Shown here piece by piece: positions 1 to 64,000 of a DNA stretch of 64,000 nt. Below the pieces are notes generated by a model. It was given only the letters and a program-made list of their open reading frames with translations, ran no database searches and was not told where the DNA came from. The number at the start of each line of letters is the position of its first letter. Within the stretch, counting starts at the first letter, position 1. Source of the stretch: Spizellomyces punctatus DAOM BR117 (taxonomy: Eukaryota); NCBI GenBank assembly GCA_000182565.2, contig KQ257458.1. One strand, given 5' to 3'. The position numbers were made by a program, and so were the translations under genes.

Positions 1-504
1 TTCTTTCATTGAGCTCTACTTCATCATGAACAGTATATGGTTCAGCAGGATTTACTACGTTTTTGGATTCTTGGCCTTGGTGTTTGTGATTTTGATTGTG
101 ACATGTTCCGAAGTGGCAGTTCTCATGTGTTATTTCCATTTGTGTGCCGAGGTATGTTATTCTGTTAGATCTTTCGTGTTTGTCGGATGACTCATTCTGT
201 CGAGTAGGATTATTACTGGCCCTGGAGAGCCTTCCTAACAGCCGGCGCGAGTGGATACTATGTATTTTTGTACAGCATCATCTACTATATCCAGAGATTG
301 AGTAAGTTCCTACTGTCCTTTCCCCGTTCACATTACGCAGTCTAACCCACTTTCACAGCCATTGATAATTTCCCTTCCGCCGTGTTGTACTTTGGATGGT
401 CCCTCGTCATGTCCTTGCTATTTTCGATTTTGACGGGGACGGTTGGGTACTTTGCTGCATTAGTGTTTGTCCGAAAGATTTTTGCGAGTATCAAGGTGGA
501 TTAG
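1..504 (+). CDS. 3' end of a transmembrane-9 superfamily (nonaspanin, EMP70/TM9SF2-4 type) protein; 5'-partial, 3 exons visible
   Basis: Manual translation across two GT-AG introns gives FIELYFIMNSIW...IYYVFGFL...TCSEVAVLMCYFHLCAE|DYYWPWRAFLTAGASG...GTVGYFAALVFVRKIFASIKVD*, the TM9SF C-terminus with a KxD end. TAG at 502-504. Confidence 0.93.
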
Positions 505-978
505 TGAATGAAAAATATGGTGGCTGTACTTTTGGTAAAATACGATGTGATTAGATACATTATTTTCTTTTACTGTAACTGACGTTTTGTGGAGAAGTTG
601 TGTCCAAATCCTTGGCTATGGTAATATTGAGGGAAGCCAACACTTATTTTCAGGATGAAGAGGTCACCGAAAGCGCCAGTATATCGTGAAATTCACATTT
701 ACGTAGTTGCTAACTGGACAGTAGCCGCCAAGCATGCCAACGAACGTAATCCACTATGTTAATAAACACCGAAGAGACATTGTCCCAATGACCAAGGGGA
801 TACAGATACGTCGCCGCCGCGTGAAGTGTATATTGATGCGGAAAGAGGAAGCATAGTTTTCGGAAGCTCCACAGAACGAGAGAGGGTCCTTTGCTGTAGA
901 GACCCTTTAGTGGGTAGAGCTTTTCTTGGTCCTCTTGTCGCCACTTTTTCTGGGCAGGGTGTTAAGGTAGGAAGTTGG

Positions 979-3900
979 CTACTGGACCACGGGTAGGGGT
1001 GGAGGAGGTGCGGGTGGTGGTCCTGCCTGCTGAACCATGACAGCAACGTGAGAACCATGACCCAACGAATGTGCACGTTTGCTCAACAGGCCTACCGCTT
1101 CCGACTCGGCCAGCTCTTGCTCGATTCTGCCCAACTCCTCTCGCTGCTGCAAATCAAAAAAAATATATATAAATACATGTTCCTGGACCAACACAACAGA
1201 AACCTTACTTGATCCAACTGGCCCCGCGCTCTTGTCACCAATCCTTCCGCAATGGTCGTCAAGGGATGCATCGTCCCATTATATATCCGAGCGTTATAGG
1301 CAACCAGTTCAAGGTCATCCAGAAAGGCCGCGGCGGTTTTGTAACGGTAGTCCCTGACATCCTGTTTAACATAATTTTAGAACCACCACGACATATTACG
1401 TCAGTACAATAAAACCTACATCTCGAATCTGCTCCAATGTCTTGGGTTTCTTAACAATGTCGTAGTAATCTGGCACTGCCACGGCGGAAACAGGGCGACA
1501 AAATTCGTAGGCTTCGGGTATCGCAATAAGTTCGGTGATGACCCTACCGAGGATGGACGCGAGGTCGACTTCGGGAGCTGCGCGGCGGCGGCCGTAGGAT
1601 TTGGGATGGACCGGTTGGAGGTAGTCTGTGTCGGTCGCTGAGATGGATTGGCGCTTTTTGAGAGGAGGGGTGGAGGATGCTGCTGCGGCAGTTGCTGCTG
1701 CTAGGAGGACTATCGTTGTAGATTGGGAGGTAATAAAGATGGTATGTGAGATTGGGTGTAAGCATGCGTCGTACAGGGAGCGGAGTGGACACCTACGGGA
1801 TGGAGTTCGGATTTTTAACGTCAAAGGTTCATGTCGCCGTTCCTGTTCTTCATCGGAGCCAGCCCCTCGTCTTCGTTTTCCTTTTCTGTCCTCCTTCATC
1901 TTATTTACATGTTCTTGGACTCTGCCATCGTAATGGGGTTAGGACTGGGATCAAGGTCACATTGCAGTGGAAATTACTAACCTTCGCTTTTTCCTCCTCT
2001 TTTCTTCTTCACCTCCGATCCCCGGATATATTTCCCCACTGGATAGCCACGCTTAGTACATATCACACATTCAAATCTCCAACGAGTGGGACACTCACCT
2101 GGTGGTTTCCTCGTGCTCGATAATGGCCCGCTGCCGGAGGTACGCATTGATCACCCTCATATCCGTCACGACCTCAGACCTCTCCTCCTCCTGTCCAAAC
2201 GCGTTCCGAACCTAGCAGGATTATAGCCGCTGAATCAGCCATCATCTGCCGCTACATAATCGTCCAGAAAAGTTTTACCATTCGTCTTATGGTCAATCGC
2301 TTGGTTCGTCCAGCTTGTCCGTAGCTCGTTCCACTCTCGGCAATGGAAGTGGTTTCGTCCTGCTCCAGATCACCAAACAACGCTAATAAAAGATTCCATT
2401 GCGTTACATTGAATACTCGAAAATCATGTCTGTCTTTCATGACTACGGATCTTACATCTTTCTCCTCCAAAGGATGGAGGGGAAGCAGCGCGTTCAGAGG
2501 ATACAAAGCCGTATTCGCGCCATCTTTGGCTTTCCTCATCAAGCTCCATTTGCTGCGGAAGTCCACAGTATCAGAGATCATCCCGAACGTGCTGAGCAAC
2601 TGGCGTTTCCATACGTACCCTCTGTTGAGAACTTAATGTCTCGATATCATCATATTGCTCGTCGTCCTCGGGGGCAGGGNNNNNNNNNNNNNNNNNNNNN
2701 NNNNNNNNNNNNNNNNNNNNNNNNNNNNNNNNNNNNNNNNNNNNNNNNNNNNNNNNNNNNNNNNNNNNNNNNNNNNNNNNNNNNNNNNNNNNNNNNNNNN
2801 NNNNCTCTGCAAAGAGAACCGGTGATAGGACTTTGGTCTATTTTTTTCGCGCTCTACATCAATTGAAAACAAGGATTACTTATTTCTGCAAATGCAAAAT
2901 GTTTGTCATTTTCATCTCACCTAAACGCTCCTCGGCGCTTTCCCCATATCGCAAGAAAGGTTCTTTCATCGAGGCTCTAATGAAACTGAATGCTTCCCCG
3001 CGTCCCGAGGGGTCACCAGGACCGTATAGCTTGATCATACTTTTATTCTAGAGACGGCGATAGCAACTTTTTAAAACTTCATATAATTTCCGGACAGAAA
3101 ACTAGCATAATACCTGACTTGCTTGCACAAAGTTCTTTGTTAAGGTCCACGGTGCCAGCTGCACTTCGATATCCGTATTAATCTCCTCATCATCGTTCTC
3201 TTCATCCATGCCGATATCAGAGTAACCAATATCTCGTAAACGCTGCTGTCCCGTTAGCATACTCTCCATGAGGCAAACCTGTGCGTCGAATGTCAGCTGC
3301 TTAATCACACGTAAATTCCCGTTAGTGGCATGATTACCATTTCGGGAGTGACAAGTCGCCGTATCTCTTCCTCATTTGGGAGTGCAATACCGGGTTTCAA
3401 CTTCCACCAACCAGTATTTTCACCCTTCTTTGCAAACTGAGCAAACTCTTTCAGTCTTTGCCGCAGTTGCGGTTCAGTAAAGCCGGGAAAGGATTTAACA
3501 AGCATTTCGTATCTGAGACGCTTTTGAGGATCTCTTCGCATGTGTCTAAAGGTTACCACCTTCCAGGAAATGATGTTATCATCGCATTGTCATTCGCAGG
3601 TTGACGAGTTCCATATACCTGGAGTCTACCCTTGATAGTTTGTGTAATCCTCCGAGACTGGGGACGAGGGACTTCCTGCAACGGAAAAGTCTGACCGACA
3701 GCAAACAGATGGGGAATTTCGCGGATATAATATTTCGATTGACCCTTGAGCGTGTGTCTGTCGGCCAGGGGTATTAGCCATTAGACATTTTCACGACCAA
3801 CTAGAGAGCATTCACCTAATCACGAGGAAATCTGTTTTGGAGGCTTCCTGTCGAAAGATTGGAGCTCGGAACATGTTGTTGGAGATAGCTTGCAACGTCT

Positions 3901-6134
3901 GCCCCGGTTCAACGTCCCCAAACCCGAAAAATGGTGACGCATCAACCTCGTCCAAGATATATGGTGTCCCAAGGTCGAGCTGTGTGGGACGAATCGTGTT
4001 GACACTGGTACTATACTCTGCCACGACGGGTAAAAGGTACCTACCACTGGAACATGTGGATCCTTCTCGGCTGTTTTGCGGTAATAATTATAGACGAGAC
4101 TGCCCATTCCCGTGTTCATCACAATAGGAGGATACTCTTCCTAAAAAATTCAATGTTGGCTCGGTCCTTCTAAGCCCGTTTTGTGGTAAAAGAAGTTGAC
4201 CTACCGAGTATTCCATTAGTGCATATCGACAGGCATCCTTTAACGAGATATCCTTGGGTGTTCGCATCAGTTCGCCGGCTTCCTTTCCTTTTAGCTTTTT
4301 CTTCTTAATGTTTCGCACACGAGAGAAATGAATAGGTGTCTTAAGCGGGATTCTTAATGTTGGCCTGTGGAAGGATCGTAGTTCCTTCTTGGTCAGGTGC
4401 GGCTTGAACTGAAAGGATATGAAATCATAAACAAGTAAGGTCAATATGTCAGAAAATTTGTGACGTACGTAGAGAGGATGAAGTTTGACCGCTGGTAGAG
4501 CATGCTGTAGAGTCCCAGCGCCGTAAGTTTGGCGCACTCGATCAGAGCCCACCAACCTAAGGCCATCATAGAGCCGATCTTGCGATAAATTAAACCTTCG
4601 TAAACGGTTCTGCATAATGCGCAAAGACAACCATCTGCTTTAGCTCTCGTCACAGAGTTGGCACAGATCGGATATAGACAGCCAGCCCATACCGTTTTTG
4701 ATTCCAAGATGCTGCCACGGCGTTTTACAGCTTGAAAAGTTCTCTAGTTAGCACCATCGCAAATCGTGCTGCAGCCAACCCTAATTCACCTTGAAGCTTC
4801 AAAGATTCTTCCCAGTCTTTCTGTGGAGATGTTCGCTCGGTTCGCTGATCTGACTCGCATGCCTCCACGCCTTCCCATCGTATAGCAGATTCCCACACTC
4901 CTGCGTCCAGATCATAGTTACGGAATACCAGTCTCTCACGTATTCTGGTAGTGCATAACATCAGAGATTAATCCATGAAATTTTAGACTCCAAGAAGACC
5001 GACCTTGATGCAGGATGGTCTTTTGGTTCAGAAACGTCGTCGTCCCATACCACCCGATCTTCCCAGTGCTCGAGCACCACAGGGTACATACTCGATGGTA
5101 AATCTGCATCCTTTGCACGCAATGGTGTGTAAACCGCCTTGCTGCGTTATTATCAACTAGGGACGAAGTAGAACAAACCCCTTTTTCGGCGTTAACTTGC
5201 GCTGGCGTTGGAACGGGTTTAAACTCCACTTTTTCAATGACATATAAAGGTCCACGGGTTGTCTTTGGTGGCAGTCGCTGGCGGAAGAGCTCTCGGTCAT
5301 CGGGGGCCACTGGATAGGGCTGTTTCCTAAGAGACGCTATTCAAAATGAAACCGCCCCAAGAGGTACCATTAGTGTACTCATCACAACCGGTGTATGAAA
5401 GTCTGTGAAAGTCCTTCGGACAGGTGCTCCTCGGCCCTAGACGGGGGTTGCCCACCTTTGGTGATTAGTCTTTTCCTCGGTCGCTGCACTCTGGAACCCT
5501 TTGCAGAAAAGATCTCAGAGAACTTCAGCTCGCCCTCCCCGAAGCCAGGAAATATTTGTGCAAGTCGAGCTCTGTCATAGACTTGTTGCACCGGAGGCGG
5601 CTGTGGCGGTGTAGGAATTGAGAATATCGGAACAGTCGCATGGGGTTCCCGCAAAGTATTCACTTGTACGTGTGCATTGACTGCTTCCTCCTCATCGGGT
5701 TCTGCTACATCATAATCCTCATCCAAGTCACCACCAACCATGCTCCGCCGTGCGAAGGGAAGAACAGGCGCCGCCCGCGGTATAACCATAGGAGTAGCTC
5801 CGCCAAATTGGTATGCCCCTGTTCCTTCATCCGCTAGTTCATCGATGCCCGAAAAGTCTACCGCGTCAGCATCCGGTTTGACAACGCCGGTTTTCGAGTC
5901 TGCAGCCCCATCTTCCGATGCCAGTCCCAAATCACCAAGTATGCGGCTCAAATAATCATCGCTTTCCTCCAAAGTTTTCCGAAAGTCCTAGGAGATCAAC
6001 TGTATATAAGCAATCCCATACTCTCGCATCTCAAAAGTTGTCTGTGACGATCTGGTGCACACCTCAGGCAGATCATTATCTTGCAACTTTCCACTTTCGT
6101 CCACATTCCCAAACAGGTATCTCACGGAAGACAT
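979..6134 (-). CDS. TAF1: TFIID subunit 1 (TAF1), multi-exon, with a C-terminal bromodomain
   Basis: N-terminal YLFGNVDESGKL (TAND-like). Central TAF1 motifs: LMEYSEEYPP, NTGMGSLVYNYYRK, PFFGFGDVEPGQTLQAISNNMFRAPIF, LAPWTLTKNF, GPGDPSGRGEAFSF. Bromodomain: FCRPVSAVAVPDYYDIVKKP...NARIYNG. An assembly gap lies inside the gene. Start codon inferred. Confidence 0.92.
2680..2804. other. Assembly gap (N run) within TAF1
   Basis: Run of n characters in the sequence. Confidence 0.99.
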
Positions 6135-6386
6135 TGCCCTTCCATAGGTAGCGACAGGAGTCAAACTCCCTAAAGCATCGACGAGCTTTAAGGGAGACGG
6201 CGAGCTTTTCCAACAGCAATCACCGCCTGCTGCCCACCTCAGATCCAACCCATGGCCATTAGCGTTGGAGCGGCCCAGTCACTGAAATATATCACGTGCT
6301 TTATCGCACTCGTTTGAATTCTTTTTGTTTTGGACATTTTGCACCTTTAGCTTCCTGGCAAACCTCTTTGCCGTCATTTGGACACC

Positions 6387-8362
6387 ATGGCTTCCACCGT
6401 AGAAGTCTCCCAGCAGTATGACACCATTCTCATCCTAGACTTTGGGTCACAGTACACCCATTTGATTGCGCGACGCATTCGTGAACTCGGTGTTTACTGT
6501 GAATTGCTGGCATGCACCGTCAAGATAGCCGATCTCAAATTCAAACCCAAGGGTAACTTTCAACATTCAAACGAACAAATCTTTTCAGTAACGGGTTATT
6601 AAAGATGCTCTGAATCATCTAGGTGTTGTACTGTCTGGTAGTCCCTACTCTGTCTACGATGTGGACTCGCCACATGTTGACCCTGCCTTGTGGACGTTGG
6701 GCGTTCCTATCCTTGGTATCTGCTATGGACTACAGGTTAATAAAAAAAATGATAGGGTTTGCGCGACAGCTTGCAGAATTCTGATAACTTTTGTTTAGGA
6801 AATTGCCTGGACAAAGGGCGGCAAAGTAGAACCACACGACAAGCGCGAGTACGGAAAGGCTGATATCCAGATCCGTCCTGGAAGCAGGCTATTCGCAGGA
6901 CTTCCCAATGATTTAACGGTCTGGATGAGTCACGGCGATCAGCTTTCCCAGGCTCCTGAAGGCTTCAAACCAGTTGCGTATACCGCGACGTCGCCTTACA
7001 CTGCTATCGAAAAAGAAGAGGAACAGATCTACGGTATCCAGTTCCACCCCGAAGTCACCCACACTCCCAAGGGTTCAGCCATTTTGAGAAATTTTGCCAT
7101 CGGTATCTGTGGAGCCAATGCGAACTGGACGATGGTAAGCGCCCTACCGCTGCAAGCGCTGGAGTTGTGGATGAGAGCTAATTTATCGCTCAGGCGTCAT
7201 TCGTAGACAAAGAGATCGAACGCATCCGAAACGTTGTCGGTCCCACTGCCCAAGTTATTGGTGCAGTCAGTGGTGGTGTTGACAGTACCGTAGCCGCCAT
7301 GATAATGAGCAAAGCCATTGGTGACCGCTTCCATGCTATCTTGGTCGACAACGGAGTAATGCGTCTGAACGAATGCCAAACTGTTCAGCAAACGCTCCAG
7401 AAACACCTCGGAATCAACTTGACATTAGCGGATGCGAGCGAGTTATTTTTGGGCAGGTTGAAGGGCGTCACTGATCCCGAGAAGAAGCGAAAGATCATCG
7501 GCAACTCCTTTATCGAGGTCTTTGAGGCAGAGGGTGCCAAGATTGAGGCGCAGGTGGAACAGGAGGGCAAGGGCAAAATTGAGTTTCTTTTACAAGGAAC
7601 TTTGTATCCCGATGTGATCGAATCAATTTCATTCAAGGGCCCCTCTGCGACCATCAAAACCCACCACGTACGTAAGATCACTTAGCGTACTGTTTTGGAA
7701 GGCTTGCTAATATCAGTCCAACAAAAACCAACAGAATGTCGGAGGCTTACTGGATGACATGAAACTCAAAGTCATTGAACCTCTCCGCGAACTCTTCAAA
7801 GACGAAGTCCGTGCCCTCGGAAGCATCATGGGCATTGATGACGAGCTGATCTGGCGTCATCCTTTCCCTGGACCTGGTATTGCTATTCGTATCTTGGGCG
7901 AGGTGACTCCTGAGCAGGTCGCTATTGCACGTCACGCGGACCATATCTACATTGAGGAGATTAAGAAGGCGGGTCTTTACAGAAAGATTTCCCAGGGTAT
8001 GTAGGGTCATGTCGTTTACTCTGGGTTTTTGCAAAGGTTAACAAGTGTGTCCTGGTTAGCCTACGCTGCACTCCTTCCCGTGCGCTCTGTTGGTGTGATG
8101 GGAGACAAGCGGACATATGAGCAGGTCATTGCTCTGCGTGCCGTTGAGACAAAAGGTATACATGGAGAACCCCTTCCGAACCGAGACCCGTACAACTAAT
8201 TCTCCCAATCTCACAACAGACTTTATGACTGCTGATTGGTTCGAATTTCCGTACGACATTCTGAAGCGCATTAGCAGCCGGATTATCAACGAGGTGCAAG
8301 GAGTGAATCGTGTTGTCTACGATGTCAGCTCCAAGCCACCAGCTACCATAGAGTGGGAATAA
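6387..8362 (+). CDS. GUA1: GMP synthase (glutamine-hydrolysing), multi-exon
   Basis: [91 protein letters not shown]. Confidence 0.97.
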
Positions 8363-8618
8363 GGACTTGTGCAAGCTGCGGATTCATGATGGTTACTAGC
8401 TTCATTTTTATGTACAGTTTAAATAGATTATTTCATTTGGCTCGATTACGGACTTGTAGACCACGATGCCAAGATGCGTAAATTTGGTCAGAAACAGAAG
8501 CTAATGTATTTACAGATTATAATCCAAAATTCAGCCCCGCCACAGCGTTGCAATCATATACGCCCCAACATCCTTCTTTCCCCTGTTTTCATAAAGGTAT
8601 AATCGATAATGATGTTTA

Positions 8619-10431
8619 TCAGTCCTCTCCTCCAAACATGCGTTTTAATGGTGTCGTAAGAACGCTATAGTACGAATTAGTACAAATGCCAGAGCGTATC
8701 AAGATTCGCAATATTACAGGCCATACCTCCATAATGTACGTGGCTCAACGATTGTAGTTTCTACAGTGATTGATTGTGGCATTGGCATATTAGGATTAAC
8801 TTTTTTAAGAGCCCGCAAAATTTGTTCCTGCTCTTCATCAGTGAGTTCTCGAGTAACTGTTTCGGAGCGACGTCGTTTACTTGTGGACCTGTCTTTCTGT
8901 GATGCGCGATCGTCAGTGATGTGTTTACGCTTTGGTCGTGGGGATGATGCAGAGCGATGCTGTTGCGGGATCTCATAGGCCTCTTGGCTGAAAGTCGGAT
9001 AGAGTGCTCGGGATGGCCCTTCACGGAAGCCTTCAAATGCGGTAAAATTGTAGCGATTCACTGGTGTAGCAAGTGTTGGGTTTGCTAATGAATACCCGGG
9101 CGGAGTGAAATGTAGTGGTACTCGTGGCGGCTTCAAGGCGTTGGCCGTATGGATCACGTAAGACTCTTCTGAGAAGGTTGCCGGACTGGGATAGGGATCC
9201 TCTGGGTAGGAAGCCGACCCATGTAGTACGTGGTCACTTGATTGTCGCAAGCTACTGCTGAGTTCATATCAGGTAATTAAGAGTAGTTCCTAATTGGAAC
9301 CAGGCACGAAGGTATCCATACCTGACTGGTACAGATTCCGGTTCAGGAATCGCGAAAGATCGGGGAGCCATGCTTAATGTGACGGTAATGCGGTCCCCGT
9401 AGGCCAACGGTTTTCCGTTCACGGTGTACACATATTTGTCTTTTGAGGGCCAATCCCCACGTTCTGCAACAAGAAAAATGTCAACCGCCTTTGTTGTCAC
9501 ATTGAGAGGCCAACGACAATGAATTGGCACTGACCAAACTGCAGACGATATCCATCTTGATCCCTCAAAAATGTGCCGCGTCGCAACCCGCGTCGAATGA
9601 TTTCTCGTATTGCATACTTTGATGATCGTCGAATTCCATATTCAGGTGGTGCTGACTAACCGACGATACCCCGCTCCGCAAAATACCTGCAACACAGCAT
9701 TTTTTTGTCCATCATTTTCAATCCTCTCTACTAGCTTTTGGAGACCTGGGTTATCCCTAGATATATGCATAATCACTTCAAGTGACTGGTCACGAGGACG
9801 TGGGAAAGAATTCTTACCGCTCACACTGAAAGACGGCAGAAAGAAGACGATTTTCAATGACGAGCAATCTATACTGAGGAAATCGAAATGGGCGGATATC
9901 TGCATCAGACGATTCTGGAGGAATGCTTCCTTCAAGGTTGATAATGATCTTGGGAGCACCCGGAGAGCCTGTCCCGACACTTGATCTAACACGTCGAGGT
10001 GGAAACTCTAGAAATGACCGGATATTTGGACTCTTTGCCAGTGGGGAGAGCACTACTCCAACTATCGGTGGAGATCGACCGTGCTTTTTGGTATAGTGGG
10101 AATTAAATTCGATCTCCGTACTAGCTTCCTCCGAGCATGTCCTCACGGGACATGGAATGATTGAAATTTCTGAAATAGCAACAAGCGCCAAAATTGTCAG
10201 CACAATGAGTTTCACCAATCCCTAAGCTCCACGTCAATGATTACCTCCTTCATGTTTGCATTGAATCGCCTCGGGGCGAGTTTTATGAACGCGATCACAC
10301 TCTTTGCATGTTCTTTCCGATAAGGGACAGCCACAGGACTCCTTGAGATGCATCTCCAACGACTTACTGCTGTTCATTAAATACAGACATAGCGGACAGA
10401 CGTGCCCTCCCGTAGGCTGTGACTTGACCAT
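8619..10431 (-). CDS. Uncharacterised multi-exon protein with N-terminal C2H2-like zinc fingers
   Basis: CPLCLYLMNSSKSLEMHLKESC, CKECDRVHKTRPEAIQCKH and CPVRTCSEEASTEIEFNSHYTKKH. Consecutive minus-strand ORFs can be joined by GT-AG introns. Basic NLS-like stretches RPKRKH and SKRRRS. Boundaries approximate. Confidence 0.5.
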
Positions 10432-11289
10432 GCTCGGGGTGATGCCAATGTGTGTGATCCAAGCAAGGGTTGAGCAGCAAAACAACCGCGTCCAAAATGC
10501 CGTTTCCTTCACGTCAGCAAAATCCAGTGACATGTGATTCGTTAACTCGTATAGCCATAAAAGGTTAAAGTGCTGCGCCATAGACCCTCCGATCAGGGAT
10601 GATGTCAGTTTTCGGGTGAAATTGCTGATCATCTTCCCCGTGAGCAGAGAGTCACATGGGCAGACGCCCAATTTCCGCGCCGCGCGGCCGATGAAACGCT
10701 TTCTTCCGAAGGATCCGTTCAAACATCTCTCCTCTTCCGCATCTTTCCGAAAGACGTGCTGCGCTTTCCCTTCCGTCTTCCCGTTTGCAAGTCACGCGTG
10801 AGTTCTGTGGGTGGGAAAAAAAAGGTTTTTAACCCGAGCAGACGAGAACATAAAAAGGTGAGGGAATTCATCTCCATCCCGCGACACGTCGCTCTGCGCA
10901 TCACCTCCAATTATCCACCTCCGCACTTGCCCTGCTTGCACTGTCAGACCTCCTAAGCAATCTCTTGCATATCACACGTTTTGTAGACCCTCCCACCATT
11001 TATCTCATTACTTCCTAGTTACATAACCATCGCAAGTATGTATCATTTGAACGTTTGCTGGAATGTGGGGTGGACAAGTATGGCGGAGCATAGTCGTTTA
11101 CGGGCTAGCGAAAGAGGTCTGGGTCTGATCTCAGTCCACATGTGGAATTCGTGTGTCTGCCGAACATTGTCGCGGAGAACATGTTGCTGGGAGAATTAAG
11201 AATCATTGGACTCGTACACGGCAAACGTAGGCGCTCACCAGACAAGTTGCTAACCTCTTTCAACTTCCAACTCCCCATAGTCTATCACA

Positions 11290-12574
11290 ATGTCAAAAGA
11301 CCAAAAGCCAAAGAAGAATCTCGCGATCCACTTGTTGGCGGGTGGTGTTGCCGGATGCTGTGAAGCGTTGACCTGCCATCCTCTGGACACCATCAAGGTC
11401 CGATTGCAGCTGCGCGGTGAACGGTCTGCGAAGAGACCCGTTACCACTGTTGCTGGGCAAGCCATGAATGCTGCCGCCGCAGAGTTGGCCAAGGTACGCA
11501 AGCTTGTTCATGGATATCGGAGAAGCCCGTGTCTAAACAAACTGTACCATATAGCCAAAGCGCCAAAACTTCATCACAGTTGGTGTAGATATTGCGAGAA
11601 AGGAGGGTGTTTTGGCACTGTATAAGGGTCTTGGAGCTGTTGTCACGGGCATTGTACCAAAAATGGCTATCCGATTCTCTTCCTTCGAGTTCTTCAAGTC
11701 AAAGCTTGCCGACAAACAGACTGGACAGGTCAATGCTGCGGGTAACTTTGTTGGTATGTTGAAAACGTTCCATTTTTCGACATTTGCCAAGATAGAGTTC
11801 TGACCAGTACACTACGGGTATTAGCCGGTCTCGCTGCTGGTACAACAGAGGCCGTGTTGGTTGTGACTCCCATGGACGTCATCAAGATTCGTCTTCAGGC
11901 ACAGCGTCACTCAATGACCGACCCACTAGACATTCCAAAGTACCGCAATGCCGCACACTGTGCATACGTCATGGTCAAGGAGGAAGGTGTCGCGTCCTTG
12001 TACAAGGGTGTCGGCCTTACCGCTCTTCGACAAGGTTTGTCGCTACATCTGCACGACTAGCAGATGAATGGTATCACTGACAAGAATGGCCGTATTTAGC
12101 GACGAACCAAGCTGCAAACTTCACGGTGTACCAGTTCTTGAGGAAGCACCTTCACGACCTGCAACCGCAGCACGGTGACACCCTACCCGCATACCAGCAC
12201 CTGGTCATGGGTTTCATCTCTGGTGCATGCGGTCCTCTCTTCAACGCTCCCATCGACACTATCAAGACCCGTATTCAAAAGGCACCATCCGAAGACAAGG
12301 GATGGGTGCGATTTGTCAAGGTCACCAAGGGCATCGCTCAGAATGAGGGTTACGCTGCTTTCTACAAGGGATTGACACCCCGTGTGCTCCGTGTGGCACC
12401 AGGTCAAGCCATCACTTTCATGGTATGTTGCTATTTCCGTGGGATATCGAGAGAAGGTTACTGATTTTTCCATCTTGTCAGGTGTACGAGCGGGTGTACA
12501 AGTGGATGGTAACTCTGAGCGAATCAATGCGTGTGGAGGATTACAACAACAGCCAATCCAACGCGGAGGCATAA
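11290..12574 (+). CDS. SFC1: Mitochondrial carrier, succinate-fumarate transporter type
   Basis: Three PxDxxKxR carrier signatures (HPLDTIKVR, TPMDVIKIR, APIDTIKTR), plus GIVPKMAIRF, QAQRHSMTDPLDIPKYRNAAH and TPRVLRVAPGQAITF, typical of Sfc1/Acr1. Confidence 0.88.
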
Positions 12575-12945
12575 ATGTAGAAATATTACTCAAGCGGACG
12601 CACATGTTAATGCGGAGTGGATACGTGGGGTGTATGGTAGACAAGCGGGGCTTTCAATTTATTTTTGATAATAGACTCAAGTTCCAATTTGGGCGGATCT
12701 GGAATGTGTGCTATCGATTGAGTGAGATGGTGCTTGAGAGCAGTGAAATGAAGTAGCTGCTGGTCCTACGGTTGCCTGACTAAGGGTTTGACTTTCCAAC
12801 AAGTACGCCGCAGAAGTATAATATTCACTAAACAATATAGCGTACGCCAACTAGCACGAAAAATGGGGGAAAAAAAAACTCATACAAATATGTACAACCG
12901 AATCAAAGGAACAGCAAAACCTCCTAGTGCCGAACGACATAGCCC

Positions 12946-14112
12946 CTAACAACACAACTCTTCCCCACTGGCTTCACCTAGTACAGCAGCCTGCACAGCT
13001 GCTCTTGTCCATTCAGAGAATATGGCTGCACCCACTGCTAAACCCGTTACCACCGCAAAGAACAAGCCGACATTGAATGTCATGGCCACCAACATCAATG
13101 CATACGCTCCCGTAACCGTGACAAACTTTGCCACTCCGCGCACAAGGGCCCTCTTGACCCGTTCCGATCTGGATTCATCAATGGCGCTAAGGACGAGTTC
13201 GCTTTTGGAGGATGAAGGAAAACCCGAGGATGATCGGCCATAGAGACGTTTGGCTTCGTAGGTTGCAATAAAGGCTTGCCAGGCTTCATAAAAGATGCCA
13301 AGGAAAAAGACGGCAAACCATGTTCCAGCGTACTGAGCGCTGGTGCGGGGAACCCATTTTTCAAAGAGAACATAGTCTACGATGCCTATATTTGTGGGTA
13401 AAAGGAAACGTGTCAAACAGAGTGGTAAAATCTTTCAACATGTTAAAGCAAAAAACGAACCAGTATGGAAGAACATTTTCATGACGGGGGGATCGTTGTT
13501 ACCACCGTCTGAGCTCGTTGAACAAAGTGACAAGCCAGGTGTCGCCGCACACATTTGCTTCCAGTCTGCACATTGTCTCATATCAGGCATTGCTTTGCAG
13601 AGTAGGGAATATGTTCCGAGCAAATCGCATTGGGCATAACCAGCGGTATCGGATGGAATGGAACATTGTTCACAACCAGGCATGCTCATTTCAGTGCAAA
13701 TGCTACGAATATTTTGTGTGGCGATTTTACTAGTCGGGATACTGGGCAGTGCGGCCGAGGTCGGTTCTTTGCACTGAGCATTGACTGTTGACGCCATGGT
13801 AGTCGAGTTACCGCACATGTTGACAAAAGTCTTGCAGGAGCCCATAGACGGCATGTCTGACGCGCAAATGTCCGCGTACAACGACATTGGTGAGCAATAC
13901 TGCTGCGGCACTTTGCCAGACGCACACTGTTGTTGGAGGGTGCAACCTGGCATCCCACTCATTTGGTGGCAGAGAGTGTCAACCAGCGACGTCGCATCGC
14001 TGTCCGAGAGCCGGAAAGACGCGCAATTTGGGTCTGTAGGTGTTGTCGGGCATGCTGTTTGCGCGAGAGCGAGGGCCAGGAAGGGAAGGATGAGAAGAAT
14101 GTGTTGCTGCAT
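12946..14112 (-). CDS. Ctr-family copper transporter with signal peptide and Cys/Met-rich ectodomain (2 exons)
   Basis: MKMFFHTG|IVDYVLFEKW, YALMLVAMTFN (MxxxM), GLAVG (GxxxG) and C-terminal CC. N-terminal signal peptide followed by four CxxMxxMxxC-like motifs. Confidence 0.88.
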
Positions 14113-14799
14113 GGTCTGCAAGGCCAAATGGTGAAAATGACTGGGGGAAAGAGGTCGTTTTGCCAGACGCTGACGGAGGGGCAGGGCAGAAATCCCTCAG
14201 CCCTCTCCTTTTAAATCCCCAAGTTTGAAACCTCCAAGGCGCCGCGCCAGAAAAGAGCCAATCAGATTGCGTTATTTTGGCCTCTCCATTCATGAGGTAT
14301 TTATGCGTGATTCACATCCAATCAATTGGCGTGTTTCATTATTATGTAAGCGATAAGGCTCGTGTGTGTGTGTTGTGTTTGACACTCTGGTGTCCAGCAA
14401 CCTCCTGCTCGATACGGATGGAGGGGAATAGACATGATGCACACAGAGCCAAACAGCAGATCAGTTACTTAATTGCTATTTATTGGCGAGAGCCACTGGC
14501 AACAGGAGCGCAGCTCAAACCAATCCGTTTATTGTACGGATCTTCCTTGCTCTTTACTCGCGATGAAAGATGACAAGGATGAGTAAATTGTATGAGCCGC
14601 TAAAACGTGCTGTAATCAAAGACAAGGCAGGTGACGTTCTGGCACGGATTTCCCCATTGCACAGTATTGAGGCTTAAAGTGTTGAGAGGAGGGAAGGACG
14701 AGAAAGATGCCAGCGTCCGCGCCCTGGAACCATGCACCATATCCCACTAGGAGGAAATGTTAACAGTTCTCCTTGCACGACGCGTGCCTTGGACACGAC

Positions 14800-14909
14800 A
14801 TCCCCCTGGCGAGGGGAAGGAAGCAACACACAACGCGTCGCGTCAAACGCGATATCCCTGCTGAACGGAAGATCCCCCTGGCGAGGGGAAGCAACACACG
14901 ACGCGTCGC
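14800..14909. repeat. Imperfect direct repeat, 2 copies of about 38-42 bp (14800-14841 and 14872-14909)
   Basis: atccccctggcgaggggaag[gaag]caacacac[a/g]acgcgtcgc occurs twice. Each copy contains a CCCCT-GGCG-AGGGG mini-hairpin and an ACGCGT site. Confidence 0.9.
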
Positions 14910-15648
14910 TTCGACGTGACAGCCCATGGCGCGTAATAAATAGGACGCGAACAGCGACCGCGGATATAAACCCCTTGCAGTTCCAGCCATGGAAAAACGC
15001 CCAACTCATCATAGCCGAGGTCTATAAAAGCAGCCCGTCTCTTTCCCCCTTCAGCTTTTCAACCTTTCGCATCTCCTCATTCCTCGGTTTTCGACAGATT
15101 GGTTGCATCCGTATGGTTACTCACATTTTAATACTTTTATTGCAATGGAGTAGAGCGCCATCACCGTAAATCAATGGATGTCAAATGGGCTACTGCGGTC
15201 AAAACATTGTGACATCTTGATCATTCGGTTCGTGGATATTTGGATGAAATGGATTATTGACGATGCACACTGTACGATTGAGAGAGGCATCCAAATATAA
15301 TGTGCGCGGAAGCGTCGTATGAGATCGCTTCGATCCTGGAAAGATGTGTTTGGCGCAATGGTAAGTCGATTGTTCCTGAACCGGAGAATGTGGGTCTGGA
15401 TTATTGTACGTTGGAGAACAGCAACGCAGCTGAGCGATATGTTGCGAAATCGGGCGTGCATTATGCATGACCGCCTGTGTCCCCTGGACTCTGTTTCATG
15501 CCAGTCTGTAAATTGCTTGTTGAAGAGCCGGATCATCGAAAGACAGAATAGTGTGTGTTGCGATTACAAGTTTGTACAACGGATGAGACAGAAGAATGGA
15601 ACTCATGTTGCTGCGTAATCTGCGCCAATCACTACTCTACTACCCTAC

Positions 15649-16347
15649 CTACGCCAACACAGAGATTTCCATGCCATCTTCTCTCTCCTCATCATACTCT
15701 AGCTTACCTTTGAAGAGCTCACTCTTTGAAAACTTGCCACTATTGCGGACAAAATCCAAATACTGCTCGCTATTGAATAGGATCACATTATCCGCAACCA
15801 CAACCCCGCCGCTTTTCAGTAACCCTTTGTCCAATATGGTCTTGAGATCCGGAAGATAGAGAGGCTTGTCATGATCAATGAAGATCAGATCGAATGGAGT
15901 GGAAGGGTCAAATTCCAGGAAAGCCTCATCTGACCGTTTGTTGACGAAGATGACCCGTTCGGATAGCCCTGCCTTTGCGACGACCTTGTCCGCTACCAGA
16001 GACTGCAGAGGGGAAGGGTCGACCGTGTATAAGCGGCCACCCTCAGGAAGAAGCCGTGCAATGCGAGTTGCAGAATATCCACAGTAGGTCCCAAGCTCGA
16101 GTACTCTACGAGGTTGATGCTGTTGAATGACACTATCAAGGTATTCTCCCTTTCGATCGCCTACATGCATCATCCTGAATCTCTGAATATAAGTGGACAA
16201 TGGACACTGTTTGGCCACGGGAAAATGAATTACAAACCGATTATTGTCCCAGCAGTATTTGTCTATGGTGGCCAAGACAGAGTCAGGATTCGACGCAGTC
16301 TTCTGCACAAGATTAAGCAGTTCCAGTTCACGCTTGTAGTCTGCCAT
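15649..16347 (-). CDS. Catechol O-methyltransferase-like SAM-dependent O-methyltransferase
   Basis: MMHVGDRKG, VLELGTYCGYSA, DLIFIDHDKPLY, VVVADNV, DGMEIS. One probable in-frame intron near the 5' end. Confidence 0.9.
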   Translation of the reverse strand: MADYKRELELLNLVQKTASNPDSVLATIDKYCWDNNRFVIHFPVAKQCPLSTYIQRFRMMHVGDRKGEYLDSVIQQHQPRRVLELGTYCGYSATRIARLLPEGGRLYTVDPSPLQSLVADKVVAKAGLSERVIFVNKRSDEAFLEFDPSTPFDLIFIDHDKPLYLPDLKTILDKGLLKSGGVVVADNVILFNSEQYLDFVRNSGKFSKSELFKGKLEYDEEREDGMEISVLA

Positions 16348-17451
16348 TGCTGCGATCGTGATGCGGTTCAGAAAGAGATGGAACAGTGGAACAGTCAAAG
16401 TTGTTCGCGCCACAATGATTACTAAACCATATGTCAGCCTTCAGCACTCTTGTTTTCCTTTGAAGCTTCTTTCCTTTAATTGCAGGCGATGCCATGTGCA
16501 TTCTCGAACATTACCTCCAATTCATTGCGCCAATCTGAACATTGGACATTATGTACACTGTCGTAAACTTACTCGTGGGAGGAGTCTCCTCCCTTGCCAC
16601 ACTCGCAGCGCATGTTTTTAGATGGATACTTACTTTCTAGTCATTGCGCAAGTTCCAGCAGCCTACCAAACCCTTCATACGTATGTATATCACATCATAA
16701 CTTTCACCTATTATTCTGCCCTGTTCATTCACCTTACAAGTGAACACAATCACCGTCAGCAAGTCTCATGGCATGCTCATCCCAGTCGGCATCCAGTGCT
16801 CCCTAGCCATATAGTCTTGAACCACTATCCTGACCATTTCGTGAGGAGTCGTGCTGTAGCTCTGGTGCCTGCATTGATGAGATTCCAATGGATTCAACCT
16901 GCTCCAATTCCTCCCCTTGGCCAGCAACACGTGCGATTGACGGTCATGCTTAGTCATGTAATTTGTCCTTTTTTGGCAGTCACCGGAGTTTCAATTGAAA
17001 AGCAACCGATGCCGTCGTCTCCCGCGGTCGTCGACGTTGTGAGGGTTTCTTGCTTTGGGGTCCTGCTGCGGGAACGGAGAAGCCGAAGGAGCTATTTGGA
17101 TTTTTTGCGTTTCAAAAACCAGGACCCTAGTTTGACCTTTGCTGGGGCTTGAAAGCTAAAACCTTTGAACCTGTGCAGACTGTGAAAGGCGACAACGTCG
17201 AACGGAAAAAAGATAACACAGTCAGCTCCGTTTGCCGGTGGTGCCAGTGCCTTTTCCAACGCTGCTTCCTTTCTGCTTTGTCGAACAGTTGTGGCTGCGC
17301 ATCCACAGGCCAATTCTTCGCTGGTACTGCTCAACTTGATCGATAGCCCCCGAAAAAGAGTTGCGGCCCGAACAGTGCGCAGTATTAGCACGTGTGACAA
17401 AGTAAAACGTCAACTTGGATACCTTTCAAGGATATTGGCACTGGGTTTGAT

Positions 17452-19155
17452 ATGGCGGCGGAATATCTTCCCCATCCACAGGCAAGAGGACAGGTAGACT
17501 TGGGGCTATCAAAGCGTCTACATATTCAACAGCCAAAGCGACCACATATCAGCACTGGGAACGACAAGGTAATGTTTGCTGCATACCGCGCGATCGTTGA
17601 TTTTATGTATCGAATTCTTTTTACATTTTCGTTTTCTGATATACTTTGCGTTTCTGCGTACAGTCCTCTGACATGTTGTCAGCTAGCGATAACCCACAGG
17701 GTTTCCGCTCGCTTGATGCACGACCACTTCCCTACGAGGTTCCTCCGATCGGAGTGCACCAAAACGATACGGTTAAACAAAAGACTGTGTCCGTTCAGTC
17801 ACACCATCCATCGCCACCTGCTTCACCGTCACCAACTACGGCATACCCGGGACCAGCCCTAGACTCTAACCTGCAACTTCCCAGTACTCCTTCGTATGCC
17901 AAGAAGGGTAAATCTGCCAACATCAGTAGACCGAACGTTAATATCAACATCACGTACAGCACAAATTACAACCTCAATGTCGGAGGTGGCAGATTCGACT
18001 CATTCCTTTCCTCACCGGTCAAAAAGAGCTTCGTAGGCAGTACGCTCACTCGTCTACAGCGACTAGCGACGCCCTCTATCAATCGGGACACTATCAAGTT
18101 CTGTCTCTTCTGTAGTCTGTGGTACTCCTCATCAGCGCTCACCAATAACACGGGGAAACAGATTCTAAATCACTTCAAGTATCCTGTGACGCTGACATAC
18201 ATACAATTTGGATTTGTGTCGGGGCTGTGTTGGTTGATGAGTCGAATGGGCGCTGTGGGAGCCATTAAACGACCCAATCGTGGAGTAATCAGTCAAGTAC
18301 TCCCTCTTGCCATCTTTCAAATTGCTGGCCATATTTTTTCGTCAATGGCTATCTCGAGGGTGCCTGTTAGTTTTGCGCATACCATAAAAGTGAGTAGCAT
18401 CGGATAAGCCGTTATCCTCTGTGGGATCGCCATTGACAGTTTGGTATTTTGTTACTATCAAGGCACTCTCCCCGCTGTTCACAGTGTTCCTCTACCGTGT
18501 AATTTATCAAGTCTTTTACGGCCCCAAAGTGTACCTCTCCTTGCTCCCATTGACACTAGGTGTCATGCTCGTCTGCATGAGCGAGTTGACATTCAATATG
18601 GTCGGCTTTCTCTGTGCCTTGATATCAACCCTCATCTTTGTCGTACAAAACATATTCTCCAAAAAGATTTTTACAGAGAACAGCGGAGGCGGGAGCAACA
18701 AGCTAGACAAGATCAGTTTGCTGTTTTATTCTTCCGGTCTAGCCTTTCTGCTCATGGGTCCGTTATGGCTTTCTTCGGATGGATGGGGCTTTCTTTTTGG
18801 ACCGTCGTCGGACCGAAAGGTGGCATCATGGATGAGCCACCGTATACCCATGCTCTTTCTTCTCAACGGAACGACACATTTTGCGCAAAATGTCATCGCT
18901 TTCCATCTCCTCTCGCTTGTATCGCCCGTGACCTACAGTGTAGCGAGTCTCATCAAACGTATTTTTGTTATAACCGCCAGTATTATCTGGTTTGCGCAGC
19001 CGGTGGATGCGAGACAGGGGGCTGGGATCCTATTGACGTTTTTTGGCCTGTGGGTTTATCAAGGGGCTAAGCGAGAAGTTGGGAAGGGGGAGGAGAAGCT
19101 GGTGAAAGTAAGGGAAGTGTTACCCCTTAGTAGGAATGGGAAGAGCTCGATATAG
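17452..19155 (+). CDS. Triose-phosphate/nucleotide-sugar transporter family protein (SLC35E1/Sly41-like)
   Basis: LWYSSSALTNNTGKQIL, YPVTLTYIQF, VSFAHTIK|ALSPLFTV, VSPVTYSVASLIKRIFVI. First exon from 17452 joins in frame through a GT-AG intron. Confidence 0.87.
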
Positions 19156-19612
19156 ATGTTAGTTTTGTACATTTGGGTTTGCGGATGGGCGTGGCACCAG
19201 CTTTCCTTGCCTTCGTATTGTGCATCTTGCTTGTTTTTGGGGACAATAGACACTATTTATGTAGGATGTATTTAAAGCGAGAGACATCTCTCCTGTGCAG
19301 GGTAGATTGCAAAGACAGAGAATACATGGACCCTACGACACAACAGAAACACATCACCCAGAGCAGAGATTCAATGGGCTTCCCTATCTGGGATGATTTC
19401 AGAGTTTGGCAGCTCATTCTCGCTGAAATTCCTGACTTGTAAAAAACAAAACAAAACTACTACAGTCATCTAATAAAATAGTCTATATATCTTTATCAAA
19501 TCGATTACAAGTCGTGCACCCATACCACCCACAATCATCCCAAAATAAAGTGAGCACAGTTCAGACTCAAGGAGCCACTACATACAAGTTAGTTTCTTTG
19601 GAAAAGGGCAAA

Positions 19613-22600
19613 TTATTCCAATTTTGTAGTCATAATTTCCTGACCAGGATCTGAGATAATAGACATGTCAGATCGTGAAAGCGAGCCAATGTCACCGGTT
19701 CCGCTGCTCTCAGTTTCGCTACATGATTGATTTCGGATATGGACCACTTTGAGAGTAGGTCTGGATTGACAAAATGAGAAATAATTGTTACTTACATGCG
19801 GTGAATCAAGGTAACAACAAACGACTTACAGTTTCCCCATGCGATATGCCTTTGATACTCTCCACCGCTGCTTCTCCTGCAACCGACTTTTAGCCAGCGT
19901 CCCCGCGGCCAAAAATGCTACAGCATCCACCAAAAACCCATGTCTTTCCAAAACCGCGTGGACGATTCTCGGCACCACATTGAACACGTCCGCCTCTCTG
20001 ATAATCTCTGTCACACAGACTACTCGATTGGGCGCAGGTTGGAACATGACGCTGTACGTGACATTTGTTCAGCTTTTGCACAACGTCGAGGGAGAAGACA
20101 ACACGTTGAGACATACCATCCACGTTTTGGAATACTCTTGTGACACCCCTCAACCGTGGCTTCAACATCCGGTTGATAAAATCGGTAGCCATTTACAATG
20201 ATTTCCTCGTGCATGGCTCCAACAACAAACAACACCATTTCGTAAGGCAACCCAGCAAAAACCAAGCTGTCCCACCCGTTGGAGACATAGTCGGTTCCAT
20301 CGCGGTGGAGGCTTTCCGTTAACGGCGTTTGATCCGAAGTGTCCACAGGAACAGGCCATAGGAATCCTTTGTCGCCAGTTCTGGCAAAAAGGAGTGATGT
20401 GTCGAGACCTTCCACACGGGATTGGAACTGAATTTCATTGTGCTGAGGCGTGACTGAAGAAATATCGGCCGTAGCGCTCCCTGCAAAGCATTGGACATTG
20501 CCAGGTGAGCACACCCAAATCTCTCCAATCTGATCTGGCGGGCATAGCCTCCGAGTTGCGGGGTCAACAATGGCAACGAGGGTGTTATTGGGTATCTATC
20601 AGCAAAAGGTTGAGTCTCGCTTTGACAAAACTGGCGAGAATATCAAACCACACTTACCTTGCCACTATCTTGCAGAATCAGCACGTCTATTTCACGTCCC
20701 TCCCCATCCTTGAGAGTCTCCTTCACCTTGCCACTCTCTCCTCGAGTCTCCTTTAGAACCTTTACCCGCCCCTTCGCCAAGTCCTTCATATCCACCCACA
20801 GAGTGGTGACTTCCGTCCGCATGTAGCCTCTAGTTGCCACCATAGGATTTACAACAGGAGAATAGACCGTGGCAATAGCTTGGTCTTCCAGACGATTGGC
20901 AAGGAAATTTTGATGTATTGCTGTGTCTGCGAACGCTTGTGAGGCTTGCATGCACACTTGGGACCAAGACTTGTTACGGGTTACTTACAAATATCAGGCC
21001 TTGTCCGTCCTTCAGTCGTAATCATCAGATTGCGCACGTTATGCAAAGAGAACGAGCGATAATCCACATTTTTCATGCTACCCATAGCATGCTCCAGCAT
21101 TGGATACGTCGCAAATGCGTCCTTGACTACATGGTATAACGTCAATCAGGGATAATTCAATAAATACCAACGTTTCGACCTTCGATCCTCACCTCTATAC
21201 TTGTACAGTCCGTCAAACCACACTTGAGGATTCATGAAATATTCAAAAGGTGGCAGGATCAAAACTGGTGACCCAACGTAAACCCCCAATAACATGGAAT
21301 AAAGGAATCCCAATCCGTTATAGCTGCGCACACAAGAAAGAAGCGGGACATAGCTCGGAGGCTTCTGTGCTATACCGGTGTGTGCGTTTGGAATCGTTGA
21401 ATGAAGCATATGGCCATGGATCACTTGTAGGCGGCATTGTTGGAGTAATGTGGAATGGCTCAGACCTACACACGTCGATCGCATATCTGGAGTGTAATGA
21501 ACCAGGATGAGGGCCACTTCTTTTGACGGCTCGGTAGATGAAATTGTTGAGGATGTAGGAGTAATATCCGCAGAAGGCGCACGTGCATAATAGAAGATCG
21601 GGTCATCTAAACTCATCATCTTCGTAGTCTTTGGGATCTTGCTCGTATTCACTATGCATGGGAAGGCAATTTTTTTGTCCTTCTCGGCGCCCAAGCCTCT
21701 CTGACTTTGTCGTACAGCTCGGATCATACTGACAACTTGCTTTCCTTTCAAGGCTTCCTCCACAGCTCCATTGACCAGAATATTCTTCACCTGAAAGTCA
21801 TCTATCAACGCGATCAACATGGGAACATCTTCGATGAGCCTTGCGCCGTCCAACGGCGAGAGTGGAATGGGTACGATGCCGGCGTACAGACAGGCGTGCA
21901 ATGCGTACATGTATTCGTAACCATGGGTGTACATGAGGATAACACGATCCAATGGCTGTAGACCCTTCTTTTGGACGAGCCAAGTGGCGAGTGAGTGAAC
22001 CTTCATGGAAAACTTCTGGAACGTAGGTCCCTTGCTATCGCGACCGCGATGATCTAACAGCGTAATTGCAGGTTCATTAGGGAAGGCCTCAGCTCGCCAT
22101 GCAAACAGATGACTCAGCGTTGGGAATTCTGTGAGATCTTTGGACGTTTTGTCGTCAAGTAGTGGAACATCTGCCATGCCACCCACAACCTGGCCGACAT
22201 TTTGATGTTGATATCGGCGGAAATCACCATCGCTCGCAGGATCGTAAAAAGATATGGTGCTAATGACCTCCGGTTCGACGTTAATGTGCATATCCACTAC
22301 ATTCAGGTGTCCAGCCAGGAAGGCCGCCTTGCACACGTCAACATCGAGAGGAACAAGTTTCCGCTTATCCATCACAATCGCTGGCAGCGTTTTGGAAGCT
22401 CGCGCCAGGGTGTTCAGCGCCTCATCGTTCGCCTGGCTGACAGTGACCACCCCAGATGTGTATCCATAAAATGTTGTCTGCATCTGAGTTCCTGTATTTT
22501 TATCTGGTTTTGATCGCGGCAATGACCCTGCATGACAGGTGCCAACGCAGTATGTTCGCAGCCCATGATGCGTGTTGAGTATTCGAGCAATATCCTGTCC

Positions 22601-25600
22601 CATAGCTCCAGGCGATGATGCAGGTCGGGATGATTCTAGAAGGACGACTGGAAGGTGCTCTCCATGAATCGAGACTGTGAAAATAGTGCTTAAAGGAGAG
22701 AAGGTTGGTAAACCACCTTGTGTTGTGCAAGACAAGTAAGACCGCCAACCTACCAGCAATCAATGCCAGCGACATTCGCCAAAATGGTCTCCACCAATTC
22801 AGTTGCAAAATGGGCGTCAAGTTCCTCGCCAGTTCCTTTGCTTCTAGTAATGCTGGGTCTCCGTTCCATTGGTGATGTTCCCTGCAGCTTTCTCTGTAAA
22901 AGTCGATCCCGTCGAATCCCAGCAATGAATAATCGTGGAGTTTTGACGCCAGGAACCGCATTTCCGTCGATGATGAAGCCTAGCAACCCTGTCTGGATGA
23001 AGTCTTGGTTTTCAAGAGTTTCTATGCGGAAGAAAGGTACAGATAAATCACTATGGACGCTGGCTGATGACGGTGTCCGGCGATGGGATGGCTGAGAACC
23101 CAAAGGATCATTTTTCACATAAATCGTTGGATGTGCGTGAAATATCTGGTCACTCAATTTCGGTAACGCCCAAAAGGATTGGGGGAGGGATTCAGGTGCG
23201 CTGACCCACACTTCACCAAGTACATTGGGAGGCTGCAGGGATTTGGTTTCCGGATCAACAATGGCCACAGATGCTACCCACCAAATTCATAAATCAGTAA
23301 CACGCTCTAAGATAGCAGTTGCCCGGAAACACATTCACCTTCTGGTATGATATATCCAACATCCGTCATCCTGACAGTACCAGGAACTTTAGCCTTGGCA
23401 TCCGTTTTCCCGTCTCCCACATACCCAACAATCTCCACCCGATTATCTTTGAACGCTTCCGAGTCGATCCATATGTCGACTCTGTCTTCCACCCCACCAC
23501 CAGAGCCTCGCTCACGCATCCCGAGCAGCATGCCACCAAATTCATCCAAAGTTAACAAGGGAGAAATCGCACAACTATGTCGTAATCCGTATTGCTGGAG
23601 AATGCGGAAAATGTCATCTTGGAAGGAGGCATGAGGGACAGGGGTATTTATGAACAATGTATGAAGCAGGGATAGATCGGGGGGACTCTTCTTGTTGGGT
23701 GGGAATGGTAGGGAGGAGAGAACGTCCACCATGCCTGGGTTATCAATGAGCGCAACCGTCGCTATTTGACACCACCAGATGCAATCAATGGCATGGCCAC
23801 CTGAAAAACACAAACAGACCGCATGCAGCACATACCTTTATGTCTGGTTGCAGCCATGATCCAAGCTCCAGATACACTTAATCCCGCTTCCGACACTAAA
23901 ACTGTATGTACACCTGAATAAATCCCAAAAAACGCTGCAACCAACAATCCAGCTTGTTGCCTAGGCTCCAAAGAGGTAAAGAAGACATCCCCAGCTCCAA
24001 AGCCATTCGCTCCTGTAAATTGATGGCATTGGCTAAGAATCGCTCGATGGCCGACTACAATCCCCTTGAGTTCTCCTACGGCATTTTTAGTGTACTCAAC
24101 ATAAGCCACTTCGGCACTGTTGACGGTCACCGCTTGATCTGCGCCTTTCTTTTTGATTGATGTGCCGAATTCATTCGTTTTCCACCAGTCGATGCGCGGA
24201 AGGTTGGCGGTTCGGTGTACATGAAACTCGCGAGTAAGGGTTTTCACCTGAGAATCAGTAGTTAATGCCAAGTTGATTTGGCAGTTATCGCTGATAAAAG
24301 TTGAGGCAGAAAGTGAGTATATGCAGACTACTTTGTCGTCGCGATGGAACGGTATACGAAACAATGAACTTACAGTATGAATACGATCTCGGTCAGCTCA
24401 TCATCCACATGGGTAGAACTGGTCACAATTGGCACAGCAACCATGCCAGCATACAAGCATCCATAAAATGCGACCAGAAACTCCAAGACTTCGGTTCGCC
24501 GATAAAGTAACGCAACGTTATCTCCTCGTTTGAGTGTGGATTTTTCCTTGATCACTTGCGCAACTTTCTCAGCACGCGCATTTAGCTTTTCGTAGGTAAT
24601 CGAAATTGAGTCGCGTCCCTTGTGATCCAAAACCGTGAATGCAACGTTCTTGGGAGTCTTTTGGGAGCGGTAGCGGAGGATGGCCGCAATCGTCGGGAAT
24701 GTATCTAGTAACGTTCCTGCCTGATCCAGCACAGGATTCTGACTTTCTCGGTAGCGGGTAGGTAGCGCCTGTCTACTCAAAAACGCAGCCGCACGTTCAT
24801 AGTCCCGTTCGAGAGTTCTTACATTGGTATGTGGAACTGGCGAAGGCAATTGCTGTGCAATACGAAGCGTACCCCGCCAACCAGGTTGGAAGACCAATGG
24901 TGGTACGACGGGCAACATGCCAACCGGTGATGGTGGCAGGTAAATTTGAGGAGGAGACTGTTGAATGCTGTGGGGATGAAGTTGTTGTTCATAATGTCTC
25001 GTGTAAGCCAGTCGGGATTCAGGGTGCGCCCAATCAGGTTCCCCTGCATAGTACTCATCAGAGTGATATTCTCCAACCGAGCCTTCTCTCGACAAATTTT
25101 GCGGAGTATGAAATGCAGAGTTGGGCGCTGTGTTGGTGAGCTCTCCACTAATATCCGACATTGAGCTATGTCTTGAATGCGGGGCAGAGTGTTCGGGGGA
25201 TAGGACTGGTGAGCTTCCGGCACTATGAGAGCGCTGATGGATAGAAGGTATCGGCAGGCATTGCGCGGGAGCCCCGTGCATGGGCTGATAGAATGACGGC
25301 GGTAAGTGGTATTGGGGATGTGGGGGTCCATGGTGGGCGTATGCGGGACGTGCAGGATAGACTGCTGTGGGTAGTCCATTCGACGGTAATAGCGCCTCTG
25401 TCGGTGAACTGTATTTTCTGTAGATGCTTTGAGGTCGCTGCCCAAACGCATGGGAGTCAGATGGAGAGAACGCTGGTGGAGGGGGAAACGCAAAACCTCG
25501 AGGTGGACCAGCCACCGGGGAGGAGCCGCGTAGATGCATGACAGGGTGCATTCCAATATGCGTCGAACTTCTCCCTAGCATGATATGCTGGCTGCCGTCA

Positions 25601-26190
25601 TAAGCAGGAGCGCTTCTTGGCGAGTGACTAGCATCCTGGGTCCAAGATCGGGGTATGGTCGGCCCATTCGGAATGCGTATTGATGGTGGTGATGGCGCTT
25701 TTCCTTCTGCACTCCGCTGGCCCGTAACGGCAATAGCATCTTCCCCAGCCATCCCCACAGACTGCATCACATCCTTGTTATTGTTCGCCACTTCCTCCCC
25801 GATCGGTGAGCCTGCCTCCGACGTCGATTCAAAAGTCGGACTGACACTATGCTCCTCTGATATATACATGCTCGCCAGATCATCTGTTACAGCATCAGGT
25901 TCATCCTCCCATTCACCCTCGGCGACATTATGTATTCGTGTCGTCGTATCCGATTGCCTCGGTGAAACGGCCGTCGGTGCTGTCTTCAAAAATATGACTA
26001 AAATTAACAAATAACAAGTGCAACACTCAACAACCTGACTTACCATATAAGTCTCCAAAAGCTTTTGCCGCTTCTTCTCAAACCCTTTCTGTGTAATATC
26101 TCCTTCGGCAAGCTCATTCTCCAAATTCCTCAATTCTGTGACAACATGTTCGGGCAGTCCATTCAAGTCAGTTGGTAGCAGTGAAGACAT
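19613..26190 (-). CDS. DIP2: DIP2/Cmr2-family protein (DMAP1-binding domain plus tandem adenylate-forming-like domains)
   Basis: N-terminal LENELAEGDITQKGFEKKRQKLL (DMAP1-binding). Two AMP-binding-like modules: AFYGCLYAGMVAVP / AYVEYTKNAVGELKGI and ALHACLYAGIVPIP / FARTGDKGFL. C-terminal LAKSRLQEKQR. Many introns; last exon inferred. Confidence 0.88.
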
Positions 26191-26904
26191 TATGATAGTG
26201 AATGTACATAGGGGTTACTGGAGGCGCACGTATGGTCTTCCGGGACAGGCTAATGACTCGTTTGCGAACAGAAAAGCATGGGAGTATTTTGCATTGGGAT
26301 GGAATAAGGACAAAGGTCATGTGCACGGCATCACGTCAATGTCAGCAGTATCATCTCGAGTGAACAATGCATACGTACCTTGTACACTGGTACACACTAC
26401 TGGGCAAATAAAAATGAATAACAGATGAAGGGCCTGTCAAGCTGGGTCAACGTCTGGCGGGGGTTCGGCTGTTCAGCGCTAAGATCCAAATTGGCGCCTC
26501 CGACGCGACGTCAGCAATTTGTTTATCTTGAAAACGATCAACGTGCGCGGTCCATCCCATCAACGAGAAGGCAGGGCTATGAAACGGTAGTATAAAATGA
26601 CATGAAAGGAATTGCAATACTTTATTACATGCAAAAATGTGCGCTCAGGGCAACGTCAAAGGAATACAACAAATAGAGAAAAACACAGATTGGTAAGATA
26701 TACAAGCATACAATTCCCAAATTTCAATCAACAAATGATTCAAAATGACGCCAACAGCGCATCCCAATATCGTCTCAGGCACACCTCTCAACGTCCATAT
26801 CAAGTAGGGAACCGCCATCACAGCTTTGTTCTCCGTTTCTTGGCTTCGTGACGCGCACCATCATCGCTATCATCTTGTAAAGTGTCCGAGCTTTCCTCGG
26901 CTAG

Positions 26905-28026
26905 TCACGCCCCACTCGCAAATATCTTTTTGACGGCTTCCTTTTGCGCCGGTGTCACAACCGCCGGATACCGTACGTTGACCTTTACAATCAGGTCGCC
27001 CTTCTTGCCCGGTATTTTGCTGATCGGCATCCCTTCACCGCGTACTACAATCTCGTCGCCGGGTTTAGTGGGTGTACTACCTTGCGCTCCGCTGACCTCC
27101 ACAGCGTGGCCATCAAGGTGCGGGACACGTCGAGTAAACCCAGCAATCGACTCCCATAGTTCCACGTCCACCTCGATGCGGAGGTTGTCACCGTCGCGTT
27201 TGATCCGTGGGTGTGGCTTCTCGACAATGACAAATTCAATGTCTTGTGCGCTGCCATCTGGGAGCTCGTCTCCTTCGTTGGCAAACTTGATCTTTGTACC
27301 AGGTTTCCATCCGGGCTTGATCTGAATCGTAAGGACCTTTTCGCTTGATGTTCCATCCAAATGTCGGCGGGTAACTTTAAGTCTCTTGGTCGTGCCCGTG
27401 TACAAATCTTCGAGTGATACTGGGAGCTGCCGTTGCACTGATGCTGGTTGGCGAGCCTTGGCCCTCGCTCCCGGCCGTGCACCTCGTCCAGCCCCAAAAA
27501 AGCCGCCAGGCATTGAGGGACCACCGTCATCGTCGGTATCCATAAAGTCGCCGCCGCCCATTCCAAATGGACTCGCCCCGCCAAAGAATTGGCGGAAGAT
27601 ATCGTCTGCTGAAGATGGAGTGAAGGGTCGGAACCCGCCAGCACCACCACCACCACCAGGACCGCCGCCCGCAGTGTTAAAGACAAATGTTCTCCCACCA
27701 GCACCTCCGCCAGGGAATCCACCACCGAATCCAGCAAATCCTGGGAAACCACCAGCAAACCCTCCGGCTCCAGCCGGCCCGCCCTCTGGCATACCACCCT
27801 TCAAACCCTCCTCTCCAAACTGATCATATATTGTTCTTTTCTGTTTATCGCTCAAAACCTCGTATGCCTCGCTGATCTCTTTAAATTTTTTGTCGGCTAG
27901 CTCCTTGTTGTCGGGGTTCCTGTCTGGATGCCATTTCAGCGCCGCCTTCCGGTATGCTTTCTTCAAGGTATCTTCGTCAGCGTCCTTGGACACTCCCAGA
28001 ATTGAGTAGTAGTCTTTTCCGCCCAT
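26905..28026 (-). CDS. SIS1: Type II Hsp40/DnaJ co-chaperone (Sis1/DNAJB-like), single coding exon
   Basis: J-domain [12 protein letters not shown]...KWHPDRNP...[15 protein letters not shown]-rich linker, C-terminal [11 protein letters not shown]...[11 protein letters not shown]...GEGMP. No zinc finger. Confidence 0.92.
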
Positions 28027-28781
28027 TCCTTGGTTGGTGCGTACTGGCATATCGATAACGGGTTGAATAGGGAGTTTTTGCGTCGAATGCAAGTTTCGTT
28101 TGACAAGAACGAATGCGAATGCAGACTAAATGTAGTGATATATACCTTTTATTCAAGAGCTTGCTGTAAGGTCTGTAGCCTGTTATAAGTGTATGTTGAA
28201 GGCAAATGGAATCTTTTAAGGTGTCAAAGTGCGTGGGGCAAAACAGTGCGTTTTGGAGCTCAGCGTCAAGAGACCCACCCGGAAGCTGCTGGGAGGGGCA
28301 TGACGTCCGCGCACCGCGTCGAATTCCCGCAGGTGCGAGATGCTTCTACTAGGTTCTATTATCGATTTTCACACTTTTTGAGATATTCTTTTTATTATGG
28401 ACTTTTTGCACATTCCACTTGAATAGACCCATTCCTTTCCATACCCCAGTATGCCTATAGAATGAATATCTGTCGTGTGCCGTCCTTTCGCTGTGCTTAA
28501 ATGGTCGCTTGTATCAACGATGCAAAAGGGCAAAATACGGGAACTTTTACGTCATTTACATAGCCGTCAGTGCACTCATCGGAACATGAAAATGATAGAT
28601 CAGTCCTTAGTAGTAATGAAATATTATAGATATTTTTTTGTACACTATGTATAGGGACGTAAAAGGGAGTATAAGGAGCTAAATACAAGAAGGTGAGCAG
28701 AATCAAAAGACTAAATTATGAGGATCTCGTACGCTAGGATTATCAATGAGGCTCTTCCTTTGTCTCCAAATCCCTTCCACG

Positions 28782-30269
28782 TCAACTTCCAAGGAACCCT
28801 ACAATCCTCTCAAACACTCTTCCAACAAACTCTTGCTCCAAATGCAGATGGTGTCCACCTGGAACCACTGCAGTTGAGAGATGCTTGAATGCTTGCAGCC
28901 TTGTAACATATTTCGGCGTCTCAAAGTTGAACAAGCCACTTTTCTCGCCAATCATTACAAAAACAGGGCACTCGATCGCTGAAAAAAACTGATGGATGGC
29001 GGATTCTGCGCAATGCAGGTATGCCCAGAGTGTGAGACGAGGATCGGTGCGCCAAACATATCGGAGCTCCCCTTCGATTACGCAGGAGGATGAGGATCCA
29101 GAGTCCGCGCGCGGGAGTACTGGCTCGAGGCCTCGTTCGCACAGCAAACGAGCAGCCTCCAAACTGACTTTGGTAAATCCCCTTGTTCGGGCCCGAGCAG
29201 CGTCCTCAAAACTATCATAGACTCTTGTCGCTTTACCCCACTTGTTCATCTCTCGTCGTCGGCGAATAAAAGCGGCCATTTCACGAGGTTCAGTGTCCTT
29301 GAATTGGATCGCGGTCCCGATAGACTCGACCATGACCAGACGCTGAACACGAGAGGTAAAGGTAGCAGCAAACGCTGCGCCGATATGGCCGCCAGTGGAA
29401 TGACCAATGAGAGTAAACGTTTCCCATTCAAGGTCGTCTACCACACCGAGTATATCGTCAATCTAGATGCAAATATTCAGGTAAGTGATTCAAGCTCACT
29501 TGCGGGCATTTGCATTTGCCGTGTGTTTGACATGCTGGAACGTACCATATCCCACAGATAATACCCTCCTTGTGGTTGCCGATGATCAGAGAGTCCATGG
29601 CCGGCCAGGTCAAGGCAAACTACATACGCTCCAGATTCTGCGAGCATAGGAGCCAATATATCGAAACTGCTCGCATTGTCCAACTAGAGCAAATAAAAAA
29701 ACGCGTGAGTTAAAGGACAATTGCACCTTCACAAGGTTCGAGCTTACCCAGCCATGCAGTGCCAATATGCATCGTGGTCCACCCTTTTCATTGTCCATTG
29801 GCGTTCCCCATATTTTTGCTCGCAATGTCACCTCACTGGGTACAACAAACGATCGCTCCTCGCATCTGACTCGTTCATTTGCTGATCGCACTCTAGCTGT
29901 GGGCAGTTCGATGCCTTGAGGAATCGTTGACTCGAATCTGTTTTTTCCGAGCAATGCGACATCGGTGTTTGTCATCTTTTCCGAGCGGCCGTCGATGGAC
30001 ACATAGGCTGTGGTATAACTAGGTATGGCGGACTCTTGTTCGTGGGTTGTGGGCGCGTGCTCCGATGCGACCGTCTTTGATTGTGGCAAGTCTTGTGGTT
30101 GTGCTGCGGGTGCTGCGGGTGATGGTGTGGGCAGACTTGCTATAGTTCCTCTTGGGTGTGGTGTATATTGGATTCCAGCCAAAATACAGTGGCCAACAGG
30201 CGAGTGATGATGAGGTCCGTTATTGTGCTGATGTTGCACGCATAGAGAAGTACCGTGCAGTGGCAACAT
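28782..30269 (-). CDS. Alpha/beta-hydrolase (serine hydrolase-like, SERHL type)
   Basis: LALHGW|LDNASSF, CLDLAGHGLSDH, GHSTGG nucleophile elbow, WRTDPRL, GGHHLHLE. Start codon uncertain. Confidence 0.85.
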
Positions 30270-33200
30270 GTAGCAAGCGTAAGGAGAGGTGGCATGGGGG
30301 GCGTGCGGCGGAGAATGGTCGTCGACTTTACGTTTTAGCCGACAAATACCCTCCTTGCATCCGATATGGCACATTGACGGAAGAAGGAAAGAGCCTGGAA
30401 CTCCCAAGCCGGTCATGGTGGCTTCAGAGACGTTGAAACGATAAAACACTAGCGAACAACTGGAGTGGGAATGAGCAAAAACAGCTGTCGCAATCTCGTC
30501 AAGCAAACTGCCACTTACCAATTCTCTTTCCTCGTCAAACACTTTTCAAAACAAATACGTAGTCAACCCCGAATGAGACAGAGGGGACAATGTATTGCGT
30601 ATATATGTGACCGATGCCGTTGGCGGAATGCAAGTTGACCCGTTGAGAAAAGCCCGTAGGAAAATAAAAAGATACAAAACGCGCGGCCGGTAGAAATTCC
30701 AAACCACCGCGAAAGAAGACAATAAAAGGAATCGAGGAAGGTGGGGATAAAAATTGGGTCAATCGGCCATCGCCTTTCTTTTATCCGTATTTATTTTCTT
30801 CCTTTTGTATGTCACTTTGGTCAATACTGTTATCAATTGATAATGAACAAACGATGCGAAGTTGGATGGGAGTTGACTTTTACAAGGTGAACGGATATAA
30901 AATCATCCGCCATCTAACAATGGCAACTGTCATATCCCCCCACAATGTGTGTGTGTAAAAGTGGTCATATTCATGTGTGCTAAGTTGGGGAAATCGCAAA
31001 CCAGGAAGAAATCACTTACATTCCGACTTGGAACGGAATGCTTTCAATTCGTTTCATATTTGGTCTTTTGGTCATCCATTCAACTCAATCACATGCCATT
31101 TTGTCGTCGTTTTGTTCGGGTGAAATACTATCCATTGCATATAATAATAAATATTTCCATGGCGTGTCCCCCCATGGGACCCGCGGTAGTGGACGATAAT
31201 GGACAGCACGATTGTATCTCAAATTGGCGCTGCCGTTGGACATGTCCAGGTCACAACCATCCAGACGAGTTTCAGGCTCAGGGCATGGACTCTCCTGGCA
31301 GGACGCCAACGTCGCATAAATGCCAAGCAAAAGGACCGGGGCCGTAGGGTGAAAGAGGCCGATGCCCAGCCCAGCAGGAGCCGTAAGGCGAAGAGTGACG
31401 TCGGGGGACCATGTGGAAGTTTTATTTTCCCTCGACTTTTGTCGGTAAAACTCTTCGTTTTCAATAATCACGTGTATACCAATCACGTGATGCGAATGAC
31501 AATCCAACGCAGCGAGTGCAAGAGTGTGTGGAAGATTGGGTCATTTCAATCCGCACAGGCTTGTTTCTCAGGACAGACATTGCAAGGCAACAATGACAAT
31601 GATGCGGAGTCCCAATGGTGTGAAAACCAAGAAGCAGGTTGTGGGGAGTCATCTGACATACTACTAGGACGGCTTGATGAACTGCTTAAAGAATGACGTT
31701 GATCAATTCTTTAACGCACTAAACTATTTGACAATTAATTTTACGACAAGCACTGCTCACTTGTTGACTCGGACGTTCCAGAGAGCTTCGAGCGACGGCG
31801 CTACTACCGGCAATTTTTTGGATCTTCAAATTAAAGTTTTAAACTCTCGGCAAAATTTTCCCTTTCAAAACTGTGCCACGTGCGGCTGTGCGCAGCATGC
31901 TCCGATGGCTTCAAGATTTTGGGTTCCACCTATCTGTGCTGGATTGAGTTTTCGACTTGCTAGACTTGCTTTTTGACATCTTCCCAACTTGGTTCCAGTT
32001 GGCTTATTCTTCTGATGCTGTTGCTTGATCAGGATGGGTACAAAGGAATTGGGAAACAAACTACTTTGGGCATCACGTTGAATGCGCAGAGTTCGACTGT
32101 CGTTGACGATTGGTAGCCACTAATAGTGTAACTGTTTTCTTGCCACTTACTTATTCTTGACTGGTTATTTTGGAAATTCTCACACTCTCAAAAGATGTGC
32201 AGCGGGTAAGATGACCCACCTTGCTGTCCTCAACAACTGCCAAGCCCTCCGAGCCATTGCCGTCGCTCAACTCCTTGGGCGATTTCCAACCAAACGGATC
32301 ATGTCCGCCACCATGTTTCTGATTGCACTGCTCTCGGCTCCGATGGTGGTACTAGAGGCTTCAACAAGAGGGATCACAACACAAACCGGTGTGTACCTGC
32401 GAAACGTCCAAAGAAATGTGAGTTGACCATACAGGACCTGGCCCATTCCATCATCGTCCCGTCCTTTCTGATTCAAGGTCTCAGTCGAGGCTAAATTGAC
32501 TCGATTTGCAAAGCTGTTCCGGAAAGGTGTATCAAAGCTCAGAAAGATGGATTCGACCGTCTACCTGTGCCGGGAATCTGCAGGAACAGTAAGGGCACTC
32601 AATGGTCGCACGCTGCTGGGATGGCCTGAGGTCAATGGATCATTCCTTTTACCACTACCATTGACACATTTACAGGGCTACTGATCTGATATGTGGTCCT
32701 CCTTGTCCAGCATTTATCGAAAAGTTGGATCAGACACTACTATTGGACCCGCCGCAGATGGCGTTATAACTCGGCGAAACAATTGGCTCATCACCACAGT
32801 CCGGTTCATCCCAGTGTTCTTCCATTTTGTGGCCGTCGATTTGTGGAGGGTGTCATCTTTCTGGTGGACGCCAAGAGGAAGTTATACAAGTGATTTGCAA
32901 TGTATTGTCACTGTCGGATGAAACTTTGGCCAACTATTGGGTAAGAGCCTGGTGGCCATTTCCTCTTTTTATTTAATCAATCGGTTCCCGCAGGTGCTGT
33001 TGTGGTGCTCGTCCTAGGAAAGATAATCAAAAATTCCAACCCGTGGGTCCGTCGTGACGCCTTGGCGCTCAAGCTCTCCTCTGTGTCTTCCCGCTTGCAA
33101 ACGGATCGACCAATACTGTGAGCTGGGCGTAGACCCTGGCGGCCATCATGGGCATTATTAGTTTAGGGCGGGCATCGGGAGATGTCTCATTGGCGCTTAG

Positions 33201-34359
33201 ATTCAATCCACAGTAGGCAAAATGTTCCAATTCGGGCGGCGTGACATTGTCTTTGGACATGTGTCATGGCGTTCCTGCATGTTACCAACAATTGTCAACA
33301 TGGCATATCTCTCTCCCATTCTGGAAACGTACTTTATCAACCCAGCGGACAAGCATGAAGCATGCATTATACTTTGTCTATGGAGTGACAATTCTCTGCG
33401 GAGTAGGCTTGCTTTCCACATGCATTCCACTACTTGCAAACACCTGCTGATGAAAATTCAGACCATGATGTCATGGACGTGCAGAAGAGCGAGAAGGAGA
33501 TAAGAAAAAATGCTAGTGAGGCGGAGGCAATCCGTGGTCCAATTGAACCGATGCTGCCACGCATATGGTTAAAACTGAAGATCGCCCAACCATTTCCACC
33601 ATCCGCGCACGCAAATCGCGCCACACACACCCTAGAGATATCCTAGTACGAGTTTGTCTTTTGCCATACAATCTGTCAGCCGCTCACACATGGGCTGCGT
33701 CGCAAAAACTGCCTGCGGGTTTTCCGTCCTAAACGGCGGGTTTCGCACGTTTTGAAAGTTGGCCTGCAGGAAAACGAGCTGCAAATGAAGTAAAAGGCAC
33801 GTGGCTTTAGGACATTTTGGTTAAAACTATAAAATTTAGGTTACAAGTAAGCGAGGCTTTCATCGTGGCTCAATTTCCCGTTCGCCTTCTCCCTTCCGCC
33901 TGCCATTGTTTTTATCCGCGGCAATCGGAAGCAAAAGCCAAGAGCACATGCAGGAATCGTGGTGGTTTGGGCTATCTTCCCTTTTGCAGTTTCTTACTGC
34001 ATGATTTGAGAAGCATGGCGGGCCAAGAAGAATTTCCCGCCGCTCATAGACTGGAAATTCCTAATTGCGGCGTGTGGGCAGATGAAGGCCAGTAGGCAGA
34101 TTTCCCGACGTCCCCCGCCCCACCAGGAGGGATTTAAGATGAATGGGGGCCCAACGGAGCTCCTTTAAACCCCCCTCTTTGCGATTCTTGTTCCTGTCGG
34201 ATAGTTTGGTGTGCCAGCAGCTTTCAGTCTGGTCTTTGGGCCATGATCTGCAAGCATCACCTTTATGTGTGCTAATTGCTTGCCCCGGCACCGATTATCC
34301 TCACCTTCGGTTCAACATCATTTGAGAAGATTGTCTAGCCAACTAAATATTCCCCAGTC

Positions 34360-37300
34360 ATGATCAGCACGTCCTTTTTATCTTCCTTTTCGAGCGTCAG
34401 TCCTGAACAGTATGTAGCGCGGAAAATAGTGTCACTCAGCGCTCGTCTTCGTATTCTGCGGGAGCGAACCATAAACTTCCAACAGCGTCACACCAGAAGA
34501 AGGTTTAAAGGACTGAGTCGCGAAAGGAGCAAAGCCGGTCGGGACCGCGTTACGGTCATTCATGAGAAGGGCAAGAGTTATAATGATTATAATGGGGACT
34601 GCGATCTCCCTCCCCCTCTGCCACCAAAGGATGATGTCGCTCCTTTGCCATCATGGGTGGTGATACCTGTTCCGCTCTCCTCTACGCTCGTTCAAGAAGC
34701 GGTCGGTGAAACTAGTGGATCTGTCGGACCGGCTCCTGTACTTGACGAGACGGCCCATTGCGAGAGTGAAGCCTGCCCATCGACACCCAATCTTCCAACT
34801 CCCTCACTTGAACTCCAGCATGATACCGACCTTAGCCCACGTTCGATCGATCATATTGTAACCGAGATAGATGAAAGTACCGCTGCCAAAGCAGCGGAGC
34901 ATAATCCGGCGCAGGATGTGGAGACCGTGACGATATCGAGCGCCGTTAACGCAATCGCAATACTGTCTGACCACAATGCGGCTAAGGTCGTGGACTCCTA
35001 CCCGACGCATGTGTCAGTCAAGACGCTTGTACAAAAGTTTTCTTTGTCGTCTTCTACTACTGTGGATAACATGCCATCCCGTGTACCGCCAGCGGACAGC
35101 GTTCTGACCGGCATTGACACGCGGTCTGAGGATGAATGTCCGCTCCCTGTAGTCGAGACAGTCTCCGTCCCAGCGTCAATTGAAATGTACCACGCGGACG
35201 TGACGTTGGCGCAAAATACACAGTCTGAATCAACGGTCGTGACTCCTCTAGAAGCCGCAGTCCCGCAAGAGGTGCTGCCTTCTGTCACTCATGTGCCGCC
35301 TTTACAAACAGTGGAGGATAATTCATCCATCGATTTCGGCGTTGCATCCAACAGTAAAGCGACAAATCTTGAAGACCATGACGTCGACGCTGGTTTGAGC
35401 AGTGCGGAAAGTCCGGAATCAAACATTTCAATGTCTTTTCTCCAGTCCGGGAATGATGAAGTTCCACGACACCCTGCTCTCGCGACACACGTCGATGGCT
35501 CCAACAACCATGTTGAAGAGCTGTCGCTTTCCCTTCCCAACGCCACCAAAAACGTCTCCACTTCACCTACACCTGATGTTCAGTCACGTCCACGCAGTCC
35601 TGCAGGGCAGATAGCACCAGGAGAAATTGAACCCATTCCTGTCTCCTCTCCGGAGGACTCAAACCCTCTGGTGAAACCACAAAATGACAATGTAACATCG
35701 GAAGGAGCACACTCAAGTCTGCCACAAGAAGCCATCAAGCCATCTCGGCCGCACCCAGACTCTGGCATTGCTCTGACCGATACAGCCTCTTTAGACACAA
35801 TGGCCAGAGTTGACTGGGAGGATGATAGGTATTCTCGACCGTCTTTTGCTCAATTTGCTGGCATTTTCAATGGGAAATTTGCCGTGCGGTCGAAATCTCA
35901 AACCTCCCAGGGCAGCAGCGCTGAAGAACATGGGTCACCAAAGACTGCCTTGGGTGAGGGCCAGCTTGGCTTAAAATCTAATGAGAAGATCAACAAAATG
36001 ATCTCTGAAGGGAGCAAACTACCTCGACGGTCTCTACAACTTGCGACCAGAGTGTTCTCTGAAAAAATTCCCGACCTTGCCAACATGCGATCTCGTTCAT
36101 CCGATACGGTCCCCAGCCAACGCCCACTGGACGACAGAGTTATAGAGAGGGTGAGAAGGTCGAAGACATCGCTACATACCTTGTTGAAGAGTGCTATGGA
36201 CGCTTCAAAAGCTGCTGGGTCTATTACACGCAGAAAAGAAGCTGGTATAATCGTTCCAGAGACGAAGAAACAGGACATGATGAACCAAACGCATCACAAT
36301 GAGGATTCTGTGGTTAAAGACGATTCATGTTCGTTTGTTGTCCAAAACACGACGGAAGCGGGTACGGTCTCCAAAGCACCTCCCAGTAACGACGCTCAAA
36401 CGGCCAACGGATATCCGTCTGAAGCCTCAGATGGTCTGACACTGACACCAAAACGCCCTAATTCGACGTTGCGTCGAAGTACAAGGTCCATCTCCGAGAT
36501 CGCGGTATCGGACATCCAAGTACGGGAATCCAACAACGAGTTGGAAGGTTGCACTATGGTCGTGGAAACGGCGGCGCCCGATACATACGCAGTGGACGAA
36601 ATGACGTGTGATAGCATTGAAAATGATATTACCCCCGTGCAGGCTTGTACTGCAGATGCCTCGATCACCGTGGAGGCGCCAGCCGACAACGTTCAGGATG
36701 TGCCAGAATTGGACAATTCACAACCTTCCATACCGTCAACGAATTGTGTCGCACACATAGATGACGATGTCGATCATATTTCCCCTGTGGTTATGATGGA
36801 TGGCTGTGAAGAGCAGGCGAATGACGTTGACGACACGAAGGCACCTCGACCCGAAGATGACAATACAGAGAACAATAAGATCCCTGCATTGCAACTGCTT
36901 GCTTCCGACAAGACCTCACCCAGTGAGGTTACGCACCGCCCAGGGTCAAGTTGTGCCCGATGCGCAGAGAAAGAGATATCGGCCACGGCCAATCTGGATG
37001 CGACTCGCCAAAAGCGAAAGCGTAACCGATTTTCGCGGCAATCATTGAACAGTCTCCTGACGCACCTGACCGACGCATTTGCCAAACGTGATGAGAAAGT
37101 AAAGCTTGATCCACAGACGCCAGAAGCGCTGCCTTCTGACACCCATGACCGTGAGAACACTACGCCAGCGATGCAACCGCCGTCGATACAGGAGGCGACA
37201 ACGTTACCGGTTAGCATATCAGAAAAGGATACTCAAGAACTGGCAAGCCGCAGACCAGAAGACATCATTCCACCCAAGCATGCAGACGATTGCACTCTGG

Positions 37301-39198
37301 AGAAATTCGACAAGGCCACCGAAGCGCACACGAACGCCATTGCAGAATCAACCATGGTTGCCGCTAACATCCAAACCGTGGCCACGATGGTGCTGTCTTC
37401 GATGAGTGAGACAAAGAGTATGCCTGAAGCGGTGCCTGCCTTAGCTGCTGAGGTGAATCCTACCGCACAACCAGTCAATTCAGCAGCACTAGACTCGACA
37501 CTGTCCATCTTGGAAACTCTCAGCAGACAAGTGACTGTTTTGCAACAAACTGTTGAAGAGCTGGCGGCTGCTAGAGCTCCTTCACGGGTATCATATCAGG
37601 GCAGTGAAAGATCGCATTCAATTCCTCCGCCGCCGCCGTCCATATCCGACGCACCCAGGAAATCAATCTGGCACCAACAGCGTTCTCAGAAGACAAACAT
37701 GATAGACAGACTTCGGCGGTCAGTTGTGCGTCTCGGTTCCAATGTAGGAAAGGAAAAGTCTGAACCTGAAGCGAAACCTGTCGTTGAATCAACTCGGGTG
37801 GATGCACCCCGGGGTTCCTTTCAAGGTGGAACCGAAGGCGAACCTGCCGTTCAATCAACTCTGGTGGATGCACCGCGGGGCTCCTTTCAAGGTGGAACTG
37901 AAGCGAAACCTGTCGTTCAGTCAACTTTAGTGGATGCACCTCGGGGTTCCTTTCAAAGTGAAACTGAAGCGAAACGGGTCATTCATTCAACTCTAGTGGA
38001 TGCACCTCGGGGTTCCTTTCAAAGTGAAACTGAAGCGAAGCCTGTCATTCAGTCACCTCTGGTGAATGCACCGCGGGGTTCCTTTCAAGGCATATGCGTC
38101 AAAATCGACGAAGGACGGTTGACTGATGAGATTTTCATTGAACGTAAATTAGCTGATGAATACAACTTCAATGGAGTGGACGACATAGTTCAGCCTTTAT
38201 CAGAATTTTTACCAGAGAAAGAAACGGTTGAGCTATCCATTTCTGATTCACAACCGGCTACCAGCTTCGAAGTGAGCAACATGCCTGACAATCTTGTAAC
38301 GCCCTCGCAGCATGAGCCTTTGCCGGAAGAGGCGGATGATTGCAGCATTTTCCCCACGGATTCCCAACCAATGCAGACATCAGTCATCGGCCCACCTGAG
38401 CAAAAACGATCATCCCTACCAAGAATGGCTTCGGCGCTTCTTAGACGCAAGCCGACTAAATTTTCGGGCAAGCAATTAAAGTTGCCTCAACAAGCCCTCG
38501 AAACCATCGATCAGCAGGTGGTAGTAATCCCAACTCCTTTACCTGCATCCCCCCAGCTAGAATACCCGCCTGCGGACTTTGTCAGCTCCCGTCAGCTTTC
38601 GAAACCAGGAACATCTTCCATACGCTTGTTCACTAAGAAGGTGCCATCATCCACAGGACGGCGCGATTGTAATCGTAGTCGATCTGTCGACGACCTTACA
38701 TGGAGAAGTCGTCTTACGGACCTGTTTGCCAAAGAACGTGATCCAATTTTGAAGGCAGTGGACCAGGCGTGGATGAATATGACTATCGAGGATGAAGGAC
38801 CTGACGTGGAAACGTCAAGGGTTCTGAGACGCGCACGAAGCGAGGAATATGGCAGGCTGCCTTCTCATTCCACACGAATGAAGACGCGAAAGAATACTCC
38901 CCAGCTGAGGAAAAGCGTTCAGGCTCCCTCAGCGGTACGATCAGATGCCAAACCTCTACCAGATCGCCCAAGCGAGCCACCAGATGAATATTCCGATAGA
39001 AAAGGAAAAGCTCTCACTGCTGAACCGGATTCATTCATTCCGTCTTCACAGGCAGAAGTGCCCGCCGGAGCCCATTCCTATCGCCGCGATCTTCGAGCAT
39101 TATACTCGGTGGACTATTGTCCTGCAGCTCCGAGCAAAGGAGTACCAGCTGGCACTGTAATTTCGCTTCCCGGGGTCTACTTTGGCGAAAATATGTGA
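34360..39198 (+). CDS. Large intronless, S/T/P/E-rich, probably disordered hypothetical protein (1612 aa)
   Basis: Uninterrupted 4.8-kb ORF with no recognisable domain. Contains a PPPLPPK motif, a short coiled coil and an internal tandem repeat. Confidence 0.75.
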   Translation: MISTSFLSSFSSVSPEQYVARKIVSLSARLRILRERTINFQQRHTRRRFKGLSRERSKAGRDRVTVIHEKGKSYNDYNGDCDLPPPLPPKDDVAPLPSWVVIPVPLSSTLVQEAVGETSGSVGPAPVLDETAHCESEACPSTPNLPTPSLELQHDTDLSPRSIDHIVTEIDESTAAKAAEHNPAQDVETVTISSAVNAIAILSDHNAAKVVDSYPTHVSVKTLVQKFSLSSSTTVDNMPSRVPPADSVLTGIDTRSEDECPLPVVETVSVPASIEMYHADVTLAQNTQSESTVVTPLEAAVPQEVLPSVTHVPPLQTVEDNSSIDFGVASNSKATNLEDHDVDAGLSSAESPESNISMSFLQSGNDEVPRHPALATHVDGSNNHVEELSLSLPNATKNVSTSPTPDVQSRPRSPAGQIAPGEIEPIPVSSPEDSNPLVKPQNDNVTSEGAHSSLPQEAIKPSRPHPDSGIALTDTASLDTMARVDWEDDRYSRPSFAQFAGIFNGKFAVRSKSQTSQGSSAEEHGSPKTALGEGQLGLKSNEKINKMISEGSKLPRRSLQLATRVFSEKIPDLANMRSRSSDTVPSQRPLDDRVIERVRRSKTSLHTLLKSAMDASKAAGSITRRKEAGIIVPETKKQDMMNQTHHNEDSVVKDDSCSFVVQNTTEAGTVSKAPPSNDAQTANGYPSEASDGLTLTPKRPNSTLRRSTRSISEIAVSDIQVRESNNELEGCTMVVETAAPDTYAVDEMTCDSIENDITPVQACTADASITVEAPADNVQDVPELDNSQPSIPSTNCVAHIDDDVDHISPVVMMDGCEEQANDVDDTKAPRPEDDNTENNKIPALQLLASDKTSPSEVTHRPGSSCARCAEKEISATANLDATRQKRKRNRFSRQSLNSLLTHLTDAFAKRDEKVKLDPQTPEALPSDTHDRENTTPAMQPPSIQEATTLPVSISEKDTQELASRRPEDIIPPKHADDCTLEKFDKATEAHTNAIAESTMVAANIQTVATMVLSSMSETKSMPEAVPALAAEVNPTAQPVNSAALDSTLSILETLSRQVTVLQQTVEELAAARAPSRVSYQGSERSHSIPPPPPSISDAPRKSIWHQQRSQKTNMIDRLRRSVVRLGSNVGKEKSEPEAKPVVESTRVDAPRGSFQGGTEGEPAVQSTLVDAPRGSFQGGTEAKPVVQSTLVDAPRGSFQSETEAKRVIHSTLVDAPRGSFQSETEAKPVIQSPLVNAPRGSFQGICVKIDEGRLTDEIFIERKLADEYNFNGVDDIVQPLSEFLPEKETVELSISDSQPATSFEVSNMPDNLVTPSQHEPLPEEADDCSIFPTDSQPMQTSVIGPPEQKRSSLPRMASALLRRKPTKFSGKQLKLPQQALETIDQQVVVIPTPLPASPQLEYPPADFVSSRQLSKPGTSSIRLFTKKVPSSTGRRDCNRSRSVDDLTWRSRLTDLFAKERDPILKAVDQAWMNMTIEDEGPDVETSRVLRRARSEEYGRLPSHSTRMKTRKNTPQLRKSVQAPSAVRSDAKPLPDRPSEPPDEYSDRKGKALTAEPDSFIPSSQAEVPAGAHSYRRDLRALYSVDYCPAAPSKGVPAGTVISLPGVYFGENM
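37768..38091 (+). repeat. Coding tandem repeat, about 5 x 66 bp (22 aa, EAKPVVQSTLVDAPRGSFQxxT)
   Basis: Units start at 37768, 37834, 37900, 37966 and 38032; the last is truncated. Confidence 0.95.
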
Positions 39199-40550
39199 AC
39201 ATCCTACACTAGAACGAATTAACGCACATTTTACGTAAATAGAACTACTATAGTTTGTATTAGATGAAATTCATGTGAAAGATTTTATTCAATATACCTG
39301 CCGCGTACTAAGTTTCAGCAAACGTATTCTGCTAGTAGTATCCTACAGAACTAATGCTATATTCCCTCACGAGGTCGATCCAAGTCATCTGGCCCAAAAC
39401 TGTCAGGTAGTAGATCTTTCAATTTATACTTTCGAAAGCTGCCATCCGGTTTAAAATTGTACACCTTAACGCAAGCATGAGCTATCGAGGAATTCTCAGG
39501 AGGGATCTAGTGGCTACGCACCAAGAGTTCCTTGCCCCACTCAACCATAAACTGTCTGCATATCCCGCACGGAGATATATATGCGTCTGTATCCCTTTTG
39601 CAGATGTCAGGCGTGCACATAGGATTCGGTGATCAAAGCGAAAATGGACAAACGTTACGTCGTTACTCCAACTGCGATAAACCTGTTGTCACCGTCGCTC
39701 TAAAACGGCCGCTCAATGTCACAATAACGAACTTGGATGCTCTTCCATAAATCCTACATACCACAGCTTTGAGAAACGCAGTCTGCTCCGCGCATCTTGT
39801 TGCCCCTATGAATCTGAACGTATCAGGTTCCTTCCGCAGCTGTAACGCCAAGAATCGGCTCCCGCTCACCATAGGAGGCGCTTTCCACGTTGCACCCTGA
39901 AATCATACTCCAATTAACACGACCGTTGAAACCAGAGTGAATTAGAATACATACCCAACCAGATATTGCCTGACTTCGCCAATACAGCAGCGCCGACGCG
40001 GAACTTGCTATAAGGCGAATACGATCTTGTCTTTGCTAATATGGGTCAAAGCTCGTTCGCATGAAAGTTTACTGGAATATGATTCACGGAAGTACCTACC
40101 AACACTCGCTAATTCAAACAGCCTCTTCTCAAGATCTTGTGTGAGCTCACCTGCGCGTTCGAGTTCTTGAAATGTCACCTCTGCTCTTCGTTATGCCCTT
40201 TCACATACCGCTTTCCAGAACCTTTTTGAGTACGTCTGTAGGTACTCGAGCATTCGGAGACGATATCGCTTGCACTGACATATTCGCAGTAATTCCGCGC
40301 GCGTGGCAATAAATGGACGATTGTAAATGCAGCACTTCCCTTCAGGGTTGAGCCACACTTCTCGGAGTTGGGTGATGATGTCCGCATTTTGTCTGGACGC
40401 GTTTCCGTGCTCAGACCTTTGTCCAGCATTTGGAGATCACCAGCTCACATTTTGTAGATCCCGTCCCGGGGAAATGCCTATTGTCACATAGGAACACTCT
40501 TGAGACTTGGAACTCAAGTTGTTAAAGGGTCCCTTTACAATATCGCTTCT

Positions 40551-43500
40551 ATGGCCTCTTCGGATATCGTTCCAACTATCCCCATTCGGGTCATTCTTCG
40601 TGTATGTTCGACTCGGCAATTTGCTGTCACTTTGTTTTCTAAGATATCTAGCATCATACTTTTAGGTTCGTCCAATAGAAAGTGAAACCGCACTTTCCGT
40701 TGACCCCCCCTCTAGTTTAACTCTCCGTACCCCCGCGCTCCGAACCTTTTCCTACGATGCTGTTTATGACTCCACTGTGGGCCAAGAGGACGTTTGGGAC
40801 GGGGTGCGGGGGGCCGTGGAAGGGGTGTTGGACGGAATAAATGGAACCATTTTGGCTTAGTAAGTCTCTCGACATCGGGTCCCATATACTTGGGATCGGT
40901 TGCATAACTTCATATACAAGTGGGCAGACAAGTAGCGGGAAAACGTTTACGATGGGATCGGATCACACTGGTAGCGTGGGAAATGAGAGAAAGGGTATCA
41001 TACCAAGGGCTGTTGAGTGGATATTTGATCGAGTTGAGGTATATTAGAACTGCCAGTGCGCGCATGTAGATATGACTCTAAAGTCGTGAAACGTAGGAGA
41101 GAAAGCGCACGGATGCAATGGTCAACTACGCAGTCAGAGTTTCATTTCTAGAGATATACCAGGAACAGGTACGTATTTTTCTAGTTGATGTTTTAGAATC
41201 AGTGGTTAATCCGGGCGCTTTTGATCCTGTATTGCGGATCACCGTATCCAGATCCGTGACCTTCTCATGCCATCCAGTGATCCAAAAGATCTATCTATTC
41301 GAAAAGATAAACATGGCGTCACAATAGTTAGTGGGCTATCACAAGTCATTGTATCAACGGCGGAAGAAGCGCTGGGGTAATTTGCGGTAATTCTCCAGTT
41401 AAGGCTCAATACTAAGGAAAAAACAGGCTTTTAGAGTCGGGCGCCATCGAGCGTACTACAGGAGACACGCAAATGCATCTCAAATCTAGCCGCTCCCACG
41501 CTATATTTATGCTGATGGTTGAGCAGCTGGCACCGGATGGCGCAGCCCTGCGGGTATCAAAACTCTGCCTTGTAGATCTAGCTGGTAGGGAACCCATTCC
41601 TCAGGCTTTTACTTCTGATGGTCATCTTACGACAAGTCAATTACTTCTTGTGATAGGGTCAGAAAGACTGAAGCGTACTGGAGCAGCGGGTATACGGTTC
41701 AAAGAATCTGTCAAGGTAAAACGGAGTGGCCCCACATCCCTCCTTTTATACATTGATAAACCCCCATCACTCCAATAGATCAACACTGGTCTCCTTGCCC
41801 TTGGAAACGTAATTAGTAGGTTGGGTGACGGGAGTCCGATCAAAGACAGACACGTACCGTACCGTGAATCAAAGCTAACAAGGTCAATGAGAAGCGGGAA
41901 AGTGTTGGTGATTGGAGACTTAACCCTTTCTTCATGCTAGGCTGCTACAGGATTCACTTGGTGGAAATGCCAAGGTTCGTTTGTTTCCCGCTCGGGTTAA
42001 AATGGTTTTCGAGGACTGTACTCACTCTATTCGGTAATCCTGCAGACGGTGATGATTGCGTGCGTTAGGTAAATAGTGGCAATACCGCTCTTCGTCTTAA
42101 ACGCGCCCACTCGCATGTTTCTACACCATATCTTACATGGTTGCTAATATACCATTTCCTTTTGCACATTTTAGTCCGGCGGTTGAAGATGTGGACGAAA
42201 CTCTAAATACACTCAAGTTGGTACCTCACCAATAGGAACTTCCGGATTCAGTTCCCTTATTGGCTTGTTCCTCAATTTAGATATGCCCATCGCGCGCGGA
42301 AAATCCAAAACAAACCAATCATCAATGTCATTGACCATCAGGCAGTTAAAATGGTCTCCATGCAAGAGAGAATCGACTTGCTTGAAGGGCGTCTGAAGGG
42401 ATTCAAAGAGGCAAAACCGGAGGATGTTCTCGTAGATGATGACGAAGACGATACGGACGGAGAGTGGATGAAAGGATTTGTCGAAGAGCTGAGAGTACGC
42501 ACCTCCAAAGCAAATCGTAAGCACTGGTCTGGTGCAAAAGACCATCTTCCGTGTAGTTAATTATATCTTTCTCTGTATCAGGCGCTCTTAAGGAACTGGA
42601 AATAGTTACTCGGGAAAGAGATGCATTAGCTGAGCGCATCACAGAGTTAGAGGACCATCTTCGCGTAAGCATAACCATGACACCTACATCGCAGAATGGG
42701 CTTCATGCTTGGACGGATTGTAGGATGAGTATTCCGAACTACAAGCAAGCCATCAGGAAGAATTAGACGATCTTCTTCAGGAACGCGAGGTTCTAAATCA
42801 ACGTGTGGCAGAATTGGAGACAGAGACGCAGGTGAATACGCGCCACGTCCGCCACAATTATACTCTTGAGATCCTTACCCGCCCGCTCCACAGAATCTAA
42901 GGACGGAGAAAAATGAGGTCGTTCGCGATGCCGGCTTACTTGTAGATGTGGTGGTGGGGATCCTAAGTGGCCAAAATGTTCAAGTTGGGGACGGTGTCAA
43001 AGGCGTAGTCAAAAGATGGAGGCCAGATTCGGGGTATGTCCGTATTTTTATGGCATTAGGCGGAATATCCATGACTGCAACGCTGTCTAATACTGGCCGC
43101 ATCTTCAAAGGATTTGTTTGGAGAGATTCGATAAGCCCAACGATGCGGAGAATGCACAGTTCGCTGGTACCGACGTTCCCTGGCCAGGCTCCCTGATGCC
43201 GCTGAGTCAAAGTAACCCTGAGGTACGCTCAACGTATTTTGAGTCTCTCGATTCGCCGGCATCGATTACATTAACCGCTACTGAAAAGACGCCAGATATA
43301 ACCATCTCACGCCCGTCATCTGCCGGATCTGGATCTGGCCGAGGGTATCAAAGGCGAAGAATTCGGAAAGTAAGGTATGGGATCCTTTGTACCTAACCAG
43401 TTCTGATACACCGTGGCTTATTGCTTTTGCTACGACAGTATGCCAGATCCTGCCAATGCCGCGCTCATCGATCGCCAGCACGCGGCTATCAGACGGCTAG

Positions 43501-46496
43501 AAGACGAGTTGTTTGATAGTGAGGCGGAGGTAAAACGATTAAGAGGTTGCTTGGACGAGCTACGGGAAGAAAAAGGACGAATAATTGAGAGAATGGAAAG
43601 GTGGGTAGAGTTTAACGATCCAGGCACGTTGAGATATATGCTGGAAACTAATACATGCTCAAAAGAGTTAATTCTGAAGTCATCATGGAAAACGATGCCT
43701 TACATGCTGAAGTTGAACGGTTGCGGAGATCGCGGGACCATGCTTCAGTTCCAAACGAGGATCATCCTCCCGATGACGCTAAGATAACTGATGTTCCAGG
43801 CGAAGCTGACCGCTCCCCGGATGAAACCGTGAATGACGAGAGCATCCAAAAGGCTAGTAGACGCTGGCCCCTAGACCCAGAAAAGCTGATGGATGAGATA
43901 TGGGTCGAGAACGAACGATTAAGCAGAGAGCTGGACATGGACGACCAGACCGAGTCTGACGCCTTCATGAACGAAGGCTCAGATGCTGACGAGGTTCGCT
44001 TTGTTATTGTCCACGCTGGTCCTCATTCGGACAATAACGTTTGTAACGATATATCTGCAGGACGACCGCACGGAAATCGGCGACGAAGAAGACGTCCCTC
44101 AGTCGAAAAACAACACTGTATATGACGCTGAGAACGAAGGATCGGATATGTTCCCTGTACACACAAGGTGAGCTAGCAAATGTGAGATCAAGTAGGTCAA
44201 TTTAAAGTAAAGTTTCGTTCACCGTCCCCAGCGAGAATCACTCGTTCCCTCCTGTTCCCGATGCTCAGATCGCAGAGGCAGCACCCGTTCCACAAGCTCA
44301 AACCCAGCTCCTACGAGAGCTAGAAGTTGCGAATAAAGCTAGAGTGGAGGTAGCAAGAGACTTGACGAAAGCTCATAAGCAGTGGGTATCTTGTTTGCGT
44401 CGGGTATCCGGTTGAGTATTGGATCTCATCCGCTGCAACAGAGCTGAGCGTCTACGTCATCACCATGCGGAACGGATCCAGAAACTTGAACGTGAACTCG
44501 ATCACGCAAGATCGGAGATCACAAAGACCCGATATGAAGTTGGAGAGAAAGAAGCTGCGAAAGAAAAGCTGAAGGACGATTACGAACGAAAAGTTAAACA
44601 GTTGGAAACTCAGGTAGGGACCCTGCATCTTCATTGTGACGATGCAGGTCAGCTCATATAAAATGTTGTCTTTAGGTTTCCAAACTAAAAGCCAAGCAGA
44701 AAGACTGGGAGAAGCTTAGCAAAGAAAAAGAGTTTGCGGATCGCAAAGCGCAAGATTTAAGGGAAGAAGTGACCAAATTAGGACACCAAATTGCTGCATT
44801 GAAAAAGAAGATTAAGGAAGGTGAGAACTCATCTCGAAGTTTGCGTTGCTGCACCTTATGCATGACTGGCCCTGATTCACGTTATTCCAGAATCAGAAAA
44901 GGCAACTGAATTAGATTCTCGGCGTGCGAAAGAAGTTGCATCTTTGAAGAAACAACATGAAGAAGATAACCGAAAGATCAGGCAATTGGATCAGCAAAAT
45001 GAGGTTTTACGAAAGAAACTAGATCGGAAAACGGAAGAGATGTCGGCGTTGAAGGGACGGAAGGATGGCAGAGCAAAGAGTGCCGGTCCAGAATTGCCGG
45101 AGAGGTAAGTTCAAGGACTTTATATGATTGTCGCTGGTGCGAGAGTATCGTGGTGCCAACATTGCGACTTCTTCCTTCAAAGACGGTCGAAGGCCGCTGA
45201 TACACGCCACGAGAAGGCCGAGGAAACTGTATTATCTCAGGATGCTGTTGAGCCACTGGAAGTCAATGCGGAACATATCGTGGAGATTGAGCGGTCATTG
45301 CAGGCGCGAGCAAAAGAAATGGAGGTAATTTAAATTTTAGATCATCTATCGTCACAAGCTTTGTATTGAGTTGTCGGGTAGAATTTTAAGCAATATCATG
45401 CCATCAGCACACAGCTTCGAGAGCTGAGACTCGCTGTAGGTGGTCTCGACAGAGAGCTGGAGGAGGGGGAGCTAATTTTGGAGGACCTGAGCCCAGAAGT
45501 AAGTGAAGCCAATCAAGCACTATCGTGTGTACTATCATTGACAGGCGTAGGATGAGATGCGACAGGCCGTCGAAGAGCGTGTGGAAGAAATTAGACAAGA
45601 AAGGGACGAGTTGGCAGGGCAATTGGAGGACCTTAAACGGGAAAAGAAGAGTGCAGAAGGTATGGGCCTGTGTCCGCCACTCACATCGATTAGACATCAT
45701 TGGAACTTACTATGATCTTCATACGCAGCGTTACTAAACACGGATGAGTCAAAAGACGAACAGGTACCTGATGATATCGACTACAAAGCGCTAGTAAGGG
45801 AGTTTGGAAACAGAACGGAGATTGTAGAGCTCTGTGAAGATCTGGTAAGGACCAACTTCTTCTGATTTTTACAGTGGAGCCTGCGTTCATAAATGACGAA
45901 TTGCACGATAGAAATCTGCGACGCTGCCTGAAGCTCGGTCTCTGGTGATCAATTGCCTCCGTGAGCTGTCACGGCTGCAGAATCTCGTGGACGAAGGAAA
46001 CACTGAAATGGGCAATGGTCGAACCGAGAGTCAAGTGCGTATCATATTAACTAGCCTTGCTTTCGATAGCCAGCTTTTAAGATGGATTATTTTTTCATTT
46101 CCACAGAGAAATCGTCCTGTGCGGGACATTGAGACGCAAACAGACAGGTTAGTGTTACCTAGTGAAACGCATTTCTCTTTACTCATTGCCTAAAGATAGT
46201 CCGTTCTGCAGCTCCATCAACGCGCAAGACGCTGAGAAGCTCGCCCATGATTTGGCAAATTACCGAAAAACAAATAAAGACCTCCGAAATAAACTGAAAG
46301 AGGTCGTTGCAGTAAATCACAAACTCGCTGCGGCATTAGAAAAAGAGAGAAGGGACAGAAGACAGGGGTGAGATTGATGATTTCTCCTGATGCACACAGC
46401 TTCGACACTAACGCGAACTCGGTGGGCAGAGGTGACGAGCAAGGTTTTCGGATAAGCGCTAATGTACGACCACCGCAAAATGTGAACGCAGTGTAA
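40551..46496 (+). CDS. Kinesin motor protein, kinesin-4-like (N-terminal motor, long coiled-coil tail), many exons
   Basis: P-loop [69 protein letters not shown], followed by coiled-coil exons. Subfamily assignment is inferred. Confidence 0.88.
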
Positions 46497-47016
46497 AGCA
46501 TGCAACGAAGAAGACCAGTTCACCAGTATTAAATTATATTTTTATCTGTACAAAATAAGAGTGTGATTGTACAAAGTCCCAGGCAGTTTTCTAAAAGTAC
46601 TTCGTGACGTCCTCCAGCATTAATGCGTGGCCTTAAGACACCACGTCAAATATACCAGCGCACTGCATTGGCGCACGAATTTGAGTTAATATCGCAGTAG
46701 CCCACATTAGATCTGGAGTGCCAGCACGTTTGTACAAATCTATGCATTGTCGGCTAAGTGGCGTTGAAGGATTACATTACGTTCATAGAGAGCTCGCACG
46801 CAATTGAGTAAACCTGCAGCTAACATTGGAGCGCTAGAGATCCTGAAGCTGTCGAGATCACGACATCCGTCCGACAGCTCGCGGTTCGAATACATTCTAG
46901 CATTAAATGCGGTTAACAATGAAATTCCCCGATTCACAATGTGTCATCAGAATCAAAATGTCCGCTTTCGTTAGCTTTCGCTCCGCTCGTCCATCAAAGT
47001 TATCCAAGAATTAACA

Positions 47017-47574
47017 ATGTCGGCAGCGTTTGCAACGCCGGGTAACCGAACAATCATCATTGGCGTCGATAGTATAACCAAGCACGGCATCCAATCGTCA
47101 CCGGTTCTCGCATGGTCTCTCCGCCAGTTCCTTGTGCCCGGGGACTCTATTACCGTTGTGCACGCGTCAAAGCAGCTTGACTCTAGTGCAGCAGGGCATT
47201 CAGGATACACCAATGTCATGACCCCAGAAATGCTTAAAACATTAGAGAGGGACGTTGAGTCAGTTGTGAGGGAAATGTGCAGAAACTTTTTTGCGGCTGC
47301 TAAGGAAGAGATTAAAGTCAAGGCGTCCGTTGTGAAGGGTGACCCAAGAGAGGTCATCAAGGGTTTGGCGAACGATATCAATGCAACAGCGGTTATCGTA
47401 GGTCGGCGTGGAAGTGTTGGGGCCGTCAAAAGGTGGGTAGCATGCATCATTTCAATCCCGTCTTCCTTCTTGCTGACTTGACGCTGCTTCCCCTGAAGGG
47501 TCCTCCTAGGAAGTGTATCCGATTATCTCGCTCGCGAATTGAACTCGACAGTCATAATTGTAAAAGGAGAATAG
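47017..47574 (+). CDS. Universal stress protein (UspA domain), 2 exons
   Basis: RTIIIGVD...GDSITVVHA...KGDPREVI...VIVGRRGSVGAVKR|VLLGSVSDYLARELNSTVIIVK. Confidence 0.9.
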
Positions 47575-47809
47575 TCGACTACATAGATGGTGTGATAATA
47601 ATTGGGGTTTTCGCTGGGGAGAACAGCATATTTGATTTTGTGGAGCGGAAGTCCTCGTTTCGCACTGGTGTCAATATGGATAACAATATGATGTTGAGTT
47701 TGTATGTGTGAACAATATGGAACGCTTAAGTGAACTTCGGGTAAGCTGGGCTGCTGGGGTAAGCTTTTTTTACCTACATCTACAGTGTTGACGAAATGAA
47801 CAAATGAAT

Positions 47810-50800
47810 TTACAAAGTTTGCCATCCGCCTCTATCATAGCTCTGCTCAATCTTTCTCGCCACATAGCTGGGTACGCCATGAGCTAACCACAGCTTACGG
47901 ATTTCGTCGTACCGTCGCTGGTTGAGATATTGTGGACGTCCGCGCCTAAGAATTAAATAGCCATGTCAGCAACCTGTATGCTGACACTGTGATGCAATCT
48001 AGCCAAAAAGATCATATCATTACCGTAGCCCAAGGTCAACCTCCCCATGTGCGTCCAAGTATGGAGGATTGATGAAAAAGCCATTGTCACAGTGCAACAG
48101 CAGGACGACGCATTTTTTGATGATGAAGTAAATACCGATGCCACCGCCGCATCTAAGGATATATGTATAAACTACAGTATAGGGCAAAATAAGAAGAGGC
48201 AAATGAACACTTACATCCTGGCATGTGTATTACACTCGCCCCGGTCATCTTCTTGACAGCAGAAGCTTTGGCTACACACAAACAGCCCACATATTAGGCA
48301 CAGAGCGGGATCAGAGGGAACTTGACTGCACTTGCGACACACACGGCGCAGGCTCTCTTCAAACAAGGTGTCAAGGCGGTATGGAAGTGAGACAAGTTCA
48401 CGGATTGCGGGATCAGGTAGAAGAAGTATCCGGGAATCATAGTTCGGCTGAGACATATTATCGCGATGGCTTGGCCCGAAGGACGGATCACCAAATAGTG
48501 ATGGATGTGGAGGGCCGCCGAACAGATCATCGTCAAAGTGCGTTACATGCGTGCACCATCCCGCTATGAGTCGGTTTAAAAATCCGTCATTGATTGTCCT
48601 TCTCGAACAGAGCTCCCACAAAGATGGCAGATGAAGAAATCTTCTCAGGCGTTCGAACTCTTCCTCCTCTTCTCCTGTTGTAACATCGCTCATTTCGTCC
48701 TCGGCATCAGGTGGCACAATGCCAAATCTCGCCCAAATTGTAATCACCAGGAATCGCAAAAATACTAGGGCGATTCTGCGTACGATGCCAGCTACCATCC
48801 CCATGTTAAGTCTGGCCATAACGGCATCCCTTATGTCTCCACGCATTTTTAAATTCTCACAAATCCAATGAACAAACATCCGCATCTCAATCTCTTCGTC
48901 CGATTCAGATTGTCCTTCATCCCTCCCTCTCCGGCCCAAGTCTGCCACGTCCGCCCATTTCTCACCTCGCATCCCTACACTTTCCACAATTCCGCTGATG
49001 GCCTTCACCACTTTGGCCACAAAAAAGATTCCACACCACTTAAATACATCCTCCATCTCACAAGTTCCGAAAGCTGGGAGAGTGGTAAAGCACAGTTGAC
49101 TAAAAGCGTTCTGGAGATCAGCGAGTAAGAATGGCGCCAAGTCACCATCTTCCATTTTCACCAGATCTGACGCATCACAAGGGATCTCCACAAACCCGTA
49201 AAACACGTCTCGGACAAGATCCGCTCCACGCTCCCGTACCCTCGCTTCCATATCTTCAGCTTGAATTACCAAATTTGTGTAGGTTAGAATACACTCGCTA
49301 AAGACTCTCAGCAGCGTCAAGGAGTGTGGACTCATTGCATCGATAACACCTATTCGCGGTTGACCGTTTGGTGGACGCTGTTCCACTTTAGAAACAACAC
49401 CGCGGCTCCCTATCTCCAATGCGGAAACCGTGTATGCGAATGCATCCCACATGACATCGAGTCCTTGCATTTGAGGTTCTGCATTTTCGATCTCGATGTC
49501 TAGCTGATGATCCATTTGCCGAAGTACACGGAGGAATCGCACGAAAACAGGTCGGAAGTCGTTCAAATTTGCCGAATGCGCGACATATGTAGAATGGTCC
49601 CCGCCTATGTCCCGCCGGTTTCGTGGAAGCGAGTCCGCTATGAACGGAGAGACAGTCTGGCGAAATCTTTGAGCAATTCCTCCTGGTTCTAATGCATGGA
49701 GAAGCGCTTCGTCGGATTCCTCCGGAGTTGTGGTCGACATGCTCATGTTGCTCGATGTATACTCCATTTCATCCGTATTATCTATGTCCATCGCCTTTCG
49801 CTTCGTTCCTGCTACAATTGATTCCCTTACCCTCCGCGCAAATTGACCAAGCTTTGAACTGTCCCACCAGCCTTGCAACCCGTCCAGCGCACCGGACCCG
49901 TTATGAGCACTCTCAACGCGCACCCAATTGATTTTTTCTTTCCTTGCGGTCCACAGTACAGGAACAAGGCAATTTCCTAAGCTTTTACATAGCGGACACA
50001 TATACTCATGGCGATCCAATTGCTCCGGGTGATTTCGTGTTGGTTGTGCCGTTTGACGCGCTTGCACAGATGCATAATACTGCTGGAAGCAGTTTACATG
50101 CATTACATGACCACAGGTCGAAATGTGCAAACCGGGTGAGAATATATCGTGGGAGATGGGATACCCAGAGAGCAGAGGACGTAATGACGACGCCATCCCG
50201 GGGGAGGTGCTCGATGGCGACCCTGCGGCCACATTGATTGACGACGATTGGGGTGACTGTTTACTTGGGGAGGATGTTCCCGATGTGGGTCGACTCCATG
50301 CTACATCTAACGAAGACTGCGTCCTCAGCACACCGGCGACACATTCTGTATCACCGAAGTCAATGTGCCGTTGAATTTGACTAGGTTGTACGAGACCCAG
50401 TAAACCATAGGTGTCCGTGCCTTTGTCCGTGTCTTCCTGGCAGAAGATACACGGTCCAGATGGGAACTTCCAGGATCTATCGACGGACCACTCCTGCTTG
50501 CCACCTTGGACCCACAAATCATCACCAGTGTCCCAGTCACCGGTGCCTTCATCATTTTCGTTTTCCGCCTCCTCCATCTCATCGCCATATGTCTCCATGA
50601 AGCTTTTCTGAGCTTGTGCAAATTGTGCCATAATTGCAGCTTGCCGCGCTTTTGCCGCAGCTTTGGCGGCCACCTTTTTGCGTTCGCGCTCGTCACTGGC
50701 GCTGGCAGTATCAGAAACTGGGGTCCCTGCACGTTCGTTTATGGCATGTTGGCGATATTCAGCAATGACACCTCGCGTAAGCTCGCTCCCTAATTCTTCG

Positions 50801-53800
50801 AAACTTCGCAGTAGCCATCTCAGCCGGGCAGTGTGCTCTTTGATTTCTTCTTCAGTAACCCGATCCATTATGTGCAACAGGAATTGTAGCAAGGTCATCT
50901 GCTTAGCTTCTCTGCTTTCTCCTGACCGTGTACCGATAGGGACACTTATTTGCACTTCGGTAACAAGATCGATGAACCGAGGCAGCTGCATGTCGGCACT
51001 GCCGGTTCCCCTCTCCATTCTCTCCACCTGTACTCCCAGCATCAACAATCGAATTGCTTCAGCTACCAGTGTCGCACTCTTAACCCCAGCCACATCGATG
51101 ACTTTATCGTCCGGTCGCCCTAATGTGTTCCACAGCGCGAAAAACAGAACTCGAACAAAAGCTTCGCCTTTTACCAAGTTTCCAAGAGCCTGATGCCCGG
51201 TAGTTATAGGTATTGGTTGCAAGCGAGGTGGTCGGATATAGTCCTCCTCCGCCAGTGGACCGCGCTGTGGACGTTTCCCGGCTCGTTTTGTTAAAAGCTC
51301 CTCCATCTCTTCGCGTTGGTTGCGGGTGTAATGCCAGAACCACGGATCGACCTCTTCATAATACTCTGGCTTCAGTTCATATGTTCCATGGTCACTCATC
51401 CCTTCTGGAAACGTGAAATCCGACAGTTCGGCGAGGACATCATCGAACGACTTCCCATGTGGACTCTCCGGCGCGCTATCTACTAGGCGTTCGGGTATAC
51501 GCTTTTGAAGTTCAGAATAAGCAAGACCTTGAGGCTGGACAGCAAGATGATGTATAATCTCTCGTCTCATCTCCTGCTCTAGTGAATGGGCACAGATTCT
51601 ACTCCGCTCTGTCAACAAGACGATCAAGAGGTGCAAGAGATCCTCAGCAAGATTGGTGAGCTGCCCAGGTTCCAATGCTGTGAGAGCTGCTGCCTCCCGT
51701 ACGCGACCTTGGAACCATGAGACAAGATCAAACCGATCCAAAACCGACGTGATGAACATGTCCGGCCCAACCAAAATCGAAAAGACTTGAAGGAGATACA
51801 AATCCTGGTCATACGATTCTCGAAGCGTGTTTTCACGATAATGCAGGGCCTGGGAACGAATATTGAACCCATTACGAACCCATATTCCAGCACGAATCTG
51901 TGCAAGTAGCACCGTTACTCGCAAGGGAAAGTCCATTATCCTGCAAACACGCTTCAGGTCGACTCCCGAGGCTGGCGCTGGGTGTTCGCTGGTTGACGCG
52001 CCTACACTCTTCAATAATGGAACTATTTTCGTCTCATCGAAGAGGTGATACAATGCCTTCGCAGCAAGTTCCGCGTTTCCAATCTCCTGGAGCACCCTGG
52101 GAACGTGAGCGAGGAGTTGCGCTAAGAACCAATGTAGGGGGTGGTGAAAAGATATAGGCTGCGAAGCAACCCTAAAAAAGGGAACTCTGAAAGGTTTGCC
52201 TGGAACGACTTCAACCAAATGCAATCCATCTTTTCCAGGTATTCGTCGGTCGTGGTTAACTCCAAGTCCCGCAGCTTGTCCTTGTTGCAAGAGGACTTTT
52301 TTAATCTCATCCATTTGCTCCATCTCGCACCACACAGTCAACACAGCAAGAGTGGATGCTGTCGCAGTCTGAAGCTCACTATAATCCCTTGGCGAGTTCC
52401 CAGTTGGTCCCAGGCAATCAGCAGCAAACTTGATTTGTCGTCCAACTTGCAAACTAAGGTTGAAAGCATGCACCCAATGTTCGTCCTCATATTCCACGTG
52501 CTGTCTCGTATAACGTTGTTGTGGATGCATGCCTTGCCAGACCCGACATATATCGAGGAAGCCGCGCACAATGTCGGGATTTCCGCGAAATACACTGTCT
52601 TTTGCTCGATGAGTCGTTAGGAGGTACCGAATGTCTTGAAAAAGATGCCAATAGCGTCTATTCCTTGCGGCCTCTGATTCACATCTGAGCTTAGGATAGT
52701 GCGGGCGGATATCGTAACGGGCCAGCCGTACCGATCCGTTAAAGTCTTTCAAAGAATACTGGGATGGAAGGACATCAGAGAGGTAAAATGCTTTGAGTAT
52801 CAGAAACTGGGTTGAGAGCAGATTGGTATGTGTTGCCAGATATTGTGCTATGGTGGGTACGGTGAAGAGTTGCACAGAAAAGTTTATGATAGAAAGCTCG
52901 TACTCCCGGTCGTGGAATAGATAGGAATTGGCGATCCGCAGGTAATTGCGGGCGAATCGGAATCCTTAAGAATAAAGATGAGATTGTGGAAACGGAGTTT
53001 CTTAAAGGTCCTAAACTCACCCATGACTCTCTTGTACTCGTCCCCACTCACAATCATAGTTCCTATATACAATTCACGTAAGGAATTTCGAGCCTCTTTC
53101 CATAATTTTACATCGGCTAAAAGAAGGTGGTCGATCCTCAATCGTTGCCCTTCTTGGCTCCGCGCCAAATATCGTCGTGCTTCGACTTGAGCATCCCGCC
53201 TCTCGTTATTTATATTGTCATTCATCGCATGTGCCTCCTCCGCAGGATCCAGAATAGCAACATCATCCTCCTCTTCTGAAAGAGTTGGTGAAATCATACG
53301 CCCAGTGAATCGGACTTTGATTTGTCTTCGATTTGCACACATTTCTTCACAGATTAGACGTCGGACCATTGCATCAATAGGCTCGTAAGTCACATCAGTC
53401 ATCCGTCTCACTCCCACTACCTGCTTCGGCAAGTTCTTCAGCCATCCAATCAACACCCCCACTACTTCCTCCCGAAAGGTCTCTCTGGCGGATCGGATCG
53501 ATACAGTCAGCCCAATCTGTGATATGATGCGCGCTATACTCAGCAGGCGCGGCAATTGTGAAGATACTTTGACCACTTGCCGCCCCTTCAATTTGCAAGG
53601 GTGAGTATCAGATATCTGGCATTTCAATTCATAACATCGCCTTACATGGAAGTCTACCGCTTCCGCAACCCCTTTAGCCTCATCATCGTCCACACGAACA
53701 GCTTCCATAACTTGATCAATGACTTCTTGAAAGGAGTGCGTTTCATCGTTCCATAGGACACAGGCAAACTTAAGCTGAGGTTGGCCTAAGCCATCTGGAG

Positions 53801-54757
53801 TTGATTGCTCTTGCGTTTCGGGTGGGTTTGCTTCTTCAATTGCTTCGGTCGATGCTGGCAGAGTTAGGTCGACTGGTGCCTCCATCAAAGTGTCAAGAAT
53901 GAAATCGAAGACCGTGGCAATGGTGGACCGTATTGGTGCTATGACTTCCTATTGGGAATCAACGATACGTCTCAATTACTGCGTATCAGAGGAGGTTTTG
54001 CAGAGTCATACCTCAGGTACTTGAGTATAGGAAGGTGCTATATCTGCTACATTGTGCTGGTCAGAGGGAGAAAGTGATGATACAGACGGGTGCAAATAAT
54101 GGTAGGTGCAATTGATGGGCACCCTCCACGCTTCTGGATCCCCACAGTCACAGCAACCTCCGGTACCCGACGCAATTGAAAACGACGTGTCGTGTCCCTC
54201 GTGATTAGTCGCATGAAAGCAGCGAGAGCAGAATACACAAGTCTCGTCTAAGGCGCAGTTTCTAATCCAAGAGTTGCAGGTTCAGCAATCTTGCGCATAC
54301 CGCCTGGTATATAACAAGCGAGCTTCAACCGAGGAACTAACCTGCATCGATATACGGCTTCGCCCCTCTTAAATACATGCCCACAAGCTTTCCCTCTCTG
54401 TGACTCTTGATATTCTGGTGGTAAACTCGCAGTTGCATTTGCACCAATGATCTCCGTAATTGAAGGCTCGACCGCTACTCTCGACGTCACAGCCGCCCCC
54501 GTTTCCGTCTCTTGAAACACACCCGGTATTGACGAAGTCCCAAAGAGGAGTTCCGGTGAGCCATTAGTCCCCGCACATATTCTCTTGTTCAGCGACAGTA
54601 CGATCTCTTCCGCAACGTCATCGGGTAAGGGGAGGTCGTAGGTATGGCGGAACGGCGACTCATGGAGATAGGCATATAGTTGATCATCAAAGTAGGGGAG
54701 ATCGGAAAGTATCGAAGGAGGCGGAATGTAGACTGGTTGCGGATTGTGATGTTGCAT
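47810..54757 (-). CDS. UBR1: E3 ubiquitin ligase UBR1 (N-recognin)
   Basis: UBR box (CGHVFKRGEAVYRC), ClpS-like VLWNDETHSFQEV, GIWVRNG, RING-type CIFCQE...STCGHVMHVNC...YMCPLCKSLGN, C-terminal PALCLICG and RGRPQYLNQRRY. Confidence 0.94.
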
Positions 54758-55198
54758 TCGGTGTATGTAGTCGTAAGGCGGGCGTTTGAACTAGAGCCCT
54801 ATTATATTCATGAAATTAGAGATCATTGGCCCAGACCACAGAGCAGGCGGCCATAAATATCACAAAAAAATATCATTGCAAACCTGTCGAACAAAGCCAA
54901 TGAGAAGGTTGATTGTGTGAAAGGTCCTCCTGGGCATGGGCTATTCCTGCCTTCGCAAGTGTGAAATCGCAGCTCCCAGAGCAATTTACGCCCTTGACTC
55001 ACCAAGTCATGTGAAGCATGACTAAATGCTTATGTAAGCACATGAAGTCCTCTAGTCCTTTGTTTATTTCTAACTGTCATGGTTGTCGTTCGCCACGCAC
55101 CGGATTAGCAGTTGCTGCAGTAGAATTTAGTATGCCCAGCAAGTATGCTCTAATGATGATTCCGTGCACTGCTTAAATATCCACATTCTGTCCAACAG

Positions 55199-57531
55199 TG
55201 TCCGATCTGGCTTCACCATTAAAGAACGCCCCGTCGAAACAGCCGATACTCAGCACCTCCCAGATCACAACATGGCTGACGCATTTGACAAGTCGTTCAT
55301 ATGCGGCCCGTCAACGAGAAGCTGCATCACAAATCCTGGCTTTTCTGCGGTCGCCTCTCAACCCACCCATCGCCGAAACGTCCTTTGAAATAGGCAAGGC
55401 GGAAACCCTAAAAATCATGCTCCTTCTGCGTTCAGGCATGCATCACGTCGACGTAAAAGAGGCCACTCTTCTTTTACTGGCCACCATCATTCGTGGTTCT
55501 TCTCCCGCAACAGCGGCAAGGACAGCGGCGCTGCTCGCCGCTGGTGCGTACAGCAAGATCATATCAATTGCCGCAGATACACGCGACGGCCCAGATCCGC
55601 AAATTGCTGGGTTACGATTCTTCTCAGAATATTTGAATGAGGGCGGCGAGACAGCTGCTCGAAAATTCTGCGGATATGCTGAAGGTGATGCCGGCTCGGT
55701 CACTGGCATGGACATATGCATTCGATCTCTACAAGCGGAGGGGGGGAACGTTCGACTTCAGTATTGGGCTGGAGAGTGTTTGAAGAAAGCCGCTATCTGT
55801 ACGGATATGCGACCCCTAATGTTAGATGCGGGCATTCTGAAACCTCTGGCTACATATATGAAGTTGATCTGCTCTGACGGCTCTTCAGTTCTCCAGCAGA
55901 GTTTGCTTGATTATCACACTTTGCTCTTCGAAAGCGTCGCTTGTCTCCTGAAACTGATAACCACCCACTCTGAAGAGGCAAAATTGGTAAGATGATTGCA
56001 ACACTGCTTTTCAGTATTGGACAACTTTAATCTTGATGAAATAGCTGTTGGTCTCGGAAGGGGTCATCCCATCTATTGTATGGTTGCTACGACAAGAGGG
56101 GCGCAACAGCCAAAAGTTGGAGGTAAGGTTCCCTAAGCGTAAACCGCCGTGTATTGCAGATCTCCTGACCGAAGTTTCAATGCTTTTTACCAGGCGATTT
56201 ACGCGTTCGCGAATGTTGTCATAACGCCATCCAGAGAAGCTGAAGAAGCTATACCGCTTCTACTGCAAGTCGCGGCGGAAAGCACCGATGCATTTGAAGA
56301 AGCGGCCCTACGAGCACTCCGTAATGCCCTTGCACGGACAGGAGAAGGGGTCAGACGACGATTTGTAACAGAAGGAGGTGTTGCCATTCTAGGAAAACAG
56401 TTGGGACGAACCGACCTTCAAATAGTGCAACATAGCATTGCCGGCTTACGGAATGTAGCGCTGTTAGATGTTCCACTCGAAGCCCGGCATCAAGTAGCGA
56501 AATTCTGTCCAGATTTTCTTCATCTTCTCAGTCACAAAGATAAAACCGCCCCAGCATGGAAGATCCATCTCTCGATAACCCACCACGCCCTTTGCACCAT
56601 TTGTAATCTCGCCGTAACAGATACTATTGCCCAAGATATCTCAATAACAGGCCGATCAACACTTTTCTCACACATTTATCGTATCATCTTCGACCGGGAT
56701 ATTCCCGATACACCGTTTCGACTGGACGCACTAGCATGTCTCCGGAATCTTTGCATAGACGAAGACTCTTGTCTTCTCATTGCAAGTATGGGTGTGCCCA
56801 AGCTCTTTGAACTCCTCTTCACAGGCTCACCATTCCTCCGCGCGGAAGCCATGGCAGTCCTACGCAATCTCATCCTCCAAAATCGATACTGTTTCGATGA
56901 ATTTTTCCAAGTGGATGGTTTCATCGACGAACTGGTGGCAGATCTTTCATCGCAGTACACTTCAACCCTCCAGCGTTGCGCGGTAGATATTATCCATTGT
57001 TATTTGACCAAAGGAGATACCGCACATAAACGCACGTTTTACGATGCTGACTGTCTTCCTGCGCTCCTTCTTCCAATGGAAGCCGACAACGAGAACAAAG
57101 ATGTTGCTGTTGTTTGCTTCAGAATTTTGCAGGACTATGAGCGGAGGGCTGTGTTGGAATCCAGGGATCACTGGACGCGGATTTGGGTAGACTGGAAAGC
57201 TGAGGATGCAGAGAGGAAAAATGCTAAGAAAGAGAAGAAGGCTAAGGACCGAGAAGAGCGGGATCGGAGACGAATGAGCCGAAAGCGTGCAAAAAAGGAT
57301 TCACGGCAAGACAAACCCTTTTTTGTCAAGAATACTCAAAACAAGGAGGATGCCAACTTGAGCGTATCGACTCTAGGCAAAAACAAGCATCCCACCGCTG
57401 CGTCCTACAGACGACCAAATTCAGCACCACATGGAATCTTGAAATACAGAGCTGCACTGTCATCAGATGAGAAATACTCGCCTGCAACGAGTACTGTTGA
57501 AGTGAAAAAGCGGGTGGTGACATTCAGATAG
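55199..57531 (+). CDS. Armadillo-repeat protein of unknown function with a basic C-terminal tail
   Basis: Repeated ARM helix-3 motifs AALRALRN, SIAGLRNV, ALCTICNL, ALACLRNL, AMAVLRNL. C-terminal KKRVVTF resembles an RVxF-type motif. 5' end not determined. Confidence 0.7.
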
Positions 57532-57675
57532 CATAAGTCAACCAGGTGCAAATAGATATGTGAATAGGGATGCAATGAGTATTCCATGTATACCGCGCTC
57601 TGCGCATTACGACTGAAAATGGCTATCGATGGTTCTATCTAAAGCATGCTAAAAAATGTATAGATATGTAATCGC

Positions 57676-57820
57676 TCAAATGTTAAAACCTTGCGCCCGC
57701 ATGCAATCCTGATGCGCCTTGATTAGATCTGCACATTTTTCTTCTCCGTGCTCAAATACACATTCGTCTCGCGCTTTCCGCGTGTCCGGGCAAGCACAAC
57801 AAGGTTTGCATTCGGGTTTA
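57676..57820 (-). CDS. COX17: COX17 copper-chaperone domain (C-terminal part of the last YHM2 exon)
   Basis: [47 protein letters not shown]: CCxC copper site with twin CX9C. Confidence 0.93.
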
Positions 57821-58965
57821 GCCCCGGTTGACGTGGATGCGGAGAGGGGCGCTGGGGAGGCAGTTGATGAAACGAGCCTGTTTGCCTGTTTTTGCGCTAC
57901 CCAGGCTTTTAAGCTATCTCCACCAAATACCATGCACACCTATGGAGACAGGTCATTTTAATCTCACTGCCGCTAACCTAGGCAAGATTTAAAGATTATA
58001 CGCACCGTCAAATAGACACCCAAGCCAATACGAGGAGTTACTCCACGGTAGAAGCCGAGGAACCCATTCCTTTGCCAAATCCACTTGGCCGTGTTCAACA
58101 GAGTCATCTTGGCAGGTCTATTGGGGTCTTTCACTTGAGACTGCATTTCGACACGAATCACTTCAATAGGTTGGTTCCAGCATGCAAGGGCACCACCGAC
58201 TACTGAAGCAAAGAGTCGCTCAGACACAGTGAGAGGGTTGGCTTTCTCTCCCTCAGGTCGGAAATAGCGGATGCTAGATTCGGTGATACGCGCAATTCCG
58301 ATTCTACTGCCCCAGTTCGTCATTTGTCGCAAAGCTACAGCTGACACGCCTTTGTTCAATCCCCTGATACCCTCGGTCTTTAAAATATCTCCTGCAACCT
58401 TCCAGGTAGAGACAGCCGCTCCCGGATTCTTGTGGCGAGTAACCTCTACTGTCTTCATAAATGTACAGAATCCCATGGTAGTATACGCCTAAATATGCGG
58501 AGTAATGTCAACGTCGCATTGCACTCGTCCAGTATTCAGAGCGAAAGCTGTATAAACCTCACCTGCGCAACGCCTCCTCCCATTCCGGACAATATTCCGG
58601 CGGTTGGACCAGAGAGCCCCAATTTGGTCCTTGCATGATACTCGATTTCGGACGCGGCAAACAAAAGGATAGCTCCCTTCGTCGAAGCTTCAATCCACGC
58701 CCAGGGAATCAACCCTTGATAGAATCCCGCAATACCTCCACGTTGGTACGTTTTTTTGACGGCTGTTACCAGCGAGTCGTTCCTGTTGGCTGTCAGAGAA
58801 CTCAATAACGTGGACTGGCGAGTTTTCTGGATTTGGCTGGACCATACCTGCCATGTGTGTCTTAACGACCTCAAAGGGCTGTCCAAGCGTTGATACCTCG
58901 AAGGTCTGAATGGCGCCTCCCAAAAGAAGGTTGACATAACTGATGGGTTTCTGGGCGACGAGCAT
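57676..58965 (-). CDS. YHM2: Mitochondrial citrate/oxoglutarate carrier (YHM2 type) fused in frame to a C-terminal COX17 domain
   Basis: [11 protein letters not shown]...[77 protein letters not shown] 66-nt GT-AG intron (58005-57940) joins in phase 0 to the ORF ending in the COX17 domain. Confidence 0.88.
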
Positions 58966-59445
58966 GTTGTTAATATACGTTTAACTAAACTGACTTCCTG
59001 CTCCCGCCACATTTCGTTACGTCCGACCTTCGCAATGTACCTTTTGAATTGAGGCTGGCTCGGACTTTGCTACGACAGACATTGTAGGGAGATCTTGTGT
59101 CAAATTACAACCACAGGAAAGTCGGAAGGGGATAGCAAAGATCTAACGAGACATCACGTGATTTCATTGATCTGCCGATTGGATAAGCGAGGAGTATCGA
59201 TCCGTTGGATAATCTACTTTGTAGCTTTCAGCCAAAAAGTCAGCAGCCATGCTATGCCATGCGCAATATTCAATACTAGGAGAGTAGAGGAATAATCTGA
59301 GAACGTTCAGAGCACGAGTTTATCCGGTTGCACCCTGCGAGTAGATAAGGACATTGGCAGGAGTAATGCATTTTCAATTCTTCCGAAGTGCCAAAACGTA
59401 TTGGTATACATCAGTCACACCATCAACTAACAATCGATAGACTCC

Positions 59446-60814
59446 TCACTTGTCTACTTCACCAGGTAATCCGGATTCCTCCCGAACACTCAACACTACG
59501 CTACCCCAATCCAGATCTCCGTGCCCCTTCTCTAGCTGTTTTTCCAAATGTTCGTACATGACGTCGGCGATATGCAGTTTGGTGGAAGTCTCATCAGCGA
59601 GTCTAAATCATAAGCTCAGTTTCAATACTTGACAAAAAATTTAGAAGTACTATTCGAACCTTCGCATCAGTCCGACATCCTTTAAACCGCCTTTAACTGG
59701 AAAACCAGGGTTGCTGGGAGAAATCGCGAGATTGTCTTGGCAGATTCGGGTTCCGTAGCCTTGAATCACAGGGCATGGCAGCATACTGATTGCCACATAA
59801 GCAGACCACGTTGGAAATGAAAAAGAGGTAGTGACACGTACGTGTTAATAAAGTCGAGGACGTTCTGTCTCGACAATCCACTCTTGTCGGCAAGGGTTAC
59901 AGCCTCGGAGATCATTTCGATGCATGAAGCGATGAAGAAGTTGCCGCATAGCTGGATATTCATTCAGAATCATCGTCAACCACCCGGCCTGTTGCGGTTG
60001 ATGCGGCGACGAGCACCTTACCTTTTGCGTAGTGCCAAGATGGGGCTCAGTCCCAACATCAATGATGGCTCTGGTCATGGCTTCAATATAGGGACGGACA
60101 TCCAGCTTCAGGTTTTCCTCTCCCGCGAATGCTCCAACTGTGAAAACCGTTCAACTATGTTTGGCTGAGATCCACCTAGTCATCCCATTGCTTGGCTTAC
60201 CAAGCAATTTTGCCTTTGCAGCATCCGGTCTGCCAAACATTGGACAGGCAGCAAACCGTACTCCATGGCTCTGCATTTTTGCAGCTACTTCCTTGGTGGA
60301 GGCAGGGTAGACTGTGCTGCAGTCAACCCATATCAAGTCCTTCCTGGGCGGGGCGCCTAAAAAACATCAATTCGATTTTTGTGGGGCGCGTTAGGTAGTC
60401 GTGCTCAAGACAGAAACGCACCAGCGACCTCGTCACAAATCTGCTTCAAAGCGGCATCATCAAACATCATCGAAAACAAAACATCACATTCCTTTGCCAA
60501 TGCCTTAGGGCCATTCTTTTCGACTACAGCTCCCACAGACTCTAGCTCAGAGGCTTTGGACAGTGTGCGGTTCCAAACACGCAGTGATCGCCCGGATTTT
60601 TGGAGAAAAGCTTGGAGGTTGAATGCCATGCCTGCATTGCGTTAACCTAATGGATGTGCTAGGAAGACATGTAAAAGAACAAGTCGTACCACTTCCCATG
60701 GCACCTGTAGAAGGACGCTTAGAGGTCCGTCTTGGATCAAGGTACCGACACCATCTCTGGCACGAAATATTTACCCAATCCCATGAATCCCACCTCTTGT
60801 TTGCTGGTCGACAT
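59446..60814 (-). CDS. NAD(P)-dependent beta-hydroxyacid dehydrogenase (3-hydroxyisobutyrate DH / 6PGDH NAD-binding family)
   Basis: VGFMGLG|AMGS|GMAFNL, VWNRTLSKA, VDCSTVYP, CPMFGRPDAA, KLCGNFFIASCIEMISEA, GGLKDV, DWGSVVLSVREESGL. Confidence 0.88.
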
Positions 60815-61106
60815 GATTCTAAAATCGAAGCTCAGACGTTCTGCTACAGAATAAGAAGGATATTTTGAGTGCCAATTGCGAGGACAAAATCAATCATTTC
60901 CAGGAGAATGATGTGAGTCATGGCTGGATGTGTGGTGACGACAGTGACGTTATTTTGGAATACGAGCAAGTGCCCGGCCCCGACGCCTGTAGCGTTCAAT
61001 GGATTTAACATGACAATATCATAAAAGTGTATTTACGGCAGGGATACCGATATCAAACAAAGCTGGTTCTTACGCCTCTGTTAATGCATCAACCATACTT
61101 TGCCTA

Positions 61107-61185
61107 TACGGGAATGAACCATACTTTATCGATTAGGCAAGCCTATACGACAGGGAATGAACCAGCGTAAACTGGTTCGGAAAAG
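61107..61185 (-). ncRNA. Putative Fanzor omegaRNA (scaffold about 61185-61122, plus flank-derived guide)
   Basis: Starts about 24 nt after the Fanzor stop. Minus strand reads CUUUUCC-GAACCAG-UUUACG-CUGGUUC-AUUCCCU-GUCG-UA-UAGG-CUUG-CCUA-AU-CGAU-AAAGUA, giving two hairpins. The 5' part resembles the SpuFz1 scaffold as recalled (UUUUCCGA..CC..GUU...GGUUCA.UCCCUG). 3' boundary uncertain. Confidence 0.7.
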
Positions 61186-63237
61186 TTAACTAACTGCTAC
61201 TAGACAATCTAAGCTACCAAAGGGACATGTCTACTAAAAATAGCCGGTCTAACACCATCATCTAAATATGATTTCATGATTGTTACCATATTAGACGTGC
61301 TTAATTTGTCCCGATTCCAGTAACGGTAAGTGCATCCTTGCTCTATGCAGTTTGGGTTGGTACAACCTAGCAAGCCATGCACTTTTTCACTACGTCCTTT
61401 CTGACGCTGCCAGGGTCTCGAGTGTGGTCGTATCTTGAATCCCTTTTGCAGATGATCACCTGATAAGCATCTTGGACATATTGATGAGGTTCGATATTCA
61501 TCTAATAGGAAGCAATCGATGCGATTGCATTTGAAACAATTCCGCCATCCAGTGGTTTTCGATGATATCTGGTATTTTTGGGTATGCCCACCATCGCTCC
61601 AATCACCCATTACTACAGCAAAACTACTACCAAAGCATTTCCTCATATTAGATATCAGCTTTGCTTCGGTTCTTTGGGTGTTCATGTAGGTATGCCATCT
61701 CCATCTAGTATGGGCGGGATGCGAATAAAAGTCCTTCAAGGGTGCATCATTGTCGTGGCGCCATGACAGGTAATGAATGTAGCTATCGAGATTCATCGTT
61801 TTATGTGAAGGCGCTGCAGACTCGATGACATCAATGCCATTCTCACGCTTCATTGCTTCGCGGGATTTTTTGAACCTCCTGCTTCCAATCTCTTTGGTTC
61901 TTTGCATGGAAGTATAGCAAAACGTACGCCTCTTTTGAAGATCCCGACAGTATAGTATATCGCGCTTATTGGGATCAATGGTGACGACGTTGGATGCGCT
62001 GCGACAGGCCGTAAGATTATTCTCAATATATTGACTTTTGATATCTGCTTCAATCGCCTGTTCTGAGTTGCGATGCTTGTGTCTGCCATATTTTGCCGCA
62101 TCTGGATGCTTCAGGCAAACTGACATGGAGGTCCCATCCGTCGTTATTGATCCGTCAAATGCCATTCCACTACGCGTCGTGAACGCCTTACTGCCAAGAT
62201 TGCAAACACGCAACCACAAGTCCATTTTGTCAACAGAGTCGTATTCTCGCCATGAGACTTTTAGCACATGTTGATACAGAATCATAGTATCAATGCGAAC
62301 ATGGGATTGGATAAACGATCTTCGCAATGGGATGGCATTAAACAAGGGCAGGCCACATCGTTCGAATAAACGGGATAATGCACAGTGAGACGGAAAAAAT
62401 GACAGCGGATCGCATGCTACAAGATATGCGAGTTTCCCTTCTTTTCCTATGACTCGATCAAGCAAAATATTCCAAATGTCTTCTAATAATGCACTTTCCA
62501 AATTGCTCAGGTCTAGATCATCGGTTTGTGGAATGTCGTCTAATAAGAACAATTGTTTCAGATATCGCAATCTGGCGAAAAATGACATTCTCTCCGCTCC
62601 CAATAGTCTTTTCTGCTGGTTCTTGACGTCTAATCGATAATTGATGAATCTAACTAGCATTTTGACAAAATGCTCTTGGACATTGACTTTAATGTTTGTT
62701 ATGACACTGGTGGTGAGGTAGTTGATGGACTGTTGATCATATTTCAGGTTGGGCCGAGTAAAACCCACAACATTGCAGTACCGATCAATATGGGGCACGA
62801 GGATATCACGGCAATCTTTTTTCGCCATGTTGCCTGGCTGCCAAGCTGCACCTTTATTCAGCAGGTAAAGCGTCGCCTCCATGACAGTTTCATTGATAAT
62901 CGGAAAGTGTGGGCTGGATAGGATGTAGAACTTGAGTGCATGAGTAGCGTGGGCTGCTAGTTCATGGACGATTTGGATATAATTTTGAATGCGATCTCAG
63001 TAGGTATCATTTGCAGCAAAAGCCTTTTCAAAAGATGTCTTGTGACATGAATGGAGGATAGCAGGTTGGTCGACTTTCTGCTTCTTCTTCGGAGGCATCG
63101 TTGAAGATGAAGACTGTGGGAAAATGGGCAACTCATCTTTTAAATACTGGATAGATCTATTATTCATTAGACTAGATATGGGTTTATAGATATTGGACAA
63201 CATTTCATTGGTCGCTTGGGATGAAAATTTTCGATAG
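61124..63237 (-). mobile_element. Non-autonomous Fanzor-carrying DNA transposon (about 2.1 kb), candidate TA target duplication
   Basis: Minus-strand left end CATA|CTATCGA (63241-63231) and right end TCGATAAAG|TA-TG (61132-61120) form a short imperfect inverted repeat with TA on both sides. No transposase inside. Ends are inferred. Confidence 0.55.
61209..63098 (-). CDS. Fanzor1: Fanzor1 RNA-guided RuvC endonuclease (TnpB-derived OMEGA effector); intronless, 629 codons, interrupted by one TGA at codon 34 (62997-62999); residual 557-aa ORF at 61209-62882
   Basis: N-terminal NLS MPPKKKQK. SITTDGTSMSV. RuvC-I VTIDPNKRD (D at 61974-61976), VVMGDWS, RuvC-II LLDEYRTS (E at 61497-61499), zinc finger CPRC...GCTNPNC, RuvC-III WNRDKLS (D at 61308-61310). 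Colinear with SpuFz1 as recalled from memory. Confidence 0.93.
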
Positions 63238-64000
63238 TATGTCATGTGACCATGGGTTATTTATTGTGGATCACTGAAGGGGGTCAGGGGTATTCATTAG
63301 GTAGCTTTCAGTGGAGGCATTTACCAGTGTCTTTTGGGCAAGATTTGAGGATTTTGGATAGTCATTGTTTACATTCCATGCCTGTACCAGCGTCGATCCT
63401 GGCATCCCATGTCTGAATCTTCAGGCCCGACGCGTAGCTAAGCCACCCGCCTCACCCAAACCATCGAGCGCCGTCATCACATTAGAATTGAATGCGGTAG
63501 CTCGAAAGATGTGATTGACCAGTCTAATCACCTATATCATGATGTGCATGCGTTCTACTGCTGCCATAGAACATGTTTTATTTTTGGAATATTCTGTTTT
63601 CGAACATTCCGTTGAGCATGTTTTCCTTCTTCTCGTTCCCCATAGCGCGTGCTCTGCTAGCGTGACGTCACCAACAAGTTGCTGTTATTTAACAGACTTG
63701 AAGCTCTCTGGTACAAAATATTTGTATCCCAGCCGATTTCAACAGCTCCTAAAATTTGGTACTTTACTTTTATATTAGCTTGAACCTCTATGACTACTCA
63801 TGACCCTCAAATGATGTCTTCGTCAGAGTCTATTTCTACGCTGCTGAGATGTCCTCCTTGGTTACTGATAGGAGAGCCCACTGACTGCATCTGAGTTTGA
63901 GTCTGGCCTCCAGGAGCTGACGGCTGACCATCTTTGCTTTTTTTACTGCTACTATTTTGACCGTTGTTGTTACGACCGACACGTGCGAACAGCAGCGACA

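Follow-up and report, generated by a model that had tools for sequence, protein, structure and literature searches.

On its minus strand, the window examined here (a stretch of 64,000 nucleotides from Spizellomyces punctatus DAOM BR117) carries a gene in which a YHM2-type mitochondrial carrier reads on, in frame, into the copper chaperone Cox17. The splice model of this gene has five exons (59082-57676) and a CDS of 1119 nt, giving 372 residues and a stop codon: three Mito_carr repeats come first, followed by a Ser/Thr/Ala/Pro linker of 24 residues and, last, a complete COX17 domain. The best explanation, to which we give somewhat better than an even chance, is that a carrier fusion at the level of the genus has produced a stable Cox17 paralogue tethered to the inner membrane. 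The fusion appears to be young, narrow in its distribution and possibly redundant with a free paralogue.

All features of the gene lie on the minus strand and its four introns are all GT..AG. In the splice model, exon 1 (59041-59082, donor GTACAT) holds the ATG at 59082 and 14 codons (42 nt) of N-terminal tail. Exon 2 (58848-58950) encodes carrier helix 1 and the beginning of repeat 1, and is matched by Mito_carr on its own (E 0.0061). Exon 3 (58563-58789) supplies the remainder of repeat 1 and helix 3, as placed by the splice model and Pfam, and exon 4 (58006-58488; Mito_carr E 1e-18) covers repeats 2 and 3 and closes with the first half of helix 6. The original prediction had proposed a 66-nt, phase-0 intron ahead of the helix-6 exon, and this is what we find: intron 4 (57940-58005, 66 nt) interrupts helix 6 and is in phase 0, because exons 1-4 total 855 nt. 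Exon 5 (57939-57676) is a single open frame in the stop-to-stop analysis, with 87 codons and the TGA that the splice model uses as its stop (57676-57678). RNA reads extend the transcript through a 3' UTR (57573-57675) to a poly(A) site near 57573.

Letter for letter, the five-exon model is SPPG_05585 (XP_016607377.1, S. punctatus DAOM BR117, 372 residues), whose public name is "uncharacterized protein". The gene had earlier been given the span 57676-58965, of which the end at 57676 stands and the start does not: the ATG at 58965 falls inside intron 1 of the five-exon model. Starting at 59082, with the additional 42-nt exon 1, recovers the conserved KK that precedes helix 1 in the alignment with relatives; this start seems to suit the orthologues better than the intron-1 ATG and is most likely that of the gene. 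The public model of the fusion in Spizellomyces sp. 'palustris' (hereafter S. palustris) begins at an ATG matching a position in intron 1 of the S. punctatus model (window 58951-58965). Elsewhere in the window, 2680-2804 is a run of 125 N, an assembly gap.

The join between carrier and chaperone lies inside exon 5. The first 18 codons of this exon (57886-57939) encode the second half of carrier helix 6 and line up with the C-terminal helix in 13 unfused relatives of the YHM2 type; the next 24 (57814-57885) form the S/T/A/P-rich linker, whose homologue in stand-alone chytrid Cox17 is the N-terminal region; and the rest (57679-57813) encodes the COX17 domain. Since half of the helix, the linker and the domain share one exon, no intron is needed between carrier and Cox17. 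The claim that helix 6 runs without a stop through the linker into a full Cox17 is thus borne out, and so is the claim that no ATG separates the helix from the Cox17 core: the sole in-frame ATG of exon 5 ahead of the core is a Met within helix 6 (exon residue 3).

One can suspect that assembly or annotation merged two adjoining genes, and other Cox17 'fusions' in databases do resemble merged or fragmentary models. However, in this gene the carrier helix and Cox17 are in one exon, and the identical fused frame is present in two species that were assembled and annotated separately. Contigs from three sequencing runs agree with the window over 57200-58756 (0 differences, 0 gaps); these runs are DNA, as their contigs contain introns, and the strain sequenced in them may be that of the assembly, so that their support is weak and not independent. 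A stop or an indel in the linker, which the original prediction had named as a reason to give up the fusion, is seen neither in the three contigs nor in the comparison of the two species. An artefact is, in our view, hardly credible.

The carrier part is an ordinary member of its family. Pfam finds three Mito_carr stretches in the whole protein (E 2.5e-30), the third at residues 210-301, and all of the 120 carrier relatives listed (the best 120 of 2131) are Mito_carr proteins. Those among the 120 with a functional name are called YHM2 or citrate/oxoglutarate carrier and share 64-81% identity with the fusion, in agreement with the YHM2 type first proposed; this assignment is made by the closest relatives among the matches listed. 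The nearest unfused orthologues among the matches listed are those of Borealophlyctis (315 residues, 81%) and Gaertneriomyces sp. JEL0708 (302 residues, 79%). In the alignment, the carrier part shows 77-81% identity with unfused orthologues and no visible alteration, and it holds every invariant column shared with 13 unfused YHM2 relatives. S. punctatus has a second, unfused YHM2-type paralogue, SPPG_04580 (64% identity). Pairs of YHM2-type paralogues, about 64% identical to each other, are present in several chytrids, among them S. punctatus, Gaertneriomyces, Borealophlyctis, Polyrhizophydium and Rhizophlyctis; in Spizellomyces, the fusion involves only the 'A' type of the two.

The Cox17 part is canonical as well. 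Over residues 43-87 of exon 5, the Pfam profile COX17 (PF05051) scores 72.1 bits (E 4.5e-20; the cutoff is 24.9), and on the whole protein 69.1 bits (E 4e-19, residues 328-372). The domain is complete, covering profile positions 2-47 of 47. The KPCCAC motif, with its adjacent copper-binding cysteines, and the twin CX9C can both be read in the translation of exon 5, and their columns are invariant in a Cox17 alignment of 12 sequences. By sequence, the nearest solved structure is human COX17 (2RN9, E 9.2e-18). The trait of the family that is missing is that of a small, free, soluble protein with its own start codon: here the domain is the C-terminus of a 372-residue membrane protein.

To locate the fusion point, we aligned the two fused proteins with 13 unfused YHM2-type relatives. 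All 13 unfused relatives end 2-10 residues past KAWVAQKQ, so that Cox17 was joined at the natural C-terminus of the carrier. On the Cox17 side, the stand-alone protein of S. palustris (g03760, 74 residues) aligns with the fused tail from residue 5 to its end, and the fused copy is without the MG start of stand-alone chytrid Cox17. By this comparison of sequences, what was lost at fusion is approximately the first four to six Cox17 codons, including the start, plus the stop codon of the carrier. The fused copy is a duplicate, because S. palustris also keeps its stand-alone Cox17; the core of the latter is identical to the fused core, and hence the fused domain could be redundant. In S. punctatus, tblastn found no stand-alone COX17 elsewhere in the 64,000-nt window, and no protein of this species is among the 33 Cox17 relatives.

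The divergence between the two fusions is unevenly spread: 10 of the 290 carrier positions and 4 of the 24 linker positions differ between S. punctatus and S. palustris, and the Cox17 core, over 44 positions, shows 0 differences; there is no indel (linker versus core, Fisher p=0.013). Within S. palustris, the fused and stand-alone copies differ at 11 of 26 positions of the N-region and at 0 of 43 in the core (p=4e-6). This conservation suggests purifying selection on the fused Cox17 domain. Gene conversion could also contribute to the identity of the paralogous cores, and so could the general conservation of chytrid Cox17 cores, which is high across the 12-sequence alignment. In a small Cox17 tree, the tails of the two fusions group together (support 97/95) within a larger Spizellomycetales group (87/91); the Spizellomyces stand-alone copy may or may not be sister to them in this tree.

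RNA evidence came from one run under the same species label, with 60-letter reads, of which about 6 in 100 were read, and which is strongly 3'-biased. On the sense (minus) strand, depth was 130.8 in bin 57570-57643, 234.3 in 57644-57717, 184.6 in 57718-57791, 44.3 in 57792-57865 and 14.6 in 57866-57939; it was 1.04 in 57940-58013, which is almost all intron 4, then 3.53 in 58014-58087 and 0.26 in 58088-58161. In five reads, loose ends made of T runs before 57573 mark the poly(A) site. The Cox17 exon is therefore transcribed, and polyadenylated about 100 nt past the stop. The RNA check proposed at the outset, across 58005-57676, was thus answered in part: exon 5 is covered and ends at a poly(A) site, but exon 4 is covered by approximately four reads, and no joint over intron 4 passed the threshold for listing in this 3'-biased run read at about 6 in 100. 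The dip over intron 4 and the rise in exon 4 suggest spliced continuity, on those four or so reads. On this weak RNA evidence, a single fused mRNA is likely.

The same profile can be read as the sum of two products. A separate small Cox17 would then come either from transcription that begins internally, within intron 4 or exon 5, or from initiation at the helix-6 Met; a fused isoform might or might not exist beside it, and the fused frame would perhaps be largely incidental. The ATG at exon-5 codon 3 is in frame and could begin a product of 85 residues; the Cox17 exon has about 50-60 times the RNA depth of exon 4, and away from the poly(A) site this depth drops more steeply than it does in the neighbouring convergent gene; and the absence of a listed joint across intron 4 points the same way. 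Yet a steep fall is what a 3'-biased library should give, and the fall is smooth, with no step, and followed by a return of reads in exon 4 above the intron bin. Moreover, a product begun at the helix-6 Met would carry half a hydrophobic helix and no MG start, and the carrier requires exon 5 to complete helix 6, so the fused frame is translated whenever the carrier is made. We consider two products rather unlikely, and continue with the tethered protein as the preferred reading.

Around the gene, a convergent plus-strand gene (ORF 56143-57531) has plus-strand reads up to bin 57644-57717, and its 3' end overlaps that of the fusion gene by about 100-150 bases (window 57573-57717). Further along, window 52887-53948 on the minus strand holds an open frame of 354 residues with a ClpS-like match (E 6.9e-07). 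Among the neighbouring ORFs we found no Pfam link to copper or respiration; one has this ClpS-like match and four are without a Pfam match.

We sought the fusion in other organisms. A search for longer relatives of the exon-5 protein retained 2 proteins from 89 candidates. The first, S. palustris g05718 (363 residues, 95% identity), has both Pfam families and the same fusion, and SPPG_05585 sits in the same 90% cluster; the second is a flatworm model of 249 residues that combines an alanine-racemase-type domain (Ala_racemase_N) with Cox17. PF05051 is found in 1 of the 120 YHM2-like proteins listed (best 120 of 2131), and only in the Spizellomyces cluster. A HMMER pass with the exon-5 protein over 1.84 billion representatives gave 505 matches; among the 150 listed there is no carrier-Cox17 fusion and no protein of at least 300 residues, and Mito_carr is absent from the 10 longest. 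This representative library may miss fusions, because the Spizellomyces fusion is itself absent from the listing (unfused representatives are possible). A metagenome scan with the exon-5 protein found no relative, and in a scan with the Cox17 alignment none of 20 metagenome loci had a carrier upstream of Cox17. The ESM Atlas returned only plain carriers and clusters in which a carrier is combined with EF-hand or Anp1. Within the databases searched, then, the fusion appears confined to the genus Spizellomyces; its parts look ordinary, and the combination seems to occur in no other organism searched.

Several other objects were seen in these searches. The only long tblastn match in the metagenome loci (L005) was rejected as a fusion: it is a stand-alone Cox17 of 70 residues in its own stop-to-stop frame. 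Other C-terminal Cox17 joins in databases involve DUF7865, a synapsin-type ATP-grasp (Synapsin_C), a Peptidase_M17 fragment and the alanine-racemase-type domain, and are probably merged or fragmentary gene models. Two Cox17 relatives of 167 and 143 residues (P0157 and P0161) have two COX17 stretches each, and may contain tandem Cox17 domains in one protein.

The original prediction also took the fusion as a possible Rosetta-stone hint, and this part has weakened. Here the carrier would move a copper complex between the matrix and the intermembrane space and deliver it to its own Cox17, or else Cox17 would be a copper or redox sensor gating the carrier, as EF-hand domains do in other carriers. 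It is true that two species conserve both parts and the frame that joins them, that carriers with regulatory domains in the intermembrane space exist (the Mito_carr + EF-hand clusters), and that, according to an excerpt of PMC7924939, a member of the carrier family, SLC25A3/PIC2, transports copper. However, the fusion was seen in a single genus, in one of the 120 listed YHM2 relatives, the carrier part is an ordinary conserved YHM2 carrier, the Cox17 part is a recent duplicate whose free copy persists in S. palustris, and no genomic neighbour points to copper. Functional coupling of this kind is very improbable in our estimation. The same low standing applies to its broader form, a long shot in which the conserved fungal YHM2-type carrier would move copper (e.g. 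as an anionic complex) and load Cox17 directly, and Spizellomyces would have made the partnership permanent.

Mitochondrial carriers have six membrane helices and both termini in the intermembrane space, so the Cox17 domain is expected at the outer face of the inner membrane. An AlphaFold2 model from a 15-sequence alignment is of low confidence (mean pLDDT 60.2, pTM 0.45). Its secondary structure agrees with expectation: it has six long helices with short matrix helices between them, and helix 6 (275-310) spans the exon 4/5 junction; the linker (307-336) falls below pLDDT 50, and a helix hairpin (339-349 and 351-367) reaches about 70.

We propose that a YHM2-type carrier of Spizellomyces lost its stop codon and came to read on into a duplicated COX17, whose own N-terminal region would have provided the disordered linker. 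A tether of about 25 residues would then hold the Cox17 domain to the inner membrane, on the intermembrane-space side; there Mia40 would oxidise the twin CX9C, and the CC motif would hand Cu(I) to the membrane-anchored Sco1 and Cox11. The result would be a tethered copper chaperone produced in a fixed ratio with the carrier. Yeast Cox17 tethered to the inner membrane by a Sco2 anchor supports the biogenesis of cytochrome oxidase (Maxfield 2004, as related in excerpts of PMC7909247 and PMC7924939); therefore, tethering as such should not abolish function. The idea of a natural membrane-tethered Cox17 thus survives in its main part: the frame is real and present in two species, the core looks selected and this reading fits best. 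We infer the rest, namely the topology, one mRNA and a single polypeptide, the absence of cleavage and the hand-off of copper.

That the product is a cleaved polyprotein had been suggested as well. The carrier would in this case be an import vehicle, and a protease facing the intermembrane space would cut one imported chain in the linker, freeing a soluble Cox17. The linker is long, disordered and fast-evolving, as such a scheme would have it, and intermembrane-space proteins are known more generally to be released by proteases from membrane-anchored precursors. But Cox17 is already imported by its own Mia40 route, and cleavage is unnecessary since tethered Cox17 is functional (part of PMC7909247). 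We find a cleaved polyprotein quite improbable, and retain the uncut, tethered protein.

There is a hint that tethering may not have been new to chytrid Cox17. Among the 33 Cox17 relatives, the named chytrid stand-alone proteins of normal length all start with MG[AN]xx[ST], which we take to fit the N-myristoylation pattern of PROSITE. In all, 29 of 166 Cox17 relatives that begin with M have a start of this type, these chytrid proteins included, and it is present in the metagenome Cox17 at L005 991-1203. The pattern suggests that Cox17 may be lipid-anchored in chytrids; if so, the fused copy may have swapped a lipid anchor for a protein anchor.

Our literature search found no published description of a carrier-Cox17 fusion or of SPPG_05585, and the excerpt of the PIC2/MIR1 paper (PMC7924939) does not mention one. 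Since public databases already list the gene model, as an uncharacterised protein, only its interpretation is new. A fused protein that is made and remains intact would be nature's repetition of a classic yeast experiment, which reportedly showed that Cox17 is needed only at the outer face of the inner membrane and need not be free or shuttle from the cytosol. It would also be the first case in nature of a carrier whose C-terminus bears a chaperone domain in the intermembrane space, and a test case for how a substrate of the TIM22 carrier pathway and a Mia40 substrate are imported as one chain. Should a citrate/oxoglutarate-type carrier prove to be linked to copper traffic, this would bear on how matrix copper reaches cytochrome oxidase, a link that is unlikely because the fusion is so narrowly distributed. 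The chytrid S. punctatus can be cultured, and its genetic transformation has been reported, so that tagging of the C-terminus is feasible.

Each half of the protein has close counterparts among known systems. Like the fungal Yhm2 citrate/oxoglutarate carrier (SLC25), the fusion has three Mito_carr repeats and the shared invariant columns; unlike Yhm2, it has 67 additional C-terminal residues (linker and Cox17), and its citrate/oxoglutarate activity is predicted. Soluble domains fused to a carrier and exposed to the intermembrane space are familiar from the aspartate/glutamate carriers (SLC25A12/13) and the ATP-Mg/Pi carriers, whose extra domains face this compartment; those are N-terminal, regulatory calcium sensors, whereas the Spizellomyces domain is a C-terminal copper chaperone. 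With Cox17 itself (human PDB 2RN9/2RNB; yeast PDB 1U96) it shares the full domain, KPCCAC and the twin CX9C, yet free Cox17 has 60-85 residues, while the Spizellomyces copy is without a start codon of its own and follows the C-terminus of a carrier with six helices. Attachment of a twin-CX9C protein to the inner membrane is also known from MIC19/CHCHD3, which requires N-myristoylation and its CHCH domain for import and membrane association (excerpt of PMC3501047). Stand-alone chytrid Cox17 has a similar MGxxxS start, but MIC19 belongs to another family, with another function (cristae organisation), and the fused copy has no MG start. The closest parallel is the engineered Sco2-anchor/Cox17 (Maxfield, Heaton and Winge 2004, J Biol Chem 279:5072, as described in excerpts of later papers), in which a fused membrane segment likewise keeps Cox17 at the inner membrane, facing the intermembrane space. 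The construct was artificial, made in yeast with a single-pass N-terminal anchor; the Spizellomyces fusion is natural, carries a six-helix carrier on its N-terminal side, and is predicted to function in the same place.

What the first reader, a model, noticed from the sequence alone, without database searches (positions are those of the whole stretch)
61107..63241. Eukaryotic RNA-guided nuclease module: Fanzor1 gene with adjacent omegaRNA in a compact transposon
Seen: an intronless minus-strand frame in an otherwise intron-rich genome. It encodes an NLS (PPKKKQK), a complete RuvC D-E-D triad (IDPNKRD, LDEYRTS, WNRD) and a CPRC/CTNPNC zinc finger, and is followed directly by a structured non-coding segment. 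Established: Fanzor1 proteins are TnpB-related OMEGA endonucleases whose omegaRNA overlaps the element's right end and takes its guide from the flank; SpuFz1 of Spizellomyces punctatus is the prototype. Inference: this is a clearly diverged SpuFz1 relative with its own scaffold, and so a candidate new programmable nuclease once codon 34 is repaired.
Basis: partly seen in the sequence, partly recalled or inferred. Interest (0 to 1): 0.92.

Follow-up and report, generated by a model that had tools for sequence, protein, structure and literature searches.

The report
Broken divergent Fanzor1 copy, known fungus
This is a real Fanzor1 RNA-guided nuclease transposon with its guide-RNA scaffold, but it lies in the same fungal genome that gave the prototype SpuFz1, carries a stop codon, and is a divergent extra copy of an already catalogued family.

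Summary
A minus-strand frame (63098..61209) encodes a 629-codon Fanzor1 with one in-frame TGA at codon 34. It has an MPPKKKQK N-terminus, all four active-site residues and all four zinc-finger cysteines. It matches the solved SpuFz1 structure chain end to end (E 3e-255).

The window is Spizellomyces punctatus DAOM BR117 itself. A 316-aa NCBI model, SPPG_09290, is 100% identical to part of this frame. Two papers have already catalogued Fanzor loci in this genome: 3 families (Bao & Jurka 2013), and 42 loci plus 134 ghost elements (Saito 2023).

This copy is the odd one out:
- It is 60.8% identical to SpuFz1 and sits outside the clade of the 17 other S. punctatus copies.
- It breaks only 1 of 47 family-invariant columns and has one stop and no frameshift, so it was under selection until recently.
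- Two arginines that read the first TAM base pair are replaced: R96G and R291W.

A 64-nt two-stem scaffold follows the gene (z -4.2). Its first 35 nt are 34/35 identical to transcribed sister loci, so that part is not "its own". This locus itself is nearly silent in the one RNA run laid. The finding is an ordinary member of a known kind, of modest interest.

The parts
63238..63241 (-). CATA at the left end: CA flank plus the terminal TA. It equals the SpuFz1 TAM and the 'conserved CA upstream of the 5' IR'.
   Evidence: Sequence read. TAM and CA rule from Saito 2023 passages. One locus only, so CA could be chance (1 in 16).
63231..63239 (-). Left terminal motif, the only part clearly mirrored at the right end.
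   Evidence: About 9 of 11 letters are shared with the reverse complement of 61122-61132. The 40-nt alignment is no better than shuffles (740 of 2000 reach it).
63099..63230 (-). Leader between the left end and the start codon.
   Evidence: The ATG at 63245 lies outside the left end, and SpuFz1 starts at the MPPKKKQK-type Met.
61209..63098 (-). Fanzor1 coding frame: 629 codons plus TAG, 60.8% identical to SpuFz1 (380 of 625 aligned).
63075..63098 (-). MPPKKKQK basic N-terminus, shared with SpuFz1 and its sisters. The NLS role is inferred.
   Evidence: The likeness to a classical basic NLS is recalled, not tested.
62997..62999 (-). In-frame TGA (codon 34). It aligns to Arg39 of SpuFz1.
   Evidence: Seen unchanged in the X1 contig and X16 reads.
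62832..62834 (-). Gly89 in place of the TAM-reading Arg96 of SpuFz1.
   Evidence: Of 32 relatives filled at this column, 23 have R, 4 have K and 5 have G. All five with G are Fimicolochytrium.
62250..62252 (-). Trp283 in place of the TAM-reading Arg291 of SpuFz1.
   Evidence: W occurs in 0 of 44 relatives filled at this column.
61974..61976 (-). RuvC Asp375 (= SpuFz1 D383). Asn377 (= N385) follows.
   Evidence: Role from Saito 2023, section 10.
61497..61499 (-). RuvC Glu534 (= SpuFz1 E541).
61347..61478 (-). Zinc-finger stretch, CPRC ... CTNPNC (= SpuFz1 C548, C551, C586, C591).
   Evidence: 4 of 4 Cys identical.
61308..61310 (-). RuvC Asp597 (= SpuFz1 D606).
61122..61185 (-). Predicted omegaRNA scaffold, 64 nt: 5' UUUUCC, stem-loop 1 (61178-61159), 6-nt linker AUUCCC (61158-61153), stem-loop 2 (61152-61127) and a tail ending in TA.
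   Evidence: Fold (z -4.18). The plan matches Saito 2023, section 10: U5-C6-C7, C19-G20 in loop 1, and a 6-nt linker running from A to C. 61185-61151 is 34/35 identical to sister loci.
61107..61121 (-). Predicted 15-nt guide (the flank after the terminal TA), if the right end is at 61122.
   Evidence: By analogy with the 14-15-nt guide of SpuFz1. No read evidence for this locus.
61096..61121 (-). 26-nt echo of the scaffold's own 3' 43 nt (61164-61122). All 26 letters are identical once two gaps (4 and 13 nt) are allowed. It overlaps the predicted guide.
   Evidence: (D1, D17). Origin unexplained. It leaves 61096 open as an alternative right end.

Best explanation
This is a copy of an SPu-type Fanzor1 transposon in the Spizellomyces punctatus DAOM BR117 genome. 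It measures about 2.12 kb from terminal TA to terminal TA (63239..61122).

Shown:
- It encodes a TnpB-like, RuvC-plus-zinc-finger nuclease, 60.8% identical to SpuFz1.
- A 64-nt scaffold with two stems and a linker follows 23 nt after the stop codon.
- The gene belongs to a separate, older lineage than the main SPu-1/SpuFz1 family.
- It stayed under purifying selection for most of that separate history.
- It is now interrupted by a single nonsense codon (an Arg position read as TGA).

Inferred:
- When intact, the protein worked like SpuFz1. It bound the RNA made from the right end and used the 14-15 nt of flank after the terminal TA as guide. It then cut double-stranded DNA next to a TAM with the D375/E534/D597 site.
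- Both arginines that read the C:G pair of CATA are replaced, so its TAM preference at that position probably differed.
- The nuclease is now most likely not made in full.
- The scaffold's 5' tail, stem-loop 1 and linker, where most described protein contacts lie, are almost identical to those of transcribed sister loci. The right end could therefore still serve as a ghost-like guide locus for the intact SpuFz1 paralogues. That last step is a guess, at about 0.3.
For: Identity:
- phmmer against PDB chains gives SpuFz1 (8gkh) at E 3.2e-255 over residues 48-678 of the read-through. PpFz1 scores 3.3e-47 and GtFz1 2e-08.

Genome of origin:
- P0007 is 'SPPG_09290 [Spizellomyces punctatus DAOM BR117]', 100% identical over 54% of the ORF.
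- 19 further rows are named S. punctatus. None is more than 60% identical by BLASTP.

Catalytic and structural residues:
- Active-site residues: 4 of 4 identical to SpuFz1.
- Zinc-finger Cys: 4 of 4.
- Scaffold contacts: 18 of 25.
- Guide/heteroduplex contacts: 9 of 13.

Separate lineage (39 rows):
- The 17 other S. punctatus copies form one clade (SH-aLRT 99).
- The window copy lies outside it and outside two unnamed relatives (ena1, ena4).
- Its end branch is 0.47, against a median of 0.094.

Selection:
- If that whole end branch were neutral, 17-20 stops would be expected. P(at most 1) is below 1e-6.
- All 17 gap columns against SpuFz1 keep the frame.
- Only 1 of 47 columns invariant in 22 other full-length relatives is broken, R to C394.
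- The 3 half-share variants of DNA run X16 inside the CDS are all synonymous.

Scaffold:
- The fold has z -4.18.
- In RNA run X15, 38 of 38 reads with the first mate on the - strand over 61176 carry the other letter and run on into unlike sequence on both sides of 61151-61185. This shows transcribed sister loci with the same 35-nt core.
- Xu 2024 passages say the region beyond SL1 is little constrained. That fits the shorter, different stem 2 here.

Element ends:
- The element length and the CA-TA ... TA ends fit SPu-1 as described: about 2,100 bp with TA duplications, and CA upstream of the 5' IR.
Against: - Terminal inverted repeats of 30-33 nt, reported for SPu-1 copies, are not detectable. 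Only about 9 of 11 terminal letters match, and the 40-nt alignment is at shuffle level (740 of 2000).
- No read shows that this locus makes its own omegaRNA. Of the 2 reads in the other orientation at 61176, 1 carries the window's letter. Mean RNA depth over the ORF is at most 0.75, with about 6% of run X15 read.
- Seven Arg residues that touch nucleic acid in SpuFz1 are changed: R96, R260, R291, R315, R419, R481 and R531. This may mean decay rather than a new specificity.
- The 26-nt echo leaves the true right end, and so the guide, uncertain.
- The comparison with the metagenome relative L002 is by eye. Its downstream fold is not better than shuffles: z -0.19, 78 of 200.
- Depth at the stop codon in X16 is only about 4-5 and X16 holds two haplotypes. 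An intact second allele is therefore not excluded.
- The local Pfam copy gives no Fanzor/TnpB hit at E up to 1.
Confidence: 0.85

Rival explanations
1. The gene is still functional. The TGA is either a polymorphism of one haplotype or strain, or the protein is made from a downstream Met (the 557-aa ORF from 62882, or the start of the NCBI model).
For: - DNA run X16 shows half-share variants inside and outside the element, so it holds two haplotypes. Its depth at the stop is only about 4-5, and a variant needs 3 reads to be listed.
- Everything else in the frame is intact, and 1 of 47 invariant columns is broken.
- All 3 X16 variants in the CDS are synonymous.
Against: - Two data sets (the X1 contig and X16 reads) show no other letter at the stop.
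- A start at Met73 would remove the basic N-terminus and the WED residues H21, T22 and K25, which hold the first guide bases in SpuFz1.
- RNA depth over the ORF is near zero in X15.
Confidence: 0.1
2. It is an old, fully dead relic. Protein and scaffold are both decaying, and the folded segment has no present role.
For: - Long IRs are not detectable.
- The locus is nearly silent in X15.
- Seven nucleic-acid-contact arginines are lost and one family-invariant Arg is Cys.
- It has the lowest G+C of any 2.1-kb stretch in the window: 0.427 against a minimum of 0.431.
Against: - There is one stop and no frameshift, where 17-20 stops are expected under neutrality for the whole branch. Even a quarter of the branch being neutral gives P of about 0.04-0.08.
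- 46 of 47 invariant columns are kept.
- The scaffold core is 34/35 identical to live sister loci.
- CpG is not depleted: observed/expected 0.90 against a window median of 0.93.
Confidence: 0.15
3. The right-end region was copied from a main-family element by gene conversion or recombination. On this reading the scaffold is a graft onto a diverged gene, not co-evolved with it.
For: - The scaffold core is 34/35 identical to sister loci, while the protein is only about 61% identical.
- One X1 contig shares 61141-61170 exactly and then diverges.
- The 26-nt echo shows that the right end has been rearranged.
Against: - Strong constraint on stem-loop 1 alone can explain the contrast. Xu 2024 passages say SL1 is the shared interface and the rest is free to vary.
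- No sister-locus DNA was available to look for a conversion tract boundary.
Confidence: 0.2

Closest known systems
SpuFz1 (SPPG_07727, S. punctatus Fanzor1; PDB 8gkh; Saito et al. 2023, PMC10432273)
   Same: - Same genome.
- Same length class: 629 against 638 codons.
- Same MPPKKKQK start.
- Same D/N/E/D active site and zinc finger.
- Same gene-then-scaffold order.
- Same two-stem scaffold plan with a 6-nt linker.
- CATA at the left end and a terminal TA.

   Different: - 60.8% identity, against about 82% among the SpuFz1 copies.
- Outside their clade.
- One nonsense codon.
- R96G and R291W at the TAM-reading positions.
- Scaffold of 64 nt rather than 75 nt, with a shorter stem 2.
- Three loop-1 letters named in the paper (G17, U18, G22) do not fit.
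- Long IRs not detectable.
SPu-1 and the two other Fanzor1 families of S. punctatus (Bao & Jurka 2013, PMC3627910)
   Same: An element of about 2,100 bp with a single ORF and TA at both ends. Table 1 lists three Fanzor1 families for this species.
   Different: SPu-1 copies are about 92% identical to their consensus and have 33-bp TIRs. This copy fits neither point. It may be one of the other two families, but their sequences are in additional files that I could not open.
Ghost Spu-1 elements (Saito et al. 2023)
   Same: An omegaRNA scaffold with no working nuclease gene beside it. The scaffold differs from the canonical one in stem 2.
   Different: Here the nuclease gene is still present and almost whole. 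Use of this scaffold in trans has not been shown.
PpFz1 and GtFz1 (Xu et al. 2024, PMC11423790) and ISDra2 TnpB
   Same: - The same RuvC-plus-zinc-finger core.
- An omegaRNA with a conserved first stem-loop.
- TAM-dependent cutting.

   Different: These are much more distant: E 3.3e-47 and 2e-08. They have other TAMs and other scaffold lengths.

Membership tests
Fanzor1 (eukaryotic TnpB-like OMEGA nuclease) | RuvC active-site residues (SpuFz1 D383, N385, E541, D606) | tested here: met
   4 of 4 identical in the pairwise alignment. Roles taken from Saito 2023, section 10.
Fanzor1 (eukaryotic TnpB-like OMEGA nuclease) | Zinc finger (CxxC ... CxxxxC) between the second and third RuvC motifs | tested here: met
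   4 of 4 Cys identical to SpuFz1 C548, C551, C586 and C591.
Fanzor1 (eukaryotic TnpB-like OMEGA nuclease) | Full-length homology (WED, REC, RuvC, NUC) to a solved Fz1 | tested here: met
   One stretch of the 8gkh chain, residues 48-678 of the read-through, E 3.2e-255. No structure was predicted here.
Fanzor1 (eukaryotic TnpB-like OMEGA nuclease) | Profile-HMM membership (Pfam) | tested here: inconclusive
   The local Pfam-A gives no Fanzor/TnpB hit at E up to 1. Relatives carry a precomputed PF26935, whose name the tool does not show.
Fanzor1 (eukaryotic TnpB-like OMEGA nuclease) | Scaffold-like folded segment at the 3' end, reaching the right end of the element | tested here: met
   Two stems plus a 6-nt linker, z -4.18. 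34/35 identity of 61185-61151 with transcribed sister loci. Rfam has no matching family: 0 hits.
Fanzor1 (eukaryotic TnpB-like OMEGA nuclease) | omegaRNA made from this locus and bound by the protein | tested here: inconclusive
   In X15 (about 6% of the run read), the reads on the core come from sister loci: 38 of 38 carry the other letter. Binding cannot be tested here.
Fanzor1 (eukaryotic TnpB-like OMEGA nuclease) | Guide- and TAM-dependent cutting of double-stranded DNA | not testable with these tools
   Needs expression and a TAM library assay.
Fanzor1 (eukaryotic TnpB-like OMEGA nuclease) | Uninterrupted reading frame | tested here: not met
   TGA at 62999-62997.
SPu-1 / SpuFz1 family proper | High identity to the family: about 82% between proteins, about 92% of DNA to the consensus | tested here: not met
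   60.8% identity to SpuFz1. At most 61% to any of 17 S. punctatus copies.
SPu-1 / SpuFz1 family proper | Placement inside the S. punctatus clade | tested here: not met
   Outside the 17-row clade (SH-aLRT 99) and outside ena1 and ena4. The long branch (0.47) makes the exact place unsure.
SPu-1 / SpuFz1 family proper | 30-33-nt terminal inverted repeats, TA duplication, CA before the left end | tested here: inconclusive
   CA-TA on the left and TA on the right are present. The repeats match over only about 9 of 11 letters, and 740 of 2000 shuffles score as well over 40 nt.

The most novel reading that the evidence does not exclude
This lineage may be a second, naturally diverged Fanzor1 subtype of S. 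punctatus that was active until very recently, or still is on the other haplotype. On this reading it has lost the arginine pair that reads the C:G of CATA, and so uses a relaxed or different TAM. It would still use the same stem-loop 1 as SpuFz1, so that guide RNAs are shared between the two nuclease lineages and the ghost loci.
Probability: 0.15. Interest if true: 0.5.

Novelty: already known. Interest (0 to 1): 0.22.

Why it matters
Little changes for the field. Fanzor1 of S. punctatus is the prototype, and its loci have been counted in two papers.

Three small points are of use:
- The public gene model SPPG_09290 (316 aa, with a spurious spliced tail) mis-describes a nearly whole 629-codon Fanzor1 that has a nonsense codon.
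- The copy is a natural variant in which both C:G-reading arginines of the TAM pocket are replaced, while 46 of 47 family-invariant columns are kept. That makes it a cheap lead for TAM engineering of SpuFz1.
- The protein has diverged by 39% while the 5' tail, first stem-loop and linker of the scaffold differ by one letter from sister loci. This fits the published view that this part is the shared, constrained interface.

Tried and rejected
- Whole-genome search for copies and ghost elements: no genome is held for this window. Within the window there is no second copy.
- Pfam: no Fanzor or TnpB family at E up to 1.
- Rfam: 0 matches at E up to 1 over 60800-63500.
- Long inverted repeats: not found by the repeat finder or by local or global alignment.
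- Canonical omegaRNA letters: not in the main text of Saito 2023 (0 occurrences of six motifs). Supplements are closed, so the scaffold was compared only with the numbered nucleotides in section 10.
- Metagenome scan with a 23-nt piece of the scaffold core: 0 hits.
- Protein scan of metagenomes: 24 loci.
  - Only L002/L003 and L005 have DNA after the stop. L002 and L003 are one locus seen twice.
  - L005 shows no like motif.
  - L002 shares a U-run-CC followed by a hairpin with ACGC in the loop, judged by eye. Its fold is at shuffle level.
  - This was not enough for a covariation test, so no RNA model was built.
- Sequencing runs:
  - No RNA holder was listed by the index.
  - Run X21 laid 0 records.
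  - The strand of the sister-locus RNA could not be called (see Noticed in passing).
- CpG-deamination decay, suggested by the Arg-to-TGA and Arg-to-TGG changes, is rejected as a general signal. CpG observed/expected is 0.90 against a median of 0.93, and 39 of 120 windows are lower.
- Earlier notes of this scan: nothing on this genome or this sequence. The 8 notes listed under the search words concern other genomes and did not move my reading.
- Full-text search for SPPG_09290: 0 papers. No SPPG identifiers in the main text of Saito 2023.
- Not run: structure prediction, fold search and complex prediction. The full-length match to a solved chain made them unnecessary. Also not run: the 'shorter' and 'longer' protein searches, so the claim of a lone lineage holds only for proteins of 306-975 aa.
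Full report
**What is in the sequence**

On the minus strand a frame runs from ATG 63098 (MPPKKKQK) to TAG 61211-61209. The clean ORF behind the stop is 557 aa (62882..61209).

A Met further upstream (63245) is in frame, but it lies outside the left end of the element. SpuFz1 and its sisters start at the MPPKKKQK-type Met.

**Identity of the protein**

Read through with X at the stop, the protein matches the SpuFz1 chain of PDB entry 8gkh in one stretch, residues 48-678, at E 3.2e-255. PpFz1 follows at 3.3e-47 and GtFz1 at 2e-08. The alignment runs straight through the stop, which sits opposite Arg39 of SpuFz1. This is a nonsense change, not an intron or a shift of frame.

A pairwise alignment gives 380 identical of 625 aligned positions (60.8%). 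It has 17 gap columns, all of which keep the frame.

Residues named in Saito et al. 2023 (section 10, read whole) compare as follows:
- Metal-binding residues D383, N385, E541 and D606: all kept.
- Four zinc-finger Cys: all kept.
- Scaffold contacts: 18 of 25 kept.
- Guide/heteroduplex contacts: 9 of 13 kept.
- TAM contacts: 4 of 6 kept.

The two changed TAM contacts are R96G and R291W. According to that section, these are the two residues that bond to the C and the G of the first base pair of CATA.

The local Pfam copy finds no Fanzor or TnpB family at E up to 1. The match rests on the direct comparison with solved chains and database relatives.

**Where the window comes from**

The protein search returned 47 relatives among 4673 candidates, restricted to lengths of 306-975 aa.
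- One of them, P0007, is named 'SPPG_09290 [Spizellomyces punctatus DAOM BR117]'. It is 100% identical to the ORF over 54% of it.
- Its sequence starts at an internal Met and ends in a short unrelated tail. The public model is therefore a truncated, mis-spliced reading of this very locus.
- P0002 (SPPG_07727, 638 aa) matches the SpuFz1 part of the 8gkh fusion chain wherever the query aligns to both.

The window is therefore the genome from which the prototype was taken. This genome's Fanzor content is in print:
- Bao & Jurka 2013 (PMC3627910, passages seen) found the first Fanzor there. They describe SPu-1 as about 2,100 bp with 33-bp TIRs, TA duplications and 17 full-length copies. Their Table 1 lists three Fanzor1 families for the species.
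- Saito et al. 2023 (PMC10432273, passages and section 10 seen) report 42 loci with full-length (19) or partial genes and 134 ghost elements. They give about 82% identity among SpuFz1 proteins, 30-nt IRs and a conserved CA before the left IR. The scaffold is 75 nt with a 14-15-nt guide, and the TAM is CATA.

Neither main text names loci. A full-text search for SPPG_09290 found 0 papers.

**How this copy differs**

Tree, 39 rows:
- Rows were the window plus 38 relatives. I left out the locus's own model P0007 and eight short rows: P0030, P0034, P0036, P0037, P0040, P0043, P0046 and P0047.
- The 17 other S. punctatus copies form one tight clade (SH-aLRT 99).
- The window copy falls outside it, and outside two unnamed relatives that are the clade's next neighbours.
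- Its end branch is 0.47, against a median of 0.094.
- The tool warns that the place of so long a branch is unsure. No relative is more than 61% identical.

The long branch is not the mark of a long-dead gene:
- From the locus's own codons, 5.7-6.7% as many stops as replacements are expected under neutrality. That is 17-20 stops if the whole end branch were neutral, with P(at most one) below 1e-6. It is still 4-5 stops if a quarter of the branch were neutral, with P about 0.04-0.08.
- Of 47 columns that are invariant in 22 other full-length relatives, the copy breaks one, R to C394. This is no more than relatives with far shorter branches break.
- The three half-share variants that DNA run X16 shows inside the coding frame are all synonymous. 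Of two further variants seen only in an X1 contig, one is synonymous and one is R519Q.

I conclude that this is an old, separately evolving lineage, selected for function until recently.

CpG is not depleted: observed/expected is 0.90 against a window median of 0.93. The idea that methylation-driven decay produced the Arg-to-TGA and Arg-to-TGG changes has no general support.

Against a simple 'repair and use' view:
- Seven arginines that touch nucleic acid in SpuFz1 are changed.
- Xu et al. 2024 (PMC11423790, passages seen) report that a conserved REC-loop arginine at the TAM duplex is essential in GtFz1.
- The passages do not give its SpuFz1 number, so I cannot say whether it is R96.
- Gly at position 96 recurs in all five Fimicolochytrium relatives filled at that column. 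Trp at 291 occurs in none of the 44 relatives filled there.

**Is the stop real?**

One X1 contig piece covers 61999-63382 with no other letter. DNA run X16 covers all 30 bins and lists no other letter at the stop. Depth there is only about 4-5, though, and a variant needs three reads to be listed.

X16 also shows half-share variants both inside the element and beyond its left end. The organism sequenced there therefore holds two versions of the locus. An intact second version is unlikely but not excluded.

**The non-coding segment**

The scaffold starts 23 nt after the stop, and 61186-61122 folds into:
- an 8-bp stem-loop (61178-61159);
- a 6-nt linker, AUUCCC;
- a second, bulged stem-loop (61152-61127);
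- a short tail ending in TA.

The fold is -19.7 kcal/mol with z -4.18, and 0 of 200 shuffles are as good.

Comparison with the SpuFz1 scaffold as described in words:
- It fits the overall plan: two stems and a linker, U5-C6-C7 at the 5' end, C19-G20 in loop 1, and a 6-nt linker from A to C with C at its fourth place.
- Three loop letters (G17, U18, G22) do not fit.
- Stem 2 is about 10 nt shorter.
- The scaffold is 64 nt, against 75.

The reads add an unplanned comparison with sister loci:
- In RNA run X15, 59 of the 69 laid reads lie only partly on the stretch.
- All 38 reads with the first mate on the - strand over 61176 carry the other letter.
- They run on into unlike sequence before 61151 and behind 61185.
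- They therefore come from other loci whose 35-nt core (5' tail, stem-loop 1, linker) differs from this one by a single letter. That change keeps the pair as G-U.
- One X1 contig shares 61141-61170 exactly and then diverges.

The first part of the scaffold, where most described protein contacts lie, is thus shared with live sister loci, and only stem 2 is this copy's own. This agrees with the remark in Xu 2024 that the region beyond SL1 is little constrained.

For this locus itself the run gives almost nothing. One read carries its own letter at 61176, and mean depth over the ORF is at most 0.75, with about 6% of the run read.

Rfam has no match.

A metagenome relative (L002, 45% identical protein) has a U-run-CC followed by a hairpin with ACGC in the loop, 13 nt after its stop. 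Its stem letters differ from those here. This is one comparison made by eye, and its fold is at shuffle level.

**Ends of the element**

The left end reads CA-TA (63241-63238) and the right end closes with TA (61123-61122). That gives 2,118 bp from TA to TA, in line with SPu-1.

The two ends mirror each other over only about 9 of 11 letters. A 40-nt alignment scores no better than 740 of 2000 shuffles. The element borders are therefore inferred by analogy.

The 26 nt that follow the right end (61121-61096) repeat the last 43 nt of the scaffold letter for letter once two gaps are allowed. The next 8 nt resemble the start of that unit again. This echo overlaps the predicted 15-nt guide (61121-61107) and leaves 61096 open as an alternative right end. 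I have no tested explanation for it.

**Verdict**

The locus is an inactivated, divergent extra copy of a family whose prototype and whose loci in this very genome are published.

Its points of interest are modest:
- a natural change of the TAM-reading arginine pair on a background that otherwise looks selected;
- a scaffold core shared with sister loci despite 39% protein divergence;
- a wrong public gene model.

I rate it 'already known', with interest 0.22.

Noticed in passing
window 61096-61121 (and 61088-61095): Directly after the predicted right end lies a 26-nt echo of the scaffold's own last 43 nt. All 26 letters are identical once two gaps of 4 and 13 nt are allowed. The start of a third unit follows. 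It could be a slipped or rearranged right end. It makes the guide of this locus resemble the linker region of its own family's scaffold.
   Followed up: partly
window 61151-61196, RNA run X15: Reads from sister loci cover the scaffold core almost only in one orientation: 38 with the first mate on the - strand, against 2 on the + strand, at 61176. Reads over 60990-61070, next to a minus-strand gene, have the opposite orientation (10.3 against 0). Under the usual stranded-library rule the sister-locus RNA would then be antisense to the omegaRNA. However, 67 of 69 laid reads are first mates, so the library type is unclear and the strand cannot be called.
   Followed up: no
window 61668, 61755, 62460, 63214, 63232, 63290, 63328 (DNA run X16): Other letters at roughly half share occur inside the element and beyond its left end. 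The sequenced culture therefore carries two versions of this locus: two haplotypes, a strain mixture or a larger duplication. The three variants inside the coding frame are synonymous.
   Followed up: partly
window 59800-60814, minus strand: The next gene downstream encodes a 6-phosphogluconate-dehydrogenase-type NAD-binding domain (PF03446). The domain is split over at least two ORFs, so the gene has introns. Its start lies about 300 bp from the Fanzor right end, and RNA reads begin near 61070.
   Followed up: partly
public model SPPG_09290 (P0007) over window ~61930-62825: The NCBI gene model for this locus is 316 aa. It starts at an internal Met and ends in a 16-residue tail from another frame after a predicted splice. 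It hides the fact that a nearly whole 629-codon Fanzor1 frame is present.
   Followed up: yes
window 61107-63241: The element has the lowest G+C of any 2,135-bp stretch sampled in the window: 0.427, against 0.431-0.517 for 120 sampled stretches.
   Followed up: no
window 2680-2804: A run of 125 N, which is an assembly gap.
   Followed up: no
L002 and L003 (metagenome loci): Two contigs from different metagenome records carry the same Fanzor1 locus with identical flanks over 5.6 kb. The protein is 45% identical to the window's and has a long basic N-terminal extension. It probably comes from one soil chytrid seen twice.
   Followed up: partly

Follow-up and report, generated by a model that had tools for sequence, protein, structure and literature searches.

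The closest described relative of the RNA considered here is the omegaRNA of SpuFz1, a Fanzor1 protein of Spizellomyces punctatus whose structure is available (Saito 2023, PMC10432273; PDB 8GKH). All published scaffolds of this group end in the 3' arm of stem 2 followed by UA, after which a guide of 14-15 nt begins, and small RNAs of 88-90 nt were reported at four S. punctatus loci other than the one analysed here. According to the same authors complete loci carry 30-nt inverted repeats (IRs), with the right-end IR overlapping the scaffold and stem 2 and the left-end IR preceded by CA. Their study also lists four ghost omegaRNAs (Ghost1-4, file 4), which have a long stem 2, a 74-75-nt scaffold and paired left and right IRs without a Fanzor ORF, and describes such RNAs as usable in trans although they have no gene of their own (PMC10432273).

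Shorter scaffolds have also been described. Engineered SpuFz1 scaffolds were trimmed to 52-60 nt with the 52-nt version still active, so that in the account of Saito et al. the 74-75-nt length is unnecessary for activity and stem 2 can do without its distal part (Saito 2023, PMC10432273). A naturally short form is described for PpFz1, whose scaffold with a 4-bp stem-loop 2 was called the smallest known and for which the region beyond stem-loop 1 was said to be possibly unconstrained (Xu et al. 2024, PMC11423790). The omegaRNAs of bacterial TnpB, for example that of ISDra2, share the general logic of a scaffold derived from the right end, a guide derived from the 3' flank and a RuvC nuclease; the ISDra2 RNA is however described as overlapping the coding sequence and as having a pseudoknot which is absent from the SpuFz1 RNA (PMC10432273), whereas the scaffold described below starts past the stop codon.

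Locus and scaffold layout

We analysed a 64-kb stretch of DNA from S. punctatus DAOM BR117 (hereafter the window), in which a minus-strand region of hairpins begins 23 nt past the stop codon (61211-61209) of a Fanzor1 gene on the same strand. The features of the locus, each given with the evidence for it, are the following.

61209..63098, minus strand: Fanzor1 gene of 629 codons whose frame is interrupted by a single TGA at 62999-62997 (match to 8GKH, frame translation)
61186..61208, minus strand: spacer of 23 nt from the Fanzor stop codon to the first scaffold position (sequence read; the SpuFz1 spacer is 21 nt)
61127..61185, minus strand: putative omegaRNA scaffold of 59 nt, made up of CUUUUCC tail, stem-loop 1, linker, short stem-loop 2 and terminal UA (fold, family pattern, by-eye comparison)
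61185-61179, minus strand: 5' tail CUUUUCC (sequence read)
61159..61178, minus strand: stem-loop 1, 7 bp, all paired, with arms GAACCAG (61178-61172) and CUGGUUC (61165-61159) and loop UUUACG (61171-61166) (sequence and RNAfold)
61152..61158, minus strand: linker AUUCCCU, of the ghost-scaffold type, the canonical SpuFz1 form being AAUCCCU (sequence comparison)
61128..61151, minus strand: stem-loop 2, short form, with a 4-bp outer helix of GUCG (61151-61148) and CGAU (61131-61128) that includes a wobble pair (G.U, U-A, C-G, G-C), a 2x2 internal loop (UA facing AU), a 4-bp inner helix of UAGG (61145-61142) and CCUA (61137-61134), and a CUUG terminal loop (61141-61138) on a G-C closing pair (RNAfold)
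61112..61126, minus strand: predicted 15-nt guide, directly after the terminal UA (from the published layout of scaffold and guide)
61102..61121, minus strand: second, incomplete copy of the scaffold that comprises the 3' arm of stem 1, the linker and the 5' arm of stem 2, contains a gap of 4 nt and overlaps with the predicted guide (local alignment)
61034..61069, minus strand: degenerate scaffold-like remnant, no longer folding (pattern search; fold z +0.33)

Exactly the same two hairpins were returned by RNAfold for 59-, 64- and 74-nt versions of the interval. Sequence and fold are therefore in agreement with an earlier note on this DNA, which had placed two minus-strand hairpins, including a G(CUUG)C tetraloop, at these coordinates. 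CUUG loops with a G-C closing pair belong to a family of stable tetraloops. The 59-nt scaffold has a folding energy of -18.8 kcal/mol (z -4.49) and none of 200 dinucleotide shuffles folded as well, while the antisense strand folds more weakly (-15.7 kcal/mol, z -2.9). Both C6 and the G of the stem-1 loop are kept, and on a sequence test these could form the C6:G20 tertiary pair described in the SpuFz1 omegaRNA (PMC10432273).

The 3' end was placed by homology. Stem 2 follows directly after the linker with its helix spanning 61151-61128, then comes A 61127, and the UA at 61128-61127 is the equivalent of the UA with which published scaffolds end, which would give a scaffold of 59 nt (61185-61127) as against the published 75. 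The earlier note had put the length at about 64 nt and this needs correction, as by homology the last 5 nt (61126-61122) belong to the guide; its view that the scaffold is shorter than that of SpuFz1 holds, at 59 nt versus 75 nt.

Searching Rfam with 60500-61700 produced two noise matches that fell well short of gathering, at E 1.8 and E 7.8, with the E 7.8 match near the scaffold corresponding to an unrelated lncRNA model. Since the Rfam matches included no Fanzor omegaRNA family the missing match says little. A promoter and terminator scan using bacterial models, which are not applicable to a eukaryote, found nothing. Elsewhere in the window the flank at 56149-60630 has the look of ordinary host genes, with a large plus-strand ORF (56149-57531) and several minus-strand ORF fragments suggesting intron-split genes, and a run of 125 N at 2680-2804 marks an assembly gap distant from the scaffold.

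We also looked for prior descriptions of the locus. The locus tag SPPG_09290, which covers part of the Fanzor1 gene, had no occurrence in the literature searched, and no paper in that literature joined 'Fanzor', 'covariance model' and 'Spizellomyces'. Stretches of locus DNA gave no locus match in the Saito 2023 supplements, a search that covered all but supplementary file 2 and MOESM1; one stretch did match, solely via a stem-1 motif common to ghost scaffolds. Peptides and 10-mers of the locus likewise had 0 matches in the Saito 2023 supplements. As the sequence in file 6 is printed in 10-nt blocks it was searched phase by phase with 8-mers, again with 0 matches (all phases in the RNA sense, 6 of 10 in the opposite sense).

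Homology and compensatory changes

In order to compare the scaffold with known members of the family we used nine published S. punctatus scaffolds, five canonical (IDs 14, 16, 19, 20 and 23) and four ghosts, taken from Saito 2023 supplementary file 4 ('OmegaRNA sequences' sheet) and the S. punctatus rows of file 5. All nine are 74-75 nt long and were compared with 61127-61185 by eye. Judged from this alignment there is homology to the published S. punctatus scaffolds in the 5' tail, in stem-loop 1 and in the linker. By hand count the first 35 nt are identical to Ghost1/2 at 32 of 35 positions and to SpuFz1 (ID16) in 28 of 36 columns, and the tail, stem-loop 1 and linker together are 78-91% identical to the published scaffolds; the last 66 nt of the coding sequence, also counted by hand, are 59% identical to those of SpuFz1 (39/66). 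A degenerate consensus of the 5' half has a single match in the 64-kb window, at 61151-61181, with 0 expected from 100 shuffles. The scaffold pattern had 0 matches in a collection of bacterial and archaeal genome contigs, and neither blastn nor tblastn, with the locus as query on the window, returned anything beyond the locus itself.

These results bear on one alternative, namely that the hairpins arose by chance in a 3' UTR and have nothing to do with omegaRNA. Such a reading would sit well with the want of an Rfam match above noise, but it is already contradicted by the unique consensus match, by the fold (z -4.5) and by the collinearity of the interval with the published SpuFz1 locus, and we consider it barely credible. 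With its conserved position after the Fanzor1 stop and its homology, the interval is taken as an omegaRNA scaffold. The central claim of the earlier note, that it is a scaffold homologous to that of SpuFz1, is likewise supported by position, family pattern and hand-counted identity, and the minus-strand interval 61127-61185 is very likely the gene from which a divergent Fanzor1 element makes its omegaRNA.

The likeness to the SpuFz1 omegaRNA extends to most of the layout. Both lie in the same genome and at the same site after a Fanzor1 stop, and they share a YUUUUCC tail, a stem 1 of 6-7 bp, a pyrimidine-rich linker ending in CCCUG, a stem 2 that follows this linker directly and a UA that closes the scaffold ahead of the guide. 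The earlier note had described the SpuFz1 scaffold as having a UUUUCC tail, a GAGCCG/CGGUUC stem and a UCCCUG linker, and all three are present in the published 75-nt sequence. The differences are concentrated in stem 2, which is ~16 nt shorter than in SpuFz1 with different arms and a CUUG loop in place of an 8-nt one; in addition the linker reads AUUCCC versus AAUCCC, and the stem-1 loop, in which two nucleotides differ from the published scaffolds, has 1 nt fewer than in SpuFz1. The scaffold therefore lacks the 74-75-nt length and long stem 2 of SpuFz1-type omegaRNAs, and the sequence of its basal stem-2 pairs is unlike that of all nine published scaffolds. With the ghosts it shares the stem-1 arms (CCAG/CUGG type, Ghost1/2) and the AUUCCCUG linker, the arms being those of Ghost1/2 save for the closing pair, which is G-C in the scaffold and G.U in the ghosts. 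Unlike the ghosts, it has a short stem 2, adjoins a nearly intact Fanzor ORF and has no detected left IR.

A further claim, that the sequence has changed relative to SpuFz1 with pairing retained, is borne out in both stems by hand comparison. In stem 1 the G13-C23 pair of SpuFz1 has become A-U with both sides changed, the same state as in Ghost1/2, and G10.U26 has become A-U, a state shared with most paralogs. In the basal part of stem 2 G37-C73 has become U-A and U38-A72 has become C-G, with G39-C71 unchanged and the G36.U74 wobble kept. Compared with SpuFz1 there is consequently one compensatory pair in stem 1, already present in the published Ghost1/2 scaffolds, and there are two at the base of stem 2, where covariation is uncertain because it comes from a single sequence whose alignment past the basal pairs is unreliable. 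What the locus shows directly is the homology, the position, the fold and the compensatory changes in the two stems.

The published scaffolds vary among themselves at the pairs 8-28, 10-26 and 12-24, each of which can be G-C, A-U or G.U, and this variation fits pairing on the RNA-sense strand alone. This is relevant to the question as to whether the hairpins might work as DNA, forming a terminal or subterminal transposon structure recognised by a transposase. Both strands of the interval are able to form hairpins and the overlap of the published right-end IR with stem 2 would suit such a role (PMC10432273). Against it stand the basal G.U of stem 2, which like the G.U exchanges in the family fits the RNA-sense strand alone, the failure to find a matching left end, the report of Saito et al. 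that they found no transposase within these elements, and the detection of the homologous sequence as SpuFz1-bound RNA by RNA-seq and cryo-EM (PMC10432273). We regard a role of the hairpins at the DNA level as very unlikely.

Taking the interval as an RNA scaffold, its conservation on the present alignment tracks the contacts in the SpuFz1 cryo-EM structure. U5, C6, C7 and the stem-1 loop contact the protein there, the linker contacts R415, R419, N480 and K483, and the base of G37 contacts K312, whereas stem 2 from C40 to G70 is described as making no contacts and as removable (Saito 2023, PMC10432273). It is this contact-free stem 2 beyond the base that makes up the changed part of the scaffold. 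The equivalent of G37 in our scaffold is U, which counts against the omegaRNA reading. The 61127-61185 scaffold is a true member of the already described SpuFz1-type omegaRNA family and as such nothing new in kind. It comes from a Fanzor1 sister lineage that has diverged within this genome, and its stem-loop 2 is naturally shortened.

The adjacent Fanzor1 gene

The longest open stretch of the Fanzor1 gene, 61209-62882 on the minus strand, encodes 557 aa. It matches the SpuFz1 structure over the full length of the ORF (PDB 8GKH, E 1.7e-227) as well as PpFz1 (E 1.3e-47) and GtFz1 (E 8e-9); the 557-aa query itself had no match in Pfam. The reading frame starts further upstream, at ATG 63098, with a SpuFz1-like N-terminus (MPPKKKQK...) and is open apart from the TGA at 62999-62997, which is codon 34 and falls at the site of SpuFz1 Arg39. 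Owing to this TGA the locus lacks the single uninterrupted ORF of a complete Spu-1 Fanzor element, although the stop may possibly be a sequencing error or a polymorphism. A product restarting past it would be without the N-terminal PPKKKQK (labelled NLS-like in this analysis) and the WED residues H21/T22. The public model SPPG_09290 (P0007; S. punctatus DAOM BR117, 316 aa) is identical to residues 19-319 of the ORF at 300 of 301 positions; it covers part of the gene, ORF residues 19-318, and then departs from the frame.

The window protein, cognate to the scaffold, is ~61% identical to SpuFz1 and retains the RuvC motifs (IDPN, LDEY, WNRD; D/E/D) and the zinc-finger cysteines. From the presence of one stop and no frameshift at ~39% protein divergence we infer long purifying selection followed by a recent knock-out. 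Other S. punctatus Fanzor proteins among the database matches are at most 60% identical to the window protein; the SpuFz1 set is reported to share ~82% identity (Saito 2023, PMC10432273). In a quick maximum-likelihood tree of 28 proteins it forms a long branch (0.53) whose sister clade holds 11 other S. punctatus Fanzors and two environmental proteins (SH-aLRT 96). This terminal branch is ~2x the depth of the sister clade and may point to relaxed constraint.

With a view to the protein-RNA interface we looked at 28 SpuFz1 residues for which contacts with the omegaRNA or with the first guide pair are published, of which 19 are identical in the window protein. The changes are T22S, R315T, R419S, K483R, R531C, W596C, M607K and C611S together with a deletion of S598, the last being our reading of a two-residue alignment gap to 8GKH as S598 + G599. 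W596, S598, M607 and C611 are altered or deleted solely in the window protein among 13 aligned, and all four lie on the SpuFz1 surface that binds the stem-1 loop (PMC10432273). Taken with the nucleotide changes in the stem-1 loop these substitutions may be either protein-RNA co-variation or decay. The altered state of these four residues and the changes at R315, R419 and R531 count against the omegaRNA reading.

The condition of the gene raises the possibility that the whole locus is a dead relic, in which a decaying element has lost part of stem 2 through deletions in its palindromic right end, pairing merely reflects ancestry and no functional RNA is made. The premature TGA and the long protein branch speak in favour of this, as do the occurrence of the scaffold type as a single copy in the 64-kb window and the finding of no close protein relative above 61% identity. 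However simple deletion of a published stem 2 cannot yield the observed sequence, in which both arms differ and yet still pair under a CUUG cap, and by our hand counts conservation is far higher in the 5' half, which contacts the protein, than in the coding sequence next to it. Moreover the ORF has just one stop in 629 codons, and the ghost omegaRNAs described by Saito et al. illustrate use in trans of scaffolds that have no gene. Given the premature stop, selection on the RNA may nevertheless be past and not present.

Element ends and the right flank

No left-end IR matching the right end was found in 63096-64000, ~900 nt upstream, where the best local score of 16 was below the shuffle mean of 19.4. 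The repeat listing for the window contained no left/right inverted-repeat pair for the scaffold end, and with 3 mismatches allowed a SpuFz1-type left-end motif stayed at noise level, with 3 matches where 4.3 were expected. At 63231-63241 on the minus strand, ~135-145 nt upstream of the Fanzor ATG, CATAC is followed by TATCGA; the latter corresponds, in reverse complement, to the final 6 nt of the scaffold, and the SpuFz1 TAM is CATA. This is the sole hint of a left end and the similarity ends after 6 nt.

The right flank shows signs of rearrangement. The partial copy at 61102-61121 aligns to the scaffold with a score of 29, which was reached by ~0.2% of 493 random window segments, a null whose maximum of 118 means that the scaffold itself was among the segments drawn. 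Two direct repeat families lie in the same region, D1 and D17, with D1 representing a duplication of the 10-nt right flank at a distance of 26 nt. GGTT microhomology is seen at the repeat junctions within 61091-61126 on the minus strand, and this stretch resembles a tandem duplication or a scar of templated repair within the predicted guide and target. The remnant at 61034-61069 consists of a stem-1 5' arm, ~18 nt, a linker and the start of stem 2, and suggests that the site once had another, older right end; its pattern was chosen post hoc, after the sequence had been seen, and had 2 matches with 0 expected. The downstream remnants are unfolded (z ~+0.3). The missing left-end IR and a rearranged flank with remnants that do not fold both add to the case for a relic, and the locus itself looks partly disabled. 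Weighed with the evidence from stem 2, the 5' half and the ORF, we nonetheless think it rather unlikely that the scaffold is simply dead, and the present activity of its RNA is uncertain.

On the reading that we prefer, a SpuFz1-type omegaRNA gene, the RNA would be transcribed from the right end of the element with a start ~23 nt after the Fanzor stop, as homology with SpuFz1 suggests. The scaffold would dock on the RuvC, NUC and WED surfaces as that of SpuFz1 does, and a 3' guide from the flanking DNA would direct TAM-dependent double-strand cleavage. Its expression, binding, guide boundary and TAM are predicted here from homology with SpuFz1. With its own Fanzor gene interrupted the RNA would need a Fanzor protein in trans or else be a recent relic; today it would be used by intact paralogous Fanzor proteins or be a recently orphaned remnant. 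By analogy with the ghosts it may rely on Fanzor proteins provided in trans.

A stem 2 of this small size is compatible with function because the 52-nt trimmed scaffold works and PpFz1 has a 4-bp stem-loop 2. Trimmed SpuFz1, PpFz1 and the present scaffold all have a short stem-loop 2 with ~4 bp at its base, and by this analogy stem-loop 2 would naturally be about the size found sufficient by engineering in Saito et al. The sequence of the basal pairs differs from that in trimmed SpuFz1 and PpFz1, and the Fanzor lineage differs from that of PpFz1; the trimmed SpuFz1 and PpFz1 scaffolds have been shown to work, while the scaffold in the window is a putative one.

A bolder proposal is that S. punctatus contains a second and older Fanzor1 lineage with a natural minimal 59-nt omegaRNA that co-evolved with its protein and is compact and orthogonal to SpuFz1. 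The two changes in the stem-1 loop would then go with W596C, the loss of S598/G599, M607K and C611S. The ghosts share the stem-1 and linker states of this lineage. As the window protein falls outside the remaining S. punctatus Fanzors in the tree, the ghosts may have preserved the ancestral type of scaffold, and the copies in the flank would be possible scars of cleavage and repair. We put this forward tentatively and consider it unlikely in its entirety.

For the family, the SpuFz1-type scaffold described here opens no new class of system but adds a naturally occurring example from a sister lineage, and does so in the genome on which the definition of Fanzor omegaRNAs was based. Its tail, stem-loop 1 and linker appear near-fixed while the protein has diverged to ~61% identity and stem-loop 2 has been free to shrink to a small capped hairpin, a pattern of conservation which agrees with both the cryo-EM contacts and the engineered truncations. 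The scaffold may find use as a ready-made compact form, and could serve to test whether related Fanzors keep to their own guide RNAs.
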